DNA of 62,364 bases, counting the filler. It is 11 parts of 11 records of this genome, joined end to end, with 100 filler letters (N's around TTAATTAATTAA, not from the genome) between each part and the next. Parts side by side here need not be neighbours in the genome. Positions count along the whole stretch, not along the records: positions 8,659 to 19,495 come from SRR7504441_8099; 10 more parts are not named here. The stretch is one strand, 5' to 3'. This document shows positions 1 through 62,364 of the stretch, in pieces. The notes beneath the pieces were generated by a model. The model had not been told where the DNA came from. It saw only the letters and a program-made list of their open reading frames with translations, and did no database searches. The position numbers were made by a program, and so were the translations under genes. Positions within the stretch are counted from its first letter, which is position 1, and every line of letters starts with the position of its first letter.

Positions 1-114
1 CTCGGCCGGCTGGAGCACCCCGTCCTGGTTCTCGTCCCCGATCGCGAAGAGCTGCTTGAAGTAGACATCAAGCTGCCCACTGCCCAGCGACCCAGCCCGG
101 GCGGCTGCTAGCAT
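1..114 (-). CDS. EF-hand calcium-binding protein, 5' part (runs off window start)
   Basis: Minus frame from ATG at 114 reads MLAAARAGSLGSGQLDVYFKQLFAIGDENQDGVLQPAE; DENQDGVLQPAE is a canonical 12-residue EF-hand loop. Head-to-head with the GH78 gene. Confidence 0.65.
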   Translation of the reverse strand, partial: MLAAARAGSLGSGQLDVYFKQLFAIGDENQDGVLQPAE

Positions 115-185
115 TGCAGGGGAAGGAGCTGACGCGCTGGCAGTCGGTTAGATCTAACGGCCGGAGCTGAGACCACAAATCGCAC

Positions 186-2951
186 ATGTCTCGAGCGATG
201 TCTCGCGTGGTGCTCGGGCTCTCCCTGTGTCTGGCGGTCTGCCTCTCGCTGGAGCCGGTGGATTTGCGTGTCGACTACCTGCCAGGCTCCCCGCTCGGCA
301 TTGACAGCCGCGAGCCCCACTTCTCGTGGCGGCTGGAGTCGAGCGACCGCGGCTCCGCCCAGCAGGCCTTTCGGCTCTCCGTGGCCGAGGCGACCGGGGG
401 TCTGCTGCACGACAGCGGGCTGCTGGCCTCGAACCAGTCGACCTTCGTGACCGCCGGGCTCGACGGCAAACTCAAGAGCGATACCGAGTACAAGTGGTCG
501 GTGCAGCTGACCGACGGGACCAAAGCCGAGAGCAAGTTCCGCACGGGGCTGCTCGAACAATCCGACTGGGATGGGGCCGACTGGCTGGAGCCGAGCAACT
601 CGAGCCAGCCGGCCGCCCAGATGCGGACCGAGTTCAGCCTGGCCGAGCCGATCAAGTCTGCCTCGTTGTTCGTCTGCGTTCCGGGCTACGGCACCGTCTC
701 AGTGAACGGCGACCGGGTGGACGGCGGAGCCGGGATCCGGTCCTGGTCGCAGTACGATGTGCGCGCGCTCTACTCGAGCTATGACGTTACTGGACTGCTC
801 AAGCAGGGCAGCAACGCCGTTGGGATCTATACTGGGAGGGGCTGGTATTCTCATTTCGGGTACGGAGCGCCCACGGTACGCGCGGTGCTGCAGGTGACGC
901 TGGCCTCTGGGAAAGTGCAGCGGGTGGTCACCGACGGGACCTGGAAGGAGACGCAAGGCCCGGTGCAGGGCGACGATGAGTACAATGGAGTTACCTATGA
1001 TGCTCGGATGGAGACGCCAGGCTGGGACATGCCCTCGTTTGACGGCTCAAACTGGAAGCCAGTCACTGTGGCCACAGCCACCAACAAGCTCAAGACCACC
1101 GTGATGAGCTCGGCCGCTTTCCCTGCAGTGGAGCAGATCCATAGCTTTGCACCAGCCAAGATTACAGAGCCTTCTCCCGGGGTCTGGGTGATAGATTTTG
1201 AGCAAAACTTGTCTGGTTGGTGCAAGATCCGTATCACTGGCGCTGCTGGGACCCGCATCCAACTCCGGCATGCCGAGGCACTGCAACACCCGCCTTACGG
1301 TCCAATCGATGGCAATATTTATGTTGGGAATCTTCGCGGGGCCAAAGCCACCGATGTTTACATCCTCAAGGGAGACCCCAAGGGCGAGCTGTTCGAGCCA
1401 CTATTCACTCAGCACGGATTCCGTTACGTCGAGGTAAGCGGGGTCGCTATCCCGCCCACGCTGGAGACAATTGAGGCAATTCACGTGCGCAGTGCGGTCG
1501 AGACGACTGGCTCTGTGACCTTTTCTGACCCGCTGCTGAATCAGGTCCAGCACAACCTTTTCTGGGGGCAATCAACCAACCTTATGATGGTGCCCACGGA
1601 CTGCGACCAGCGGGACGAACGGCTGGGCTGGACTGGTGACTCTGCTCTCACTGCTGAGGAGGCGATACACAATTTCGACATGGGATCGTTCTATACCAAC
1701 TGGGCTCAGATGCTCGACGACACCTCTCCAAATGGCGCGATCGGATGCACAGTGCCTGGCAAGCCAGGGGCGGCCAACCTGCCAGCCGGTAACAGCTGCG
1801 ACGCGTCCTGGACTTCTGTGTACCCGACGGTGCTGCATGGAATGCTCAAGTACTATGGCGACACCGAGACTCCTAAGGCGCACTGGGCCAGTCTCACGCG
1901 ATTCATGGACAACGAGTGGTCTCGGATCGCTTCGGGGGACATCACCAAGATGTTCGCCAACTTTGGAGACTGGGTGCCTCCGCCACCAGCCACCAAGGTG
2001 AGCACACAGTACTCTTCGGCCTTCTCTTTCCTGAATGACCTGCGGAACGTAATCTTCATGGCAACCAAGCTGGGGCATGCCGACGATGCCAGCAAGTACC
2101 AGAGCATGTGGACCAACGCCTCTGCCGCCTTCCACAGCCATTGGTTCAACCAGACTCAAATGGCCTACGCTGATGGCGGCCAGACCGCTCAGGTGATGGC
2201 ACTGCAACTCGACGTTGTACCGACCGAGTACAAGGCGGGCGTTGTGAATCATCTCGTCTCCGAGATTGTCGCTGCAGGCAACCACACCAGCTGTGGGATC
2301 ATCGGCTGGCGCTTTGAGTGCGAAGTGCTCTCGGCGGCCGGCCACGGTGACTTGGCTTACGCTCTGATGACCCAAACCACCTACCCCTCCTACGGCTTTG
2401 AGATCCAGCACCCGACCGAGCCTGCAACCACTATCTGGGAGCTCTGGGACGGGCCTTCTGAGGGGCCTGGCATGAACAGCCGCGACCACATCATGTTCGG
2501 CGGCCCGGGTGTTTGGCTGTACAACTACGCCGGTGGCATCTCGCAGACTGCGGACAGCATTGGGTTTGAGCATGCCGTGCTCACGCCACCCGCCGAGCTG
2601 ATTCTCCAGGCGGCCAATCCATCCTCTGCCAATGCCAAGTCCACCTCGTCGCCGCCTTTGCGCTGGGCTTCAGTCGGCAAGAGGTTCCCTCGTGGCCAGT
2701 ACGGCCTGAACTGGGAGTTGCAAAACGCGACGACTGTGGCCGTGACCTCCACCATTCCGGCCAACGCAGTGGGTGATACGGTGTTGCCTACACTCGGGAA
2801 GGACGTGCATGTGACTGAAGGCGGGCATGACGTCTGGCTTGCTGGCAAGTACGTTCCTGGGGTCACCGGCATTACTGGGGCTGTCAAGAGCGGTGACAGC
2901 ATCGTCGTCTCCCACGGGTCAGGTGAGTACGACTTTGTCGTCGCAATGTAG
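186..2951 (+). CDS. Secreted GH78 alpha-L-rhamnosidase, intronless, 921 aa
   Basis: Signal-peptide-like N-terminus; GH78 motifs PLGIDSREPHFSW, IDFEQNLSGW, FTQHGFRYVEV, VPTDCDQRDERLGWTGD, FGDW, ATTIWELW, MNSRDHIMFG. Confidence 0.93.
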   Translation: MSRAMSRVVLGLSLCLAVCLSLEPVDLRVDYLPGSPLGIDSREPHFSWRLESSDRGSAQQAFRLSVAEATGGLLHDSGLLASNQSTFVTAGLDGKLKSDTEYKWSVQLTDGTKAESKFRTGLLEQSDWDGADWLEPSNSSQPAAQMRTEFSLAEPIKSASLFVCVPGYGTVSVNGDRVDGGAGIRSWSQYDVRALYSSYDVTGLLKQGSNAVGIYTGRGWYSHFGYGAPTVRAVLQVTLASGKVQRVVTDGTWKETQGPVQGDDEYNGVTYDARMETPGWDMPSFDGSNWKPVTVATATNKLKTTVMSSAAFPAVEQIHSFAPAKITEPSPGVWVIDFEQNLSGWCKIRITGAAGTRIQLRHAEALQHPPYGPIDGNIYVGNLRGAKATDVYILKGDPKGELFEPLFTQHGFRYVEVSGVAIPPTLETIEAIHVRSAVETTGSVTFSDPLLNQVQHNLFWGQSTNLMMVPTDCDQRDERLGWTGDSALTAEEAIHNFDMGSFYTNWAQMLDDTSPNGAIGCTVPGKPGAANLPAGNSCDASWTSVYPTVLHGMLKYYGDTETPKAHWASLTRFMDNEWSRIASGDITKMFANFGDWVPPPPATKVSTQYSSAFSFLNDLRNVIFMATKLGHADDASKYQSMWTNASAAFHSHWFNQTQMAYADGGQTAQVMALQLDVVPTEYKAGVVNHLVSEIVAAGNHTSCGIIGWRFECEVLSAAGHGDLAYALMTQTTYPSYGFEIQHPTEPATTIWELWDGPSEGPGMNSRDHIMFGGPGVWLYNYAGGISQTADSIGFEHAVLTPPAELILQAANPSSANAKSTSSPPLRWASVGKRFPRGQYGLNWELQNATTVAVTSTIPANAVGDTVLPTLGKDVHVTEGGHDVWLAGKYVPGVTGITGAVKSGDSIVVSHGSGEYDFVVAM

Positions 2952-3325
2952 GCCTCCCTCACTTGGGGCCAGAGCTCAGATTAGTATGCAACCCTACTGA
3001 TCTACAACTGATCTATGATAGATCTACGTATGAAATGAAAGTTCTCGACGACTACGAGTCTAGTTACAGTACCGGTATACCGCAATGCCGTTATCGTGTG
3101 ACTCATCGTGTGAAATCGTACGAATCGTATAGGTACTCATGAACAAAACAGACGTCTAGACGTTCCCACTTCCTCGTATATTGATTAATTAACTCAGCAC
3201 ACTCTGTCAGTAGTTCCCGCCATGATTGTACCCGCCATGGTTCCCGCTCGAGTTTCTAAAGGGTGCAATAGGTAGCAATCCGTAGGCCGGCCAAACTTAC
3301 CCAAATCGACGAGCTGATGAGTGCG

Positions 3326-3400
3326 TTCGTGCCATTGTTGACTCAACACGGATTCGTTACGTCTCGAGGTTACCGGGGTCGCTATCCCGCCCACGCTGGA
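3326..3400 (+). repeat. Degenerate ~75-nt copy of an internal GH78 segment (1392-1465)
   Basis: cggggtcgctatcccgcccacgctgga is identical in both places; the upstream part aligns with substitutions and small indels. Confidence 0.85.
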
Positions 3401-3510
3401 ATTCCGGAAACAATTCATTATTCTTTGCTGCGTGCTCAAGAAACAAAACTACCACAGCCGGATTGCTAATTCGGGAGTGGACCCGGGTAGCACATGAATA
3501 ATTATTTGCA

Positions 3511-3610
3511 NNNNNNNNNNNNNNNNNNNNNNNNNNNNNNNNNNNNNNNNNNNNTTAATTAATTAANNNNNNNNNNNNNNNNNNNNNNNNNNNNNNNNNN
3601 NNNNNNNNNN
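3511..3610. other. Artificial contig spacer
   Basis: 44 N + TTAATTAATTAA (stops in all six frames) + 44 N. Confidence 0.98.
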
Positions 3611-3611
3611 T

Positions 3612-3707
3612 CGGATTGGGATGGCTGTGACTATCCTGCTCGGGTTCTCGCTTCTACTGAATGTCATGTTACTGACCAAGCTGGAAATCGTACACATGGA
3701 GTTGTAA
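3612..3707 (+). CDS. C-terminal fragment of a membrane-anchored protein (5' part lost at contig edge)
   Basis: Reads RIGMAVTILLGFSLLLNVMLLTKLEIVHMEL* (one hydrophobic helix), followed by AT-rich intergenic DNA. Confidence 0.35.
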   Translation, partial: RIGMAVTILLGFSLLLNVMLLTKLEIVHMEL

Positions 3708-4252
3708 ACCACACATAAAACGCCAGCCCATGAGCAGCAAGCGCTCTTTGTTTAGCCAAGGAAAACGAGCTAATTAAACGCCAGTGCGCTGTGGGATGTT
3801 TTTGAAATCGAGAGGCGTCGTGTTAGCGTTATGTTAGCGTCGTGTCGGCCTGGCCATGCATATGGTGATAATTATGTTGATATCAACTGGCAACTGACTG
3901 AGAACTTTGCGTACATGACATTGTATACTTACACCGCCTTCTAATTGATTAACCGGATATGACCTTGCCTTGCAGCTAGTCGCTTAGAGAATGAAAGAGT
4001 AAGCACCGCCATGCAATCACGTATCAATCAATTCAATAATGTAGTGAGCGCTCATACTCCTCATAGAGCGCTCAACAAAATTAATAATTGAGTTCATCGC
4101 GCTTAATTAACAAAATTAATAATTAGTTGCATGCAGCGATGCTCAATGAGGCGATGAACAACTTGGCATATGAAGTACACCAAGCGCATCGCGCTGTGGC
4201 GGCAGCACCTAAAAGGATCAAGCCATCAAAAGGGACAGGAGCGTTGCACACC

Positions 4253-4758
4253 TTAAAGTTTTGAGACAGCTGTGGAGACGGCGAGACGGAATCTTGGATC
4301 CCACAATGCATATGTCAGCGTCTGAGCAAGCTGGATCGTGGTCGTGCTGTTGGTCCTGACAATTTCATTCTGCCCCTCCAAGTCCTTATCCTTCTGGTGC
4401 TTTGCTAGCTCCACATCCTTCTCTTTGAGACCATTGATCAGTTGTACGTCCTTCTCTTTGAGGCGATTGGCCAGCTCAGCGTCCATCTCTTTGTGGTGCT
4501 TCATCACCGACGCCCAGTCCTGGTTTTTGAGCTCTTGCTCTTTGTTCTTCAACTCCTGCAGCCGGATTTGCAGCTCCAGCTCCTGGCGTCCGCGTGTGGC
4601 GTTCTCCTTTTCCTGCAGCAGCCGCGTCTTCTCCTCCTTCTCCTGCAGCAGCCGCTTCTTCTCCCCTGGAATGGCGCGCTGGCGTTTTCGACGGCCACCT
4701 CTACGCTGTACCCGTCACATCCACAAAGTTCGACCCAACGTAGCATCCTGCCACCATG
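4253..4758 (-). CDS. Small coiled-coil protein, probably one intron
   Basis: Repeated RLLQEKE and LKEKDV units in an open frame to the stop at 4253; the ATG at 4758 joins it through a plausible 46-nt GT-AG intron. Confidence 0.4.
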
Positions 4759-5259
4759 ATGACTGATTGCAAGTGGCTGTTCACGAACAGTTGATGGGTC
4801 CCAAACCAAGTGAAAATGTGAGTGAACTGGGAGTGCACTTTTGTTGCCGCTGTCTTTAGGGCTGGCTATGCTCTAGCAGTCTCTGTTTCAGCTCCCTTGG
4901 ACAGCACCCAGTTGCAAGTTACCTGGCAGGAGTGGGGTACGTAGTCTACTCTGGCGACCTTGGCCTATCTTTTTCGGGCACAATCTAGTATCACCGAGCT
5001 TCAATTTCCGCGTTGATTTCTGAACATGGAGCTGTAACTGAGGTGAATCGGGTGTTTGATACATAGGGTACACGCGCGATTAGATCACCAATCTACTTGC
5101 CATTTACTTGTAGAAGGTTCAGAACAGATTGTATGATGCGATTTAAAATTAATGCTAAGTTCATACTAAAGTTCGCACGTGGTTGATGCGCCGCAACAAA
5201 ATAGCAACAAACATTGCCAGAGTATGCATACGCAGATCCCACAAAGCGCACCGACGCTA

Positions 5260-8200
5260 CTATGAATCGCTAACAATCATGAATCGAAGCACAGTCATTG
5301 TAAAATCGTAAAATCTATATAGCTTGGGGCCATCAGGAACATGGGCGCAGCGTTTATCATCTAGTCTCCGAATTGTGGCTATAAATTGTCTTTTGCGCTT
5401 CTGTTGTTGGTAAGCACCATTGTTGCCCACACCACAGGGAATAGTGGGTGTTAGACGCGAGCTGTTGTGGTCAGACTCTTGCACTGATGGAAAGCACTTC
5501 CGGGCATCCCTGTGGCAGTTGCCATGGCAGCTAAGTTGTTTTTCTAGGGGGCAGAGTGACTGGTCCACTTTACGCTCGCCATGGCAGTCGGAAAGCTCTT
5601 TGGTGCACTTAACGTGGTTGTGGCAAAAGAATGGCGCTATAGACGGACAGAGCGGCAGCTCCGCAAAAACCTGCTTTTGGGTATGCTTGCTGGGCTCTTC
5701 TTGGCACTTAGAGCACACTAAGGACTCGCCACGACGCGTTGGGCAGTAGCCGTCGTGGCACTTGGATAGCAGGCACATGGCAGCCCACCAGCCGAAAGCG
5801 CACAGCCGTTGGCCGACCCCATGTGCTAGCTCGCACTCTATGAATGAGCCAGCCCGACACTCAGGTCCAAAGATCCGGTGGAGCGTCACTGCAGTGCGAG
5901 AGGCTGGACCACTCGTGCCACCATATGCCGGGCACGGCTGCAGGGTGCCACTGGCAAGCAGACAAGATGGGTGCATGCTCAACTCGATACAGCGGTGGGG
6001 TGCATTCTTTGCCACCACGCGGCCTTCCAGATGCCCAGTCTGCACGTGTGCCACCAGTACTGTATCGCCCGCCAGCTGCGCATGCGCCACCTGCCAGCCA
6101 GGGCTGAGAGAACACTAGCACAGCCATTATTGCTGCACCTTGTCCGACTGGAACAGAGAGAATACCGCATCGTCCCAGTGCCACACCCCATGCCACGGGC
6201 ACGGCAGCCCAACCTGGCCCTGGCTTAGGCGTCCCAGCAACCCAGCGCCACACCGTATCTCTAATCGCTGCAACCGTGCTGGTGTGATGCAGCAGGCCCA
6301 AGTGGCCAGCCCCATGCACCAGCACCTCCGAGTTTGGCTTGAACGGTGCCGCCAGCGCTGACTTTAGCAGCACCGCGCCGTCACCGTCAGCCCATTCGAC
6401 TGCTGGTGCCAGGCCTAGGATATGCTCCAGCTCAGGTGGGGTTTCGGATTGGTGTTGTGGCGCATAGACCAATGACTGCATCGTTTCAACATCAGTCCCA
6501 ACAACCACGGTACTCAGCATTGGAGCTGGGAGTTGGATTGCACCCTGGGCCGCCCTCACACGCCGCCTATGCTAGACAGTCACCTTCCACTCGTGATGCG
6601 ACGCCACAGCCGCCTTGTACAGCTCTGGCTGCCATGGACACGCGACTTCTTTGCCTGATCACCACCACTCTAGCGGTGCTAACTAGCGGCGCACCTCCGT
6701 ATGACTCTTCGGCGGTGCCATTGGAGCCTGAATCGACGTTTCTAGCCGTGGTTCGGATCATCGGGCTCAGCTGGCTTTTGAGCGCTGGGCCTAGCGCTGC
6801 AGGCAGCTCCTTGCTCATAGAGAACACTCGCCTGGCCCGCTGTACCCCTGTGAGCAGCCTGAGCTACCAGGCTCTCACCATGCTGCCGCTCCCAATCGAC
6901 ACTGCCTCGGAGCTTGCGTGCTTGGCATCCGCTGCGCCGACAATGAGGCTGGGCGCCTCGGGCCCGTCCCAGCCCTTCCACTGGTGCTGAGGGAGGAGCT
7001 CGTAGACAGCGGGCAAAGTGCTCGCTATTGCACGCGCAGTCTGCCGGGTGAGGTACGGATTGCCCCAGCTGTCGCCACGAAGCAGCCGATGCACTGCGTC
7101 CGGTCCGCCGCGCCAGGGGGTGCCTATGGCGGTCCAACTCGCCAGCCAGCTGCCAGAGCGCTCAGCAACGCCCCGATTGGTCGCACCGTCTAGCCAGCTT
7201 GGGCCGTGACTTGATCCAGGAAAGCACCAGCAGCCCACCCGCCCCGTGACTGACTAAGTCCACCCGAGAGAGTTGCCCTCCAGGGCTGGAGGCAACCGCC
7301 CGGCGCACCAGTTTATCCATGCGACGGAGCACGGCCTTGTGTCTCAGGCTTTGCCTCCAGTCGTACGGCAGACCAAACAGCGTCACCCCCGGTGCGTAGC
7401 CCAGCCGATCGAGCTCGGCAAGCAGCGGTTTCATGTACTGCAGTTTGTGGTAGGCCGGCTGTGCTGGCATCTTGTCTAGCTTTGAGATTGCCTCAAGCTG
7501 CACGCAATGCTCAGCCCAGCTTGACCAGGCGGCACACCTTGCTCATCTGCTCGGTGTTTAGCAGCCCGGCGAGCGCCGCCACCCCGAAGTCCCCGCCGAC
7601 CGGTCGCACTCGGCCCTCAGGGCAGCCCGCCGGCCGGGCAGTCCCGTCTGCTGCCCGCGTGCTGATCAGAAAACGCCTCGCACGGTCTTCAAACGGCAGC
7701 GGACGAAGCTCAGCCGTACCTGCGCCCCCGCTGGCCCAGGCGACGGAGCGGTCTGACCAGGTTTGTATGAAAACACTTCGCCATCTCCAACCCCCAGCAC
7801 AGCAGCCGGGGCATCGACCCACGCAGCGCCTTCCGGACCGCAGCCTGAGCCAAGCAGCCTCGAGCCGGCCAGATCCGGCACCAGCAGCATCGGCCGCGGC
7901 GGCGGCGCCAGCACCCCGCCTGCTGGTCCTCAAGCGGCCAGCCAGCGGCCGGCCACCTTGCACCCGCTCGCAGTAGCCTCCGCCAAACCCGGGGTCACAG
8001 ACGCACTCGCCGTCCAGGCATCGACCGCGGTGATGACACTCGGCTGGGCAACTGTAATGCACTGCCACCTGTCCGCCACTGAGCCGCTGCCCGGGCGACT
8101 CACTGCCTCGACAGTCAGCTGCCCCCCGCCCCCCGGCAGCGCCGCCTCCAGCCGGAGCTCCAGGTCGTCCGGCCGGTCAAACGGCAGTGCCAACCCGACC

Positions 8201-8487
8201 GACCGGTTGGCGCACTTGGCCAGCGGGAGATGCTGGTCCCACCGGCCCGACCCGCGGCCCACCCGCAGTTCGGAGCCGGCCGGCGGCTGGGCGGGGCAGC
8301 TGGCTTTGATCAGCAGGTGCCCCGCGCGAGTGGAGGCCAGGCCGAAGCGCCACTGGACGGCCGAGCATTCAGGACCCAGCCGGACAGTCTGGGCCAGTCC
8401 TGGGTGCAGCCGCGCGGTCGGCGGGCAGCCGGCTCCCGCCAGCCCGACTGCCAGCAGCGCCCCGACTGCCAGCCGCAGCTGCCCCAT
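5260..8487 (-). CDS. Secreted EGF-domain + LCAT/phospholipase A-like alpha/beta-hydrolase, Cys-rich C-terminus; multi-intron; 3' end uncertain
   Basis: Signal peptide MGQLRLAVGALLAVGLAGAG; EGF CPAECHHRGRCLDGECVCDPGFGGGYCE; LCAT motifs LFGLPYDWRQS, VDLVSHGAGGLL, AIGTPWRGG, AVYELLP, DGDGAV, AGHLGLL. Confidence 0.75.
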
Positions 8488-8558
8488 GGAGCACCTACCG
8501 TTATTTCTGGTGTCTCCACTGTCTGGGCCCTCACGGAGTGTGGCTCATTAGAAGGCAG

Positions 8559-8658
8559 NNNNNNNNNNNNNNNNNNNNNNNNNNNNNNNNNNNNNNNNNN
8601 NNTTAATTAATTAANNNNNNNNNNNNNNNNNNNNNNNNNNNNNNNNNNNNNNNNNNNN
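8559..8658. other. Artificial contig spacer
   Basis: 44 N + TTAATTAATTAA + 44 N. Confidence 0.98.
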
Positions 8659-9084
8659 CCCCCCCCCTAGCGGCCCGGCGCCTGTGTCTTAGTGTCCTGG
8701 AGCGACTCCTGTGCGAACTTGGCGTTGTCCACGTTGAACTGCTGATTCATCGACTGCACGTATTGATTCTCTAGCCTGCGCCTGCCGCTCAGCTCCGCCG
8801 CTCCGGGGGCGCACATCTTCTTCTGGCGCATCAGGGTCATGGCGCGCGACTTGAGCATCGGGTTGTTTGGGTTCTTCTTCAACTGGCCCCACCGTGTCGG
8901 CAGGGCGCTGGCCCGGGCAGAGCGCCTGGGCCCGCAGGGGGATGAGCTGTGAGTCAATCTTCTTGATCTTGGCCTCCATACCGTCCACCCGAGCCCCGAT
9001 CCGGGAGGAGGCCTCGTTCAGCGACGGTGGCGGCGGCGCCTCCGCATCAGGCTCGTTCTTACCCCAGCCGAAAAGCCGGCGCAT
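8659..9084 (-). CDS. CHMP5: ESCRT-III Snf7-family protein Vps60/CHMP5, 5' part (truncated by spacer)
   Basis: Spliced product MRRLFGWGKNEPDAEAPPPPSLNEASSRIGARVDGMEAKIKKIDSQLIPLRAQ|LKKNPNNPMLKSRAMTLMRQKKM|LENQYVQSMNQQFNVDNAKFAQESLQDTKTQ matches the CHMP5 N-terminus; one GC-AG and one GT-AG intron. Confidence 0.85.
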
Positions 9085-9205
9085 GCTGGGTGGCTTCTCT
9101 GCGGTGCAGTGCTTGGTTCCCGCCTGGTTGCCGTTCCAGGAAGCGAAGAGAAAACTGTTTCTCGATGCTGGGCTGAACGGCGATTTCTGGGCAGGCGCAC
9201 TGGAA

Positions 9206-9683
9206 ATGGATTCGGCTGCGCCAGACCAGCGGGGTGGGGCGAAGGTGGGGCAGGGTAGTGAAAGGGCAGGTTTCATCCGGTTCAATAAACCGGCTGCTAT
9301 CAGTTCGTCGCTCGCCTCGTACATCTTGTCCGCTGCATCAAGGACGGGAAAGCACATGACGGCTGAAGATTTCTTAAACTACCTGAACAATGACATCATT
9401 CCGCGATACTTCAATCCGGAGGACGCCTACACGATGAAGGAGCTGAAGAAGATAGCTGCTGAGTTTGATGTGCCAACGCTAGGGCCGGGCTACCAGGTTA
9501 GGGCTAGACTGCTCTGCTCTGGCTCGCCCGGACATACGGGCCCACCTACGCCCGCTATGTCAACCTCATGGCGCGAAAATACAACCTGGTGCGCCCGGCG
9601 AACAGGTCAGCCGTCGACGACACCAAGCCGGCCCGCGACTGGCCAGCCGGGCTGGCCGGCTGGCGGGCCAAAGGCCGGGGTAA
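9206..9683 (+). CDS. Small hypothetical protein, ~3 introns
   Basis: GT-AG introns of 36-41 nt join MDSAAPDQRG|FIRFNKPAAISS...KKIAAEFD|TALLWLARTYGPTYARYVNLMARKYNLVRPAN...*; no family recognised. Confidence 0.4.
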
Positions 9684-9706
9684 AATCGGCAACAACAACT
9701 GCGAGA

Positions 9707-10955
9707 ATGGTACCCGAGCCTACGGGCTGGCAGCGAGAGCGAGCGAGCGGGGCAGGAGGACCAGCGGTTCGACCAAATGCTGCTGGGGATGGCCCAGGCC
9801 TGCGGCGGGATTGACAGCATCCTGCACAACTTCATGGCCTTCTTGGCCCGGCGGACCGACTTCTTCCACATCCAGGACGAGAGCAACCCGCATACCGGCT
9901 TCCCGGCTGGGATGGCCCAGAAGATGCTGCTCAAGCATTTTAAGCACTTCGAGGCGCTGTCCAACGCCGCCCGCCAGCAATCGCAGGTCTTCGCACGCCC
10001 CAGGGGGCCACCCGGGAGCCCGGGCCAGGAGCAGGCCAAGGCCGCGGCGGCAGAGGAGGAGGAGCCGAAGCCCCCACCCGAAGACATCACCGACCTGCCC
10101 GAGGAGCCTGCGGCGCCTGAGCCGGAGCCGGCGGCCGTGCAGGCATTTTGAGCGAAGGCAGGCGAGGCGGTGACAGTGTGTGGACAGGGGGAGGCGGCAG
10201 CGAATAGCAGCAGCGCGTACAACGGGAGTGTGACTGACAAGTACACCTGGTCGCAGACGCTGTATGAGGCCACTGTGGAGGTGGACTGGCCGGCTGGCTG
10301 ACGGCTGAGCAGTGGCAGGTGCCGGTACCGGCAGGTACTGCAGGCAAGCAGGTGAGTGTGGTGTTTGGGAAGACAAAGCTCGAAATGGGGCTCAAGGGGC
10401 AGCCGCCGATCATCCAGGGTGCGCTGGGCGGGGCGGTGGTTCTGGACGAGTGCACCTGGATCAAGGAGGGCAACACGGTCCAGGTGGGCGGCTGCTGGCG
10501 CTCCGGCCTGAGTGCTGGCTGCAGCTCACGCTAGTTAAGGAGATCGAGACCTGGTGGAAGAGCGTTGTGGAGGGCGACCCCGAGATCGACACCACCAAGG
10601 CCGGGGGGCGCCAAAGGCCGGACTGACCGGCAGTTGCAGGTGGATTCTGTCCGGCGGATATCGGAGTACGATGAGGAGACCCAGGCCGGAATACAGAAGG
10701 CAAGCCGGGGTTCGGTGCCGGTCCGACTGTTGGGCAGGTAATGTTCGACCAGGACCAGAAGCGCAAGGGGCTGCCCACCAGCGATGAGATGCAGCAGGAG
10801 GAGCTGCTCCGCAAGGCGTGGGATGCCAAGGGTGAGCTAGACTGCGGTGTGGCCTGCAATGGTGGGCAGGCTCGCCGTTCGCAGGGCAACCGTTCGATCC
10901 GAGCGTGCTTAACATGTCTGGCGGAATGCCTGCAGGGTTCATACCACCAAAATGA
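9707..10955 (+). CDS. NUDC: NudC-family co-chaperone (NudC N domain + CS/p23 domain), ~8 introns
   Basis: Spliced M|EDQRFDQMLLGMAQACGGIDSILHNFMAFLARRTDFF ... YNGSVTDKYTWSQTLYE ... ECTW ... TWWKSVVEGDPEIDTTK|V ... MFDQDQKRKGLPTSDE ... AWDAKG|SPF. Could be a NudCD3-like paralogue. Confidence 0.88.
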
Positions 10956-11123
10956 TCGGCCTATTCTCTGCTAATAACGACCAGCACGGTACACACTAGT
11001 GTGCAGTAAGTGCACAATGCACGCCGAATTCACCCAAGCACCAGTCGTGCGGTCTATCTGTGGCCACATCTACATAGTTCCATCGCTATATTTGCTAATT
11101 ATTCCAAAATGTAGAATACTATA

Positions 11124-11682
11124 TCATCCAGTCGAACCGTCCACCCCATTGTACGCGCCATCGCCCCGGAGTGCGAAGGCGCCCAGGCCCTTCCCAGGCC
11201 TTCCCCTGCTACAGCACGTACGCCCCACCGGGCGGATTGCCAGCCGCGGCCTGCCTGAACTTCTCCAGCATGGACGCCCGGAAGTTGTCTTTACGTTGCA
11301 GCTGATCGGCGCTGCTCGTGGGCGGCCCGTCCACGCGCTGCCCAGCCCACTTTTTAAATCGCTGATGGCCTGGGTTTTACCTTTAGGCTCAGCATTTCGC
11401 GCTGGGCTAGATCTCGCTCGGCCTCGGCCTCGGCCAGCTGCCCCCGCCATGCCCGCTGGCCCGGCCCACTGTGCACCTCCTCCCTGAGCCGTCGGTTCTC
11501 ACCTGCCCTGCTGTCGGTCGCCGGCAGACACAGGGCCACGCACCGGCGAGCTTCTTGTTCTTCTCGGTCATTTGAACCAGCTTCTGCGCCCCGCGGTGGG
11601 CTGTGAGCCGGCTGGCCGGCGCCTGTTGAGCCTCGAACAGGTCCTGGTTGATGCTCTTGATGATCTCGGCGCTGTCCGCCAT
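11124..11682 (-). CDS. Small coiled-coil hypothetical protein, 5 introns
   Basis: MADSAEIIKSINQDLFEAQQ|KLVQMTEKNKKLA|GENRRLREE|LAEAEAERDLAQREMLSLK|RVDG... joined by 39-46 nt GT/GC-AG introns. Confidence 0.6.
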
Positions 11683-11774
11683 CGCCTTCCGGGCGCACAA
11701 CCGCGCAATGTGACCGCCTGACCGGCGGCCTCGAAAACTGAACGACAGATCTGCACTGCAGTGCTCTCTCTCAC

Positions 11775-13198
11775 ATGGGTTGCACCCTAGCCACGGAGGT
11801 CTGGAGACCCCGCCGGCCGCCAGCCAGCCGTCGGCGGGCAGGACGGGGAGTCCACCGATCCGCTCGACAACTCGTACGACGCGGCGGCCGGCGGAGTGCG
11901 GGCGAGCAAGTACCCGTGCGAGCCTGACTGGGACTGGAGCGACTGGGGCTGCACCCGCCCGGACTTCGTGCAGGCCTGGCAGCGGGCCGACGTGCCCGAG
12001 ATGGTCCGGATCGCCACCGGGGACCACTCGGACCAAGCGCGCATCCCGCCGGACGGGGCCGGTGCCGCCTGGGCCGGCTGCCTGCGAGGCCAGTGCCAGA
12101 GTGCTGCCGGGATGCGCTAGAGGCGCTGGTGGAGAACGCGCTCTCCAACGGTAATCTGGAGGTGCGCCCGGCCGGGGCCGGGGCTCACACGGGTCCAGTT
12201 CCAGCAGCTGCTCGGCCGACCGCCCAAGGAAGTAGATCCAAAGGAGGACCTGGCGTGCCGGATGGTCCAGGCGCTCATGCAGGCAGGCGTCTCACCCGAC
12301 ATCCAGAACGTGCCCCCGAGCCTGCTCCGGATGCGTGAGGCTGGGAGTGCAGGACGACACTGGTCAGACAGCGCTCATGCGGCTGTGTGGAACGCCAATC
12401 GGCTCTCGGCACGCTGCGGAGGTATGTGCATGGCTCGAGGGCCCAGGCGAGCCAATACAGATCATTGGGACTCGGCTCCGACTGGCGCGGCTGTTGCTGC
12501 AGCTCGGCGCTAAAGTCAACAAGACTGACGACGTGAGTGTATCCGTGGGGGGGCGCGAGCAGGCTAGCAGGAGGGCCACACTGCGCTGCACCACCTGTGC
12601 AGCACCAGGAGCACGCCGTGCCCGGGCAAGAGCTACGCGGCGGTGGAGGAGCCGTTGCTGCGGGCGCTGGTGGAGAGCGGGTCCGAGCCGGACTGGCAGA
12701 GCAAGCAGGTGGGGCCTGGCTGGGCGAATTGAGCGAGAGGCAGCATGGGATCACCCCACTCATGTACGCGGTGAGCGTGGACAACGGAACTCAGGACAAG
12801 CATCAGTTGGATAGGGTGCGATGCCTGATTGCGTGCGGCGCGAGCGTCAACCAATCAGCCAAGCCGGCCGCGGTGCCCTGGCAGCTGCTCAGCCGGCTAA
12901 GTGAGGGCAGGGCGGATGCTCTCCACTGATCCTGGCGGCGCTTCAGCGCAAGTGCGGCCGGGATCTGGAGGACCAAGACGACCCTTTCAAGCGAGTCAAA
13001 GCACACGCCGAGCCCGAGTTGGTGGCCGAGCTAGTGCGGGCCGGTGCGGCGGTCGAGGAGACAGCCGCGGTCAAGATCGGCAGCTTCGAGACGAGCTTCC
13101 CTTGGCCGAGGGACATTGAGGATCCCGCTGTGGTGGAGATGCTTGGGCTGCCTGCCGAGGACAAAGCTCGGCTGTGGGGCAAGTACCACGGCGAGTAG
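11775..13198 (+). CDS. Ankyrin-repeat protein with MGC N-terminal acylation motif, multi-intron
   Basis: Starts MGCTLATE; ankyrin-like segments GVSPDIQ/DDTGQTALMRLC, LLLQLGAKVNKTD, HGITPLMYAV, CLIACGASVNQ. Confidence 0.75.
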
Positions 13199-13462
13199 CC
13201 ATTGAAGCTCGTCACGAGACTGCTCAAGCCTAACATTATATCGCGATATCGCCTGTAGGCTACACTTGTAAATGCACTGATTCATGAATCTAGAGACTTC
13301 AATCGTAGGTACAACATTCAAAAATCGATCGGCTACTCAACGTACATGTACGTACTTACTCGTAGTACATACTGTACATATGATGTGGAGGGAGAATTCC
13401 GTTAGATCTCGCGGGCTCTCCGTCTCTCATCACTGGATTGCTGGAACTGACTGGGCGGGGAG

Positions 13463-16400
13463 ATGGAGCAGCCGCCCGTGGGCGATCCGCCGGAGCGGAA
13501 CAGGGCCCAGAGGCAGGCCATTATGAAACGGAACGAGCCAGTGCCCTGGCGGGCTCGACTCAGGGCAAAACCGCACGGGGATGGCTGCGCCAGATTGGAA
13601 TACAAGGCAGGGGAGCATCCATATGAGCGGCAAGTGCAAGCGACCGACAGCCTCGCCTGGCAGCCCGCTGGCCCGCACCCGGGCGGAGAGCCTCAGCGGC
13701 GTTGGGTGGACTCCGCGGAGAACGTGGCGGCGATGATTGACCAACTGCGGGAGGCGGATCAACTGGCCCTGGATCTCGAGTTTGACTCCTCCAGCGCGCT
13801 CACCCGCGGGAGCTACCTCGGCCGCACTTGCTTGATGCAGATTGGGACTGTTCAGCAAGTGTTCCTTGTGGATACGCTGGCCGAAGGGGTGGCGGACGCG
13901 CTCGAGGATCTGAACAGTGTGACGACCGACCCCAAGATCCTCAAAGTCACCCGAGCGGCGGGGGCCGGGCGACTGGCGGCAGGTTGTGCACGGGAACGAC
14001 GACTATCCGTTCCTGCAGCGCGACTTTAATGTGTTTGTGGTAAACAATTTCGATACGCAGGCTGCAGGTGACTGGTGGCCGTAATCTTGGGCTGTGAGTG
14101 GTCAGTGCAGCTTGCGAGGTCGGCGAAGTCTTGAACCTGGCTGGACTGTCTGAGAAGCTGATGGGTATCAAGCTAGACAAGAGTCTCACCACAGAGGCCG
14201 CTGCCAGCGCCTGCAATAGTGCTGAGCCGGTGGCAGGACTGGACCCAGAGACCGCTCCCTCCTAAAATGCTAGACTATGCCTACCACGATGTGGCACACT
14301 TGCTACAAATAAAGGACAAGCTACGAGACCTCCTCCTAGAGGTAGCTGAGCAGAAGAGTTCGAGTGGCAAACTGACGGAGACCCGGACCAAGCATCAGTT
14401 CTTTGTGTCTCGGTGTCATAATATTGCACTGAAAGTCTACAAAGATTTCAAAAAGGAGCCACTCCCAAGCCCGCCCTGGACCCTGAGCAATCCGCCCTGG
14501 GGCGCCGCTAACTTTGGCGACAAGAGCTTCGTGAACGCATGGAAGCAATTGAAGAAACTCCCCACTGCGCCCCCACTTGAAACTCTGGCAGAGCTCTACT
14601 TGCACCGCGACAAGTACGCCCGAGTTCTGGACTGGCATGGACAGCGGGTTATGAAAGACTGGACGCTAATCAAGATAGCCCAGAGTGCGGGCGACCTCGA
14701 TGCTGCACTCAAAGCCTTCAAACAGCAAGCGCCGTCAATTGATCTGGCTAGCGTCGAGGCACCTGAGCAAAATGCCACGGTTGATCCCTCGATCGACTCC
14801 CCCTCAGCTGCCCCGGGCGAAGGAAATTGCCTGCCTCGCGCCGAGACACCTAAGCAGGATCCTGCCATCGATGCGCCAAGGGAATCATCTCCAGCTGCTC
14901 CAGCTAAAGGCAATAAAACACAAATGTCTGAGCTCAAGCGGACTCAAGTCCCTCACGAGCAGGCCGTGAACACTACTGTGGAAGACAGGAATAGCAACAA
15001 GAAAGTGGCTGAAGAGATGGGACAGTGGGAATGTTTCTGCCCCACAGAGAACTGCAAGCAGAGGCTTCTAAACGCCGAGCAGACAGAGGACATCTGTCTT
15101 ATAGAGAGCTCTTCTAATTGGGAACTCACAACCACCACTGAATTTAGTCAAGATGGCAATCACGGCTTAGCGTCCAAGCAGAAACAGAAACAGAAGAAGA
15201 AGAAGACGCTTGGGATCGTATGCCGTAGCTGTGGAGTCGATGTAGGCGTGTCAGAGCCAGGTCGTAGTGGGCACTTCACTCCGATCTTCAAGTGTGGCAA
15301 GACCAAGCCATCCCAGCACGTCCGCTTCAAGAGACCAAATGGTGACGGTGATGATGGCATGAAGGCAAAAGAATGGAAAGAGAAATACGAAGTCGAGCTG
15401 AAGCGGCGCGGTGCTGGCCGGTTACGAAAGAGACACAAGGCTGCGGCTGCGTTCCAGCCACACACAGTGATGGTGCGGGTGGACTTGCCTCTAAACGCTC
15501 CTTGTCCTGGTGAGACTTTGCCACAGCTTGGTATGGATGAATGGTTCAGTAGGTCACGGACTACAGAACGGAGCTGGCTTGGTCTTGCCCACTGCACTGA
15601 CAGTGACAGGTACGGCATAGTACAGCGGGAGCTAGGTAAGACAGAACCACGGGTGCGGCGGTCATCGCAGTGCTGTTATTGGCGTGTATATGCTATCTCG
15701 ATTGATGGCGTGCCATTGGTATTGTTGGTCCCAGGCTCAAGTTACATTTATGAGCCCCATGGACTGTTGCCACGAGGTGTTATGGAGGAAGATGAACAGT
15801 TTCGTAAATTGCAACCTCGCATATACGCCTTCATGGACACGATATTCAAGCTGCGAGGGTTTTTAATGCCCTCCGACGACAAGAGATGGCAAAAGCGAGC
15901 GATATTGCTACCGTGCAGTGAGCCGTTCTCTGCGTCACTCTGGTATGAAGATCAAACAAAATACCTTTGGAGTGGAAAACTTTTGGAAAAATTGGTTGAG
16001 TATTGCGAGGGCCTGTGGGATAGAGATGCTTCAGCCGAACCCTATGGGCGTATCGTTCAGTCCATATACAAGGATCGATACATACATATGTGCATGAGGG
16101 AGGACATGACACCAGAAAGCACCTTTTCAAAATCTGATAGTCAAGATAACTTATCTGATAATCAAGATATAAGTTATCTTGATTATCACAACCAGAAATT
16201 GAAAGATAAAGGGCTGTCAGCAGTTGTGACAGATTCTAAGCAGCCGATGTGGCAAGTATCTGGGCCAGTCAAGCGATATCACACTGACACTGGCACGTTT
16301 TTGATACCTTCAATCACTATGGTGCTCAAAATGCGGACCGAGGTGGTGGATGCAATCCATTCGGCCGTATCCAAAGTTTTAGCTGCAGGCATTAGCACCC

Positions 16401-17819
16401 TCTCTGTGGCGCTCACTCCAAATGGTGAAAAATATCTAATGTCTCAAAAGCGGTCGGAGTGGAAACTTGGTCTCAAAAACCTTCGAAAAGATCTGCCAGT
16501 TTTGGAGCGAATAGAGGCCGCCAAGCTCCAAGAAGCGCTCTCGTTTACATCTTACAGGGAAGAAGCGTATCACAACTACGATAGACTTGAGTTTCTCGGG
16601 GATAAGGTTACCTGTCCTCAAACTTCTCTTGGATGAGGTGTGTGATACAGGTACTCGAGGTTGTGGCACGTGCGTATGTCCTGCACGCAAAGCCGGCAAG
16701 CTTGATTCATGAGAAATGCAACAATATAATCACGGGACACCAGCAACTTGTCTTACCTAAAGACAATGCAGGGAGTTGTTGGATCTGCAGTCGCAAGCGC
16801 AAATCACTAGTCTCTAACAAAGATGACGACAGTAAGTTGCTACGGGCCTCCAAAAAGCATCGTTTGTATGAAGTCTACACATGGAATGGGACTCATACCG
16901 AACATTGCAAGGCATGTAAAACGGATTTGTTCGTCGACTAATTTTCATTAGGTGAAGTTTAAACCCAAATCATCAGAGCCGAACCCGAAGGCACCCTCCT
17001 AGTTGTTGGCCACGATCCAAAGCTACTGGCAGGTCCACGCAGATCTACTCGAGGCTATCATAGGTGCTGCATTCATGTCTGGTAGTAGTCGGCTCGAGGG
17101 CTGGTCTCTTGCTGTGGAACTTTGCCAGGCTTTATTTCAGATGGACGACGGTACTATCTAGACCGATGCATAGCCATTAAGGACATTGCCATAGGCGAGA
17201 GATGGGCGGCGCTTCGGCAGCAGATCTGTCGTGGTAGTGATGAAGGCGGCACCCCGGATCTTGGCACATGCTTCACTGATTGGTGCAGCCACCTTGAGGC
17301 GCAGGTCTTACCCCTATTCTTTGCAATCAAACGACCTGATGAGCCACACAGGGCGAAGAAGAGCGCGTCATGCAGATCGAGCAGCGTAACTTTTTGGGAG
17401 ATTCCATCATAGCTTTAGCGACAGCATTACAGGCACTGCCATCCGGCTGCTGTGTACTTACAGCTCAGCAGGTTTTTGAGAACAGCGAGTGCAGAGATGC
17501 CAAGGCCATGCACGAGGCGCACATCCGCATTGCATGTCGTACCCACGTCTTACAGTGGGTGCCACACTCGGGCTGGTGCTCTAAAGCTGGGTGGTGCAGG
17601 TGTTGCGATGCCGTCAAAGTGGATGACTGGATAGAAGCGAGTTCGTTAGGTCAGATGGAGGACCTGCGGGACCCGCACATTGAGGCAATCGAAAGCTTGA
17701 GGTGTGCTGTGGTTCGAGGAACCCTGGCACACATTCTAGTTGAGCAGGACTCGGGAGGGATTGCTCTAGCTTTGCAGAACACACGACAATTTCTCTCCTC
17801 GCAGCCTGATGTTGCATGA
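13463..17819 (+). CDS. Dicer-like protein with unusual architecture: Rrp6-type DEDDy exonuclease + HRDC + RIG-I-like C-terminal Zn domain + PAZ + RNase IIIa + RNase IIIb; no helicase or dsRBD seen
   Basis: Exonuclease motifs HPYE, LALDLEF, TCLMQIGT, K|VVHGNDDYPFLQRDF, FDTQ, DWTQRPL..YAYHD. HRDC-like LYLHRDKYARVLD..VMKDWTLIKIA. CPTENC...CRSCGVDVG. PAZ-like TPESTF..ISYLDYHNQK..DSKQPM..FLIPS. RNase IIIa NYDRLEFLGDK|VL..SLVSN..K|VHADLLEAIIGA; RNase IIIb EQRNFLGDSII. Inferred introns 13946-13982, 14068-14110, 14197-14236, 16607-16650, 16912-16951, 16991-17032, 17151-17194, 17305-17351, plus likely in-frame ones. Confidence 0.88.
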
Positions 17820-18172
17820 GCTTGAAAGGGTTCCAATGAACTTACTCGCATTTGAAAGTTTCAGCAAGGAAAAGTAATAGTAAGGAAAATCAATAGACTG
17901 ATTGCTTATACGTGTGTAGCACGCATGCAAAGCACTGAAGAAGTGATGCGTCGAGTACTCGAAGTACTTAGTTGTCTACAGGTAATATTACAATAGACTG
18001 CATGCGCAAGAGATACAAGTATGATTGTAGGCCCCAGCTTGAGCTAGGATCTACTGATCCTGATCACAGTTCACTGAAAGTGTCGTTGAGCACCGTGAAC
18101 CTGGGTGCATGAGGCCTGCTGCTGGCGGGCACTGTGCGCTACCGCCTGGGAGGTAGCGCCGCGGGTGCAGAG

Positions 18173-18906
18173 ATGCCACCATGGGCCACATTGCACCTCA
18201 GCGTGGACTGGGCCGCCAGCCAGCCCAAGCGGTCGGGCGGGTGCCTGTTTGGCTGCTCCGGCGCGGACGCAGCAGTCTACGAGGTGAAAGTCACGCTCGG
18301 CGCGCACTGCTGGACGCTCAAGAAGCGGCTGTCCGAGTTCCAGACACTGGAGTCCAAACTGCACGCCGCGCTGCTCGCTAAGGTCCACCTCCTGCTCCTG
18401 GCCGGTCAGCGGGAGCACAGGTGGATCCAGCCGAGGCCGAGCAGCTGCGGGGCGGCATGCCCGTGCTGCCACCCAGCCGCCCGTTCTGGCGCGGGGAGCG
18501 GACGGCTGAGGAGCAGCGCCAGGCGGCAGCGAGCCTGCAAAAGTACTTATCCGATGTGATCGGAATGGAGCGTCGGGCTGTGTTGCCCATGTTTCATGAC
18601 CCTCTGTCGGTGTTCCTCAACATCGAGCATGAGGTAGCAGTCAACGGCGCGGGGTTATCCCCGGAGCGCACACGACACGAGACCGCCCAGCTTGTTATCG
18701 AGAAGGAGGCGTACCAGCAGCTGTCTCATGAGCTCGAGCGGCAACGGGCAGAAAGCAGTTTTGAGGAGGCCAGGAACAAGGCTCAACTACTAGCGCAATT
18801 AGAAATGCTACAGGGCGAGGTTGATGCAGCGCAGGACCACATCAACACTGTCATCTCTGAGGCCAGCCCAGCAGCTCCGCCACACGGCAAGCCGACTGTA
18901 CCCTAA
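18173..18906 (+). CDS. PX (phox homology) domain protein with C-terminal coiled coil
   Basis: VYEVKVTLGAHCWTLKKRLSEFQTLESKL|..MPVLPPSRPF..EEQRQAAASLQKYL..VFL; intron 18383-18420. Confidence 0.75.
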
Positions 18907-19378
18907 TTGCTCAGTACCGTATTGGGTGGAGCTGGTGGTTCTTGGACGTGCACATGGATATGTATTTTTAATGTATTGTTAATGTCCTCACTGTGTATAC
19001 ACTTTGAATGATTGCTCACTATGTATACCTAAAGTAACTTAAAAGGTACAGTCTACAATTTCTTATTAAAGCAGGCATGCGGTCCTAAGGAGCCCCAGCC
19101 GCCCCAAATCACAAATGCAGACACGATACAATCATGATTGTACTAATAGATCTTGCAATTGCATATTGTCGTACATGTAAGACTTAGTAACATTACCAGT
19201 AGATCTCCCGTTCGAGCGGATATTAACAACACGGAGCCAGATCCTACCTAAATCCTAGGCATGTAGGTGCCATGCTCGTAGAATAGTCTAGGGCCTGGCA
19301 GCCTCGGGTCACGATGCAGGCCGTATTGCGGAGCCGGAGCCGTAACGAACGATTGCGGCTGCCACAACTCAGGTGAGA

Positions 19379-19495
19379 TCACTTTGTCGGGCTGTGCACC
19401 TGTTGCATGGCATCTGGTATGCCGTCGAAGTTTCGATCCACGCCACTGACAAGATAGTCGGGCCTGCCGTCACCATCCACGTCCACAGCCACAGT
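19379..19495 (-). CDS. C-terminal fragment of a protein with DxDxDG Ca2+-binding-type repeats (5' part lost at spacer)
   Basis: Reads TVAVDVDGDGRPDYLVSGVDRNFDGIPDAMQQVHSPTK*. Confidence 0.55.
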   Translation of the reverse strand, partial: TVAVDVDGDGRPDYLVSGVDRNFDGIPDAMQQVHSPTK

Positions 19496-19595
19496 NNNNN
19501 NNNNNNNNNNNNNNNNNNNNNNNNNNNNNNNNNNNNNNNTTAATTAATTAANNNNNNNNNNNNNNNNNNNNNNNNNNNNNNNNNNNNNNNNNNNN
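19496..19595. other. Artificial contig spacer
   Basis: 44 N + TTAATTAATTAA + 44 N. Confidence 0.98.
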
Positions 19596-19599
19596 TCTA

Positions 19600-20991
19600 C
19601 TACGAGAACTGCATGTACAAGACCTGATTGTCGAACCCATCCAACACGAGCAGCCGGCCGTCAAAGAAAACCGAACTGGCATACATCCTCAGCCCTTGAA
19701 AACACACTTGTTTCGCCGGTTGCTCGCCCTCGGGTTCGAAGCTAAAGGCCTCGGCGCTCCAGGCTCCGCCCAGGCCTGCGCTTATAAGCATCCTGCCATC
19801 TCGGCCTATCGTCACACACTTGTGGCCGTCAGCTCTGACACTGACAACTTCCGCCCCGTGCATCGGCCAGCATTGCATCACATGCTCTTCACCCAGCTTC
19901 CGTTGCTCAGTCCCGAGCACAAAGTAGCCCACATCGCCGTTACGGAACCCCGCCACCAGCTGTCGCGCCCTGGCGTGGTAGTATACGGCCCTGGCGCCAA
20001 ACTTGTAAAGACGCGGGTGCGGCGGAGGAGGTGGAGAGCCCACACTCGCGTCACCCCGCACCTGCCGGACTGGCTGGGACTGGACTGAAGCCATGCTCTG
20101 CTCGGAGACCGGCCACAGACGCAGCACGCCGTCAGCATGACCAGACCAAAGTCCTCCGCTAACATCATCTGCAAGGCACCAGACAGCAGCTTCGCATACT
20201 GCTAGCTCGGACGACACCACCTGCCGCTCTCGCCAGCCCGTCAGCCGATGGACTCGAATCACGCCGTCGTCGGACCCGGTGAACCCTAGATCGTCCCACA
20301 CTACAATCGCTCTCACGCTGAATGCTGGATGCTCCTCCAGCACCAGAGGCTCTTCTTCCCACGCAGTGGGCACATCCAGGGACAATGACGACGACTGTTC
20401 CACGGGCTTGGGCAACCACAGTCTGACTGTTCCATCGGTCGGCGGACGGTTGTAATGTGAGGGGCAGCCGCCGCCCGACAGGATCATCCCCCCGTGTATC
20501 GCCACCGCTATCGTCTCATCCGCATGCCCGAGTCCAGCTGTTCCCGAACCGCCCACGGTGGCAGCCCCAGGCTGGTCCGGGGACCCATCCGAGTATCCAA
20601 CTGCGAAGCAGGCGACCGACCCGTCAAACAGCCCGAGCGCCGTGAAGTGTGGCCCTACCCGGACCGCCCGCACGTACGAGGCGGCTGGGACCAGGAACTG
20701 GTCCGGCTGCTCGATCTGGTCAGCAGTCAGCGGCCAGGCCAGGCGCATCCGGGCGTCCTCCGCGTGCAGAGTCGCATAGTTCACCACCGGGCAGGCAGCC
20801 GGGCTGCGCGCCAGTGGGAACCTTCCGGCGAGCAGCCGCCGCCAGAGGGCAGGGTCCCGGGCCCCCGCCCGCCAAGGGGTGCTGACCTCGCTGCACCGGA
20901 GCAGTGCCGGCACCGCCCGAGCCCCGAGCCGGCTCAGCACCCGCCGGAGCAGCTCCTCAGACAGCGCGCCGAGGCCGTCCGGCGCTGCCAT
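19600..20991 (-). CDS. F-box / WD40-repeat protein, apparently intronless
   Basis: F-box LGALSEELLRRVLSRL..CSEVSTPWR..DPALWR; WD-like repeats GHADETIAV..DGTVRLW, FTGSDDGVIRV, WSGHADGVLRLW, HGAEVVSV. Confidence 0.8.
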   Translation of the reverse strand: MAAPDGLGALSEELLRRVLSRLGARAVPALLRCSEVSTPWRAGARDPALWRRLLAGRFPLARSPAACPVVNYATLHAEDARMRLAWPLTADQIEQPDQFLVPAASYVRAVRVGPHFTALGLFDGSVACFAVGYSDGSPDQPGAATVGGSGTAGLGHADETIAVAIHGGMILSGGGCPSHYNRPPTDGTVRLWLPKPVEQSSSLSLDVPTAWEEEPLVLEEHPAFSVRAIVVWDDLGFTGSDDGVIRVHRLTGWRERQVVSSELAVCEAAVWCLADDVSGGLWSGHADGVLRLWPVSEQSMASVQSQPVRQVRGDASVGSPPPPPHPRLYKFGARAVYYHARARQLVAGFRNGDVGYFVLGTEQRKLGEEHVMQCWPMHGAEVVSVRADGHKCVTIGRDGRMLISAGLGGAWSAEAFSFEPEGEQPAKQVCFQGLRMYASSVFFDGRLLVLDGFDNQVLYMQFS

Positions 20992-21048
20992 CTCTGCCCA
21001 AACTGGCAACAGGCCAGCAGCCTGTCAACATGGGCAGCTGATAGATAT

Positions 21049-21704
21049 ATGGACGAGCAGGAGCAGCTGGCCGAGCGGCTCCGGGCGGTGCTGGTCCCGC
21101 TCGACGGTGCGCCCGCGCCCAGCCGGCCTGCTCACCCGTGCCTCCAGACGACAGCCCCACCGCCATGGGCTTGGACCTGTCCAGCCTCGTCGCCGACCAG
21201 CCCGCTATGCAACTCAGCTGCCCTATCCCGGCCAGGCCCCGGCGCGACCACCCCCAGCCACTCACCAGCCGCCCGGCCCGGCCCGCCCGGCTCACCCGCC
21301 GGCCGATCGGCCGCCGGAAGCTGTTCGCGCTGAGCAACGAGCCGTCGGCCCAACTGGCCGGATGCTGGTGGCGGCGGCCCAAACAACCCGAGCTGCCCCC
21401 GCTGCCGCCGGTCCGGGCGCACAAGCTGACCTCAGTGGAGCAACGGCGCCTGCAGGCCCGGCTCTCGTCAACCGGGGCGTGGACTGCGCGCGAGGCCGAG
21501 GAGGGGAGACCCTCCGCTCCCCAGCCCGCGCGGTGGCGGAGTCTCGAGCCGGCCGGGCTGGGGCTGGTCTCTAACGTGAGCCGGCGCCGGGTCGGATTGA
21601 ATCCGTCCGTAGCCAGTGGGCTGTGTGAGACAAGGGCACCCGACCCTGGACGCGGCACGGTGCAGACCTGGCGGATCCATAAGCTGTACGGCACGTTTAG
21701 GTAG
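21049..21704 (+). CDS. Hypothetical protein (at least one intron)
   Basis: MDEQEQLAERLRAVLVPLD joined by a 41-nt GT-AG intron to the 21138-21704 frame; divergent partner of the F-box gene. Confidence 0.45.
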
Positions 21705-21855
21705 CTAGGTCCATAGACTGGACGTGATGGTGTCACCAGCTGTAATGCATACACGGAGTGACGCTTGGTCATCACTCGGCAATTACTTATGAGGCCATAC
21801 GAGCCTTAATTAATGAATATGTTAATATACAAGTGCCCGCAGCTCACGCCCCGGT

Positions 21856-22306
21856 TCAGCCCAGGTAGTCTATACACACCGCGAGGTCCCGGAAGAAGCC
21901 CTGCCCAGCGCTCACCGCCCACCGCACCAGCCGCACCAGCCGCACCGGCCGCGGCACGTGCTGTCTCACAGACGGACCCCGCCAGAGCCGCTCCACCTCC
22001 AGCTCGCGGAGTACCATCTCGTGCCGCCGGCGGTCTCTTGCCGCGGCCCGGCGCTCCTGGCTCAATTGGACCGCCCGCTCGGCCGCGGCCCACTCCCGCC
22101 GCTTATCGTACCACAGTCTGCTCTCGCTCTGGCCGCGGCACATCGCCGGCTGGGGGGGCGGGGCAAGGCACCGGGCTGCGGGAGCGGGAAGTCGGGCTGG
22201 TGGCCCGAAGCCCGGGGGCGGGGTAGGCCGAGGAGGCGCGCAGGTAGTGCTCGCCCCGCCAGTCGGTCACCCACTCCTCCTCTCCCGACAAGAGTCCCCA
22301 GCCCAT
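21856..22306 (-). CDS. Hypothetical Arg-rich protein (probably one intron)
   Basis: MGWGLLSGEEEWVTDWRGEHY.. followed by the 21856-22143 frame (..RRRHEMVLRELEVERLW..). Confidence 0.4.
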
Positions 22307-22367
22307 GCTGACTCTCTCTCTGCCGTGTGTTCGGTTACACAATCTGGCTCCGCTCGGGGGGGAAAGG

Positions 22368-24114
22368 ATGGACTTGCCGCCGGCGCGGACGCGGCTGTGG
22401 TTCGAGCGGCTGTCTCCCCGGTGCATCAAGCTCGTGTTCTGGTCGCTGCTCGCGGGTGTGCTCGGCACCGCAGTCTACCTGATCGTAGCTAGCAACCTCG
22501 AGGGGTATGACTACCTGGCAGCCTCACCCGAGTGCACCGGCTGCAAGTGCTCGTGGCAATTCGAGCTCGAGGGCTGGGCCGGCGCCAAGTTCGCCATGGG
22601 CTCCATCGCCGGGCTGGACGGGCAGCCGGTGACCGTCAGAATCACTGGCGGCGGCTGGGATCAATCTGGCTCGGCCGAGTCTTTCGATGGCCCGGCGTTC
22701 TACCTGGCTTGGCTGTCCGGTAAAGAGCAGTACACGCTCACCGCCAGCGCGCCCCGGATCTGCCAGGAGAGCTACCAGCCGGAGCTGGCGGTGCTCACTC
22801 CGCCTGACTTGGCACAGCAATGGTTCGTTGCCACGCGGGTCATCATGATCGCAGGGCTCGCAGTGCTGCTCGCCAAACAGTGCCACGCGTGCTGGGCCGC
22901 GGTTCCCACCGGAGTCCCGCTGATCTCGATCGGATTTGCGTGCTTGAGTGCTGTGTATCTGGGTGGGCTCGTGAGCGAGCTGTTTTACTTTCCTGCTGGA
23001 CATCTCTCACGGATGGTGCTGGTCATGATCCTGGCGATGACTCTTGCATGCAGCTGGCACCGGATGCTGATTGAGGCAAACGCCAACTCCAAGCAAAAGT
23101 TGACTGCTGCCGGGTGTGCGATGCTGGCAGATCTGCAGTTGGCGTACAGTTGGATCACCCGTTGGCAGCTGCGGGACAGCTGGTCAGTCCAGCTTGCGAC
23201 CGTTGCAATTCCGTTGCTCGTTTGGGCAGATGTGATCGCATTCAACTGTCTAGCGGTGCGCCAGACCAGCTGGCCCGGCCTAGCGTGGTTGGGACAGATT
23301 GCGGAGGCCGCCAAGGGACCCATCCAGGTGGCCTTTTGGAAATATCCCGGACCCGAGACTACTGAACTTTGGCTGGGCCTGTTTGCCTTGCGCGTGTTGG
23401 TCATATGGGTGAGCTTTTACGTATTGGACGATTCTTTGATCAAGATGCTGCGATCGGTTCCGTATTCAGTGGTGCATCGGCAACTCGCGTTACGGAGGAT
23501 GCTACTACTCTCAGGCTATGTGGCGCTCCTCGGAATGCTCGTGCTGGTTATTGGTAATGCTCTGTTGGAGAGGGACGGCGATAGCCCGCCTGGATGGGAA
23601 TCTAGGCTTGAGATCCAGCTGGCTGGGCCGCCACGCGACGGCCAGCTGGTGTCAGCCGTCTGGATATGGCTGTACATCATGCTGGTGGGTCTATGCACGC
23701 TGCCATACACGGTACAGACTGATAGAGACTCGGTCCTGTACACTAGCGGTGGCCTCGCCCGGAAGGATGAGGTCCATGACGAGAGTCGGATCACCGGCAC
23801 AAGCCCAAAGGGCTCGAGCCGCTGGGGCACTGACCTACAAATGATTCGCATTCAGGCACCAGCCCTTATCGCGACTAGCCGCCTTCTAGGCCTTCTTCCG
23901 TATTGCACTGACTGGGTGTGAGCAGAGCTCGCTGTGCGATTGGGCCTATCGCTCGGCTGCGAAGCCTTGCCCTCAAGAAAACGAATCAACCGACGGCCTT
24001 GCCCGCAGATATCTGACACCAGGCATGCGACTGAAGGCAGCTGCTGAACAGGGGCAGGCGCTGCACTTGTTCGCACCGAGACCGAGACTTGGGAGATCCC
24101 CAAAACTGCAGAAG
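22368..24114 (+). CDS. Multi-pass membrane protein, possibly TMEM181/Wntless-like; probably continues to the spacer
   Basis: One N-terminal TM, a luminal loop, then about seven hydrophobic helices; a GC-AG intron after IRIQ bypasses the 23921 stop into a further open frame. Confidence 0.6.
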
Positions 24115-24214
24115 NNNNNNNNNNNNNNNNNNNNNNNNNNNNNNNNNNNNNNNNNNNNTTAATTAATTAANNNNNNNNNNNNNNNNNNNNNNNNNNNNNN
24201 NNNNNNNNNNNNNN
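24115..24214. other. Artificial contig spacer
   Basis: 44 N + TTAATTAATTAA + 44 N. Confidence 0.98.
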
Positions 24215-24935
24215 GCTGGTCATTCTCATCTTCTTCTGTGGCTCCAAGGACGCCGGCGTGGTGCGGTGGCGGTCGGGCCACGCCGAGCGTTGTGCAGGCG
24301 ACGTACGTAGCTCTCGTGCTGCTATTAATCTATGTCGCGTTCCGCATCAATCCAATGGTCTGTGTCGCGCTGCTGTGGGGGTGCGCCGTCAAAGCCAGCG
24401 ACGGTGCGGCTCTGGCGGGGCGCGAGTGACGAGTGGTGCTGCAGGTGAGTTGATAGGACTATTGTCGGGATTCGTTGGGCTGATCAGTTGGTTTTATTAC
24501 GGGCTTTATCTCGTGGCTTTCTTGGCGATAGGTGGCACCGGCCAGCAGCTCAGGCCTGAGCCGGGCTGGCCAGAGGGCGTTTTGTGTAAGTGGTGTGCGG
24601 GCGAGTGGGTGCCTCAGTCAAAGTGGGTGCCAAAAGGCCACCAGAAGATGGCGCTGTCGGTCGCCGTTTTTGCCGTAGTCAATGGAATCGGCGGCGCCTC
24701 GGTGCTGGCAGGTGCGGCCAGTGCTGGCGATGGGTGATGGCGGGCAGGGCTGCTTGCTGGGCTGGCCGTGTACATGGTCGGGTGGGCGCTCGGGATGTTG
24801 ATACTGTATGAGGCCGAGCACGGCTCTGGGATGCATCACGAGGAGCGGAAGCAAGCCGAGACTGCCCGGCGGGATAAGAAGGACGCCAAAAGGAAAGTGA
24901 AGAAGGAGGCCAAGAAGGAGCGGAAAAAACGGTGA
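24215..24935 (+). CDS. Multi-pass membrane protein, 3' part, Lys-rich tail
   Basis: Several hydrophobic exons (YVALVLLLIYVAF, LIGLLSGFVGLISWFYYGLYL, LLAGLAVYMVGWALGML) ending RRDKKDAKRKVKKEAKKERKKR*. Confidence 0.6.
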
Positions 24936-25171
24936 TGCTGTACAGTACACTTAGTCCGTCGTAGCGGCTTTTTGTGAGCAAAGCTCCGAGTTGGGGTGGT
25001 GCGGTTTAGGTGCGGTTAATTCTCTGACGGATAGATATAAACCGTCGCGTGTGCATGATGCGTATTAAAGTGCTACAATTCGACTAGGGTTTAACTAGGG
25101 TTCTGGATGGCTGATTTATATAGTGCAAGGCAGGCCGCACCGCGCAGGCAGCAGCGGGCGGCCCGCTGTAG

Positions 25172-25456
25172 TTATACCTCGGCGGCTGTGGTGGCTGCGC
25201 TGTCCTCCGTGGGTGGCGCACCCGCCGGCGCCGTTACGTTCTGTGCAGGCTGGGGTTTGGGCCGGCGCATCAGCATCGCCACCGACTGGGAGACTGCTGC
25301 AGGCCGGGGGGCAGGCACCGAGCCTGCCCCGGAGTCTTGTTCGGGCTTGCCCTGGCGGTGTCGGCGCTCCTGGATCTCCCGGTGGATCTCCTTCTGCTTC
25401 TGGTGCTCCTGCCGGCTCCGTGCGCTCCGCTTCTGGTGAAATTCCTTAAACTTCAT
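25172..25456 (-). CDS. Small basic hypothetical protein (94 aa)
   Basis: MKFKEFHQKRSARSRQEHQKQKEIHREIQERR..; divergent partner of the next gene. Confidence 0.4.
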   Translation of the reverse strand: MKFKEFHQKRSARSRQEHQKQKEIHREIQERRHRQGKPEQDSGAGSVPAPRPAAVSQSVAMLMRRPKPQPAQNVTAPAGAPPTEDSAATTAAEV

Positions 25457-25555
25457 CGCCGCCGTCGGCGTGCCGGCGTGCGACCACTCGAACCAACGGA
25501 TTTTTGGAGGGGCCTCGGCCTGCTTCGAGGGAAGATGTGGGTAGCGTGAGGAGAG

Positions 25556-26380
25556 ATGAGCGAGCCGGAGGAGGACCCGGGGATATACATCATCTGCCTG
25601 CTGTGCGACCAGCTCGAGCGCTGGGAGCGGCACGTCCCCTCTGGCCAGCCCTGCCTGGTCTACCAGCCGCGGGCGGGCGAGCGCGAGCAGTACTTCCGCC
25701 TGGCGAATAAAGACCGGCCGATGGAGAGGATGTTGGAGTCTGCGGTGGCCAAGGGATTCGGGGCGCCCGGGATGCGTCGGTGGCTCCCGCATGTGGCACT
25801 GGTCCAGTACGCCGGGCCTGCGGGAACCGGGGGCCCAGCGGTGGTCCGGCCGGAGTGCACACCAGCCGACCTGGGGCTGGCCCCGAACCGTGCGGCCGGG
25901 GCGTGCGCGGGCGGCTGACCGGCCCGGCAGGCAAGTTGGACATCCCTTACAAGTTCCACGTGCTGAGCCGGCCGCTGAACCCGCCAGTCACGATAGGCCC
26001 GGCGAGCCTGCAGCGCAAGCGCGAATTGGACAGCCAAGGTGCCCCGCCCGGCCTAGCCGGCCAGCCGCGGGGCAGGGCGCGGGCCCCCAGACAGCGAGGA
26101 CTGGCCGGCTGAGCTCGGCCCAAACGAGGACCCAGGGGACTTGCTCATAGACTCGCATGCACGTGATGATTTGCTCCTAGTCCAGCCGGCGCCGGCGGAG
26201 TCGCCAGCACGCGACGATTTGCTGCTGGGACAGCCGGCGCCAGTGGAGCCGGCTAAGAAGCCGCCGGCACGGATCGAGTCCTTGGAGGATCTACTAATGG
26301 ATGGTATCCCCGACAATATTCCTAACAATACTAGGTCGCCGCCGCCGTCGAAGACGTCTGTAGAGGATCTCTTATTCTAG
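25556..26380 (+). CDS. Hypothetical protein with a possible SUMO/ubiquitin-like domain and an acidic DLL-repeat tail, 2 introns
   Basis: QYFRLANKDRPMERMLES..ECTPADLGL resembles SUMO-like domains; tail has GDLL, DDLL (x2, from a 48-nt tandem duplication) and EDLL (x2). Confidence 0.5.
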
Positions 26381-26454
26381 CCCACTGGTAGCCCACTGGT
26401 AACCAAACTACATAAGCATAATTGAGTTTACTAGCCCGTTTACCAACCGAAATC

Positions 26455-27376
26455 CTAGCCGGCCTCGCCCGGCTCGCCCTCCAGCAGCGCCGGCAGCACC
26501 GCGCCGAGGCAGTCGGCCAAGAGCGTGTACCCGGCGGGGGTCAGGTGGAGGAGGTCGTACATGAGGTCGACGGGCAGGTACGGCGCGCCGCTCGCATTTG
26601 GCCGCAGTTGCGCTGCGGGCGGCGTCGTGCGCCGCAGCAAGCTGGCGCCGCAGTCGACGAAGCTTACGCGCGGCCCGTGCGCCTCCGCCCACTCGCGCAG
26701 CCCGCGGTTGAGCGCGCTTACGCCCACGTAGTGGTTGTTGCGCTGCGGGTCCCACCAGCCCGCACGGCGGAAGGCGCGCGTCTTGGGCGTGCCCTCGTCC
26801 GAGCCGCGAGGGAGGACCGCGTGCAGCAGCACGCTGGCGGCGGGGCGCGCCTGTCGCAGCTGCTGCACGAGGGCCGTCACCTCGGCGAGCGCAACGGCGG
26901 CCGCCTCGCCGGTGCCCAGGTCGTTGGTGCCGATGAGCAGCACGAAGAGCTGCGGCTGCAGCTGCGCCGCCGCGAGCAGCCCGTGCTGCAGCCTCCACCC
27001 GAGGTCTTGGACCCTGTCGCCGCCGACGCCAAAGTTGAGCGGGCTCCACCGACCAAAGGCCCGGTGCCAGATGGCCTCGCACGCGGGCTGCGCGATCGAC
27101 TCGCCCCTCGCGGACAGGCCGGTCCGCAGCCAGCCCTCGGTGATCGAGTCGCCGAGGAAGACGAGCCGAGAGCCGCGCGCATGCTGCGCCTCCTTCACGT
27201 GCGTGGCGTGAAGCCGGCGCCATCGCTCGGCGGCCGTGCCGTGCAGCTCAGGCCGAGGCGCGGGCCAGCGACCGATGGCCGAGCGGATCAGCGGTTGGTC
27301 GCACGACCAGAGCTCGCACGTCGATCGGAAGCCGCTGCTCGGCCGCGTCCAGACGTAGAGCCCCAGCGCCGCCAGC
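26455..27376 (-). CDS. SGNH/GDSL hydrolase (PAF-acetylhydrolase IB-like), 5' end possibly truncated
   Basis: Blocks LVFLGDSITEGW, LNFGVGGD, LLIGTNDL, DLLHLT. Confidence 0.85.
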
Positions 27377-27476
27377 NNNNNNNNNNNNNNNNNNNNNNNN
27401 NNNNNNNNNNNNNNNNNNNNTTAATTAATTAANNNNNNNNNNNNNNNNNNNNNNNNNNNNNNNNNNNNNNNNNNNN
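27377..27476. other. Artificial contig spacer
   Basis: 44 N + TTAATTAATTAA + 44 N. Confidence 0.98.
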
Positions 27477-27607
27477 ATGAAGCAGGGGGAATTATTGCTT
27501 CGAACAACATGCTTAGCTCCCGGGCCGAGTCGCTCCCTCCCCGACCCACGACTGAGCCGACTTGTGCTTCCAGCGGCAATAAGTAAGCCCCCTCGGGCCC
27601 ACAAGGC

Positions 27608-28009
27608 ATGGGTATACTACTACGTTGGGGGCATGTGCAGTATCTTGCGGCCGCCTTCCAGCTGGTCGCTGGCTCCTTCATGATCTTCTCCCCAGACCAA
27701 CTATTGAACGGCTACAAGCCAGCCGCCGGTTACGAGACCCTCGCCTTCGAGTGGTTTGGCTGCGCGTGCATTTGCTTCGGCATTAGCCTTTTCATTGGCG
27801 GCAGCGCCATGAAGCTCCCCAACTTCCTATACCAAGCTATGATGGTAGTGTCTATGGGTACCACATTCTTCGGCAAGCCGTGGCGACCCCAGAGTGCTGT
27901 CAGCGACGGAAGTTGGGCTATGGTGCCCGCAACTTTCCACGCCCTCTTCACTGTCTGTGCTTTTATGGCACTCAATGAGCCAACCGCTATCAAGAAGAAG
28001 GGCCAATAA
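27608..28009 (+). CDS. Small ~4-TM membrane protein with a C-terminal KKxx ER-retrieval-like motif
   Basis: Four hydrophobic segments; ends IKKKGQ*. Confidence 0.6.
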   Translation: MGILLRWGHVQYLAAAFQLVAGSFMIFSPDQLLNGYKPAAGYETLAFEWFGCACICFGISLFIGGSAMKLPNFLYQAMMVVSMGTTFFGKPWRPQSAVSDGSWAMVPATFHALFTVCAFMALNEPTAIKKKGQ

Positions 28010-28427
28010 GCAGCGTAAATTGTACAATACTTAAAGAATTGTTAGCCTCTTGAGATCCTCATTCATCGCTCTTGTCAGAGTTCTTGAAGACTTGAACTTA
28101 TCTAATTCTTGAACTTGAATCAATCGATCAGTCATTGACGACCTGCAGCTGTGTTTTTTCTTAATACATTTTTGATTTATTTGTTGATGAGGTTCGATAG
28201 CCTAAGGTTGATTATCGATTTCTAGATTCGATGAAAGTACAAGTACCGTAACGAGTACTCCGTACTCACACAATCATCATTTCAGTGGAGAGATGGACGA
28301 CTGAGGCTCAAGCTTAGCCGATGCGAGCTATTACCAGACCCTGAAGTTATTCCATCAGAAGTTGAGCACTCAATGATAAGCATTCACGCCCAAGATCAGC
28401 GACGCCACAGCTATGTCACAGCTCGGC

Positions 28428-31400
28428 TCAGTTGCCGGAGCACATTTTGAACATGTCGCCGAGCGACACCACGTTGAACGCCGACTCCTTCAAGTACACG
28501 TTGACGTGCTCAGCTACCGCAGTGAAGTGCTGGAGCGTGCCGTTCCGCTTCATCTTAGGCACCAAGTGCTCGATGTCGTCGGCCTGCCCGCGGGCCTTGC
28601 GCTCCATCATGGTGTCGGCTCGCTTGACGTCGAAGATGCTCTGCAGGTGCAGCAGCTGCAGGTACAGGCTCCGGTCGGAGATCTCGCGGGTCACCCGGCC
28701 GCGACAGCCCAATGAAAGGCACTGGCGGCCCACTTCGCTCCGGGTAGTGAGCGAGCCACCGCCATGAACGTAGCTACCAAAGCACACCTGGCGTGTGCGG
28801 TGCTTGCATGTCGGCTCCTCGCACACCATCCATCCGTCCTGCCAGGCGACGATGGCTGAGCGGATAGCCATCGTGACAGCATTCTGCACATAGGCGGTGG
28901 GCATGGTCTTGTTGCACGCGGGGCACTGCAGCCTCTTGGCCCATTCGACGGTGGCCGGCTGGTAGCTCACGCTGCAGTGGGGGCAGGTCAGATCGAAGGG
29001 CGTGCAGTCTCGGAAGCGCTCGTTGTCGTCCAGGCTGGCTGCCTGGGCTGCATCTTGATCATCTCGGTCCATAGTGTTGATTTGGCGGAACTTGGAAGCA
29101 TCAAGCCCGAGGCATTCGGCCAGCTGCGACGAATCAGTACCGTCGATTGGCGCCAGCAGACGGCAGATGGGCGGGTGGATTTGGTTTGAGAGGTACCATT
29201 CCGTATCCACCTGAAGCATGCCCTCAGCTCGCATGATCTGGTCCGGATGGTGCGCGCGCTGGGCAAAGTTGGCGGTCTCGTCGCCCTTGCAGATCACGTA
29301 CTGAATGTGCATACCCACGGTGACCGGGTCACCGCGCTTCTGCAGCTGCCTGGCAACTTGCACGTGAGGCAGCCCCTTGGCGTCCGGGTAGGCCTCTGGT
29401 GGCTTCGTCAGGCTCTTGTGGATAATGTACTTGGAAAGTGGGTACTGGTTGGTCCGCACATTGACCGCCACCTCGCGCATGTGGTTGTGGATGGCCGAGA
29501 GAACCTCGTCAGAGTTCTGACCGGAGAGGATCTGGTCCAGCACGTAGTTGCCAGCATCTTGAGACAGCTCGCACCAGTCGCGACGGACAAGGTCCAGCCC
29601 CTTGGTCTCCTTGGTGGTCGTGTAACTGCCATCTTTCTGCTCGTTGATCATCAAGGCGGCGTATTTCTTCTTGTTGAGCAGCAGCATCGACTGCATGATG
29701 CCGTCGATCTCGATCTCGAGCAGCTTGTACATCTTGTTGACCTCCAGTTTGATCTGCCTCCCGATCTCCTTGACCTTGTCCAGGTCAGAGGTCCCAGTGT
29801 ACACCATGATCGAGTCAGTGTCGCCATAGATCACGTCGTAGTTCATAGTCTGCTGGGCTAAGTCCATTGTGTTCTGCAGAATGTCACGGCCCTTGTACGT
29901 CACCAGGGCAGCCAGTGGCTTGGCGTAGAAGCGCGAGTACGTGAAGCCCAGGCAACCGTACATTGAGTTCGCCATGATCTTGAGAGCCATCTGCCGGATG
30001 TCCAGCTGCTTGTACTTGGCCTGGTTCTTCTCGGTCTTCAGCAGTGCTTTGACCTGTGCAGTTGCAATTATCAGTACCCTGCAGGTGCCGACAGGTGATT
30101 GGTCACCTGGCGACGTCGATCCACAAGCGTCTTGATCAGCCGGGGGAGGATCCCGCGCTCTGCAGTAGGAGCAGGAGGCTCGGGGATGGCCATGTCCTCT
30201 TCGGTGCTGCTAGTGTTCTCCTTGTCGTACTCGACAGTGGTGAAGCAGATGTTGTACTCCTGCGACCAGCAGATGTGAGTGTCGACAGAGGCAAACTGGC
30301 GCACCTGGATGATGGAAGGGTACAGACTGTTGAAATCGAGCAGGAGAACACACTTGTCGTAGAATCCACGCTTCGGCTCGAGCACAAGACCACCTGGGGC
30401 TTTCTCAACAACAAGCTACTTAGCAGTCTACACACCAGCGTATGCCGGCTTCTTCCTCTTCCGCCACTCGTTGGCTGCCACAGCGTCGTCCTGGTCGTTG
30501 TTCTGAGCGACTGGCGCAGCCTTCTTCTTGTAGCCTGCCTTATCGGGCACGATATACTTGAGGTTGTGGAACTCGTGCAACAGCAAGTACTCGATCCGCT
30601 CGGCCCTTTGCGAGAAGAGCGACTTCTGCCACAGGTTGCCCGCCAGGTTGGTCAGCTGCTTGGTCAGCGGCAGCACTTGCAGCTTGAACATCAGCAAGAG
30701 CACCAGGTGAGCCTCGCGGGTGCAGTGCTCGGCCAGCTGGAGCAGATCGCGCGACCCCCGATAGAAGTTCGGAATGTCGTCAGCGTCGACAGATTGGTGC
30801 TGGGTCTCCAAGATGGCCTGTGCCAAGTGAGAGAGAGAATAATTCTTCTGGCGGACGAGCTCCTTCGAAGTCATCCATGTGTCACACACCAGGCGCCCGG
30901 CGGTGGCCTGGCGCTTGATGTTCTCGATCAGGTTTGCCTTGAGCTGGGGCATTTTGGACCTGCGCAGCCGCCCAATCCTGGACCAGTTGGAGGTCTTCTT
31001 TGCGTCCATCCGCTTGAGCAGCACCTCGAGGTCCACAGCGCTGATGGCGTGCCCCACAATCACATCAGGGTCGCACTTGTGCAGCTTGGTGACAAAGAGC
31101 TGCAGCAGAGCGTGCTCGGAGCTGCACAAGTCGATGTGCCGGCCCGTGGCCTTGACCGCGGCGGCCAGGTCATGAGGGAACGGCCTGTCTGCAAGCCTGC
31201 GCACTATGCTGAAGTGCGAGAACTTGGGCGAGTCGGTGGCGTTCTCGATGCTGACCTTGTTGTGAACGATCGCAGAAGCCATCACAATCTCGTCGCCTTG
31301 ATTGCCTTGTCCATGGACGGTCCGAAGCCGGATGCTCATCACCTTGAGCTCTGGAGCAGGCGGGGCGTTCTGAATCACGGAGATCTGGGTCTTGGGGTCG

Positions 31401-33557
31401 GTGACGATTGCCCCAAACTTGCACCAAGAGTTCTGAGTCGCCGAGTCCTGCACACGGTGGAGCTTGACCCAGGACGGACCCTGCAGTTTCCGTCGCAGGA
31501 TGAAGTTCTCCAAGCAGCCTGTGTTGGTCCCGAAGATGTGGCTGAACGTCTGCCCGCACGTGACGCCCTTGAGCTGCGGCATTGTGAAAGGGTAGACCAC
31601 TTTCAGATACTCCGTCTTCTCAGTGGGCACTCCGGCGATTTCAAACGCATACTCGCGCTCAACACGGCACGACTGGATCTTGTTGACCCGGTTCCGTGCA
31701 CAGATCTGCGCGATCTCCTTGGCCACGTCCTCGAAGCTGACCTGTCCGCCGATCGGTTAGTGCCAGCAGGAGGGGAGCGCGGATACCTCCTGGTCTGTTT
31801 CAGTCTCAAGGTCGGGCTCCATCAGGTACTTGCGTGGGAGCAGGTACATGCACCGCAGGTGGCCCTTGACCTCCACGCAGCAGCTGCTGTGCGTATTGAG
31901 CTCCTTGTTCCATACCTGAGAGTTTGCACGTGTCACGCACCAACCGCTAAGCCGAGCGACCTTTCCGAACATGTACACGGTGCCAGGGAAGGCATACTGA
32001 TCCTCAACAGCGTCAAACCAATAGAAATCAATCGAGCCGTCTTCATTCCGATCAGGCAGCTTCGCCGAGTTGGACGGCATCGATGTGTTGGCGTTCTGCA
32101 CTTTCTATCTCAGCAAAAGCGCAGTCAGCGCGAGTCTCACCTCAGAAGCCTCATCCTCCGCATTGTCCCAGAAGGCTGAATCCACCGCCATCGACTTTTT
32201 GTGCAGCTTGGGAGTGATATCCGGCAGCCCAGGGTTGGCAGCACCTGCTCTGGTGGTCAGCAAGCACATTGAGGCTCGAGCGGTGTACCTGACGGAGTGT
32301 TGTTTGACACAGCGCGCTGCGGAGCAATCGGAGTGTCATTATCCGGAGCCGGCTGGCTCATGCTGGGCGACGTCACGCCAGCCTGGGCTTGCGCTCCCGG
32401 AGAGTCCGCGGGCTCGGCCTCGCCTGCAGTCTGCCGTCACAAGAGTCCGCACCGCAGGACTGACCATTCGCCAGTGCCGCCTTCTTCTTGCGAAGAGCGG
32501 CCAGCTTCTGCTGTAGCTCGAGCTCCTCGATCTCGGCTTGCAGCTTCTGTTCCTCCGCGGAGGCCGGAGCCTTGGTCGGATTCTCAGCGAGAGGATCGTC
32601 GAAAACATCAATGCTTGCAGCCTGTCAGAGGGCTGTGAGCCAGGCAAGCAGCAGGGAGCGGACCTGGGGCGGCGGGGCAGCGTACGCAAATGCGTCAAAC
32701 TTTTTGGGTCGCTTGGCCAGCGGGGGCGGCTTTGCGTGCTTGGCCTTGTGCATGTTGAGAGCCGGAGCGGCATCAATAGTGATCCCAGCGTCATTGGCAA
32801 TGTCCCCAAGCATGGACTGCCAGGCCCGTCAGTGGTGGACCCTGGGCCGGCTGACCTGTAGCAAGTCGTCTGCTTCCACGGCCGCGACGTTCTGTGCCCG
32901 CTTCTTGTTCACCTGTGGGCAACAAGCCTTAGGCAGCTGGATCAGAGCCAAACGAACCGCGTTGATGTCCTTGCCACCCTTGAAGAAGTTTGAGACACCC
33001 ACCGCAGGCTTGGGCGGCGCCTTGGACCGCTTGGATCCTTTCTGCTGGTCGGCTGCCCGACACATGAGAGCCGAGCCGGGCCAAGCCGGCACCTTGATCG
33101 GACTTGCGCTTGGCCCGGTTGTCGCCTCCCTGATCCTCGGGGATGTCATCCTCCTGTCCCGGCCGCTCGCCACCCGCCCGACCGGGCAGGCCACCCCGTA
33201 ATGGTTGGTGGTCCAGTCCTCCTCCTCTCCGTAATCGACGTAGCCGGCCGCCGCCTCGTTATCGCCTGGCCAGACGATCGGGCCAGACCGGCCCGGCCGG
33301 CTCACCATCGTCCTCCACGAAATTCTCCTCCCGGCGTTGCTTCACCATCGCCTTGTACTGTTCCTCGTCCACCTCCTCGAACGCATCGCCCACGTCGGCC
33401 ACCTGAGCCCGGTCGGCCTCGCCCGGGGGCCGGCGCTCACGTCATGCTGGTCCGACCGCTTGGCCCGTCCCTCACGAGCCGCCTTGAGCTTCTCGAGCGC
33501 GTCCGCCCCGCTGGACGCCCGCTTCCCAGCGTTGGTCCGCTTGGACCGAGACTCCAT
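28428..33557 (-). CDS. POLA1: DNA polymerase alpha catalytic subunit, multi-intron
   Basis: Pol alpha N-terminus [41 protein letters not shown]; family B motifs [42 protein letters not shown]-terminal two Zn modules CPHC/CPAC and CEEPTC/CLSLGC. Confidence 0.96.
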
Positions 33558-33635
33558 TCTCACCCCGCGTTCAAGCGCCTCGGCAACGGCGGGGCGAGGT
33601 TTGAAATTCAACGGACTTTTACTGATTTATTTTTA

Positions 33636-33735
33636 NNNNNNNNNNNNNNNNNNNNNNNNNNNNNNNNNNNNNNNNNNNNTTAATTAATTAANNNNNNNNN
33701 NNNNNNNNNNNNNNNNNNNNNNNNNNNNNNNNNNN
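33636..33735. other. Artificial contig spacer
   Basis: 44 N + TTAATTAATTAA + 44 N. Confidence 0.98.
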
Positions 33736-34741
33736 CTTCCTCCGGGTAGGCCAGCGCCTCCTTGTCGCCGGCTGCCTCGTACGCCGAGTAGTAGCCCGGG
33801 AGCAGCTCGGCATCGATCCTGGCCTCGACTCTCTCTAGCATCAGCACCACACCTCCGCCGGTCATCTTGCTCATCTTGGCCTCGGCCGCCTGCTTGCAGC
33901 CCATCCCCATCAGCTCTAGCCCTATCTTCTGGTCGCCTCGGCTGGACGTCTCATCGAAATGCAGCCGGGCAATGTCCTTGACCAAATTGACTCTCAGCCG
34001 GTCGTTCGATCGCTGGATGTGCGACATGGCCTGCCGCAGCTGGATCAGCCCCGCTATGTAGTTGTCCAGCGGCGGTGCCTCGCACGGCTCTGTCTGCTCC
34101 AGCTCAGGCTGGCCGGGGCTGGCTGCCGGCTGCTGGTTTGGGAGGTTTTGGGAGGCAAAGCACAGCTTGAGGAAGTGCGCCTTGGCCCAGGGGTAGCACG
34201 AGGTGTGCTCGCCGGCGTTCCCGAGGATGCTACTGGCTGACTCGTCCTCGCGCATCTCCTGGATATCCTCCCACACCTCCCTCCCCCCGCACAACTCCAT
34301 CACGTCCATGAGCTGCACCCCCACCGCCACCGCAGCCACCGGCTCCTCCACCGGCTCCTCCTCGCTCTCCTCCTCCTCGCTCTCCTCGCTCTCCTCCTCG
34401 CTGGCCAGCTCGGTGTACTCGCCCGGCTCCTCGGGGCCCGCCGAATCGTAGTGGTCCAGCTCGGCCGGCATGAGCGGGGCCGGTGGCTCCCACTCAGCCG
34501 GCTGCTCCTCGGGCTCGGCCGGCTGCAGGTGGGCCTGCGGATTGGCCGGGTCGAACGGCGGCTTGGTGCGCGGCTGCTCCATCAGCCGAGTGAATATCTG
34601 GCAGATCTCGGCCACCCGCCGGTCCACCGTCTCCTGCGGGTCGGCCGCCACCTCGCGCAGGCTGTCCGCCGCCGCCGCCGCTGCCTCCGCCTCCACCGAC
34701 GGCCCGGACCCGTCGGCATCCGCCGAGGCGCAGTTGCCCAT
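33736..34741 (-). CDS. Acidic hypothetical protein with MGNC acylation motif, 3' truncated
   Basis: Long open frame from MGNCASAD, with an EEES-repeat segment, running into the spacer. Confidence 0.6.
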
Positions 34742-35033
34742 CAGACTGGGCGGGCAACCAGGCGCGATACAAGGGCCTCAGCTACCAACACAGCGACCAT
34801 GTTGCTGCATTTTTGTCCAACGCCACCCCTATGGCTCTCATCGAGTGCAGTACGAGTCTGCGTACAATGATTGCGCGTGCGGCATCGATAATCCAATTCT
34901 TTAATCACATGTCAAGCGGCCAAAGGGGCCAATTGGTGTGTGTGTCTAGATAAGTGTAATGATTGTACTGAGAAGTGAGAGTGAGGCAGTTGACGCAGTT
35001 GAAGGCAATATAGCCCTTGCGGTAGAACAAATT

Positions 35034-36119
35034 CTATGCCCGCCACTCGCCCTTGAAATCGGCAGAATAATCAGGATCCCTGAACTGGGCTTCGTGGGCC
35101 TCCACCTTCTCCTCGTGCACCTGCCCCCGCTCGCTCCTTGCCACTCGACCCTCTAACACCTGCGCCCACGACTTGCTGCACTCCGCATTATGAGCCCTGG
35201 AGAGGGTGGCCACTTCATCCAGCTGGCTCGACGCCAGCGTGGATTCCTCGGCACCAACCTGATCCCCGGTCTACTCAGCCGCGACGGGTGCTCCAGACCT
35301 TGCGCAGAAACTTTGCCGGCACCCCGCCCCAGACCTCGTTTGCGGGCACTGTCACGCCCGGCGACACCAGCGAGCCGGGCTCGATCACGGCCCCAGCCTG
35401 CCACAGTCGCGCCTCACGCCGCTCTAGAGTGCGGGATCGCACCTCGATAGCACTGCCGTCCATTATGGTAGAGGATCCCCCGATGGTGACTCCATTCCCG
35501 ACTTTGCAGGCATGAATTATGGAGAGCGGCCCTGGATCGATCGACTCACACCACCGGGCGCTGAGCAAGCGCACCGATCCGGACGCCCTCCCCGATCGTG
35601 GTTGCCGCCGCCTTGCTTCCTATGCTGCCCGCCTCGCTCGCGACGTGCACAACACTGCGGTCTAGGATGTGCGAGTTGCTGCCCCCCCCGTCAGTCGACA
35701 GCCCAGCGGGTCAGACCCACCTGCCGACTGTGATGCTGTTCACGTCGCCACGCAGCACAGAGCCGTACCACACCGAAGATCCAGCCCCGAGCGAGACTTG
35801 GCCGATGACGCTGGCGCTAGGCGCCTGCCAGCCAAGGCTGCTCAGCCCCAAGCCCAGGGCTGAGGCACCACGAAGACGTCGGTGCCGAGCGCAGGAGTGT
35901 GCGACCCGAACGATTTCACCGCGCGGTGGGCCCCCACTGCACCACCCGGTCGATGCGCGCCGGCCGGCGGGGCTCACTGGTCTCGGTGAAGGCAAGGTCG
36001 CCCTGCAAGCTCCTCCCGATACCGTCGAAGGCATGACCGAGCCGCCGGAGTATGTGCGCGGCCGCCTGCGCCCACCGCTTCAGCGCGCCGGCCCTCGGCC
36101 AGACTACCTTGGAGGCCAT
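35034..36119 (-). CDS. Mitochondrial complex I gamma-carbonic-anhydrase-type subunit, multi-intron
   Basis: N-terminus [18 protein letters not shown] like plant/protist gamma-CA; hexapeptide repeats [51 protein letters not shown]. Confidence 0.88.
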
Positions 36120-36205
36120 CTTGTCACTCGAGCTCTGAGTGCCGATCGGGCTTGCCGTCAACGACTTTCTGCCGGCTGAGCTCATCAGTGAGGCACTAGG
36201 TAGGG

Positions 36206-37557
36206 ATGTCGGGGAACATGCTGGAGCTGGCCAGAATCCTGCAGAAGTGGGAGGAGCCGAGCCCGACAGAGCAAGACCAGCTGGCCGGGCTGGTGCAGCT
36301 AGCCCGCCGGCCCGAGACCACCCGAGCCCAGCTGGTGGCCGCGATCGAGCAGGCGGCCTCCGACTCGGGCGCGCGCGACCAGCAGGCCGCCGCAATGATC
36401 CGGGACAACCCTCGGTACGGCGAGTTCGAGACAGCACCCGAGGTGCTCGCCCTGCTCGGGCAGATCGGCCGCGGAGATTTCTCGGCGGTCCCGCCCCGGT
36501 GCGCCCTGACCGGTCGGGCTGGGCTGAGCGGGGGGCAGCTGCCTGGACAGCCGGTTCTGGCAGAGCTTTGCCGGCCCGCCGACTGAGCTGGCTGGTCCGA
36601 GCTGGACCGACCAGGAGTGGGCGGCGGCGCACAGTGCGCTGCGGGCGGATGGGCACTTCAGCGTGCCGGGGGGGGAAGCGCTGGCTGGGCGGGTGCACCA
36701 GGCGATGGAGCGGCTGCGGGAAGCCGAGATCCGGCCGGGGATGGTCTGGATGCTGGACGAGCCTTGGTGGCTGCTGCTGGAGGCCTGGCCGGGGCTGGAG
36801 GCTGTGATGGGCGGCGAGATCACGCTCGAACCCTCTGTGACCGCTTTCAGGCTGGAGCCTGCCAGGCGGATGTGCACCGGAGGGTACGTGGGGTGCAACT
36901 TCGGGCTACCACACCGGGACTTTACGCACGCCGAGAGCGTGGACCAGCAGACCGGCCAGTGAGTGGCTGACGCTGGCCCGGCTCAGTTGGGGGCAGACCA
37001 AACATCCTGATTGTGTGGATTGCACTGAATCAGGTCACACTGCAGAATGGTTGCATAGCCGTGGTCCCCAGCCAGTTTGACGCCGAGTTCAGCCCCACAA
37101 GCTGCTCGGGCCAGGAGCACATGAACCCCGCAAAGCAGAATGCAGAGCACAACAGCACCACGGTAACTGCAGATAAATCAGCGCTCATTTGCCGGCAGGT
37201 GCGTTTCCCTCTGGCGGCAGTGCGACAACTACCTGCTCCAGCCGGCTCGGTGCTCGGATGGTATGGCTGCAGCATACATTGGGGCACCGCTTGTGCGCAT
37301 GGCTGTGACCAACCAAGGGCTAGTCTAGGCTGTGTCGTGAGACGGCGAGGGGCCGCAATCGATGAGGCTCAAAGAGGCCTGGAACCACTCAGCCGAGACG
37401 AGGTGATGAGTTGGTAGCAATATGGGCTGAGGGAGGGTGCCAGGTTGAGCAAATAGGCTTGGATCGACGATTACAAATGGTGAGCAACTCCGTGAAGTTA
37501 TACCAGTGTTGGTATCCTGTCAATCAAGCGACGGATTTGAAGCCACTGATAGATTAG
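36206..37557 (+). CDS. PhyH-like 2-oxoglutarate/Fe(II) dioxygenase, multi-intron
   Basis: PHRDF (HxD), VWIALNQVTLQNGCIAVVP, PAGSVLGW..SIHWG. Confidence 0.78.
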
Positions 37558-37917
37558 AATCCTAGACCTATGATATTTAGAGCCTAGCCTGACGAAGTTG
37601 TACGATTCATGTTAATTTCATGAAAATTTCAACAATATTTCATGCACGGTGGTACGTACTGCGTAGTACGCTGGCTTGCCCAGGCTTGCCACGAGTTCGC
37701 GACTTTAGGAGCATGGCGGCTGTGTACTGAGATGCAGAGTGGACGACCACTGATTAATCGACCACTGCTCACGGGCTAGGAGTTGAGTCAAGAATCAGGA
37801 GACACGCAGCTAGGGAGGCTCACACTACGTACAGCAATTGCCTCCAAGCATCAACGCAATTACACCAGTACTGCACGTGGTACTGCTCATACGAGAAGAG
37901 GAATGTAGGCATGCTGA

Positions 37918-38786
37918 TTAGTAGAGCTGGCTGGAAAGCCCATCAAAGTCAACGTGCGAAACTCGGGGGGCGCTGAAGAGTTTTGATCTGGCCGAGAACT
38001 CGCTCGGCATTTCTGGTTCCAACTGAAACTGGTTGAACACCTGCTCACAGAAACTGGTACTGCATTAGCAAGGGTGCTACGTTCAGCACAGGTGCGTGTA
38101 CGGGTCTCGAAAATTCAGAGCCTTGCAGCAAATCCATCAGCTCATCAGGCTCGCTCGGCTCACAGACGGCCTGGTGGGCAGAAACTCAGGAGACCGCCCA
38201 CGCATACAAATAACCTTCGTAGCAACCTTCAACTGTTCGGGACAGTAATCGAAGTCGCCTGTAAGCAGTGCGTTCATGAGAGCGTCATCGTGCTCAGGCG
38301 CATCGTCGGGAACGGCTCCCAGTCCAGGCGCGAGGTCGCCCCCGGTGAGCAGAGCGGTAGGGCAGAGCGCAGGAGCAACTGGTGCTGGCTGCCGGATCGA
38401 GTTCGAAGCCGCAGGATGCACATCAGCCGCAGGAGGCAACTCCTCGTCGGGCGGTTTCGGATCGATTTGCCATGCTCGAGGACGACGAGTCAGATTACGC
38501 AGGTCGTCGAAGCCTGGGCAGGAAAGTGGTGCAGGCCCAGTGCAGGTGGCTACCTGAAGCTCTTCGGCTGCCTGCTCGCCCATCCTCAGCGGGCTGCAGG
38601 AGAGGGGCCGCACCTGGATTTCTGCGCTGGGCGGTCTTGAGCTGCTTGTTAGGGCCGTCGGGCGGGCCTGGCGCACGCACATCATCATCCGCCACTACCG
38701 TGCGGATCGCTGCCTGGGAACTTATGCTTGGCGAAAGGCGTGCTCTGCTTCGCCCGGTGCTGGCGAGATCCTCCCACCCAGTTCAT
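37918..38786 (-). CDS. Hypothetical protein beginning MNWVGGSR; exon structure unresolved
   Basis: ATG at 38786 divergent from the next gene; internal open frame 38137-38688; last exon ends ..DFDGLSSQLY* at 37918. Confidence 0.4.
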
Positions 38787-38866
38787 GCTCCTTCTTGCAG
38801 CACGGTGGAAACGCCGTGCTTCGCGGCACCGTGTGCAAGTTGAGAAAAAAAAAGCAGGGGCCGGTG

Positions 38867-39570
38867 ATGCGCCCGAGGGGCGTCGTCGCGGCGGCCTGGC
38901 TCTGCTACCTAGCTGCTGCGGTCCAGCTGCCTCCGCAGGCGCTCGGGATCCAGTGTGTGCAGTACCAGGTGAGCCAAGATCCGGTCGAGACTGACTCCGC
39001 CGCTCGCCAGGGCACCGTGTGCGCAGGTGTGGTGGACTACGACTATTTTGTGGCTTCCGGCCGGACGGCTGACGCTGCGGAATCAGCTGTCAAGGAGGCT
39101 CTCGCGCAATACGAGGCAAGTGCCCTGCTGCCAGATCACCTTTCATCCACGGGGCGCAGGGCAAGATCTACGAGTGTCGGATGGCTGCGAGGAGGCGCAG
39201 GGATGCCTGCCAAAGGCTCTGACCCCGGCAAACAGGTATCACTGCGCAGCAAATTTCCCGAAATGTCGTACAGTCCAGCTCAACGGTGCACACTTGCGGG
39301 TCATGGCTGCGACCCGTGCTCAGGCAACTTGAAATTGCAACCTGGCGTGGTTCCAACGTTCCCAACTCTGCCTTGCAAGCGGATCTGCAACCGGTCGGTA
39401 TGCCGTGGATTCCTCGTGAGAATGGGATCTGCAGGTTTGAGAAGGCATGTCGTACCAAGCAAGAGGTGCCTGTTTGTGCTATTGTGCTTTGAGTGAGACT
39501 GTCACAGAGCTGTGGCTTCCTAAGTGATGACAAATGCAACGATCTCCCTAGCAATCAAGTTGAATTGTGA
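38867..39570 (+). CDS. Small secreted Cys-rich protein resembling a Frizzled-type CRD, multi-intron
   Basis: Signal peptide MRPRGVVAAAWLCYLAAAV; GTVCAGVVDY, RYHCAANFPKC, TLPCKRICN, EKAC follow Fz-CRD cysteine spacing. Confidence 0.5.
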
Positions 39571-40379
39571 TGTGAATGCGATCATATGTCTAGATTTGAG
39601 TGAGCTCGGAAAATAGCAGCAGGCATCTCGATACGTCAGTTTTAATACAACTCGTGTTCCTATCCAACGTTCAATCAACCATGATTGATCAACAATGGAT
39701 CCGAGTACTTACGAGTACATGTATACGTATACGCACGTGTCTGTCCATTATGCTAAATGCTACTTTCTTCCGGGGTCTCGTCCAACTAAGCGCTGGTGCC
39801 ATTAGCAGTGTCCCCAATGTTGTTCTCTATTGGTGCAGCTGGCGGCACCTCCAATTCACCCGGTTTGGCTATTCCCGCCGGAGCAATTGATTCGATGCCG
39901 CCGTTGACATCCTCCTGTTGATCCCTAAAATGATCCCTCAATGGCGCTAGAGGTGTGGCAGTTGGTGCGGCCATCAGAGGCTGACGATACGCAGGTAAAG
40001 ATGTCAAGGAACGACTCTGAACCATACTTAGGGTCATCGCTGCGTGCTGGAAGCCCGGCGTGAGCCTATTGTGCGGATTTCGGATCCCCACCATGTGCGT
40101 GAATGCCGGAGAAGCCAGCATCATCTGATCACATCACCAAACCCAAATCAAGATATGCATTGCGGCCGGCCTGTCACCTGCTCGACTGCCTCCTGGCTGC
40201 TCGCCGCTAGGTGGTACGCTCACATGCCAACATGCACCGAATCTGGTCAGTCTGTGCCTCCCATTGAGTTGTTGGCTGATCCAATCTACAGGTGGGATCG
40301 GAGCGCATAGTCGCGCCCTCGGAGCTTTCGCAAGACCGCCTTGGAGTCAAAGCTGAAACGTGCCGGGGTTTAAAAACTG

Positions 40380-41450
40380 ACCAACCTCAAGAGAATAGTT
40401 TCCTGAGATCATAGTTGTCTGGTTGGGTGTGCTCAAAATTCCAGCAACGCTGCAGTTCTTTGAGTTTAGCATCGCTGACTTCCACCAATACTTAAATTTC
40501 CTCGCATAGAAGTAGATCCAGTTACGGGTGCAATAGAAATCAAATCATTCTCCCGGTCTCGAATTGTAAGTTGGGCATCAAACTGGAGTGCATCTGCTAC
40601 ATCAAATCCACCATTCTGGGACTCAACCAAGTTTACCAAGGCTGATTTCCTGGCCGAGGACACAATATTGAGATTGGTAGCTCCTGACTGACTGTGACTG
40701 GTTAGATCAAGCGAGGCATCACCATCTGCAGATGTAACAACCATTGATCGTGGGCCAATGCTTTCATTGTTTCCAACAGCAACAACCATGCCTTGCAAGT
40801 GCAAACTGTGCCGCAAATGACAGTACCAGGCCTAATGACCGTGTGCTTTGCAACGCTTGAATCTTCAGAAAAGGCGTCGGGCTTTACCGCGTTGGGCATT
40901 TATTTCAGGCAGAGAAGCAGTGGATTGACCTTCTCACGATTTGCTCCCAGCGAGACAAATATATCTGTTCGCCTTACTGGAACATGGCCTAGATCTCACC
41001 ATTTTGTTCTTGAACGCTGAAAGAAGGCGAGTATTGCCTCCAATCATGACATCGCCTCCAATCATGACATCGCCACGGATTGTTGTGTTGGATGTCATGA
41101 TTGGAGGCAATGGGACATCAGGTCCCAGAGAAGCAACTGTTCGATCCACTGACGACCATGCGTCGCTATCTGTAGTTGCCGGTGAATTTCGCTGGAAATT
41201 GGTGCTGAATGTCAGCCCGCTTCTCCCGACAATGGTGGCTGCGGCTCGACAGGCCAATGTAGTCGAACGCGACTTTTCTCAATTGACCCTTCAAATGGAA
41301 CTACCACTATTGGAGGAGCCCTCTCCCTAGGGCATGGGAAAGAAAATACGTGATGACAATTGGAGGTAGCACCTCAAAAGTCGGGCTCAATGGAAATGTT
41401 TCCGTTGGTGGCAGCACAGGACCTCAGCAAATGTCCATCAGTATCGTCGA
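40380..41450. pseudogene. Scrambled fragments of a beta-rich repeat protein on both strands
   Basis: The same unit (IGG/VGN..GPR..V.S.D..ASL) occurs on - (VAVGNNESIGPRSMVVTSADGDASL; GNLSIGG) and + (VMIGGNGTSGPREATVRSTDDHASL; GNVSVGGSTGPQQM), with stops and strand switches. Confidence 0.5.
41033..41111. repeat. 21-bp perfect inverted repeat plus 18-bp tandem duplication
   Basis: attgcctccaatcatgacatc (41033-41053) and gatgtcatgattggaggcaat (41091-41111); gcctccaatcatgacatc is repeated at 41036-41053 and 41054-41071. Confidence 0.9.
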
Positions 41451-41830
41451 TTACCGGGCGTACCTGTGGCTAGGATCGCACAGCGTTCCTCCCCAGGGCG
41501 GTCTGCCCTTGCAGCACATGCAGATCAGCGCGGCATTCTTCACCTGCTGCCTCTCCTCCCGCTCCACATGCGAGTGCACCCATTCCACCGTCGTAGCCTC
41601 CCCTCCATCACCCAGGCCCTGCCCACGGATGGCACTCCTGTGCCGCAACAGCGCCCAAATCCTGGTCCAGAGGCGCCTCGAAGGAGAGTCCAAGACGTCA
41701 GCCACCACCCTCTCACTCCACAGCTCAGACTCCCGGCACGCCTCCACCACTGCCAGGTTATCAGACCCTATCCGCAGCGTATCCGTAGGGTGAACTCTGA
41801 GCAGCGCCTCCAGCACCGCGTAAAGACAGC
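41451..41830 (-). mobile_element. RNase H-like fragment, probably a retrotransposon remnant
   Basis: EALLRVHPTDTLRIGSDNLAVV..LWTRIWALLRHR..VEWVHSHV follows the RNase HI pattern (I.SD, W, WV.(S/G)H); no reverse transcriptase visible in the window. Confidence 0.6.
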
Positions 41831-41878
41831 TGACTAAATAACTACAAGTAAAATAAGTGACTTGCTCCAAGAAAGTTC

Positions 41879-41978
41879 NNNNNNNNNNNNNNNNNNNNNN
41901 NNNNNNNNNNNNNNNNNNNNNNTTAATTAATTAANNNNNNNNNNNNNNNNNNNNNNNNNNNNNNNNNNNNNNNNNNNN
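41879..41978. other. Artificial contig spacer
   Basis: 44 N + TTAATTAATTAA + 44 N. Confidence 0.98.
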
Positions 41979-42265
41979 TCGCGGCTCGCATTAACGCTTC
42001 GAATTATCGAATTGCATGTAGCCGCTTCCTTAAAATTAACGCTTCCAATTACATGCGTCTGCTAAGGGAAAATTTGGTCATTATAGTGATATAGCTGCAG
42101 CATGAAGTTTCATTCATTGTCTATAGAGGCGTATACATGTAAGCGTACGGTGTAGTCGGCGTACGACTGACAGTTTTGGCTCTAAACTACAAACGCTTGG
42201 AGATACTTCTTATTCAAATCCCTCGCAGATGCGCATAACGAGCACCTGTCGAATGTTCCGCGGCA

Positions 42266-43050
42266 TCAGTAGAGACCAAGGTAGTCCTCAGCTATTGTCC
42301 CGATCGCTTGCTGCCAACCGCCAGTCAGCGTGTACCAAATACAATTCAGGAGTTACCATCTCGGACACTTCGATCCGCATCCCAATCAGCTTGATGCGCA
42401 CCTGCGTCCAGCCCGGTCAACAGCGGCACCTCGGGCACTGGGGCACGCACATCCACGTTCTCTGTGATCTTGGCGGACGGGTCGTCCTTGTGAACGTAAG
42501 CAGGCGGCCCACCAGTGACTGTGTCCAACTCATACTCGGGAGGAATTTGCTGCGGCCCCAGTCGGGCCTGCCGGCGGGCGGGGCGGGCACGTGTTTGGAG
42601 ACAAACACCTGCAGAGGGCCCACCGTGACGAAAAACCCAAACTGGCCGGCAGGGTGAGGCAGGGCCAGCGGAGGGGGGAGGCCTGCTCAACTTGCTTCAC
42701 CACCCCGTCCACCACCTCGTTCTTGATCGGCCGGAACACCAGCGCCTGGTACTCGACCGGGAACGATACCGGCGCGATCCCGTCCCGGATCTTGCCCTTG
42801 TCCACCTCGTGAACCTGCCCAGACCCTCCGCCGGCCGGCCCGCCCGCCCGCCACACCTTTGTGACGAGCACCACGTAGCCGTAGTCGCCCATGAACGAGC
42901 CCTCCTTCTGCTTGATCAGCCTGGCCCGACCGAGTCGGCCCAATGCCCCCCGGGCCGAGCGCACGTCTGGATGAGCTTGTCGCGGTACTTTTTGTGAAAG
43001 TGCTGGGGCTGGAGCTCGATGTTCGCCCTGAGCTGGACCAGGAAGAACAT
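42266..43050 (-). CDS. RPB7: RNA polymerase II subunit RPB7, 6 introns
   Basis: Spliced MFFLVQLRANIELQPQHF..KEGSFMGDYGYVVLV..FPVEYQALVFRPIKNEVVDGVV..FGFFVTVGPLQVFVSKH|QIP..VRIKLIGMR..AIGTIAEDYLGLY*. Confidence 0.93.
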
Positions 43051-43236
43051 GGCCTCCGGTGCTCCGCCGGATCAGTGCCCGCCGCTCGCCGGTTCAGACC
43101 TCCACCCGGGGCACAGGCCGATAGCCCACTGAGCACCGCCTCGTCACCTCGTGGCCCGCCCGGCGATCACTGCAACAACAACGGAATTTTTTGATGGTGC
43201 AGCAAAACCTCCCCGGGGACTAGCCACTCCGAGGGC

Positions 43237-44598
43237 ATGAGAACTTGTGCCGGACTTTGTGCGCCGCGCCTGCGACTAGGCACTGTGCTGATGTGCGCCA
43301 CTGCTCTCGTGAAGGCTCGCGTTCTCTACTATGGCGGGGTTCCAGATGACCCGGCCTCCGCTCACAGCAACACTGCAGACCTCAACACCGGCCTCGCCGC
43401 GCTGCTCCCTGGGGACACGTTGGCGATTGCCAATCGTACCTTTTGGCTGGTTGGGGGGGTGCAGGCGGCCGGTCTTGTGAACGTGACGCTCCAGCTGGAC
43501 GGCACGCTGAAGTTCCTGCCGGGTCGGAAGGGATGGCCCGTCGAACCAATCAGTCACAACCGAACCGGCGTGAAGAAAGCCATCCAGATCCAGAATGCCA
43601 CACGACTCACTTTGACATCCAGCGGCGCAGGCACGGTGGACGGCAGCGGCGAGTCGTGGTGGGGCTATCTCAACTACCTGAGATACAAAGAGGACCGACC
43701 AAAGCTGCTCAGAATACAGAATGCCACGGACGTGCTAGTGGAGAACTGGCATTTTCGTCAGTCCGCTTACCACACTTTCCATGCTGATGATGTGGCTCGA
43801 TTGGAGATCCGGCGCTGCTCGATTGACAATCGCGTCAACGATGCAGATTCGCACAGCTTTGAAAACCTCGGTGCCTTCAACACTGACGGTTTCGATGTGC
43901 AAGGTCGTGACATATACATCCATGACTCCTCCGTCTGGAACCAGGACGACTGTTTCACTATTGTCCCAGCCAGTCGGGGAGCCATAAACTCGCAATGTAC
44001 AGAGAATGTGCTGGTCGAGGATGTTAACGCCAGCGGGCTCGGCCTGACGATCGGTGTGGTCGGCGCGAGCCATGACCACAACTGCGTCCGCAATGTCACC
44101 TTCAGGCGAGCAAATATGCACCACACTTTCAAAGGCATTTACATGAAGAGCAACCAGCAGCATGCAGGGGACCCCCTGGCCACGGCTGAGATTACAAACA
44201 TCCTATACGAGGACATAACCATGGACGAACCAGAGCAGTCGCCCATCTGGATTGGGCCAGCACAGGAGGCAGACTCGGCAGATGCGTGCTCGCTAGTGTG
44301 GCCAGAGGTGCCCTTTCAGAGATGTCCACCGCCCAATAAGATGGTAGCTTGGAACAATATCACGCTTCGCAACATCCTGGTTCGAGCAGCTAAAGTATCC
44401 CCGGGCATCGTCTATGGAAACTCGGAGCGGCCAATGCACGGCATCGTCTTCGACCGAGTGGTCTTTGATCCAGTGGACCCCGCCAAGCGGCCCTGGCGCA
44501 AGCAATTCTACTATTGTAAGGGTGTCGAAGGCATTGCCATGGGCGGTACAGCACCACTGCCTCCGTGTTTCAACAGCAGCCGTGTGCTGGTGGCATAG
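43237..44598 (+). CDS. Secreted GH28-family glycoside hydrolase (polygalacturonase-like), intronless
   Basis: Signal peptide; GTVDGSGESWW, RPKLL, FNTDGFDV, NQDDCF, CVRNVTF, ITNILYEDITM. Confidence 0.87.
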   Translation: MRTCAGLCAPRLRLGTVLMCATALVKARVLYYGGVPDDPASAHSNTADLNTGLAALLPGDTLAIANRTFWLVGGVQAAGLVNVTLQLDGTLKFLPGRKGWPVEPISHNRTGVKKAIQIQNATRLTLTSSGAGTVDGSGESWWGYLNYLRYKEDRPKLLRIQNATDVLVENWHFRQSAYHTFHADDVARLEIRRCSIDNRVNDADSHSFENLGAFNTDGFDVQGRDIYIHDSSVWNQDDCFTIVPASRGAINSQCTENVLVEDVNASGLGLTIGVVGASHDHNCVRNVTFRRANMHHTFKGIYMKSNQQHAGDPLATAEITNILYEDITMDEPEQSPIWIGPAQEADSADACSLVWPEVPFQRCPPPNKMVAWNNITLRNILVRAAKVSPGIVYGNSERPMHGIVFDRVVFDPVDPAKRPWRKQFYYCKGVEGIAMGGTAPLPPCFNSSRVLVA

Positions 44599-44886
44599 TA
44601 CTAGTGACTGTACTCAGTCTCTCGTGTGGATTGTTACTCGTACCGCAGCTGGTAGCCGTAGTAGCGAGTCATGCGGTCGATCATGATCAGCCTACGCTGG
44701 GTGTACATGTATATGATATGTAGAATTGCAATAATGTATACATTACAATCATGTATAAGATTCAATCTACTTACGAGTACTTACGAGTACTTAGGCACAT
44801 ATTGCGTACGTGGGCAGGCCTCTCTCCGATTCGACCTGCGCGGCCGTTGTACTTGGTAACGGTTTACAGTTGGGGCCGACGTCACA

Positions 44887-45033
44887 ATGGGAGCGTGTGC
44901 TTCAGCTGATCCGGATAGGAAGTCCGAGAAGGCGATGCAGGCCGACCTAAACCGGATCGCCCGAGATCGGATGCGGTCTGACATGGCGGGGTTCGACAAG
45001 CATGGAGCTTTCCGCGGGAACGCCGAGTGGGCG
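44887..45033 (+). CDS. 5' fragment of a protein with MGAC acylation motif
   Basis: MGACASADPDRKSEKAMQADLNRIARDR.. runs into the spacer. Confidence 0.4.
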
Positions 45034-45133
45034 NNNNNNNNNNNNNNNNNNNNNNNNNNNNNNNNNNNNNNNNNNNNTTAATTAATTAANNNNNNNNNNN
45101 NNNNNNNNNNNNNNNNNNNNNNNNNNNNNNNNN
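45034..45133. other. Artificial contig spacer
   Basis: 44 N + TTAATTAATTAA + 44 N. Confidence 0.98.
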
Positions 45134-46333
45134 GGCGGCACTTTCTGATGCAGCACTATCTTTCGGCGACAAGGGAGAGCTTTGACGCGGCGGGGTAGCT
45201 GCACGGATACCAGATAGATCGACTTTGGGCACGCTGACTGCAGGCGTGTGTGTGACCGCATTCGCAGCAGTGCTCACCTCGCGGACGTTGTGCTCCTCGC
45301 CGCCTTCCTGCGGCTCTTGATTATTCCACTCGCGCTGCAGAGCGAGGTCCAGCCGGCGGGCGCGGTGCTCGAGATCATCGACCTCGCGCTGTAGATCCCG
45401 CTGGCCTGTGCTACCCTCGGCAGTCGGCTCAGTGTTGTACAGCTCTGTCAGCGCCATGACCCGGGCGTCGTGCGGCATTGCGCCCAGAGCCGCTGCACGC
45501 CCCTCTGGCGACATCGTCGCCATGTACGCGGTGCGCTCCGAGGGCGGCAGCGCGAGCATCTGTTCGGCGCGGTACTTGATCACCGCCTTGAGAGCTTCCT
45601 CCCTCGACTCGGGGCTCATCTCCGCCAGGGCTGCCTCCCGCTCCTCCTGGGACATGCCGATCAGCGCTACTGCCACCTCCTCGGACGACATCTCTTGCGA
45701 CGAGGCTTGGGCCGCCGCCGGCTTAGCCTGCCCCTGGCTGGAAGCCCGCTTCGATTCGGCGGTCGCCCGGAGCCGGGTTTTCTCGATCTCGATCAGCTCC
45801 TGCGCCACCAATGACAGCCGGTCCTGCTTCTCCTCCCGGCTACGCCGGGGGGTCTCCCGGCCACTCGCCTGCTGGGGTGACACCTCCGGCTTCCGCGGCT
45901 CGGCCGGTCTCGGGGCGGCCGGGGCTTTGCGGGCGGGCGAGCTGTCGGGCAGGAGGGCGATCAGCGGCCCGACCGGCCGGCCCAAGTTGTGCTGGGCCAT
46001 CCTGCAACCGAAGCGCCACCAGCTCAGCTGCCACATGGCCACCGCGGCTAGCGCGCCCGGGAGCACCCAAGGCTGATGTGGCATCACTACGCCCGGCAGA
46101 CCAGCGGCCAGGACCCGGAGCGGTCTGCCTGGGCTCCCCCTGGGCGAACCGGGTGGAGGGATGTGCAGCCACGGACTGTGCGGGCGGCTCAGCGGCATTG
46201 GGGGCGGGCTCGGCCGTCGGGGCGAGCCGCCCCGCGGGCTTCGCGGTGGGCTGGGCGGCCGAAGGCGCAGCGGAGGCACCGGGCTGCGTGGGAGCATCGC
46301 CCCCGGCGGTGGAGTCGGGCTTCGGCCGAACAT
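45134..46333 (-). CDS. Pro-rich hypothetical protein with 12-aa MSxEER-type helical repeats, 3' truncated
   Basis: Units MSSEEVAVALIG, MSQEEREAALAE, MSPESREEAL, LPPSERTAYMAT, MSPEGRAAALGA, followed by a coiled coil. Confidence 0.55.
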
Positions 46334-46424
46334 CCCCTCGGCTTCGGCTCGATCGAGGCAAGATATCCCGCGTAACGCCAAGTGTGAAGTCCGTTGCCGG
46401 CCGGTTGTCACCGGGAAGTCGAGA

Positions 46425-48777
46425 ATGAAGCGTTCACTGGACGACGACGAGCTCCGTGAGCAGTGCGGCGGGCCATCCGCGGGCGAGCAGGAGCCCGGGC
46501 CAGGTGGGCCGGCTGGGACCCCAACCCGCGCACCCGGGAAGCCGTGGCCAAGGGCGCCCCGATGGACCCGAGGCTGACGTTCGGGACCGCCGGGCTGCGA
46601 GGGCCGATGGTGTGCTGCCCGGGGCCGGGGGGCGAGCCGAGGTGCAGGCCCCGGGTTCGGGCGGGATGAACGACCTGGTGGTGCTCCAGACCGCCCAGGG
46701 GCTCTGCCGGTACCTCCAGCAAGCCTGCCCCGAGGCGGCCGAGCCCCAGGTCGTCATCGGGGCCGACCACCGTGCCAGCGACGAGTGTGACGCGCCCGGG
46801 CCGGGGCCGAGCTCAAGAGGGGCAGGGGGGCTCTCGTCGGTCCGGTTCGCTCAGTACACCGCGGCCGTGGTCCGGCGGGCCGGGATGCGGCCTGTGCTGC
46901 TGGACGGGCTGGTGCCCACCCCGCTGCTGGCGTTCGCCACCAAGACGCTGCCTCGGGCGGTGGCGGGGGTGATGGTGGGTGGGGCAGGCGGCCGTGGGCT
47001 GACCCGGTGCAGGTGACCGCCAGCCACAACCCGGCTGCCGACAATGGCTACAAGGCTCGCCCCGCGCTGGCCGCGAGCCAGTCTGTGGGCAGGTATACTG
47101 GGGGCGGGGTGTGCAGATCACCCCGCCGCACGACAAGGGGATCGCCGGCGCCATCGCCGACAATCTGGAGCCGTGGGGCGAGTACGATCTAAGCGCGGAG
47201 CAGCCGGACGTGGAGCAGACTGCCCAGCTGGCGACAGCTTACTATGCCGCCATCAAGAAGAGCCTGTGCCGGGGTGCTCGGGGGGTTGACCCGGCAGCCG
47301 AGCCAGGGCAGGTGTGGCGGGGGCCGGGCCCAAGATCGTGTACACGGCAATGCACGGGGTGCTGCCCTGGGGCGACCGGCACTCACTGGAACACAGGTCG
47401 GGTTGCCGTGGGTAGTCCGCTCGTTCGAAAGCTTCGGGCTTCCTCAATTCGAGACTGAGCCCAGCCAGTGCCAGCCGGACCCCAGTTTCCCCACTGTGCG
47501 GTTCCCGAATCCTGAGGAGAAGGGTGCGATGGACTTGGCGATGGCGAGGGCCGACCATCTGGAGGCCAAGCTGGTGATGGCCAACGATCCGGATGCGGAC
47601 CGGCTAGCCGTTGCCGAGCGGGCAGCCGACGGCAGCTGGCGGGTGTTCTCCGGGAACGAGATAGGTCTGCGGTGATCTGTTGCCTGCAGTTGAGGCGGCC
47701 GGCAGGCGCTCTGCTGGCACACTGGATGCTTCAGGGCTGGTCCGGACCCACAGACAAGGCGAGACTACGGGCGAGCGTGGGGCGAGCGCGGTGTGCAGGT
47801 GGCGATGCTGGCCTCCACGGTGAGCTCCAAGCTGCTCAAGTCGATGGCGCGCAGCGAGGGCTTCAGGCGCGCTGCCCAGCCGGCTGGCTGAGCGCACTGG
47901 CAGGTTTGAAGAGACTCTCACGGGCTTCAAGTGGCTCGGCCGACGGGCCGACGAGCTGCGCTCCGAGGTGGCACTCGGCCGCTCGTGCCGGAGTGGTCGC
48001 AGGGTTACAGTGTGTTGTTTGCATTCGAAGAAGCGATTGGCTTCATGTGCGGCGATGTGGTGTCGGACAAGGATGGCGTCTCAGCGGCCGGTGCCGGTCC
48101 TCCGGGCTCGGGCTAAGTCGAGCCGCAGCTGTGTTCGCCGAGATGGCCGGGGCTTGCTACCTTGCAGTCGGCTCAGTGCAAGCCCAACTGCAGGCACAAG
48201 CCAGATAAGAGCCCCCGGCCAGCTAGTGGCTGTCAGGCGATTTGTGACAAGTACGGCGAATTTGTGAGCTGCAACGGTTATTACTTTTGCCACGACCCCG
48301 AGGCCAGCCAGCTGCGGGCTGCGGCCCCTGATCTGGCGTAGGTGGCCAAGGCGATTGTTGCCAGCTGGCGGCTCGAGCAGGGGAAGTACCTTGAGCAAGT
48401 GGCCGGGTATGCTGTTGAGGCAGTTAGGGACCTTGGCCCTGGCAACTACGACAGCTCCGCCGCCGACGGCCGGCCGAGCCTGCCAAACTCAAACAGCTCA
48501 CCGATGGTCACATTCACGTTTGCTAATGGGACGGTAAGAGCCCCTCGAGGCTGGCCGATTGGCGGCAGGTGGCTACGTTCAGGACTTCGGGGACAGAGCC
48601 CAAGTTCAAGTGCGAGCCTTGCAGGGCGGGCTAGTGACGGGGGGCAGGTACTACATAGAGATGGCCGGGCAGCCCGGCGTGCCACGGTCAACTGTCCAAG
48701 CCGAACTTGATAAGATGACCCCGGCGATTCTGGAGGCGCTAATTCAGCCCGAGAAGAACGGGCTGCAAGCGCCTTGA
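46425..48777 (+). CDS. PGM2: Phosphoglucomutase/phosphopentomutase of PGM2 type, 16 introns
   Basis: FGTAGLRG, VM|VTASHNP (phospho-Ser), VYTAMHG|VG, FPNPEE, ANDPDADR, FEETLTGFKW, FAFEEAIG, DKDGVSA, RTSGTEPKFK|YY; continuous frame recovered with 16 introns of 35-43 nt. Confidence 0.94.
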
Positions 48778-49110
48778 AACTGCATAGTTACCGTGGTGCG
48801 TGCTGACTGCGTGCGGATGCTGAACTATCGATTGACAGCTACAATACCTTTTGATGACATATAAATGGCCGAACAGTGGCGATAGAGCCTAGCTGCCATT
48901 GAAAATTTGAAAAGTTGGCCATGGGTCCGAGGCTCCAAGCTGCTGTTTTGTCGGAGTACATAGTCCCAACGGCAGGCTCGCTCCAGAAACTGAAGAGAAG
49001 AGAGCCTCAGTCAGTCTGTCTGATCCACTTGATGCAGTGACAGTCGTACGGTACCTGGTATACAGCAGACTCGAGACCGTTGCTGTCCTTCACTGGCTCA
49101 CAGCTCTGCG

Positions 49111-51757
49111 ATGAGCCTGCGGGTGGCGCTGCGGCGTTCAGAGTTCGAATATGCCCTGCAGGCAATCGAGCCCGGTCCATCCGAATCGCCGCCGCCCGGG
49201 ATGGAGGATCCGTCGTCAACCGAGGACACCGCGGCAGAGCCCATCGCTCTGCCAGCGAGCAGCGACTGGAAGATGGAGGAGCGTCGGTCGCTGGAGGGCG
49301 CGGCAGGGTTATCGACCCAGACGTCCGAGCGCGCCACCGGTGTCAAATTTGGGGCGGCGGGCGCGCAGGAGTTGTCGGTGGGTGCGGAGATCATCGTGCT
49401 GGATGAGAAGACCGGAGCGCACAGGGAGGCGACCATCGTGAGCCTGGGCAAGAAGGAGATGTCCCATCTGGTGTGCGTCCGGTTCGCCGACGCCCCGGAG
49501 AAGACTCGCTGGACCAAGCGGACCAACACGTCTGTGCCCACGACCGGCAGTCCCAACAAGTGCAGCGGGAGCCGAATCTCTCCCCAGGGTGGACGGCCTG
49601 AAGCGATGAATGAGATCCTGGGGTCCTGCCCCATAGTTGAGCCCACTTCCCCGGCAGTCCCCTGCCAACGCACAGATGGTCCGGACAGCGGCCCCTGTCA
49701 AGACTTGGATGATTCGCGCAAGTTCCGGCCATTCATCAAGCGGAACTTCCGCCAGTTCGGGGAGGCGCTGAGCTTCGTGCGCTCTCAGGGGCTGCATGGC
49801 AAGAAGGCTTGGTACGAGTGGAGCAAGAGCTGCGCCAGGCCCACCGACATCCCGTCCAATCCGCAGGTGGTCTATGGGACAGAGTGGCAGAGCTGGGGGC
49901 ACTGGCTGGGGACTGGCTCGGTTGCCGCCGGCTTCACACGGGCATTCAGGCCGTTTGAGCTGGCGTTGGTTTTCGCCCGCTCTCTGAAGCTGCCGGATTC
50001 AGTGGCTTGGTACGAGTGGAGCGAGAGCTCCGCCAGGCCGACCGACATTCCGAGCAACCCGTCTCAGATTTACAGCAATGCAGGCTGGCAGAACTGGGGG
50101 CACTGGCTGGGGACTGGTGCGGTATTGCCACGGAAGGTTCAGTTCCGGTCCTTCGCGGAGGCGTTGGTTTTCGCCCGCTCGCTCAACCTGCCCACGGAGA
50201 AAGCATGGAAACAGTGGGCCAAAACAGCTGAGAAGCCTGTCGATATTCCAGCCTCGCCCGCCTGTTTCTATTTGAGCAAGGGCTGGCAGGGCTGGAGGCA
50301 TTGGCTGGGCACCGCGACAGACGTCCAGCTAGCTAAAAGGGCGAAGGTCGGTGAGGCTACAGGCCGGTTCGTGTGCTTCAGGGAGGCGCTGCAGTTTGCC
50401 CATTCGCTCAAGCTGCAGGGCAAAGCTGCATGGGTCGAGTACTGCCGGACAGGGAGCAGGCCTTCCAATATTCCGAGCCACCCGGAGACCACCTATCATG
50501 AGGAGTGGATGAGCTGGGGGCACTGGCTCGGAACGAACACAGAGGCCACTCAAATAACGAAAAGAGCCAAGCTCCGGCCATTCAGCGAGGCGTTGAGCTT
50601 TGCTCGGTCGCTGGGGCTGAAAAGCAAAATGGCGTATCGGGAGTGGAGCAAGAGCAGTGCCAGGCCTCACGACATTCCGTCCAACCCGGATGAGACCTTT
50701 GTAGGCGAGGGCTGGCAGAACTGGCCTCACTTTCTAGGGACTGGGCGTGCATCTCTTAAAGGCAAAATTCCCAAGGGAAACTTCCTGCCCTTCGCTGAGG
50801 CAGTGGCGTTTGCCCGATCGCTGGGGCTGCCTAGCCAGATAGCCTGGAAGAAGTGGAGCGTGCAACACAGGCCTGCCGGCATTCCATCGCACCCCGAGTA
50901 CGTGTACAGCAAGAAAGGCTGGGAGGGCTGGCCTCACTGGCTAGGGACTGGGCCGCACAGTAGAGCCCTGGTAGTCAAAACGCAATGGCGCTCGTACCCG
51001 GAGGCGCTGAGCTTAGCCCGCTCTCTCAAGCTCAAAACCCGCGCGGCATGGTTCGACTGGTGTGGAACCAGCGCCAAGCCCAACGACATCCCAAGAGACC
51101 CGAACGAGGCCTATGCGTCTGAGGGCTGGCGGACCTGGGGAACCTGGCTTGGCACCGGCTGGGGGGGAGACCTAGGAGGGGAAGCTGGGGGCCCTCAGAA
51201 GGACATTCGGCCGTTTGCCGAGGCACTGAGCTTTGCTCGTTCTCTGAAGCTGGAGTCAATGACAGCATGGCACAAATGGTTCAGAGCAGAAAGGCCAGCC
51301 GACTTGCCTGCAGACCCGAGCCACAGCTATCATGGTGAAGGCTGGCAAGGATGGGGTCATTTTCTGGGGACGAGTAATGTAGCCGCATGGAAACATGAAC
51401 GTCGGCCTTTTGCTCAGGCGGTGGTGTTGGCCCGCTCTCTCGGGTTGCAGAGTCGAAGAGCGTGGAAGCAGTGGAGCAGTAGTGGCAAAAGGCCACCCGA
51501 CATTCCATCGCACCCGGAGGATTATTACAAGGACAAAGGCTGGGAGAGCTGGAGTCACTGGTTGGGGGCTCCTGTAGTCACTGAGAAGCACTTCCGGCCA
51601 TTCGATGAGGCGCTGAGCTATGCTATTTCGCTCAGACTGCCAAGTCATAATGCATGGAGAGCGTGGAGCACTAGTAGCGCGAGGCCTGAGGACATTCCCT
51701 CTTGTCCGAATCGGACATACAGTAATAAGGGCTGGCAGAGCTGGGGGCACTGGCTGG
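49111..51757 (+). CDS. Protein with a Tudor/chromo-barrel-like N-terminal domain and at least 10 tandem Trp-rich 'integrase-repeat' units; intronless; 3' truncated
   Basis: LSVGAEIIVLDEKTGAHREATIVSL..VCVRF; repeat consensus FRPFxEALxFARSLxLxxxxAWxxWxxSxxRPxDIPSxPxxxYxxxGWxxWGHWLGT from 49747 to the spacer. Confidence 0.85.
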
Positions 51758-51857
51758 NNNNNNNNNNNNNNNNNNNNNNNNNNNNNNNNNNNNNNNNNNN
51801 NTTAATTAATTAANNNNNNNNNNNNNNNNNNNNNNNNNNNNNNNNNNNNNNNNNNNN
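51758..51857. other. Artificial contig spacer
   Basis: 44 N + TTAATTAATTAA + 44 N. Confidence 0.98.
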
Positions 51858-54379
51858 GGGCTAGCACTGTATCAGCACTTTGGGATTGTTCCAACTCAGA
51901 AACGATCGGTGACTCCTGACTTGTTCAAATTACTGCCCCAACAAGGCAAACTCCGTGTGGTCACAAGCCAAGAGCTTTGTGCCGACTTGCAGAGCAATGG
52001 CACCAGTCCAAGGTCCTGGGGTTCAGACTGGCTGGCACAGGGCACATTGGTGTGGGTCAAAATTCAATCTCAGCTTTCTGTAGAGGTGTGGCCCGGTGTT
52101 GTTGCATCAGTCTTGAGTGCTGATGCAGCACTTGCAAAAGTAGAATTATTGGCACCAGCAGCTGGGGTGACAGCTGGAACCGCAGTCTGGCCATTTCGTG
52201 CAGCGTACAAAGCTGTGATGGTACAATTTCGTGAGGATAAACCCGATCCGAGGTGGCAGAGTGCCGTCTCAGCCGCCCTTCAGCTCGAAGATGAGCAAGT
52301 TCAGAAGTCCTATGTCCTCGATAAGAACTTGTGCCGCCGTTTCACAGAATTCGTCCAGGCTCGCCTGGCTGTTGTGGTTGCAGCTATTAAAGAAGAAGTG
52401 GGTCATGACAGCCTTGATATGCAGGATGATACCGACTCTTCAGACTCTGACCAGGACTCTGCAGACATGAGTGAGGAATCTCGCGCTATCAGTGACATCT
52501 TGGGTAATCTGGTGTGGTTGGACACTGTAGAGCAATGTGCTGTCTGCAATGAAAGTCTGCGCCTAGACCACTTCGCTCCAGACCAAATCTTTCGCAAAGA
52601 GCGAGGCACAAGGTGCTGCCTCACCTGCTCACAGCGTTCATTACATACTAGCGAAAATCAGGAAAAGGATCTGACCATCCAGCCAACTCTGTTGAGCTCA
52701 TCAGCAGCGTCTGCAGTTCAGCTTCTCTGTCGACCGCTGGTGAGGATCACTCTCAAGACCTTGTTTCAGGGTCACACTGTTCTGGTGTGCACAAACAAAG
52801 CAGTGCAAGCAACGCAGCAATGGCCAGTTGCACAGCAGCAGGTAATCGTGAATTGGTCCACCATGCTGAAGGCATGCGGATTTGCCAAAGATAGGGAACT
52901 ATGGGATGCTTTGGACCACTTCGACATAGACGAAAAGGAGGGAGTCATCCACCTGTCCAAGCTAGGCATGGCCGGTGGGCATCCAGCGCGCAGACTGCTG
53001 GAAAGGCTTGGCCTGCGAAAGAAAGGACTAGAAGGCGAAGGGAATCGGACGGACATGTTTTTTGTGTTGCCCGACGTACTTCCACTGGGGTCTGGGACTC
53101 GTGGCATGCAAGAATTGGGACGTCAAGTCTCGTCGATTGGCGTAATAGCCGGTGATTCACTCAGGGGTTAGGATTTCGCGTTTCTTATTGTTGGGTCAGG
53201 TGATCAGGAACTGCTGCAGCTTACTGAGATCCTCACCGACGGGGGGAGCAGCACTGACGTTGCTCAGGCTTTTGTGCAAATGAGTGCCGCGCAGCAGCGC
53301 ACTCTTGCGAATCGGATGATGCAGGAACTACAATGTGCTGACGACGACCTGATGCATTGTCCTCAATACACACAGGTTTTGGCTGCACTCGGCTTCCCTG
53401 CAGTGTTCGACATCCCTCATTATCCGCATCCTCTCAAGTGTCACCGGCTATGCCGCCGCCAAATTTGTCCGGCTTGTCTTATGTGCACTGGTCACCCCAA
53501 AGCTCACTGCGTAGGAATTCACCAGAATGGAAATCTATGTTGCGAAAAGGCGGAAATGAACACCCCAATATCCGAACTGTCGTGGTGGATTCCAGGGATA
53601 GACGTTGAGCTTCTCGACGCAGCTGCGGTGCTTTGCGCCGCATACACTCGGGGTTTGATCGCTTGTTGTGTCAAGGTGGATGGTTTAAACAACAAGCCAA
53701 GGCTGCTGGTAATACCATGTGGCTCGAATGTGACTGAAGCTGGCTGTGCAGATGCGGGACAGAGCTCGAAGTTCTGGGACTCAGGTGGATGCATAAGGTC
53801 AAGACAGGGCTGAATATATTTTGCAGGAAGCAGGGAATGACGAGGGTGAGCTGGGTACAAGTAGGAGGAAGAGGCATAAGCGACTTAAGAGCGCGTATGA
53901 GCTATTTCTGAATGACTGGAAGAAGCAATGGAGGAAGGATCATCAAGGTGTCCCTCTTGATGAGACAGAAGTTCGGTAAGCCATGCTCGCATACCCACAT
54001 GAGAGAAGTTACAGGCGCACTGGTCGTGATGAGTGGGCACGGCTTGGGGAGGAAGACCAGAAGCCCTATCATGACCAGGTCAAAACAATCAATGAAAAGA
54101 TCCTCGAGGAGCGAGCAGAGATCAAAGCCAAGGAAGAAGCTCAAAAGGGTGCAATTCAGCTACAAGAAAAGGTCGTGTATTTTAGCACAAGGGTTTGTTG
54201 GTCTATTTTGATAGCGTGCTGTGCAGCTGCTGAATCCCTGCAACGATCAGATCTTTGTGAGCGGGCCGTTAGTTGGTGAAGGCGCCTGTGACTCACAAGA
54301 TCTAGACCAAACGACTACAGTGTTTGAAGGCGTGAGTGAACTGCTGAAGAATGTGGGCCCGTTAAACTTGAGCGCGTAA
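51858..54379 (+). CDS. Putative chromatin protein, 5' truncated: PWWP-like domain + C4 Zn finger + Cys-rich region + HMG box
   Basis: GTLVWVKIQ..WPGVV..WQSAVSAAL (PWWP-like); CAVC..LDHFAPDQ..RCCLTC; KRLKSAYELFLNDW..EWARLGEEDQKPY (HMG-like). Exon joins partly inferred. Confidence 0.6.
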
Positions 54380-54641
54380 TATATAAGGTAGTAGAATAGA
54401 CAGTTTAACAATACTGCGGGAGTAAGCCCTCCTAGTAGCGCTACTCCTAGTAGGCGCTCACCACCTGATTGCTAAACAACCGAATCCAAATCTGACCACT
54501 TCACGGGCTGCGAAGAGCGCTCGCCAAGGTGACGCCATGCTCTACTGCGGTTTCGCTCTTGATCTTCAGCTGAAACTCATCTCGCGCTGCAGTCACAATA
54601 GCACACTGTCAGTAGGGACCCTACCTATTGGCTACAGCAGG

Positions 54642-55177
54642 CTAGCATACACTTGCAAGTTGCGCGGCAGGCTCACCTTGGCGCAGCCCGCCTATCGGTG
54701 CTGTGGCGAGACGTGCCCGCTCGAGCCGCCGGCGCGCATCCTCCATTGCTAGTAGCGTGGTCCGGTCTTTGTACACATACGGCGTGGTGAGGTGCGCCTG
54801 CTCCTTGAGGGCGTCCATGTCCCTGACCCGCTGCTCCATCTTTTGCTGAATCCGCAGCTGCAGCGAGCTGCTCGCGGGCCGACTCATTTCGGGCACCCCA
54901 GCCGAGCTGACCCGGACAGCGTGGTCCATGTTCAGTTGCGAGCTGGTGGGCACGCACGGCTGCAGGTAGCTCACAGCGGGCCACTGAGGCGAATCCAGCC
55001 CGGTGCCGAACAGGTACTGGGCGCGCTTGGCCTTAATATCGGAGGCCATCTGAGAGAAGTGCTTCTGCCTGGCCACATCAGCCCGTGCCAGGGACTGGAT
55101 GGTATACCCAGCCACCTACCCACCCCAGTGAGCGGCTCGCAAGCTGCCAGCACCCTCACCCAATCCTTCTGGGCCAT
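54642..55177 (-). CDS. Hypothetical helical protein (at least one intron)
   Basis: MAQKDW joined by a 44-nt GT-AG intron to VAGYTIQSLARADVARQKHF... Confidence 0.5.
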
Positions 55178-55205
55178 GTTCTCTGCAACGGTCGACAAGG
55201 TCCGG

Positions 55206-55802
55206 ATGGCTGGATCGGCGTGGGTGCTGCACATTGCGCTGTTCTCCGGCGTGTGTGCCTTCTCGCCAGGGCTCGTGCTGCTATGGTCTGTGCCACTTGC
55301 GTGCCCTGTGCCTGGTCGGGTGAGGCTTGGCCTGCAGCGCGGGCTTCTGGTGTCTGCGCACGCCGGGCTCGCCGGTGTGCATGGGCGGCGGCGTGGACAC
55401 CGGGGTGGCCACCATATCAGTGGGCATGGGGATGCTGGCTGGCGGCTCCACCTGCTTTGCGGCCTCCTATGCCATGCGGCGCCGTCGCACTCTGCAGGTG
55501 CGCGCCGGTCGCCCGGGCTCGAGCTGCGGTGCGCAGGTTTCAAATCTGCCCGAGTGCGTCGAGCTGCTAGTGGGCACTGTCTGCCTAGCTGTGGGCGCTG
55601 CGACGCTGGGGTTTGGGCGGCTGTGCCTGCGTGACGTGCACCTTGGAGCGTGCTACCATACGACCGGTGCGGCAGCCAGTAGCCAAATGTGTTACTGTCT
55701 GCTGTAGCCATCACCATCGTGACTGCGGGCGCAAGTATGCTGTGGATTGGGGTGTTACTGACACTCACGTTCGGGTGGTGGCGCCGCACCAGCCAGCGCT
55801 GA
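55206..55802 (+). CDS. Small multi-TM protein, multi-intron
   Basis: Hydrophobic exons MAGSAWVLHIALFS, VATISVGMGMLAGGSTCFAAS, LLVGTVCLAVGAATLGFG, ITIVTAGASMLWIGVLLTLTFGWWRR..*. Confidence 0.5.
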
Positions 55803-56252
55803 GCCTGCGGCAGGTACCTAGTAAACGAGGGCGGCGGCGCTCCACACACGGTAGATTGTCCCTCAGTCTGCCACCTGAGTGGTGCCGCCCAGTGGCATGC
55901 GTCAGGGTATGAGAGGGAGTGGGACTTGGAGGCAGACGGTCCTGACCACTACAACATGGGTGAATATCCCTAGTGTGTGGTGATGCAAATTTAAGCTTGG
56001 GCTGTTCCCAGGCTTTGATGTTGAGGCTGTAGCACTTGTGCCCCCAACGTCAAAATCAAACTATCGGCGGAGCCACATGGAGGCACGGAATCATAGGAGC
56101 TGACTAAGGTCCCAGGCTAATCGACGATTAAACAGTATTAATAGAGCGTTACTGTAGAACCTATGCGGCATTATACCTAGATCTATCATTCGTGATAATT
56201 ATTCTGATTTATTCATTTTCGAGGGCCTGTAAGTGTTATTACCAGCATGTTC

Positions 56253-56775
56253 TTACCAATTGTCGGAGGTTCCATCGCTCCCCGACGCATTGCCACCGCC
56301 GAACGACATCTCCGTCGTCGACGAGCTCTCAGAGCATACCAACTTTTTATGTCGCGGCACTTGTTGATTTGATTCCGTTATGCGTTCAGCCACGACATCT
56401 TCAAAAAAGAAATCTGCAGATTCCAGCCACTGCGACCAGTAGCGTGGCCCTCGGTTGGTTTGTTGGATTTGAGTCACAGCGTTGGCGAGCACTCCAGCGG
56501 AGGCCACTGCGAGCACCATCCTGGGCGAGGCACACCGGCAAAGTGGGCATCGGTCTTGCACAGCGAGCGCCTGCGTCGCACACTGGTGGTGCATTAAATG
56601 TCCACATCTGAATAACTCTACTCCTTGCAGCACCGCCCCTCGCTCTCCAGCCCGCCACTCTCGGCTCTCCGGCTGCTCGGTCAACCCAAGCGGCTCTATA
56701 CACACACAGCATCGGCGACCTTCTATTCCACGCTCTTCGGCCAGCCGCTGCGCCGCGCCCACAGCCTCGCGCTCA
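56253..56775 (-). CDS. RING-H2 finger protein, 3' part
   Basis: CCVCIEPL..CGHLMHHQC..CPLCR. Confidence 0.8.
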
Positions 56776-56875
56776 NNNNNNNNNNNNNNNNNNNNNNNNN
56801 NNNNNNNNNNNNNNNNNNNTTAATTAATTAANNNNNNNNNNNNNNNNNNNNNNNNNNNNNNNNNNNNNNNNNNNN
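56776..56875. other. Artificial contig spacer
   Basis: 44 N + TTAATTAATTAA + 44 N. Confidence 0.98.
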
Positions 56876-57181
56876 ATCAAATAATTCCAACGGTACTAGG
56901 TTTGATTATCGATAGGACCGCTCCACAACAAAGTTTAAGTGGTGAAAAATTCAAAATTAGCTGCGCTAAAGGGTTAAATCACTCTAGGAACTAATGCCCT
57001 TGTTGTACTCAGCCGCGGAGAAGTGCTTCCCTGTCACTGTCCGTGAATCGCACAATCTGTTGAGTCGAATAGACGATCATCTGCTTCGGTTGGGCTAGGC
57101 CAAAATAGTATTCCGCCCGGGCGCGGCAAAACACAGTCATGGCCTTGGCTTCAGCGTCTGTAATGGTGGTGCCGTCGACCT

Positions 57182-57254
57182 TGCAATAAGTCTCCGTGTG
57201 CCCTGCAATAAGTCCCCGTGTGCCCTGGGGGGGGGTGTTGATCTCCGTGTGCCC
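57182..57254. repeat. Short tandem repeat (22-nt unit x2 plus a partial third copy)
   Basis: tgcaataagtc(t/c)ccgtgtgccc twice, then tctccgtgtgccc after a G run. Confidence 0.7.
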
Positions 57255-57366
57255 TCCATATTTCACGCTCTACTTGGAGCGTTGGACTTCTTAAGAAGTC
57301 GTCGACGACTTTACGGTCGTGGTCGTCGTGCTCCACTCGCTCCGACAGGCCTCACCGACGACACAC

Positions 57367-58715
57367 ATGGCAGCCAGGCCTCCCATCGCCGTGGATCTGG
57401 ATGCTTATCAGCAGAACCCCGTCGTAGCAACGGCGGGAGTATACCCCGCGTTGCCGCCGGCCACGGGCGCGCTCCCGTCGATGGGCGGCGTCAGCGCCTC
57501 GACCCAGCCGCAGGCAGTCGGGAATGGAAACGGCCAGACTGGTGCCGACCTGGATCAGGCCATCTTTGTCGGCATCCCGGCCTCGCCCTCGGAGACGCCC
57601 AGAGACACCCCTAAGGCCACTCCGAGGCAGTTTGGCCACGGCGGCAAGTCGGGGGATACGAAGCGCGACCCGCGGAAAACCACCGTTGTGCTGCTGAGCG
57701 TGGCGGTGGCGGTGCTGGCGGCGCTGCTGATCGCAGTGCTGCTGATGTGGTTGGTGTGGGACCCAACCAACCAGAGCTGCGACGCGGGGGCCGATCAAAA
57801 CGTCGACTCACAGGACTTCATCGAGGCCAAGACCGCGCTGGCCGCCGAGGCGGTCCAGACGGTAGAGCAGCTCGAGCTGCCTGCGCTGGCCAGGATGATG
57901 AAGCCGTTCGTGTCCAACCTGTGGCCGGATCCTGCAGATTACCCCAACTTGCTGCCGCAGTTCAGCCTGAACTTGGCCTGGCTCCGAGTGCTCTACACCA
58001 CCACGCTGCTTCGGAACCTGATCTCAGACAAGGAGGTGCCCCGCAGGCGACTGGCCGGGCTGAGCCGGTCGGCAGACACTGGCCACGATCGATGACATTC
58101 AAATCAAGGGGTTCTCGACTCACATGGCGCTCGGACCGGCTAACTACTATCGGATGCTCGGTCTGGAGTCGAGTGTGGTCAACACGATTGCATGGAAGGA
58201 GAGCGAGCTCGTGGCGATGGAGCTGAAGGGCATGTCGGCCCAGCTGCCCAAAGTGAAGTCCTGGAATTTGGATCGATACTGCTCGCACTGTCAGACCGAG
58301 TGGGAGACTCTGCTAGGGTATGGTAATGCAATCGGTGTGAACATAACCCAGCCGGTCACCGCTATGCACGACTGGTGTATGCGCTCACTAGACGAGGACC
58401 CGGATCACGTGCCCAACCTCGGAGCGCTGGTGCTGCGCGACTGGCTCCAGCACAGGCTCGACTACATGGGCTCAATGTACAAATGCAAAGAGATCTCGGA
58501 TGGGGTGCGCTAGATTCGTTCTCGCCGAGGCTGAGCTGTGCTGGCAGATAATCGAGCATACGATCCTGCATTGGGACTCACTGTTTGCAATCGATGAGAT
58601 GTCAACAATTGATATTAGTTCGATATCGATGGTGCAGGATAAGATCGGCATCATCGCCGGACAGTTTGAGAAATCTGTCCAAGTCCTGGAACGGGTCTCC
58701 CAAATCAGATGCTGA
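57367..58715 (+). CDS. Single-pass (type II-like) membrane protein of unknown function, 2 introns
   Basis: TM VVLLSVAVAVLAALLIAVLLMWLVW; 40-nt and 37-nt GT-AG introns join three frames to the stop at 58715. Confidence 0.6.
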
Positions 58716-59187
58716 AATGGCACTGGTGGCCGGCCGGTTGTTTCGCAAATCAAGTTACTCGGTTGACTGACGTTTTGGTTGAGTCAAGGAGCCCTATGCT
58801 CGTGATGATACTCGTACGCATCGATCAATTAGACACTAGATTTTGTACGCATGAATCAATGAAAACACAATGTACAGTACTCGACACACGGCCATGAGCA
58901 GGTGAGACCATGATCAGTGGTTGTTGCTGTCGAGTTTCCTCAAGCTTCAAAGGGAAGAGCCGAAGGCTCGGTCTGGTTAGAAGTTACGCTTAGTACGTAC
59001 TCCTGGCCGCTGGCAAGCCTGGGTGCGTGGGTGCACTTGGCCGCCACTGGCATGGAGTCACTGTCCACTCACCGTATTAATGGTCTAGCATGCATCAGAT
59101 TAATATTAATTAAAGAGCAAGACTGCGAATTACATGTAAATATTTCTTATACCAGATTTATGCTACAGATCCATGGATGGGCTTGGT

Positions 59188-61931
59188 TTAGTCCGCGGTC
59201 CCGTTACTGCGACGCACCACACGAATCCGGGATAGATCCGAGATTCCACGCTCTTCGAACAAAATCAGCAAGTTGCCTGTTGGCTTTAGATTATCCGGAG
59301 GCAGCTGATAGTAGGTTGAAAGCACCGGATCGCGCACCCAGTACCGGCCACAGTCAAACCCATTGATGTACAAGTGCCCTTTGCCGGCCCCAGTGAGGTC
59401 CACAGCCAGCGCTTCCGGAGATTTCCAGTCTTGAGGGGCGTCAAAGCTGGCTCGCAACCAAGTCAGGCGATCGACCTCTGTGCCGTTGGGCTGCCAATCC
59501 ACCCGCTGCCCGCCTTCGCTAGTGTACAACTGCAGCGCTTCACCAAGCAACCCGACCTGCATTCGCCACTGGCCTTTGACCGCTTGGGATGAGAGGTTTA
59601 CGTTGCCGATACCCAGCACCTCTATTGCCCTACCAAGAGCCACCGACATGGATGCCAAGTCAGCACTGATTCCGACAGTGGACGAAAGAATCTCGATGCT
59701 GGCGAGGCCTGGAGGCAAGGCTGATGGCAACTGCAGCTGCTTAACCGCATCAGCTCCGTTGTGGCCCTGATTATCGAGCAGGCCTACGTAGCTGCCGTTC
59801 AGGAATACATTCGCTATGGTCGACTCATGGAGCAAGGCATCGATTTTGTTGGTTGAAGCATTCGAGGGGCGAGAACCCAAACACTTACCATCAACGGCCG
59901 CAACGATTCGCACCACCCCGTGTAGCTGCCCGCTGCTGGTAATCTGCCACTGCTGGTCCCTCGCCGACTGGGTGCACCTAGCGCCGACTACGGACAGTTG
60001 GCTGGATGTGCCATTATTTTCGATTGCAAGGCATGTCGAGCTGGCGCCACGGATGTAGCTTGCGTTGAGCTGCCATAGCTGCTGCTTGTCGGTCAGCGAG
60101 CACGGTGCTAGCGCTGTGGCGTTGACGCCATCGTGCTGTTTCGATGTGATGGACACGCACACCGACGAGTCATCGATCGATTGAATTGCAACTTGCTTGG
60201 ACCACTGCGCCACCCTAACAAGCCGCCAGAGCTGCCATTTTGCTGAAGATTCACAGTCCCAGACCGAGAGCTGCCGGGCTACCCTGTTTAGCCCAACTGG
60301 TGCGATCTCATGCGTCGCGGAGTACCAAGCAAAATCTGTGACGTGTGCTCCGGCCAGCTGCAGTTCGAGCGCCACTTGCTCGACAGGGCTAGGGCCAGTG
60401 AGTCTCCAGTTGGCTAGAGCAGGCTCAAGCGTGCCGTTGTAGGCACTCGGTGGGCCCTCGGTCCAAACCGACCAGTTGAGCGGTTCAGCTGTGGCGGGTT
60501 CGAGCTGGAACATTGGGTCGTTGTTTGGTTTTGCTCGGGAAGTATTGAAGAGGGCAAGCCCGTTGCTCACCAGCAGGCGCGACCCAGCAGGCACAAGGAA
60601 ACTCTGGCCGTCAACGGGCAATTGGGCCGGGCCTGAGCCGGTATTTGCGACAAAATGGAGCGCTATTGAGTCGTTGCGGTAGCTGTGCATGAAGCAACTC
60701 TTGTCTGGAGTCAGAAAACTGGGCGCTGGTGGTTGCTGGGAGAGCAAAACTTGCTCGTGGCTTGTGAGCAGCCTGTGCAGAACCGAAAGAAATCCGAATT
60801 TGGGCTGATTGGGCCGGTCGAACACAGGTTCGACGCTCGAGTACTGGTGGTAGGATGTGGTGTCGTCATCCCCGGCGGTCAGCCCGTAGTCCTGTCCGCC
60901 TGACCACATGTAGTAGTTACTCCCAGCCCTGCCGGCATCGATCAGTGCCGGCCCAGCTGCGGCGCGCTACCCTCCCCGGGCGAACCAGTCGAGCTGCATG
61001 CTCGCCAGCAGTCCGGCTGACTGCCCGCCGTCGTCCTTGTCTGGCCATTGGTAGAAGGGTTCCTGCCACCACGCTGAGCACAGGGCCCGCTCAGGGCACC
61101 TGCCTCGATCTCTGTCCACAGGCACGGCTGGCCGGGATACACTGCACTGTGCCCGCCACACAGCCCCGACTCGATCATTGCCGTTGGGCCCATCCCCGCA
61201 TTCGCGGTGTAGATCACTACCATCCAGTGAGTGCCGGCACCACAAGGCTACTCACTCCCGGGGAGCGTCGGCAGCGTCGGCGAGCCGCTATTGTTGCAAA
61301 ACGTCCAGGGCACTCCGGCCCCAAGCCCAAGCGCCATCCTCATGATCCACTCTGCGTACTCCAGCCCCTCCGGGCTCCCGTCGCTGAACTCATTTTCGAT
61401 CTGGAGCATCAGCACCGTCCCGCTTGCCAGCCACGGCCGGACTCGCTCCACCACGGCGCTCACCCAGGCCTGGATCGCCGCCCGGATCGCGCTGCTGTTC
61501 TGACCGAGCTGGTTGATCCACCACGGGTACCCGCCGTAGTCCCACTCGCCGTCGATGTACGGCCCCAGCCGCAGGTGAACCCCCAACCCGGCCCGGCCCG
61601 CCTCGCTAAGGAATCGGCCGAGGTCGGCCCGGGGCTCGTTCTGGCCCCAGTCGATCGGCCGGTCCGGGCGAGGCTGGTGCAAGTCCCAGAACACGTACGA
61701 TGTCACCCCGGTCAGCCCAGCGGCCCACGCCTCCGCCATCAGCGGCCGCCAGAGCGCGGGCTGGTGCCGGGCATAGTGCAGCCCGCCCGAGAGCCAGAGC
61801 CGCCGCTGGCCGTCCAGCAGGAGAGATCGGCTGTCGTAGCTCACGTTCAGCCCCAGCCCGCCCGGCACCGCCAGCAACAAGCACGCCAGCCACGCATCAC
61901 GCCGCCAGCAACAAGCACGCCAGCCAAGCAT
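59188..61931 (-). CDS. Secreted GH35 beta-galactosidase with an inserted ricin-B lectin domain, 3 introns
   Basis: NVSYDSRSLLLDGQR..SGGLHYAR, YVFWDLH, LRLGPYIDGEWDYGGYPWW, QIENEF, LWTE, NYYMWSGG, GKGHLYINGFDCGRYW, NLLILFEE; QxW repeats at about 59870-60275. Confidence 0.92.
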
Positions 61932-61976
61932 CGCTGAGATATGAGAGTAACGGATTTCTAGTGATTGAGGCACACG

Positions 61977-62364
61977 ATGGCCATCCAACCTCCTGTCTTG
62001 GCCGTATTCAGCATGGCTCTAACAGTCAGCCTGGCGGTGTCCGCGGGTGCGGGCTGGCAGTGCGCGCCGGGGGCGCTGACCGCGTCTGAGACCGACCTAC
62101 GAGTGGCCAACATGACCGTTGGGCAGGCCGAGGCATGGTGCGCCGGCACGCTCAGCTGCGGCGGATTCACCGCCCGGGCCGAAGACTGCGGCTCGTCTGC
62201 GCTGCTCCAGGTGCATTTCAAGACCTCGCTGGCCTCCAACGGCGACCCGGCCTGGCGCAGCTGGACCAAGTCCAACTGGACGGCTCCCTTCTACCATTGT
62301 GACGCCGCCGGGCAGTGCCGACCGTGCGACCCGCCCGGCGCCCGCTGCGACCGAGTCACCTACA
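61977..62364 (+). CDS. Secreted Cys-rich protein (PAN/apple-like), runs off window end
   Basis: MAIQPPVLAVFSMALTVSLAVSAG signal; MTVGQAEAWCAGTLSCGGFT..VHFKT. Confidence 0.5.
   Translation, partial: MAIQPPVLAVFSMALTVSLAVSAGAGWQCAPGALTASETDLRVANMTVGQAEAWCAGTLSCGGFTARAEDCGSSALLQVHFKTSLASNGDPAWRSWTKSNWTAPFYHCDAAGQCRPCDPPGARCDRVTY

What the first reader, a model, noticed from the sequence alone, without database searches (positions are those of the whole stretch)
15026..15335. RIG-I/MDA5-type C-terminal regulatory domain inside a protist Dicer, detached from any helicase
Seen: WECFCPTENCKQRLLNAEQTEDICLIE...KKKKTLGIVCRSCGVDVGV..FTPIFK. From memory this parallels the RLR CTD pattern (C..C, D+.+IE, basic stretch, I.C..C..D.G, P..K). 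A Lys run (KQKQKQKKKK) lies just before the second Cys pair, where RIG-I has 5'-triphosphate-binding lysines. Established: RLR CTDs bind dsRNA ends and are normally C-terminal to a helicase, mainly in animals. Inference: this Dicer may select 5'-triphosphate RNA (viral or RdRP products), which would bear on the origin of RLRs.
Basis: partly seen in the sequence, partly recalled or inferred. Interest (0 to 1): 0.8.

Follow-up and report, generated by a model that had tools for sequence, protein, structure and literature searches.

The report
Zinc beta-tent domain inside exonuclease-Dicer fusion
A marine microbe's Dicer-like gene, which lacks the usual helicase and carries an exonuclease instead, contains a small zinc-binding domain whose predicted fold best resembles the RNA-end sensor of RIG-I-type receptors, though membership of that family is not shown.

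Summary
The segment is real and coding. It lies in an 819-codon open frame (14177-16636, + strand) of a multi-exon gene. The gene reads: RRP6-type DEDDy 3'-5' exonuclease, HRDC-like part, this Cys segment, PAZ-like part, RNase III. No helicase was found.

Only three relatives were found among 1.84 billion representatives. Six Cys, two loop Lys and a K-x-W motif are invariant in the four. The Lys run itself is not conserved.

Two template-free AlphaFold models (pLDDT 66 and 76) give Foldseek hits in one fold only, the zinc beta-tent (RLR CTD, MsrB, cereblon CULT, Yippee/Mis18). RLR-type CTDs (DRH-3, MDA5, LGP2, RIG-I) rank first in both and cover more of the domain. Margins are thin: E is never below 1.9e-3 and TM is 0.41-0.47.

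Pfam is a tie below threshold: RIG-I_C-RD in 2 of 4 members, Yippee-Mis18 in 2 of 4.

Verdict: a beta-tent zinc domain is well supported. "RLR-type" is the best but unproven reading, and 5'-triphosphate selection is untested speculation. The whole architecture looks new in four literature searches. Interest is moderate to high.

The parts
13463..13945 (+). First coding exon (start codon is a candidate only). It holds the N-terminal half of a DEDDy 3'-5' exonuclease domain with the D-x-E motif.
   Evidence: Pfam DNA_pol_A_exo1 E 1e-09, 38.9 bits, above the cut-off of 23.6, for ORF 13451-14029. tblastn of the RRP6-like P0008 hits 13544-13948. The GT donor at 13946 was read from the frames.
13983..14067 (+). 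Exonuclease exon 2 (Exo II region). The exon structure between 14040 and 14220 is not resolved.
   Evidence: Pfam DNA_pol_A_exo1 E 0.25. tblastn of P0008 hits 14001-14066. 12 alternative two-intron GT-AG models fit.
14220..16606 (+). Large exon (start approximate). It holds the exonuclease Y-x3-D tail, an HRDC-like part, the Cys domain, a PAZ-like part and the first RNase III signature.
   Evidence: Open frame 14177-16636. Homology to P0003 over residues 233-811. The profile of A3 against PDB gives EXOSC10 at E 2.1e-05.
14585..14689 (+). HRDC-like segment.
   Evidence: Pfam HRDC E 0.12 here and E 0.018 in P0003, both below the cut-off. The EXOSC10 HRDC structure 2cpr scores E 0.1 with the A3 profile.
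15026..15436 (+). The beta-tent zinc domain (the finding, extended at its 3' side to include the A-K-E-W-K motif and a predicted helix).
   Evidence: Alignment A1. Pfam RIG-I_C-RD E 0.0039. AlphaFold models. Foldseek against PDB.
15032..15055 (+). First Cys cluster C-x-C-P-x3-C. The last two Cys are the likely first zinc knuckle. Loop length varies among relatives (C-P-K-C in P0004).
   Evidence: Invariant C11, C13, P14 and C18 in A1. It lies between the first two strands in both models.
15176..15205 (+). Lys run KQKQKQKKKK in the loop before the second Cys pair. The DNA is low-complexity and AAG/CAG-rich.
   Evidence: Only two Lys columns are invariant among the 4 sequences. Many unrelated metagenome contigs match just 15176-15206. 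pLDDT is below 50 at model residues 62-65.
15221..15232 (+). Second zinc knuckle, C-R-S-C, followed by the invariant D-V-G.
   Evidence: Invariant C74, C77, D80, V81 and G82 in A1. It forms a hairpin between strands in both models.
15281..15292 (+). P-I-F-K strand with invariant Pro and a conserved basic last residue (K/R in 4 of 4).
15365..15379 (+). A-K-E-W-K, a K-x-W motif at the start of a predicted C-terminal helix. It resembles the RLR 'KWK motif' but is not identical to it.
   Evidence: A and K are invariant in 4 of 4. W is present in both sequences that extend that far. Helix in the models. The KWK motif is described in PMC8464030.
16013..16309 (+). PAZ-like segment.
   Evidence: Pfam PAZ E 0.0027 here and E 0.0021 in P0003, both below the cut-off. 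PAZ domains of PIWIL1 score E 0.0012-0.015 with the A3 profile.
16526..16606 (+). RNase III signature (…RLEFLGDK) at the end of the exon.
   Evidence: Pfam Ribonucleas_3_3 E 0.0046 here and E 0.0011 in P0003, both below the cut-off. DCL3 structure 7vg2 scores E 0.11.
16607..16650 (+). 44-base GT-AG intron.
   Evidence: Frames read. The junction GDK|VLEVV matches the uninterrupted transcript protein P0003.
17003..17161 (+). ORF piece carrying the second catalytic motif of RNase IIIa (D-L-L-E-A-I-I-G-A). Identified by motif only.
   Evidence: Translation. No Pfam or PDB hit for the piece alone.
17343..17819 (+). Probable last exon, RNase IIIb-like. Its signature reads N-F-L-G-D rather than E-F-L-G-D. 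Identified by motif only.
   Evidence: Translation. No Pfam or PDB hit.

Best explanation
The segment is a zinc-binding beta-tent domain of about 115-135 residues. Two Cys knuckles hold one zinc at the tip of two beta-sheets. It is built into a helicase-less Dicer-like enzyme whose N-terminus is an RRP6-type DEDDy 3'-5' exonuclease with an HRDC-like part.

Among the beta-tent families it is closest in predicted shape and extent to the C-terminal domains of RIG-I-like and Dicer-related helicases.

I infer that it is an RNA-binding module. It would hold the end or backbone of a double-stranded RNA substrate, next to the PAZ and RNase III parts, through a conserved basic face. That face comprises the loop before the second Cys pair, the P-x-x-K strand and the K-x-W motif. 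In this role it would do part of the job that the helicase region does in canonical Dicers.

Status of each step:
- Shown: the conservation, the Cys pattern, the predicted fold class and the gene architecture.
- Inferred: zinc binding, RNA binding, and any preference for a particular RNA end.
For: Coding and conservation:
- The segment is coding and conserved. Three relatives were found among 1.84 billion representatives.
- In all 4 sequences six Cys, D-V-G, P, F-K and A-K are invariant.

Fold:
- Pfam RIG-I_C-RD is the only family reported for the window's segment at E<=10.
- The AlphaFold models have pLDDT 66.3 and 76.3 and pTM 0.63 and 0.66.
- First model: 36 of 44 listed Foldseek PDB rows are RLR/DRH CTDs. 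DRH-3 CTD takes ranks 1-3 (E 1.9e-3, 130-135 aligned columns of 145).
- Second model: 19 of 41 rows are RLR/DRH, including ranks 1-3. Their TMq is 0.41-0.47 and rmsd 4.1-5.6.
- In the same list, 20 cereblon CULT rows have TMq 0.31-0.36 and MsrB1 has 0.38.
- Every listed PDB row in both searches is a beta-tent protein. The viral library gives only noise.

Topology against the published RLR CTD description (PMC8464030, passages):
- The two Cys knuckles sit in the first and in a later beta-hairpin.
- A basic loop lies between the preceding strand and the second knuckle.
- A K-W type motif and, as in DRH-3, a long C-terminal helix follow.

Charge and context:
- The domain is basic in all 4 sequences (pI 8.7-9.1). 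Nine columns have K/R in at least 3 of 4.
- Context: exonuclease; PAZ-like and RNase III hits at matching places in two orthologs.
Against: - No match reaches a curated or conventional threshold. RIG-I_C-RD scores 17.8 bits against a cut-off of 25.6.
- Foldseek has 0 hits at E<=0.001, and TM-scores are below 0.5 when normalised by the query.
- Yippee-Mis18 matches 2 of 4 members (best E 0.0019). It is the only hit for P0003. P0007 matches neither family.
- The A1 profile finds nothing in PDB sequences at E<=10. Single sequences find nothing relevant either.
- MsrB1, CULT, YPEL5 and Mis18 structures lie within a factor of about 2-3 in E-value of the best RLR hits. Some have higher target-normalised TM (MsrB1 0.58, Mis18a 0.60).
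- Lupas et al. [quoted passage not shown] Weak hits to RIG-I_C-RD are therefore expected for any beta-tent domain.
- The language-model search gave only weak leads: IBR at 0.80, and a mixed RIG-I/Yippee cluster at 0.76.
- The alignment has only 4 sequences and the models are of moderate confidence. I could not see coordinates, so the zinc geometry and the basic face were not inspected.
Confidence: 0.5

Rival explanations
1. It is a beta-tent domain of its own family, no closer to RLR CTDs than to Yippee, Mis18 or CULT. Its role would not be RNA-end binding. It could, for example, drive oligomerisation or partner recruitment (as Mis18 Yippee-like domains do), or bind a small ligand or a modified residue in the fold's cradle.
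For: - Pfam Yippee-Mis18 matches 2 of 4 members, with best E 0.0019. That is slightly better than the best RIG-I_C-RD E of 0.0039.
- MsrB1, CULT, YPEL5 and Mis18 lie among the top Foldseek hits.
- The five families are described as roughly equidistant (PMC4287342).
- Two extra invariant Cys (C-x-C at the start, and C-L) set this family apart.
Against: - RLR/DRH CTDs rank first in both Foldseek lists. They cover more columns at lower rmsd in the better model.
- The domain continues past the 100-residue core with a further strand, K-x-W and a helix, as RLR/DRH-3 CTDs do.
- All 4 domains are basic.
- The host protein is an RNA-processing enzyme.
Confidence: 0.3
2. It is a true RLR-type CTD that reads 5'-triphosphate or 5'-diphosphate ends, so that this Dicer prefers viral or RdRP-made dsRNA.
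For: - All the evidence for the RLR-like reading applies.
- Two Lys columns are invariant in the loop that binds 5'-ppp in RIG-I (K858-K861) and DRH-3 (K988-K993), according to PMC8464030.
- A conserved K/R ends the P-x-x-K strand.
Against: - No residue-level superposition could be made.
- The Lys run itself is not conserved and is modelled with low confidence.
- MDA5, which also has this fold, binds dsRNA stems rather than 5'-ppp ends. The fold therefore does not predict end chemistry.
- The PAZ part of a Dicer already reads an end.
- No experiment exists.
Confidence: 0.13
3. It is only a structural zinc linker between the exonuclease-HRDC and PAZ parts, and the Lys run is a nuclear localisation signal.
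For: - The KKKK run fits a classical monopartite signal (a rule recalled from memory, not tested).
- The run lies in a loop of low model confidence.
Against: - The run is absent from all 3 relatives. They keep the domain with only scattered basic residues in that loop.
- 28 invariant columns across sequences 33-43% identical to the window's argue for more than a spacer.
Confidence: 0.07

Closest known systems
C-terminal (regulatory/repressor) domains of RIG-I, MDA5, LGP2 and C. elegans DRH-3 (Pfam RIG-I_C-RD, PF11648)
   Same: - Two Cys knuckles about 55 residues apart, in the first and a later beta-hairpin.
- A basic loop before the second knuckle.
- A P-x-x-K strand.
- A K-W type motif and, as in DRH-3, a long C-terminal helix.
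- These are the top Foldseek hits for both models.
   Different: - The domain is not attached to a DExD/H helicase or pincer. It lies in the middle of a Dicer-like protein, after an exonuclease-HRDC part.
- Its Pfam score is below the cut-off.
- The first knuckle is C-P-x1-3-x-C with an extra C-x-C, and there is one further invariant Cys.
- The motif is K-[ED]-W-[KA], not KWK.
- The source is a non-animal organism, whereas PMC4287342 calls the RIG-I domain detectable only in animals.
Other beta-tent zinc domains: Yippee/YPEL, Mis18, cereblon CULT, MsrB
   Same: The same fold and zinc site. Pfam Yippee-Mis18 gives weak hits in 2 of 4 members. MsrB1, CULT, YPEL5 and Mis18 structures are among the Foldseek hits.
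   Different: - This domain is longer than the roughly 100-residue core.
- In the better model those structures have lower query-normalised TM (0.31-0.38, against 0.41-0.47 for RLR CTDs).
- No MsrB catalytic motif or three-Trp cage was evident by eye in the alignment. This was not tested formally.
Helicase-less Dicers of protists (Giardia type: PAZ plus two RNase III domains)
   Same: PAZ-like and RNase III parts without a helicase or a detected dsRBD. The Giardia architecture is as stated in PMC4839659.
   Different: - It carries an N-terminal DEDDy exonuclease, an HRDC-like part and the beta-tent domain.
- The second RNase III domain is seen by motif only, and its signature reads N-F-L-G-D.
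RRP6/EXOSC10-type DEDDy exonuclease with HRDC. The RNAi-linked relatives Mut-7, Nibbler and WEX are recalled from memory, not from a call.
   Same: The exonuclease domain passes the Pfam cut-off. EXOSC10 and RRP6 are the best PDB sequence matches. D-x-E and Y-x3-D motifs are present.
   Different: Here the exonuclease is fused in one reading frame with a Dicer-like C-terminal half.

Membership tests
RLR C-terminal domain (Pfam RIG-I_C-RD, PF11648) | The Pfam gathering score (25.6 bits) is reached. | tested here: not met
   The window's domain scores 17.8 bits (E 0.0039). P0004 scores 12.3 bits. P0003 and P0007 have no hit. So 2 of 4 members match at E<=10.
RLR C-terminal domain (Pfam RIG-I_C-RD, PF11648) | A C4 zinc site formed by the beta1-2 and beta6-7 hairpins (PMC8464030). 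| tested here: met
   The two Cys pairs are invariant in 4 of 4 sequences. They lie in the first and a later hairpin of both models. This holds at sequence and model level only. Metal binding itself cannot be tested here.
RLR C-terminal domain (Pfam RIG-I_C-RD, PF11648) | Structural similarity to solved RLR CTDs that clearly exceeds similarity to other folds and families. | tested here: inconclusive
   RLR/DRH CTDs are the top hits in both searches. However, E is 1.9e-3 at best and TMq is 0.41-0.47. MsrB1, CULT and Mis18 fall in the same E range.
RLR C-terminal domain (Pfam RIG-I_C-RD, PF11648) | A basic RNA-end-binding loop before the second Cys pair, and the KWK motif. | tested here: inconclusive
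   Two Lys columns are invariant in the loop, and K-[ED]-W-[KA] stands in place of KWK. The placement rests on topology, not on a residue-level superposition.
RLR C-terminal domain (Pfam RIG-I_C-RD, PF11648) | Position directly C-terminal to a DExD/H helicase with a pincer. | tested here: not met
   No helicase lies in the gene or in the 4.6 kb upstream on the same contig. Within animals, helicase-less and duplicated CTDs are reported (PMC8662601).
Beta-tent fold (zinc-bearing branch) | Two Cys knuckles at the tips of two beta-sheets, with structural neighbours that all belong to the fold. | tested here: met
   All 44 listed rows and all 41 are RLR CTD, MsrB, CULT, YPEL5 or Mis18 structures. 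The control library gives noise.
Yippee/Mis18 (Pfam PF03226) | The Pfam gathering score (26.6 bits) is reached. | tested here: not met
   The best hit is E 0.0019 (P0004's domain). P0003's domain scores 12.9 bits. So 2 of 4 members match.
Yippee/Mis18 (Pfam PF03226) | The predicted aromatic cage (Y43, F45, W82, Y84 of fly yippee, PMC4287342). | not testable with these tools
   No residue-level alignment to a Yippee sequence or structure could be obtained.
Dicer (class 3 RNase III) | Two RNase III domains in one chain. | tested here: inconclusive
   The first signature is found with Pfam E 0.0046 here and E 0.0011 in P0003, both below the cut-off. The second domain is seen by motif only, with no Pfam or PDB hit.
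Dicer (class 3 RNase III) | A PAZ domain upstream of the RNase III domains. | tested here: inconclusive
   Pfam PAZ scores E 0.0027 here and E 0.0021 in P0003, both below the cut-off. PIWIL1 PAZ scores E 0.0012 with the two-sequence profile.
DEDDy 3'-5' exonuclease (Pfam DNA_pol_A_exo1) | The Pfam gathering score is reached, and D-x-E and Y-x3-D motifs are present. | tested here: met
   38.9 bits against a cut-off of 23.6. The motifs were read.

The most novel reading that the evidence does not exclude
The RNA-end-sensing domain of the RIG-I-like receptors is older than animals. It first worked inside Dicer-type enzymes of protists, here joined to a 3'-5' exonuclease, as the module that picks 5'-tri/diphosphate dsRNA ends (viral or RdRP products) for dicing and trimming. 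Animals would later have joined it to a Dicer-related helicase.
Probability: 0.12. Interest if true: 0.85.

Novelty: new variant of a known kind. Interest (0 to 1): 0.55.

Why it matters
Dicers and RIG-I-like receptors share a helicase ancestry, but the RNA-end-sensing CTD has been treated as an animal invention tied to the helicase. A CTD-like zinc domain inside a helicase-less, exonuclease-fused Dicer of marine protists would give two things:

- A new way of building a small-RNA-producing enzyme, with end recognition, dicing and 3' trimming in one chain.
- A concrete, testable candidate for a pre-animal relative of the RLR sensor domain.

Even if it proves to be a separate beta-tent family, it adds a member from a poorly sampled part of the eukaryotic tree. 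The authors of the beta-tent paper said such a find could clarify the fold's history (PMC4287342).

Tried and rejected
Searches for more relatives, all blank:
- Word-indexed protein searches: the region search found none. The A1 profile in 'longer' mode found only P0003, and in 'near' mode only P0004 and P0007.
- Two metagenome scans, one viral scan and one prokaryote-genome scan found no relative.
- The window holds no second copy of the domain.

PDB sequence searches found nothing for the domain: the segment, P0004, P0007 and the A1 profile.

Protein atlas: only weak leads below the tool's own 0.9 bar. They were IBR at 0.80, and a cluster auto-named 'C-terminal domain of RIG-I' with 13% Yippee-Mis18 at 0.76.

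Other resources:
- No whole genome is held for this window.
- Earlier-findings look-ups returned nothing.
- Sequencing runs: no RNA holder is listed. The four runs laid were contigs from marine or aquatic metagenomes. They showed near-identical short DNA pieces and no joints, so they say nothing about expression or splicing.

Exon structure between 14040 and 14220 could not be fixed. 12 two-intron and 12 one-intron GT-AG models keep the frame.

The idea that the Lys run is the key feature was rejected because it is not conserved.

Literature: four searches found no report of a RIG-I-type CTD in a Dicer, or of an exonuclease-Dicer fusion. The library is partial and supplements were closed, so this is not proof of absence.
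Full report
**What is there**

The quoted peptide is encoded at 15026-15335 on the + strand. It lies inside an 819-codon open frame, 14177-16636.

The window is not one piece of DNA. Ten spacers of the form N44-TTAATTAATTAA-N44 join separate contigs. The contig that holds the finding is 8659-19495. Only that stretch is valid context.

**The gene**

- ORF 13451-14029 carries a DEDDy 3'-5' exonuclease domain (Pfam DNA_pol_A_exo1, E 1e-09, 38.9 bits, above the cut-off).
- The large frame continues that domain. EXOSC10 and RRP6 are its best PDB sequence matches.
- It then gives weak, sub-threshold Pfam hits in order: HRDC, RIG-I_C-RD, PAZ and RNase III.
- The ortholog P0003 gives HRDC, PAZ and RNase III hits at the matching places.
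- A two-sequence profile hits PIWIL1 PAZ domains (E 0.0012) and a plant DCL3 RNase III region (E 0.11).
- The junction GDK|VLEVV across a 44-base GT-AG intron (16607-16650) is confirmed by the uninterrupted P0003 transcript protein.
- Downstream ORF pieces carry the second RNase IIIa motif and an RNase IIIb-like part. These are seen by motif only, with no Pfam or PDB hit.
- No helicase was found. Upstream + strand ORFs gave only an ankyrin hit.

'Helicase-less Dicer-like protein fused to an RRP6-type exonuclease' is therefore a reasonable reading. The Dicer half rests on weak but mutually consistent hits.

**Relatives**

A full HMMER pass over 1.84 billion representatives found 6 proteins at E<=0.001. 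Three of them cover the segment:
- P0003, 747 aa, labelled by its source as a Telonema subtile transcriptome protein, 33% identical.
- P0004 and P0007, two fragments from ENA assemblies.

All further searches added nothing.

In the four-sequence alignment these are invariant:
- W-x-C-x-C-P-x(1-3)-x-C, and C-L.
- H-G.
- Two Lys columns in the following loop.
- C-x-x-C-x-x-D-V-G.
- The Pro of P-x-x-[KR].
- V-x-F-K, and A-K.

The two sequences that extend further share A-K-[ED]-W.

The run KQKQKQKKKK is peculiar to the window. Its DNA is a low-complexity AAG/CAG tract that attracts unrelated metagenome contigs.

**Fold**

- AlphaFold2 without templates gave pLDDT 66.3 and pTM 0.63 for the window's domain. 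It gave pLDDT 76.3 and pTM 0.66 for P0003's domain.
- Both models have the two Cys knuckles in beta-hairpins, a loop before the second knuckle, further strands, and a long C-terminal helix that starts at A-K-x-W.
- Foldseek against PDB returned only beta-tent proteins.
- First model: 36 of 44 listed rows are RLR/DRH CTDs. DRH-3 CTD takes ranks 1-3 (E 1.9e-3, TMq 0.39-0.47). The other 8 rows are MsrB1, cereblon CULT, YPEL5 and Mis18.
- Second model: of 41 listed rows, 19 are RLR/DRH (including ranks 1-3), 20 are CULT, 1 is MsrB1 and 1 is Mis18.
- In that second list RLR/DRH rows have TMq 0.41-0.47 and rmsd 4.1-5.6. CULT rows have TMq 0.31-0.36, MsrB1 0.38, and Mis18 0.42 at rmsd 8.4.
- These row counts partly reflect how many entries each family has in PDB.
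- No hit has E<=0.001.
- The viral library served as a control. It gave only noise (best E 0.11, probability no higher than 0.28).

**Sequence-family tests**

- For the window's domain, RIG-I_C-RD is the only Pfam family listed (E 0.0039, 17.8 bits, cut-off 25.6).
- For P0003's domain, only Yippee-Mis18 is listed (E 0.12).
- P0004 hits both: Yippee-Mis18 at E 0.0019 on the domain, RIG-I_C-RD at 12.3 bits.
- P0007 hits neither.
- The A1 profile finds no PDB sequence at E<=10.

This is a tie. It is also what Lupas et al. describe for this superfamily. [quoted passage not shown] They also state that the RIG-I domain is detectable only in animals (PMC4287342, passages read).

**Comparison with published RLR CTD features**

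From PMC8464030 (passages read):
- A C4 zinc site is made by the beta1-2 and beta6-7 hairpins.
- A 5'-ppp-binding loop lies between beta5 and beta6 (RIG-I K858-K861; DRH-3 K988-K993).
- There is a conserved KWK motif that contacts the backbone.
- A continuous basic surface is present.
- In DRH-3 there is a long C-terminal helix.

The family here matches these in topology:
- Knuckles in the first and a later hairpin.
- Two invariant Lys in the loop before the second knuckle.
- K-[ED]-W-[KA], followed by a long helix.
- pI of 8.7-9.1 in all four domains, with nine columns holding K/R in at least 3 of 4.

This is a match of order and position, not a residue-level superposition, which I could not make. 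My recollection that a lysine in the RIG-I strand corresponding to P-x-x-K also binds the triphosphate comes from memory, not from a call.

**Mechanism proposed**

Shown:
- A conserved, basic, Cys-pair domain predicted to be a beta-tent.
- Its position between an exonuclease-HRDC part and PAZ-RNase III parts.

Inferred:
- It binds zinc.
- It holds a dsRNA end or backbone through the basic loop, the P-x-x-K strand and K-x-W. This would help place substrates for the RNase III centres and perhaps hand 3' ends to the exonuclease.
- It thereby stands in for the missing helicase region.

Whether it distinguishes 5'-ppp from other ends is open. MDA5 shows that the same fold can bind stems instead of ends.

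**Comparison and novelty**

- Within animals, CTDs without a helicase, duplicated CTDs and reversed orders have been reported (PMC8662601, passages read).
- I found no report of such a domain in a Dicer, or of an exonuclease-Dicer fusion, in four searches. The library is partial and supplements were closed.
- Helicase-less Dicers are known (Giardia, diatoms; PMC4839659, passages read).
- I file the domain as a member of the beta-tent fold, not as a member of Pfam RIG-I_C-RD. 'RLR-CTD-like' describes what it most resembles.

**Probabilities**

| Claim | Probability |
|---|---|
| Beta-tent zinc domain | about 0.85 |
| Closest to RLR CTDs | about 0.5 |
| RNA-binding role | about 0.5 |
| 5'-ppp selectivity with bearing on RLR origin | about 0.12 |

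Noticed in passing
window 3511-3610, 8559-8658, 19496-19595, 24115-24214, 27377-27476, 33636-33735, 41879-41978, 45034-45133, 51758-51857, 56776-56875: Ten identical spacers (44 N, TTAATTAATTAA, 44 N) show that the window is a chain of separate contigs, probably a binned assembly. Gene neighbourhood is meaningful only within 8659-19495.
   Followed up: yes
window 13946-13982 and 16607-16650: The two introns that could be fixed are very short (37 and 44 bases, GT-AG). The second is confirmed by the P0003 transcript protein. This may help place the organism.
   Followed up: partly
window 17343-17819: The RNase IIIb-like part has N-F-L-G-D where the first domain has E-F-L-G-D. Its second acidic motif is irregular. 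One of the two cleavage centres may be impaired (by eye only).
   Followed up: no
proteins P0007, P0004, P0010 (ENA assemblies): P0007 (HRDC end plus one copy of the domain) lies on one 3571-base contig together with P0010, a fragment of the P0004 cluster. P0004 begins with a tail like the one that follows the domain in the window, then carries a full copy. That organism seems to have two copies of the domain in tandem, each followed by an intron after A-K.
   Followed up: partly
window 15292-15375: One 529-base contig of run X3 matches only these 84 bases, with one other letter and a 3-base insertion behind 15317. It is unlike the window on both sides. It may be a paralog's or a relative's exon for the conserved K-x-G-K…V-R-F-K-R part.
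   Followed up: no
window 12236-13198: The upstream neighbour on the + strand looks like an ankyrin-repeat gene (Pfam Ank E 0.00063 for 12537-12929, just below the cut-off).
   Followed up: partly
window 18113-18906: The downstream + strand ORFs have no convincing family (only INT_SG_DDX_CT_C at E 0.0097, below the cut-off). Whether they belong to the Dicer-like gene or to the next gene is not known.
   Followed up: no
window 13400-17900: Short contigs 97-100% identical to parts of the gene occur in several marine, seawater and aquatic metagenome runs from different studies. The organism or close strains therefore recur in the sea.
   Followed up: partly
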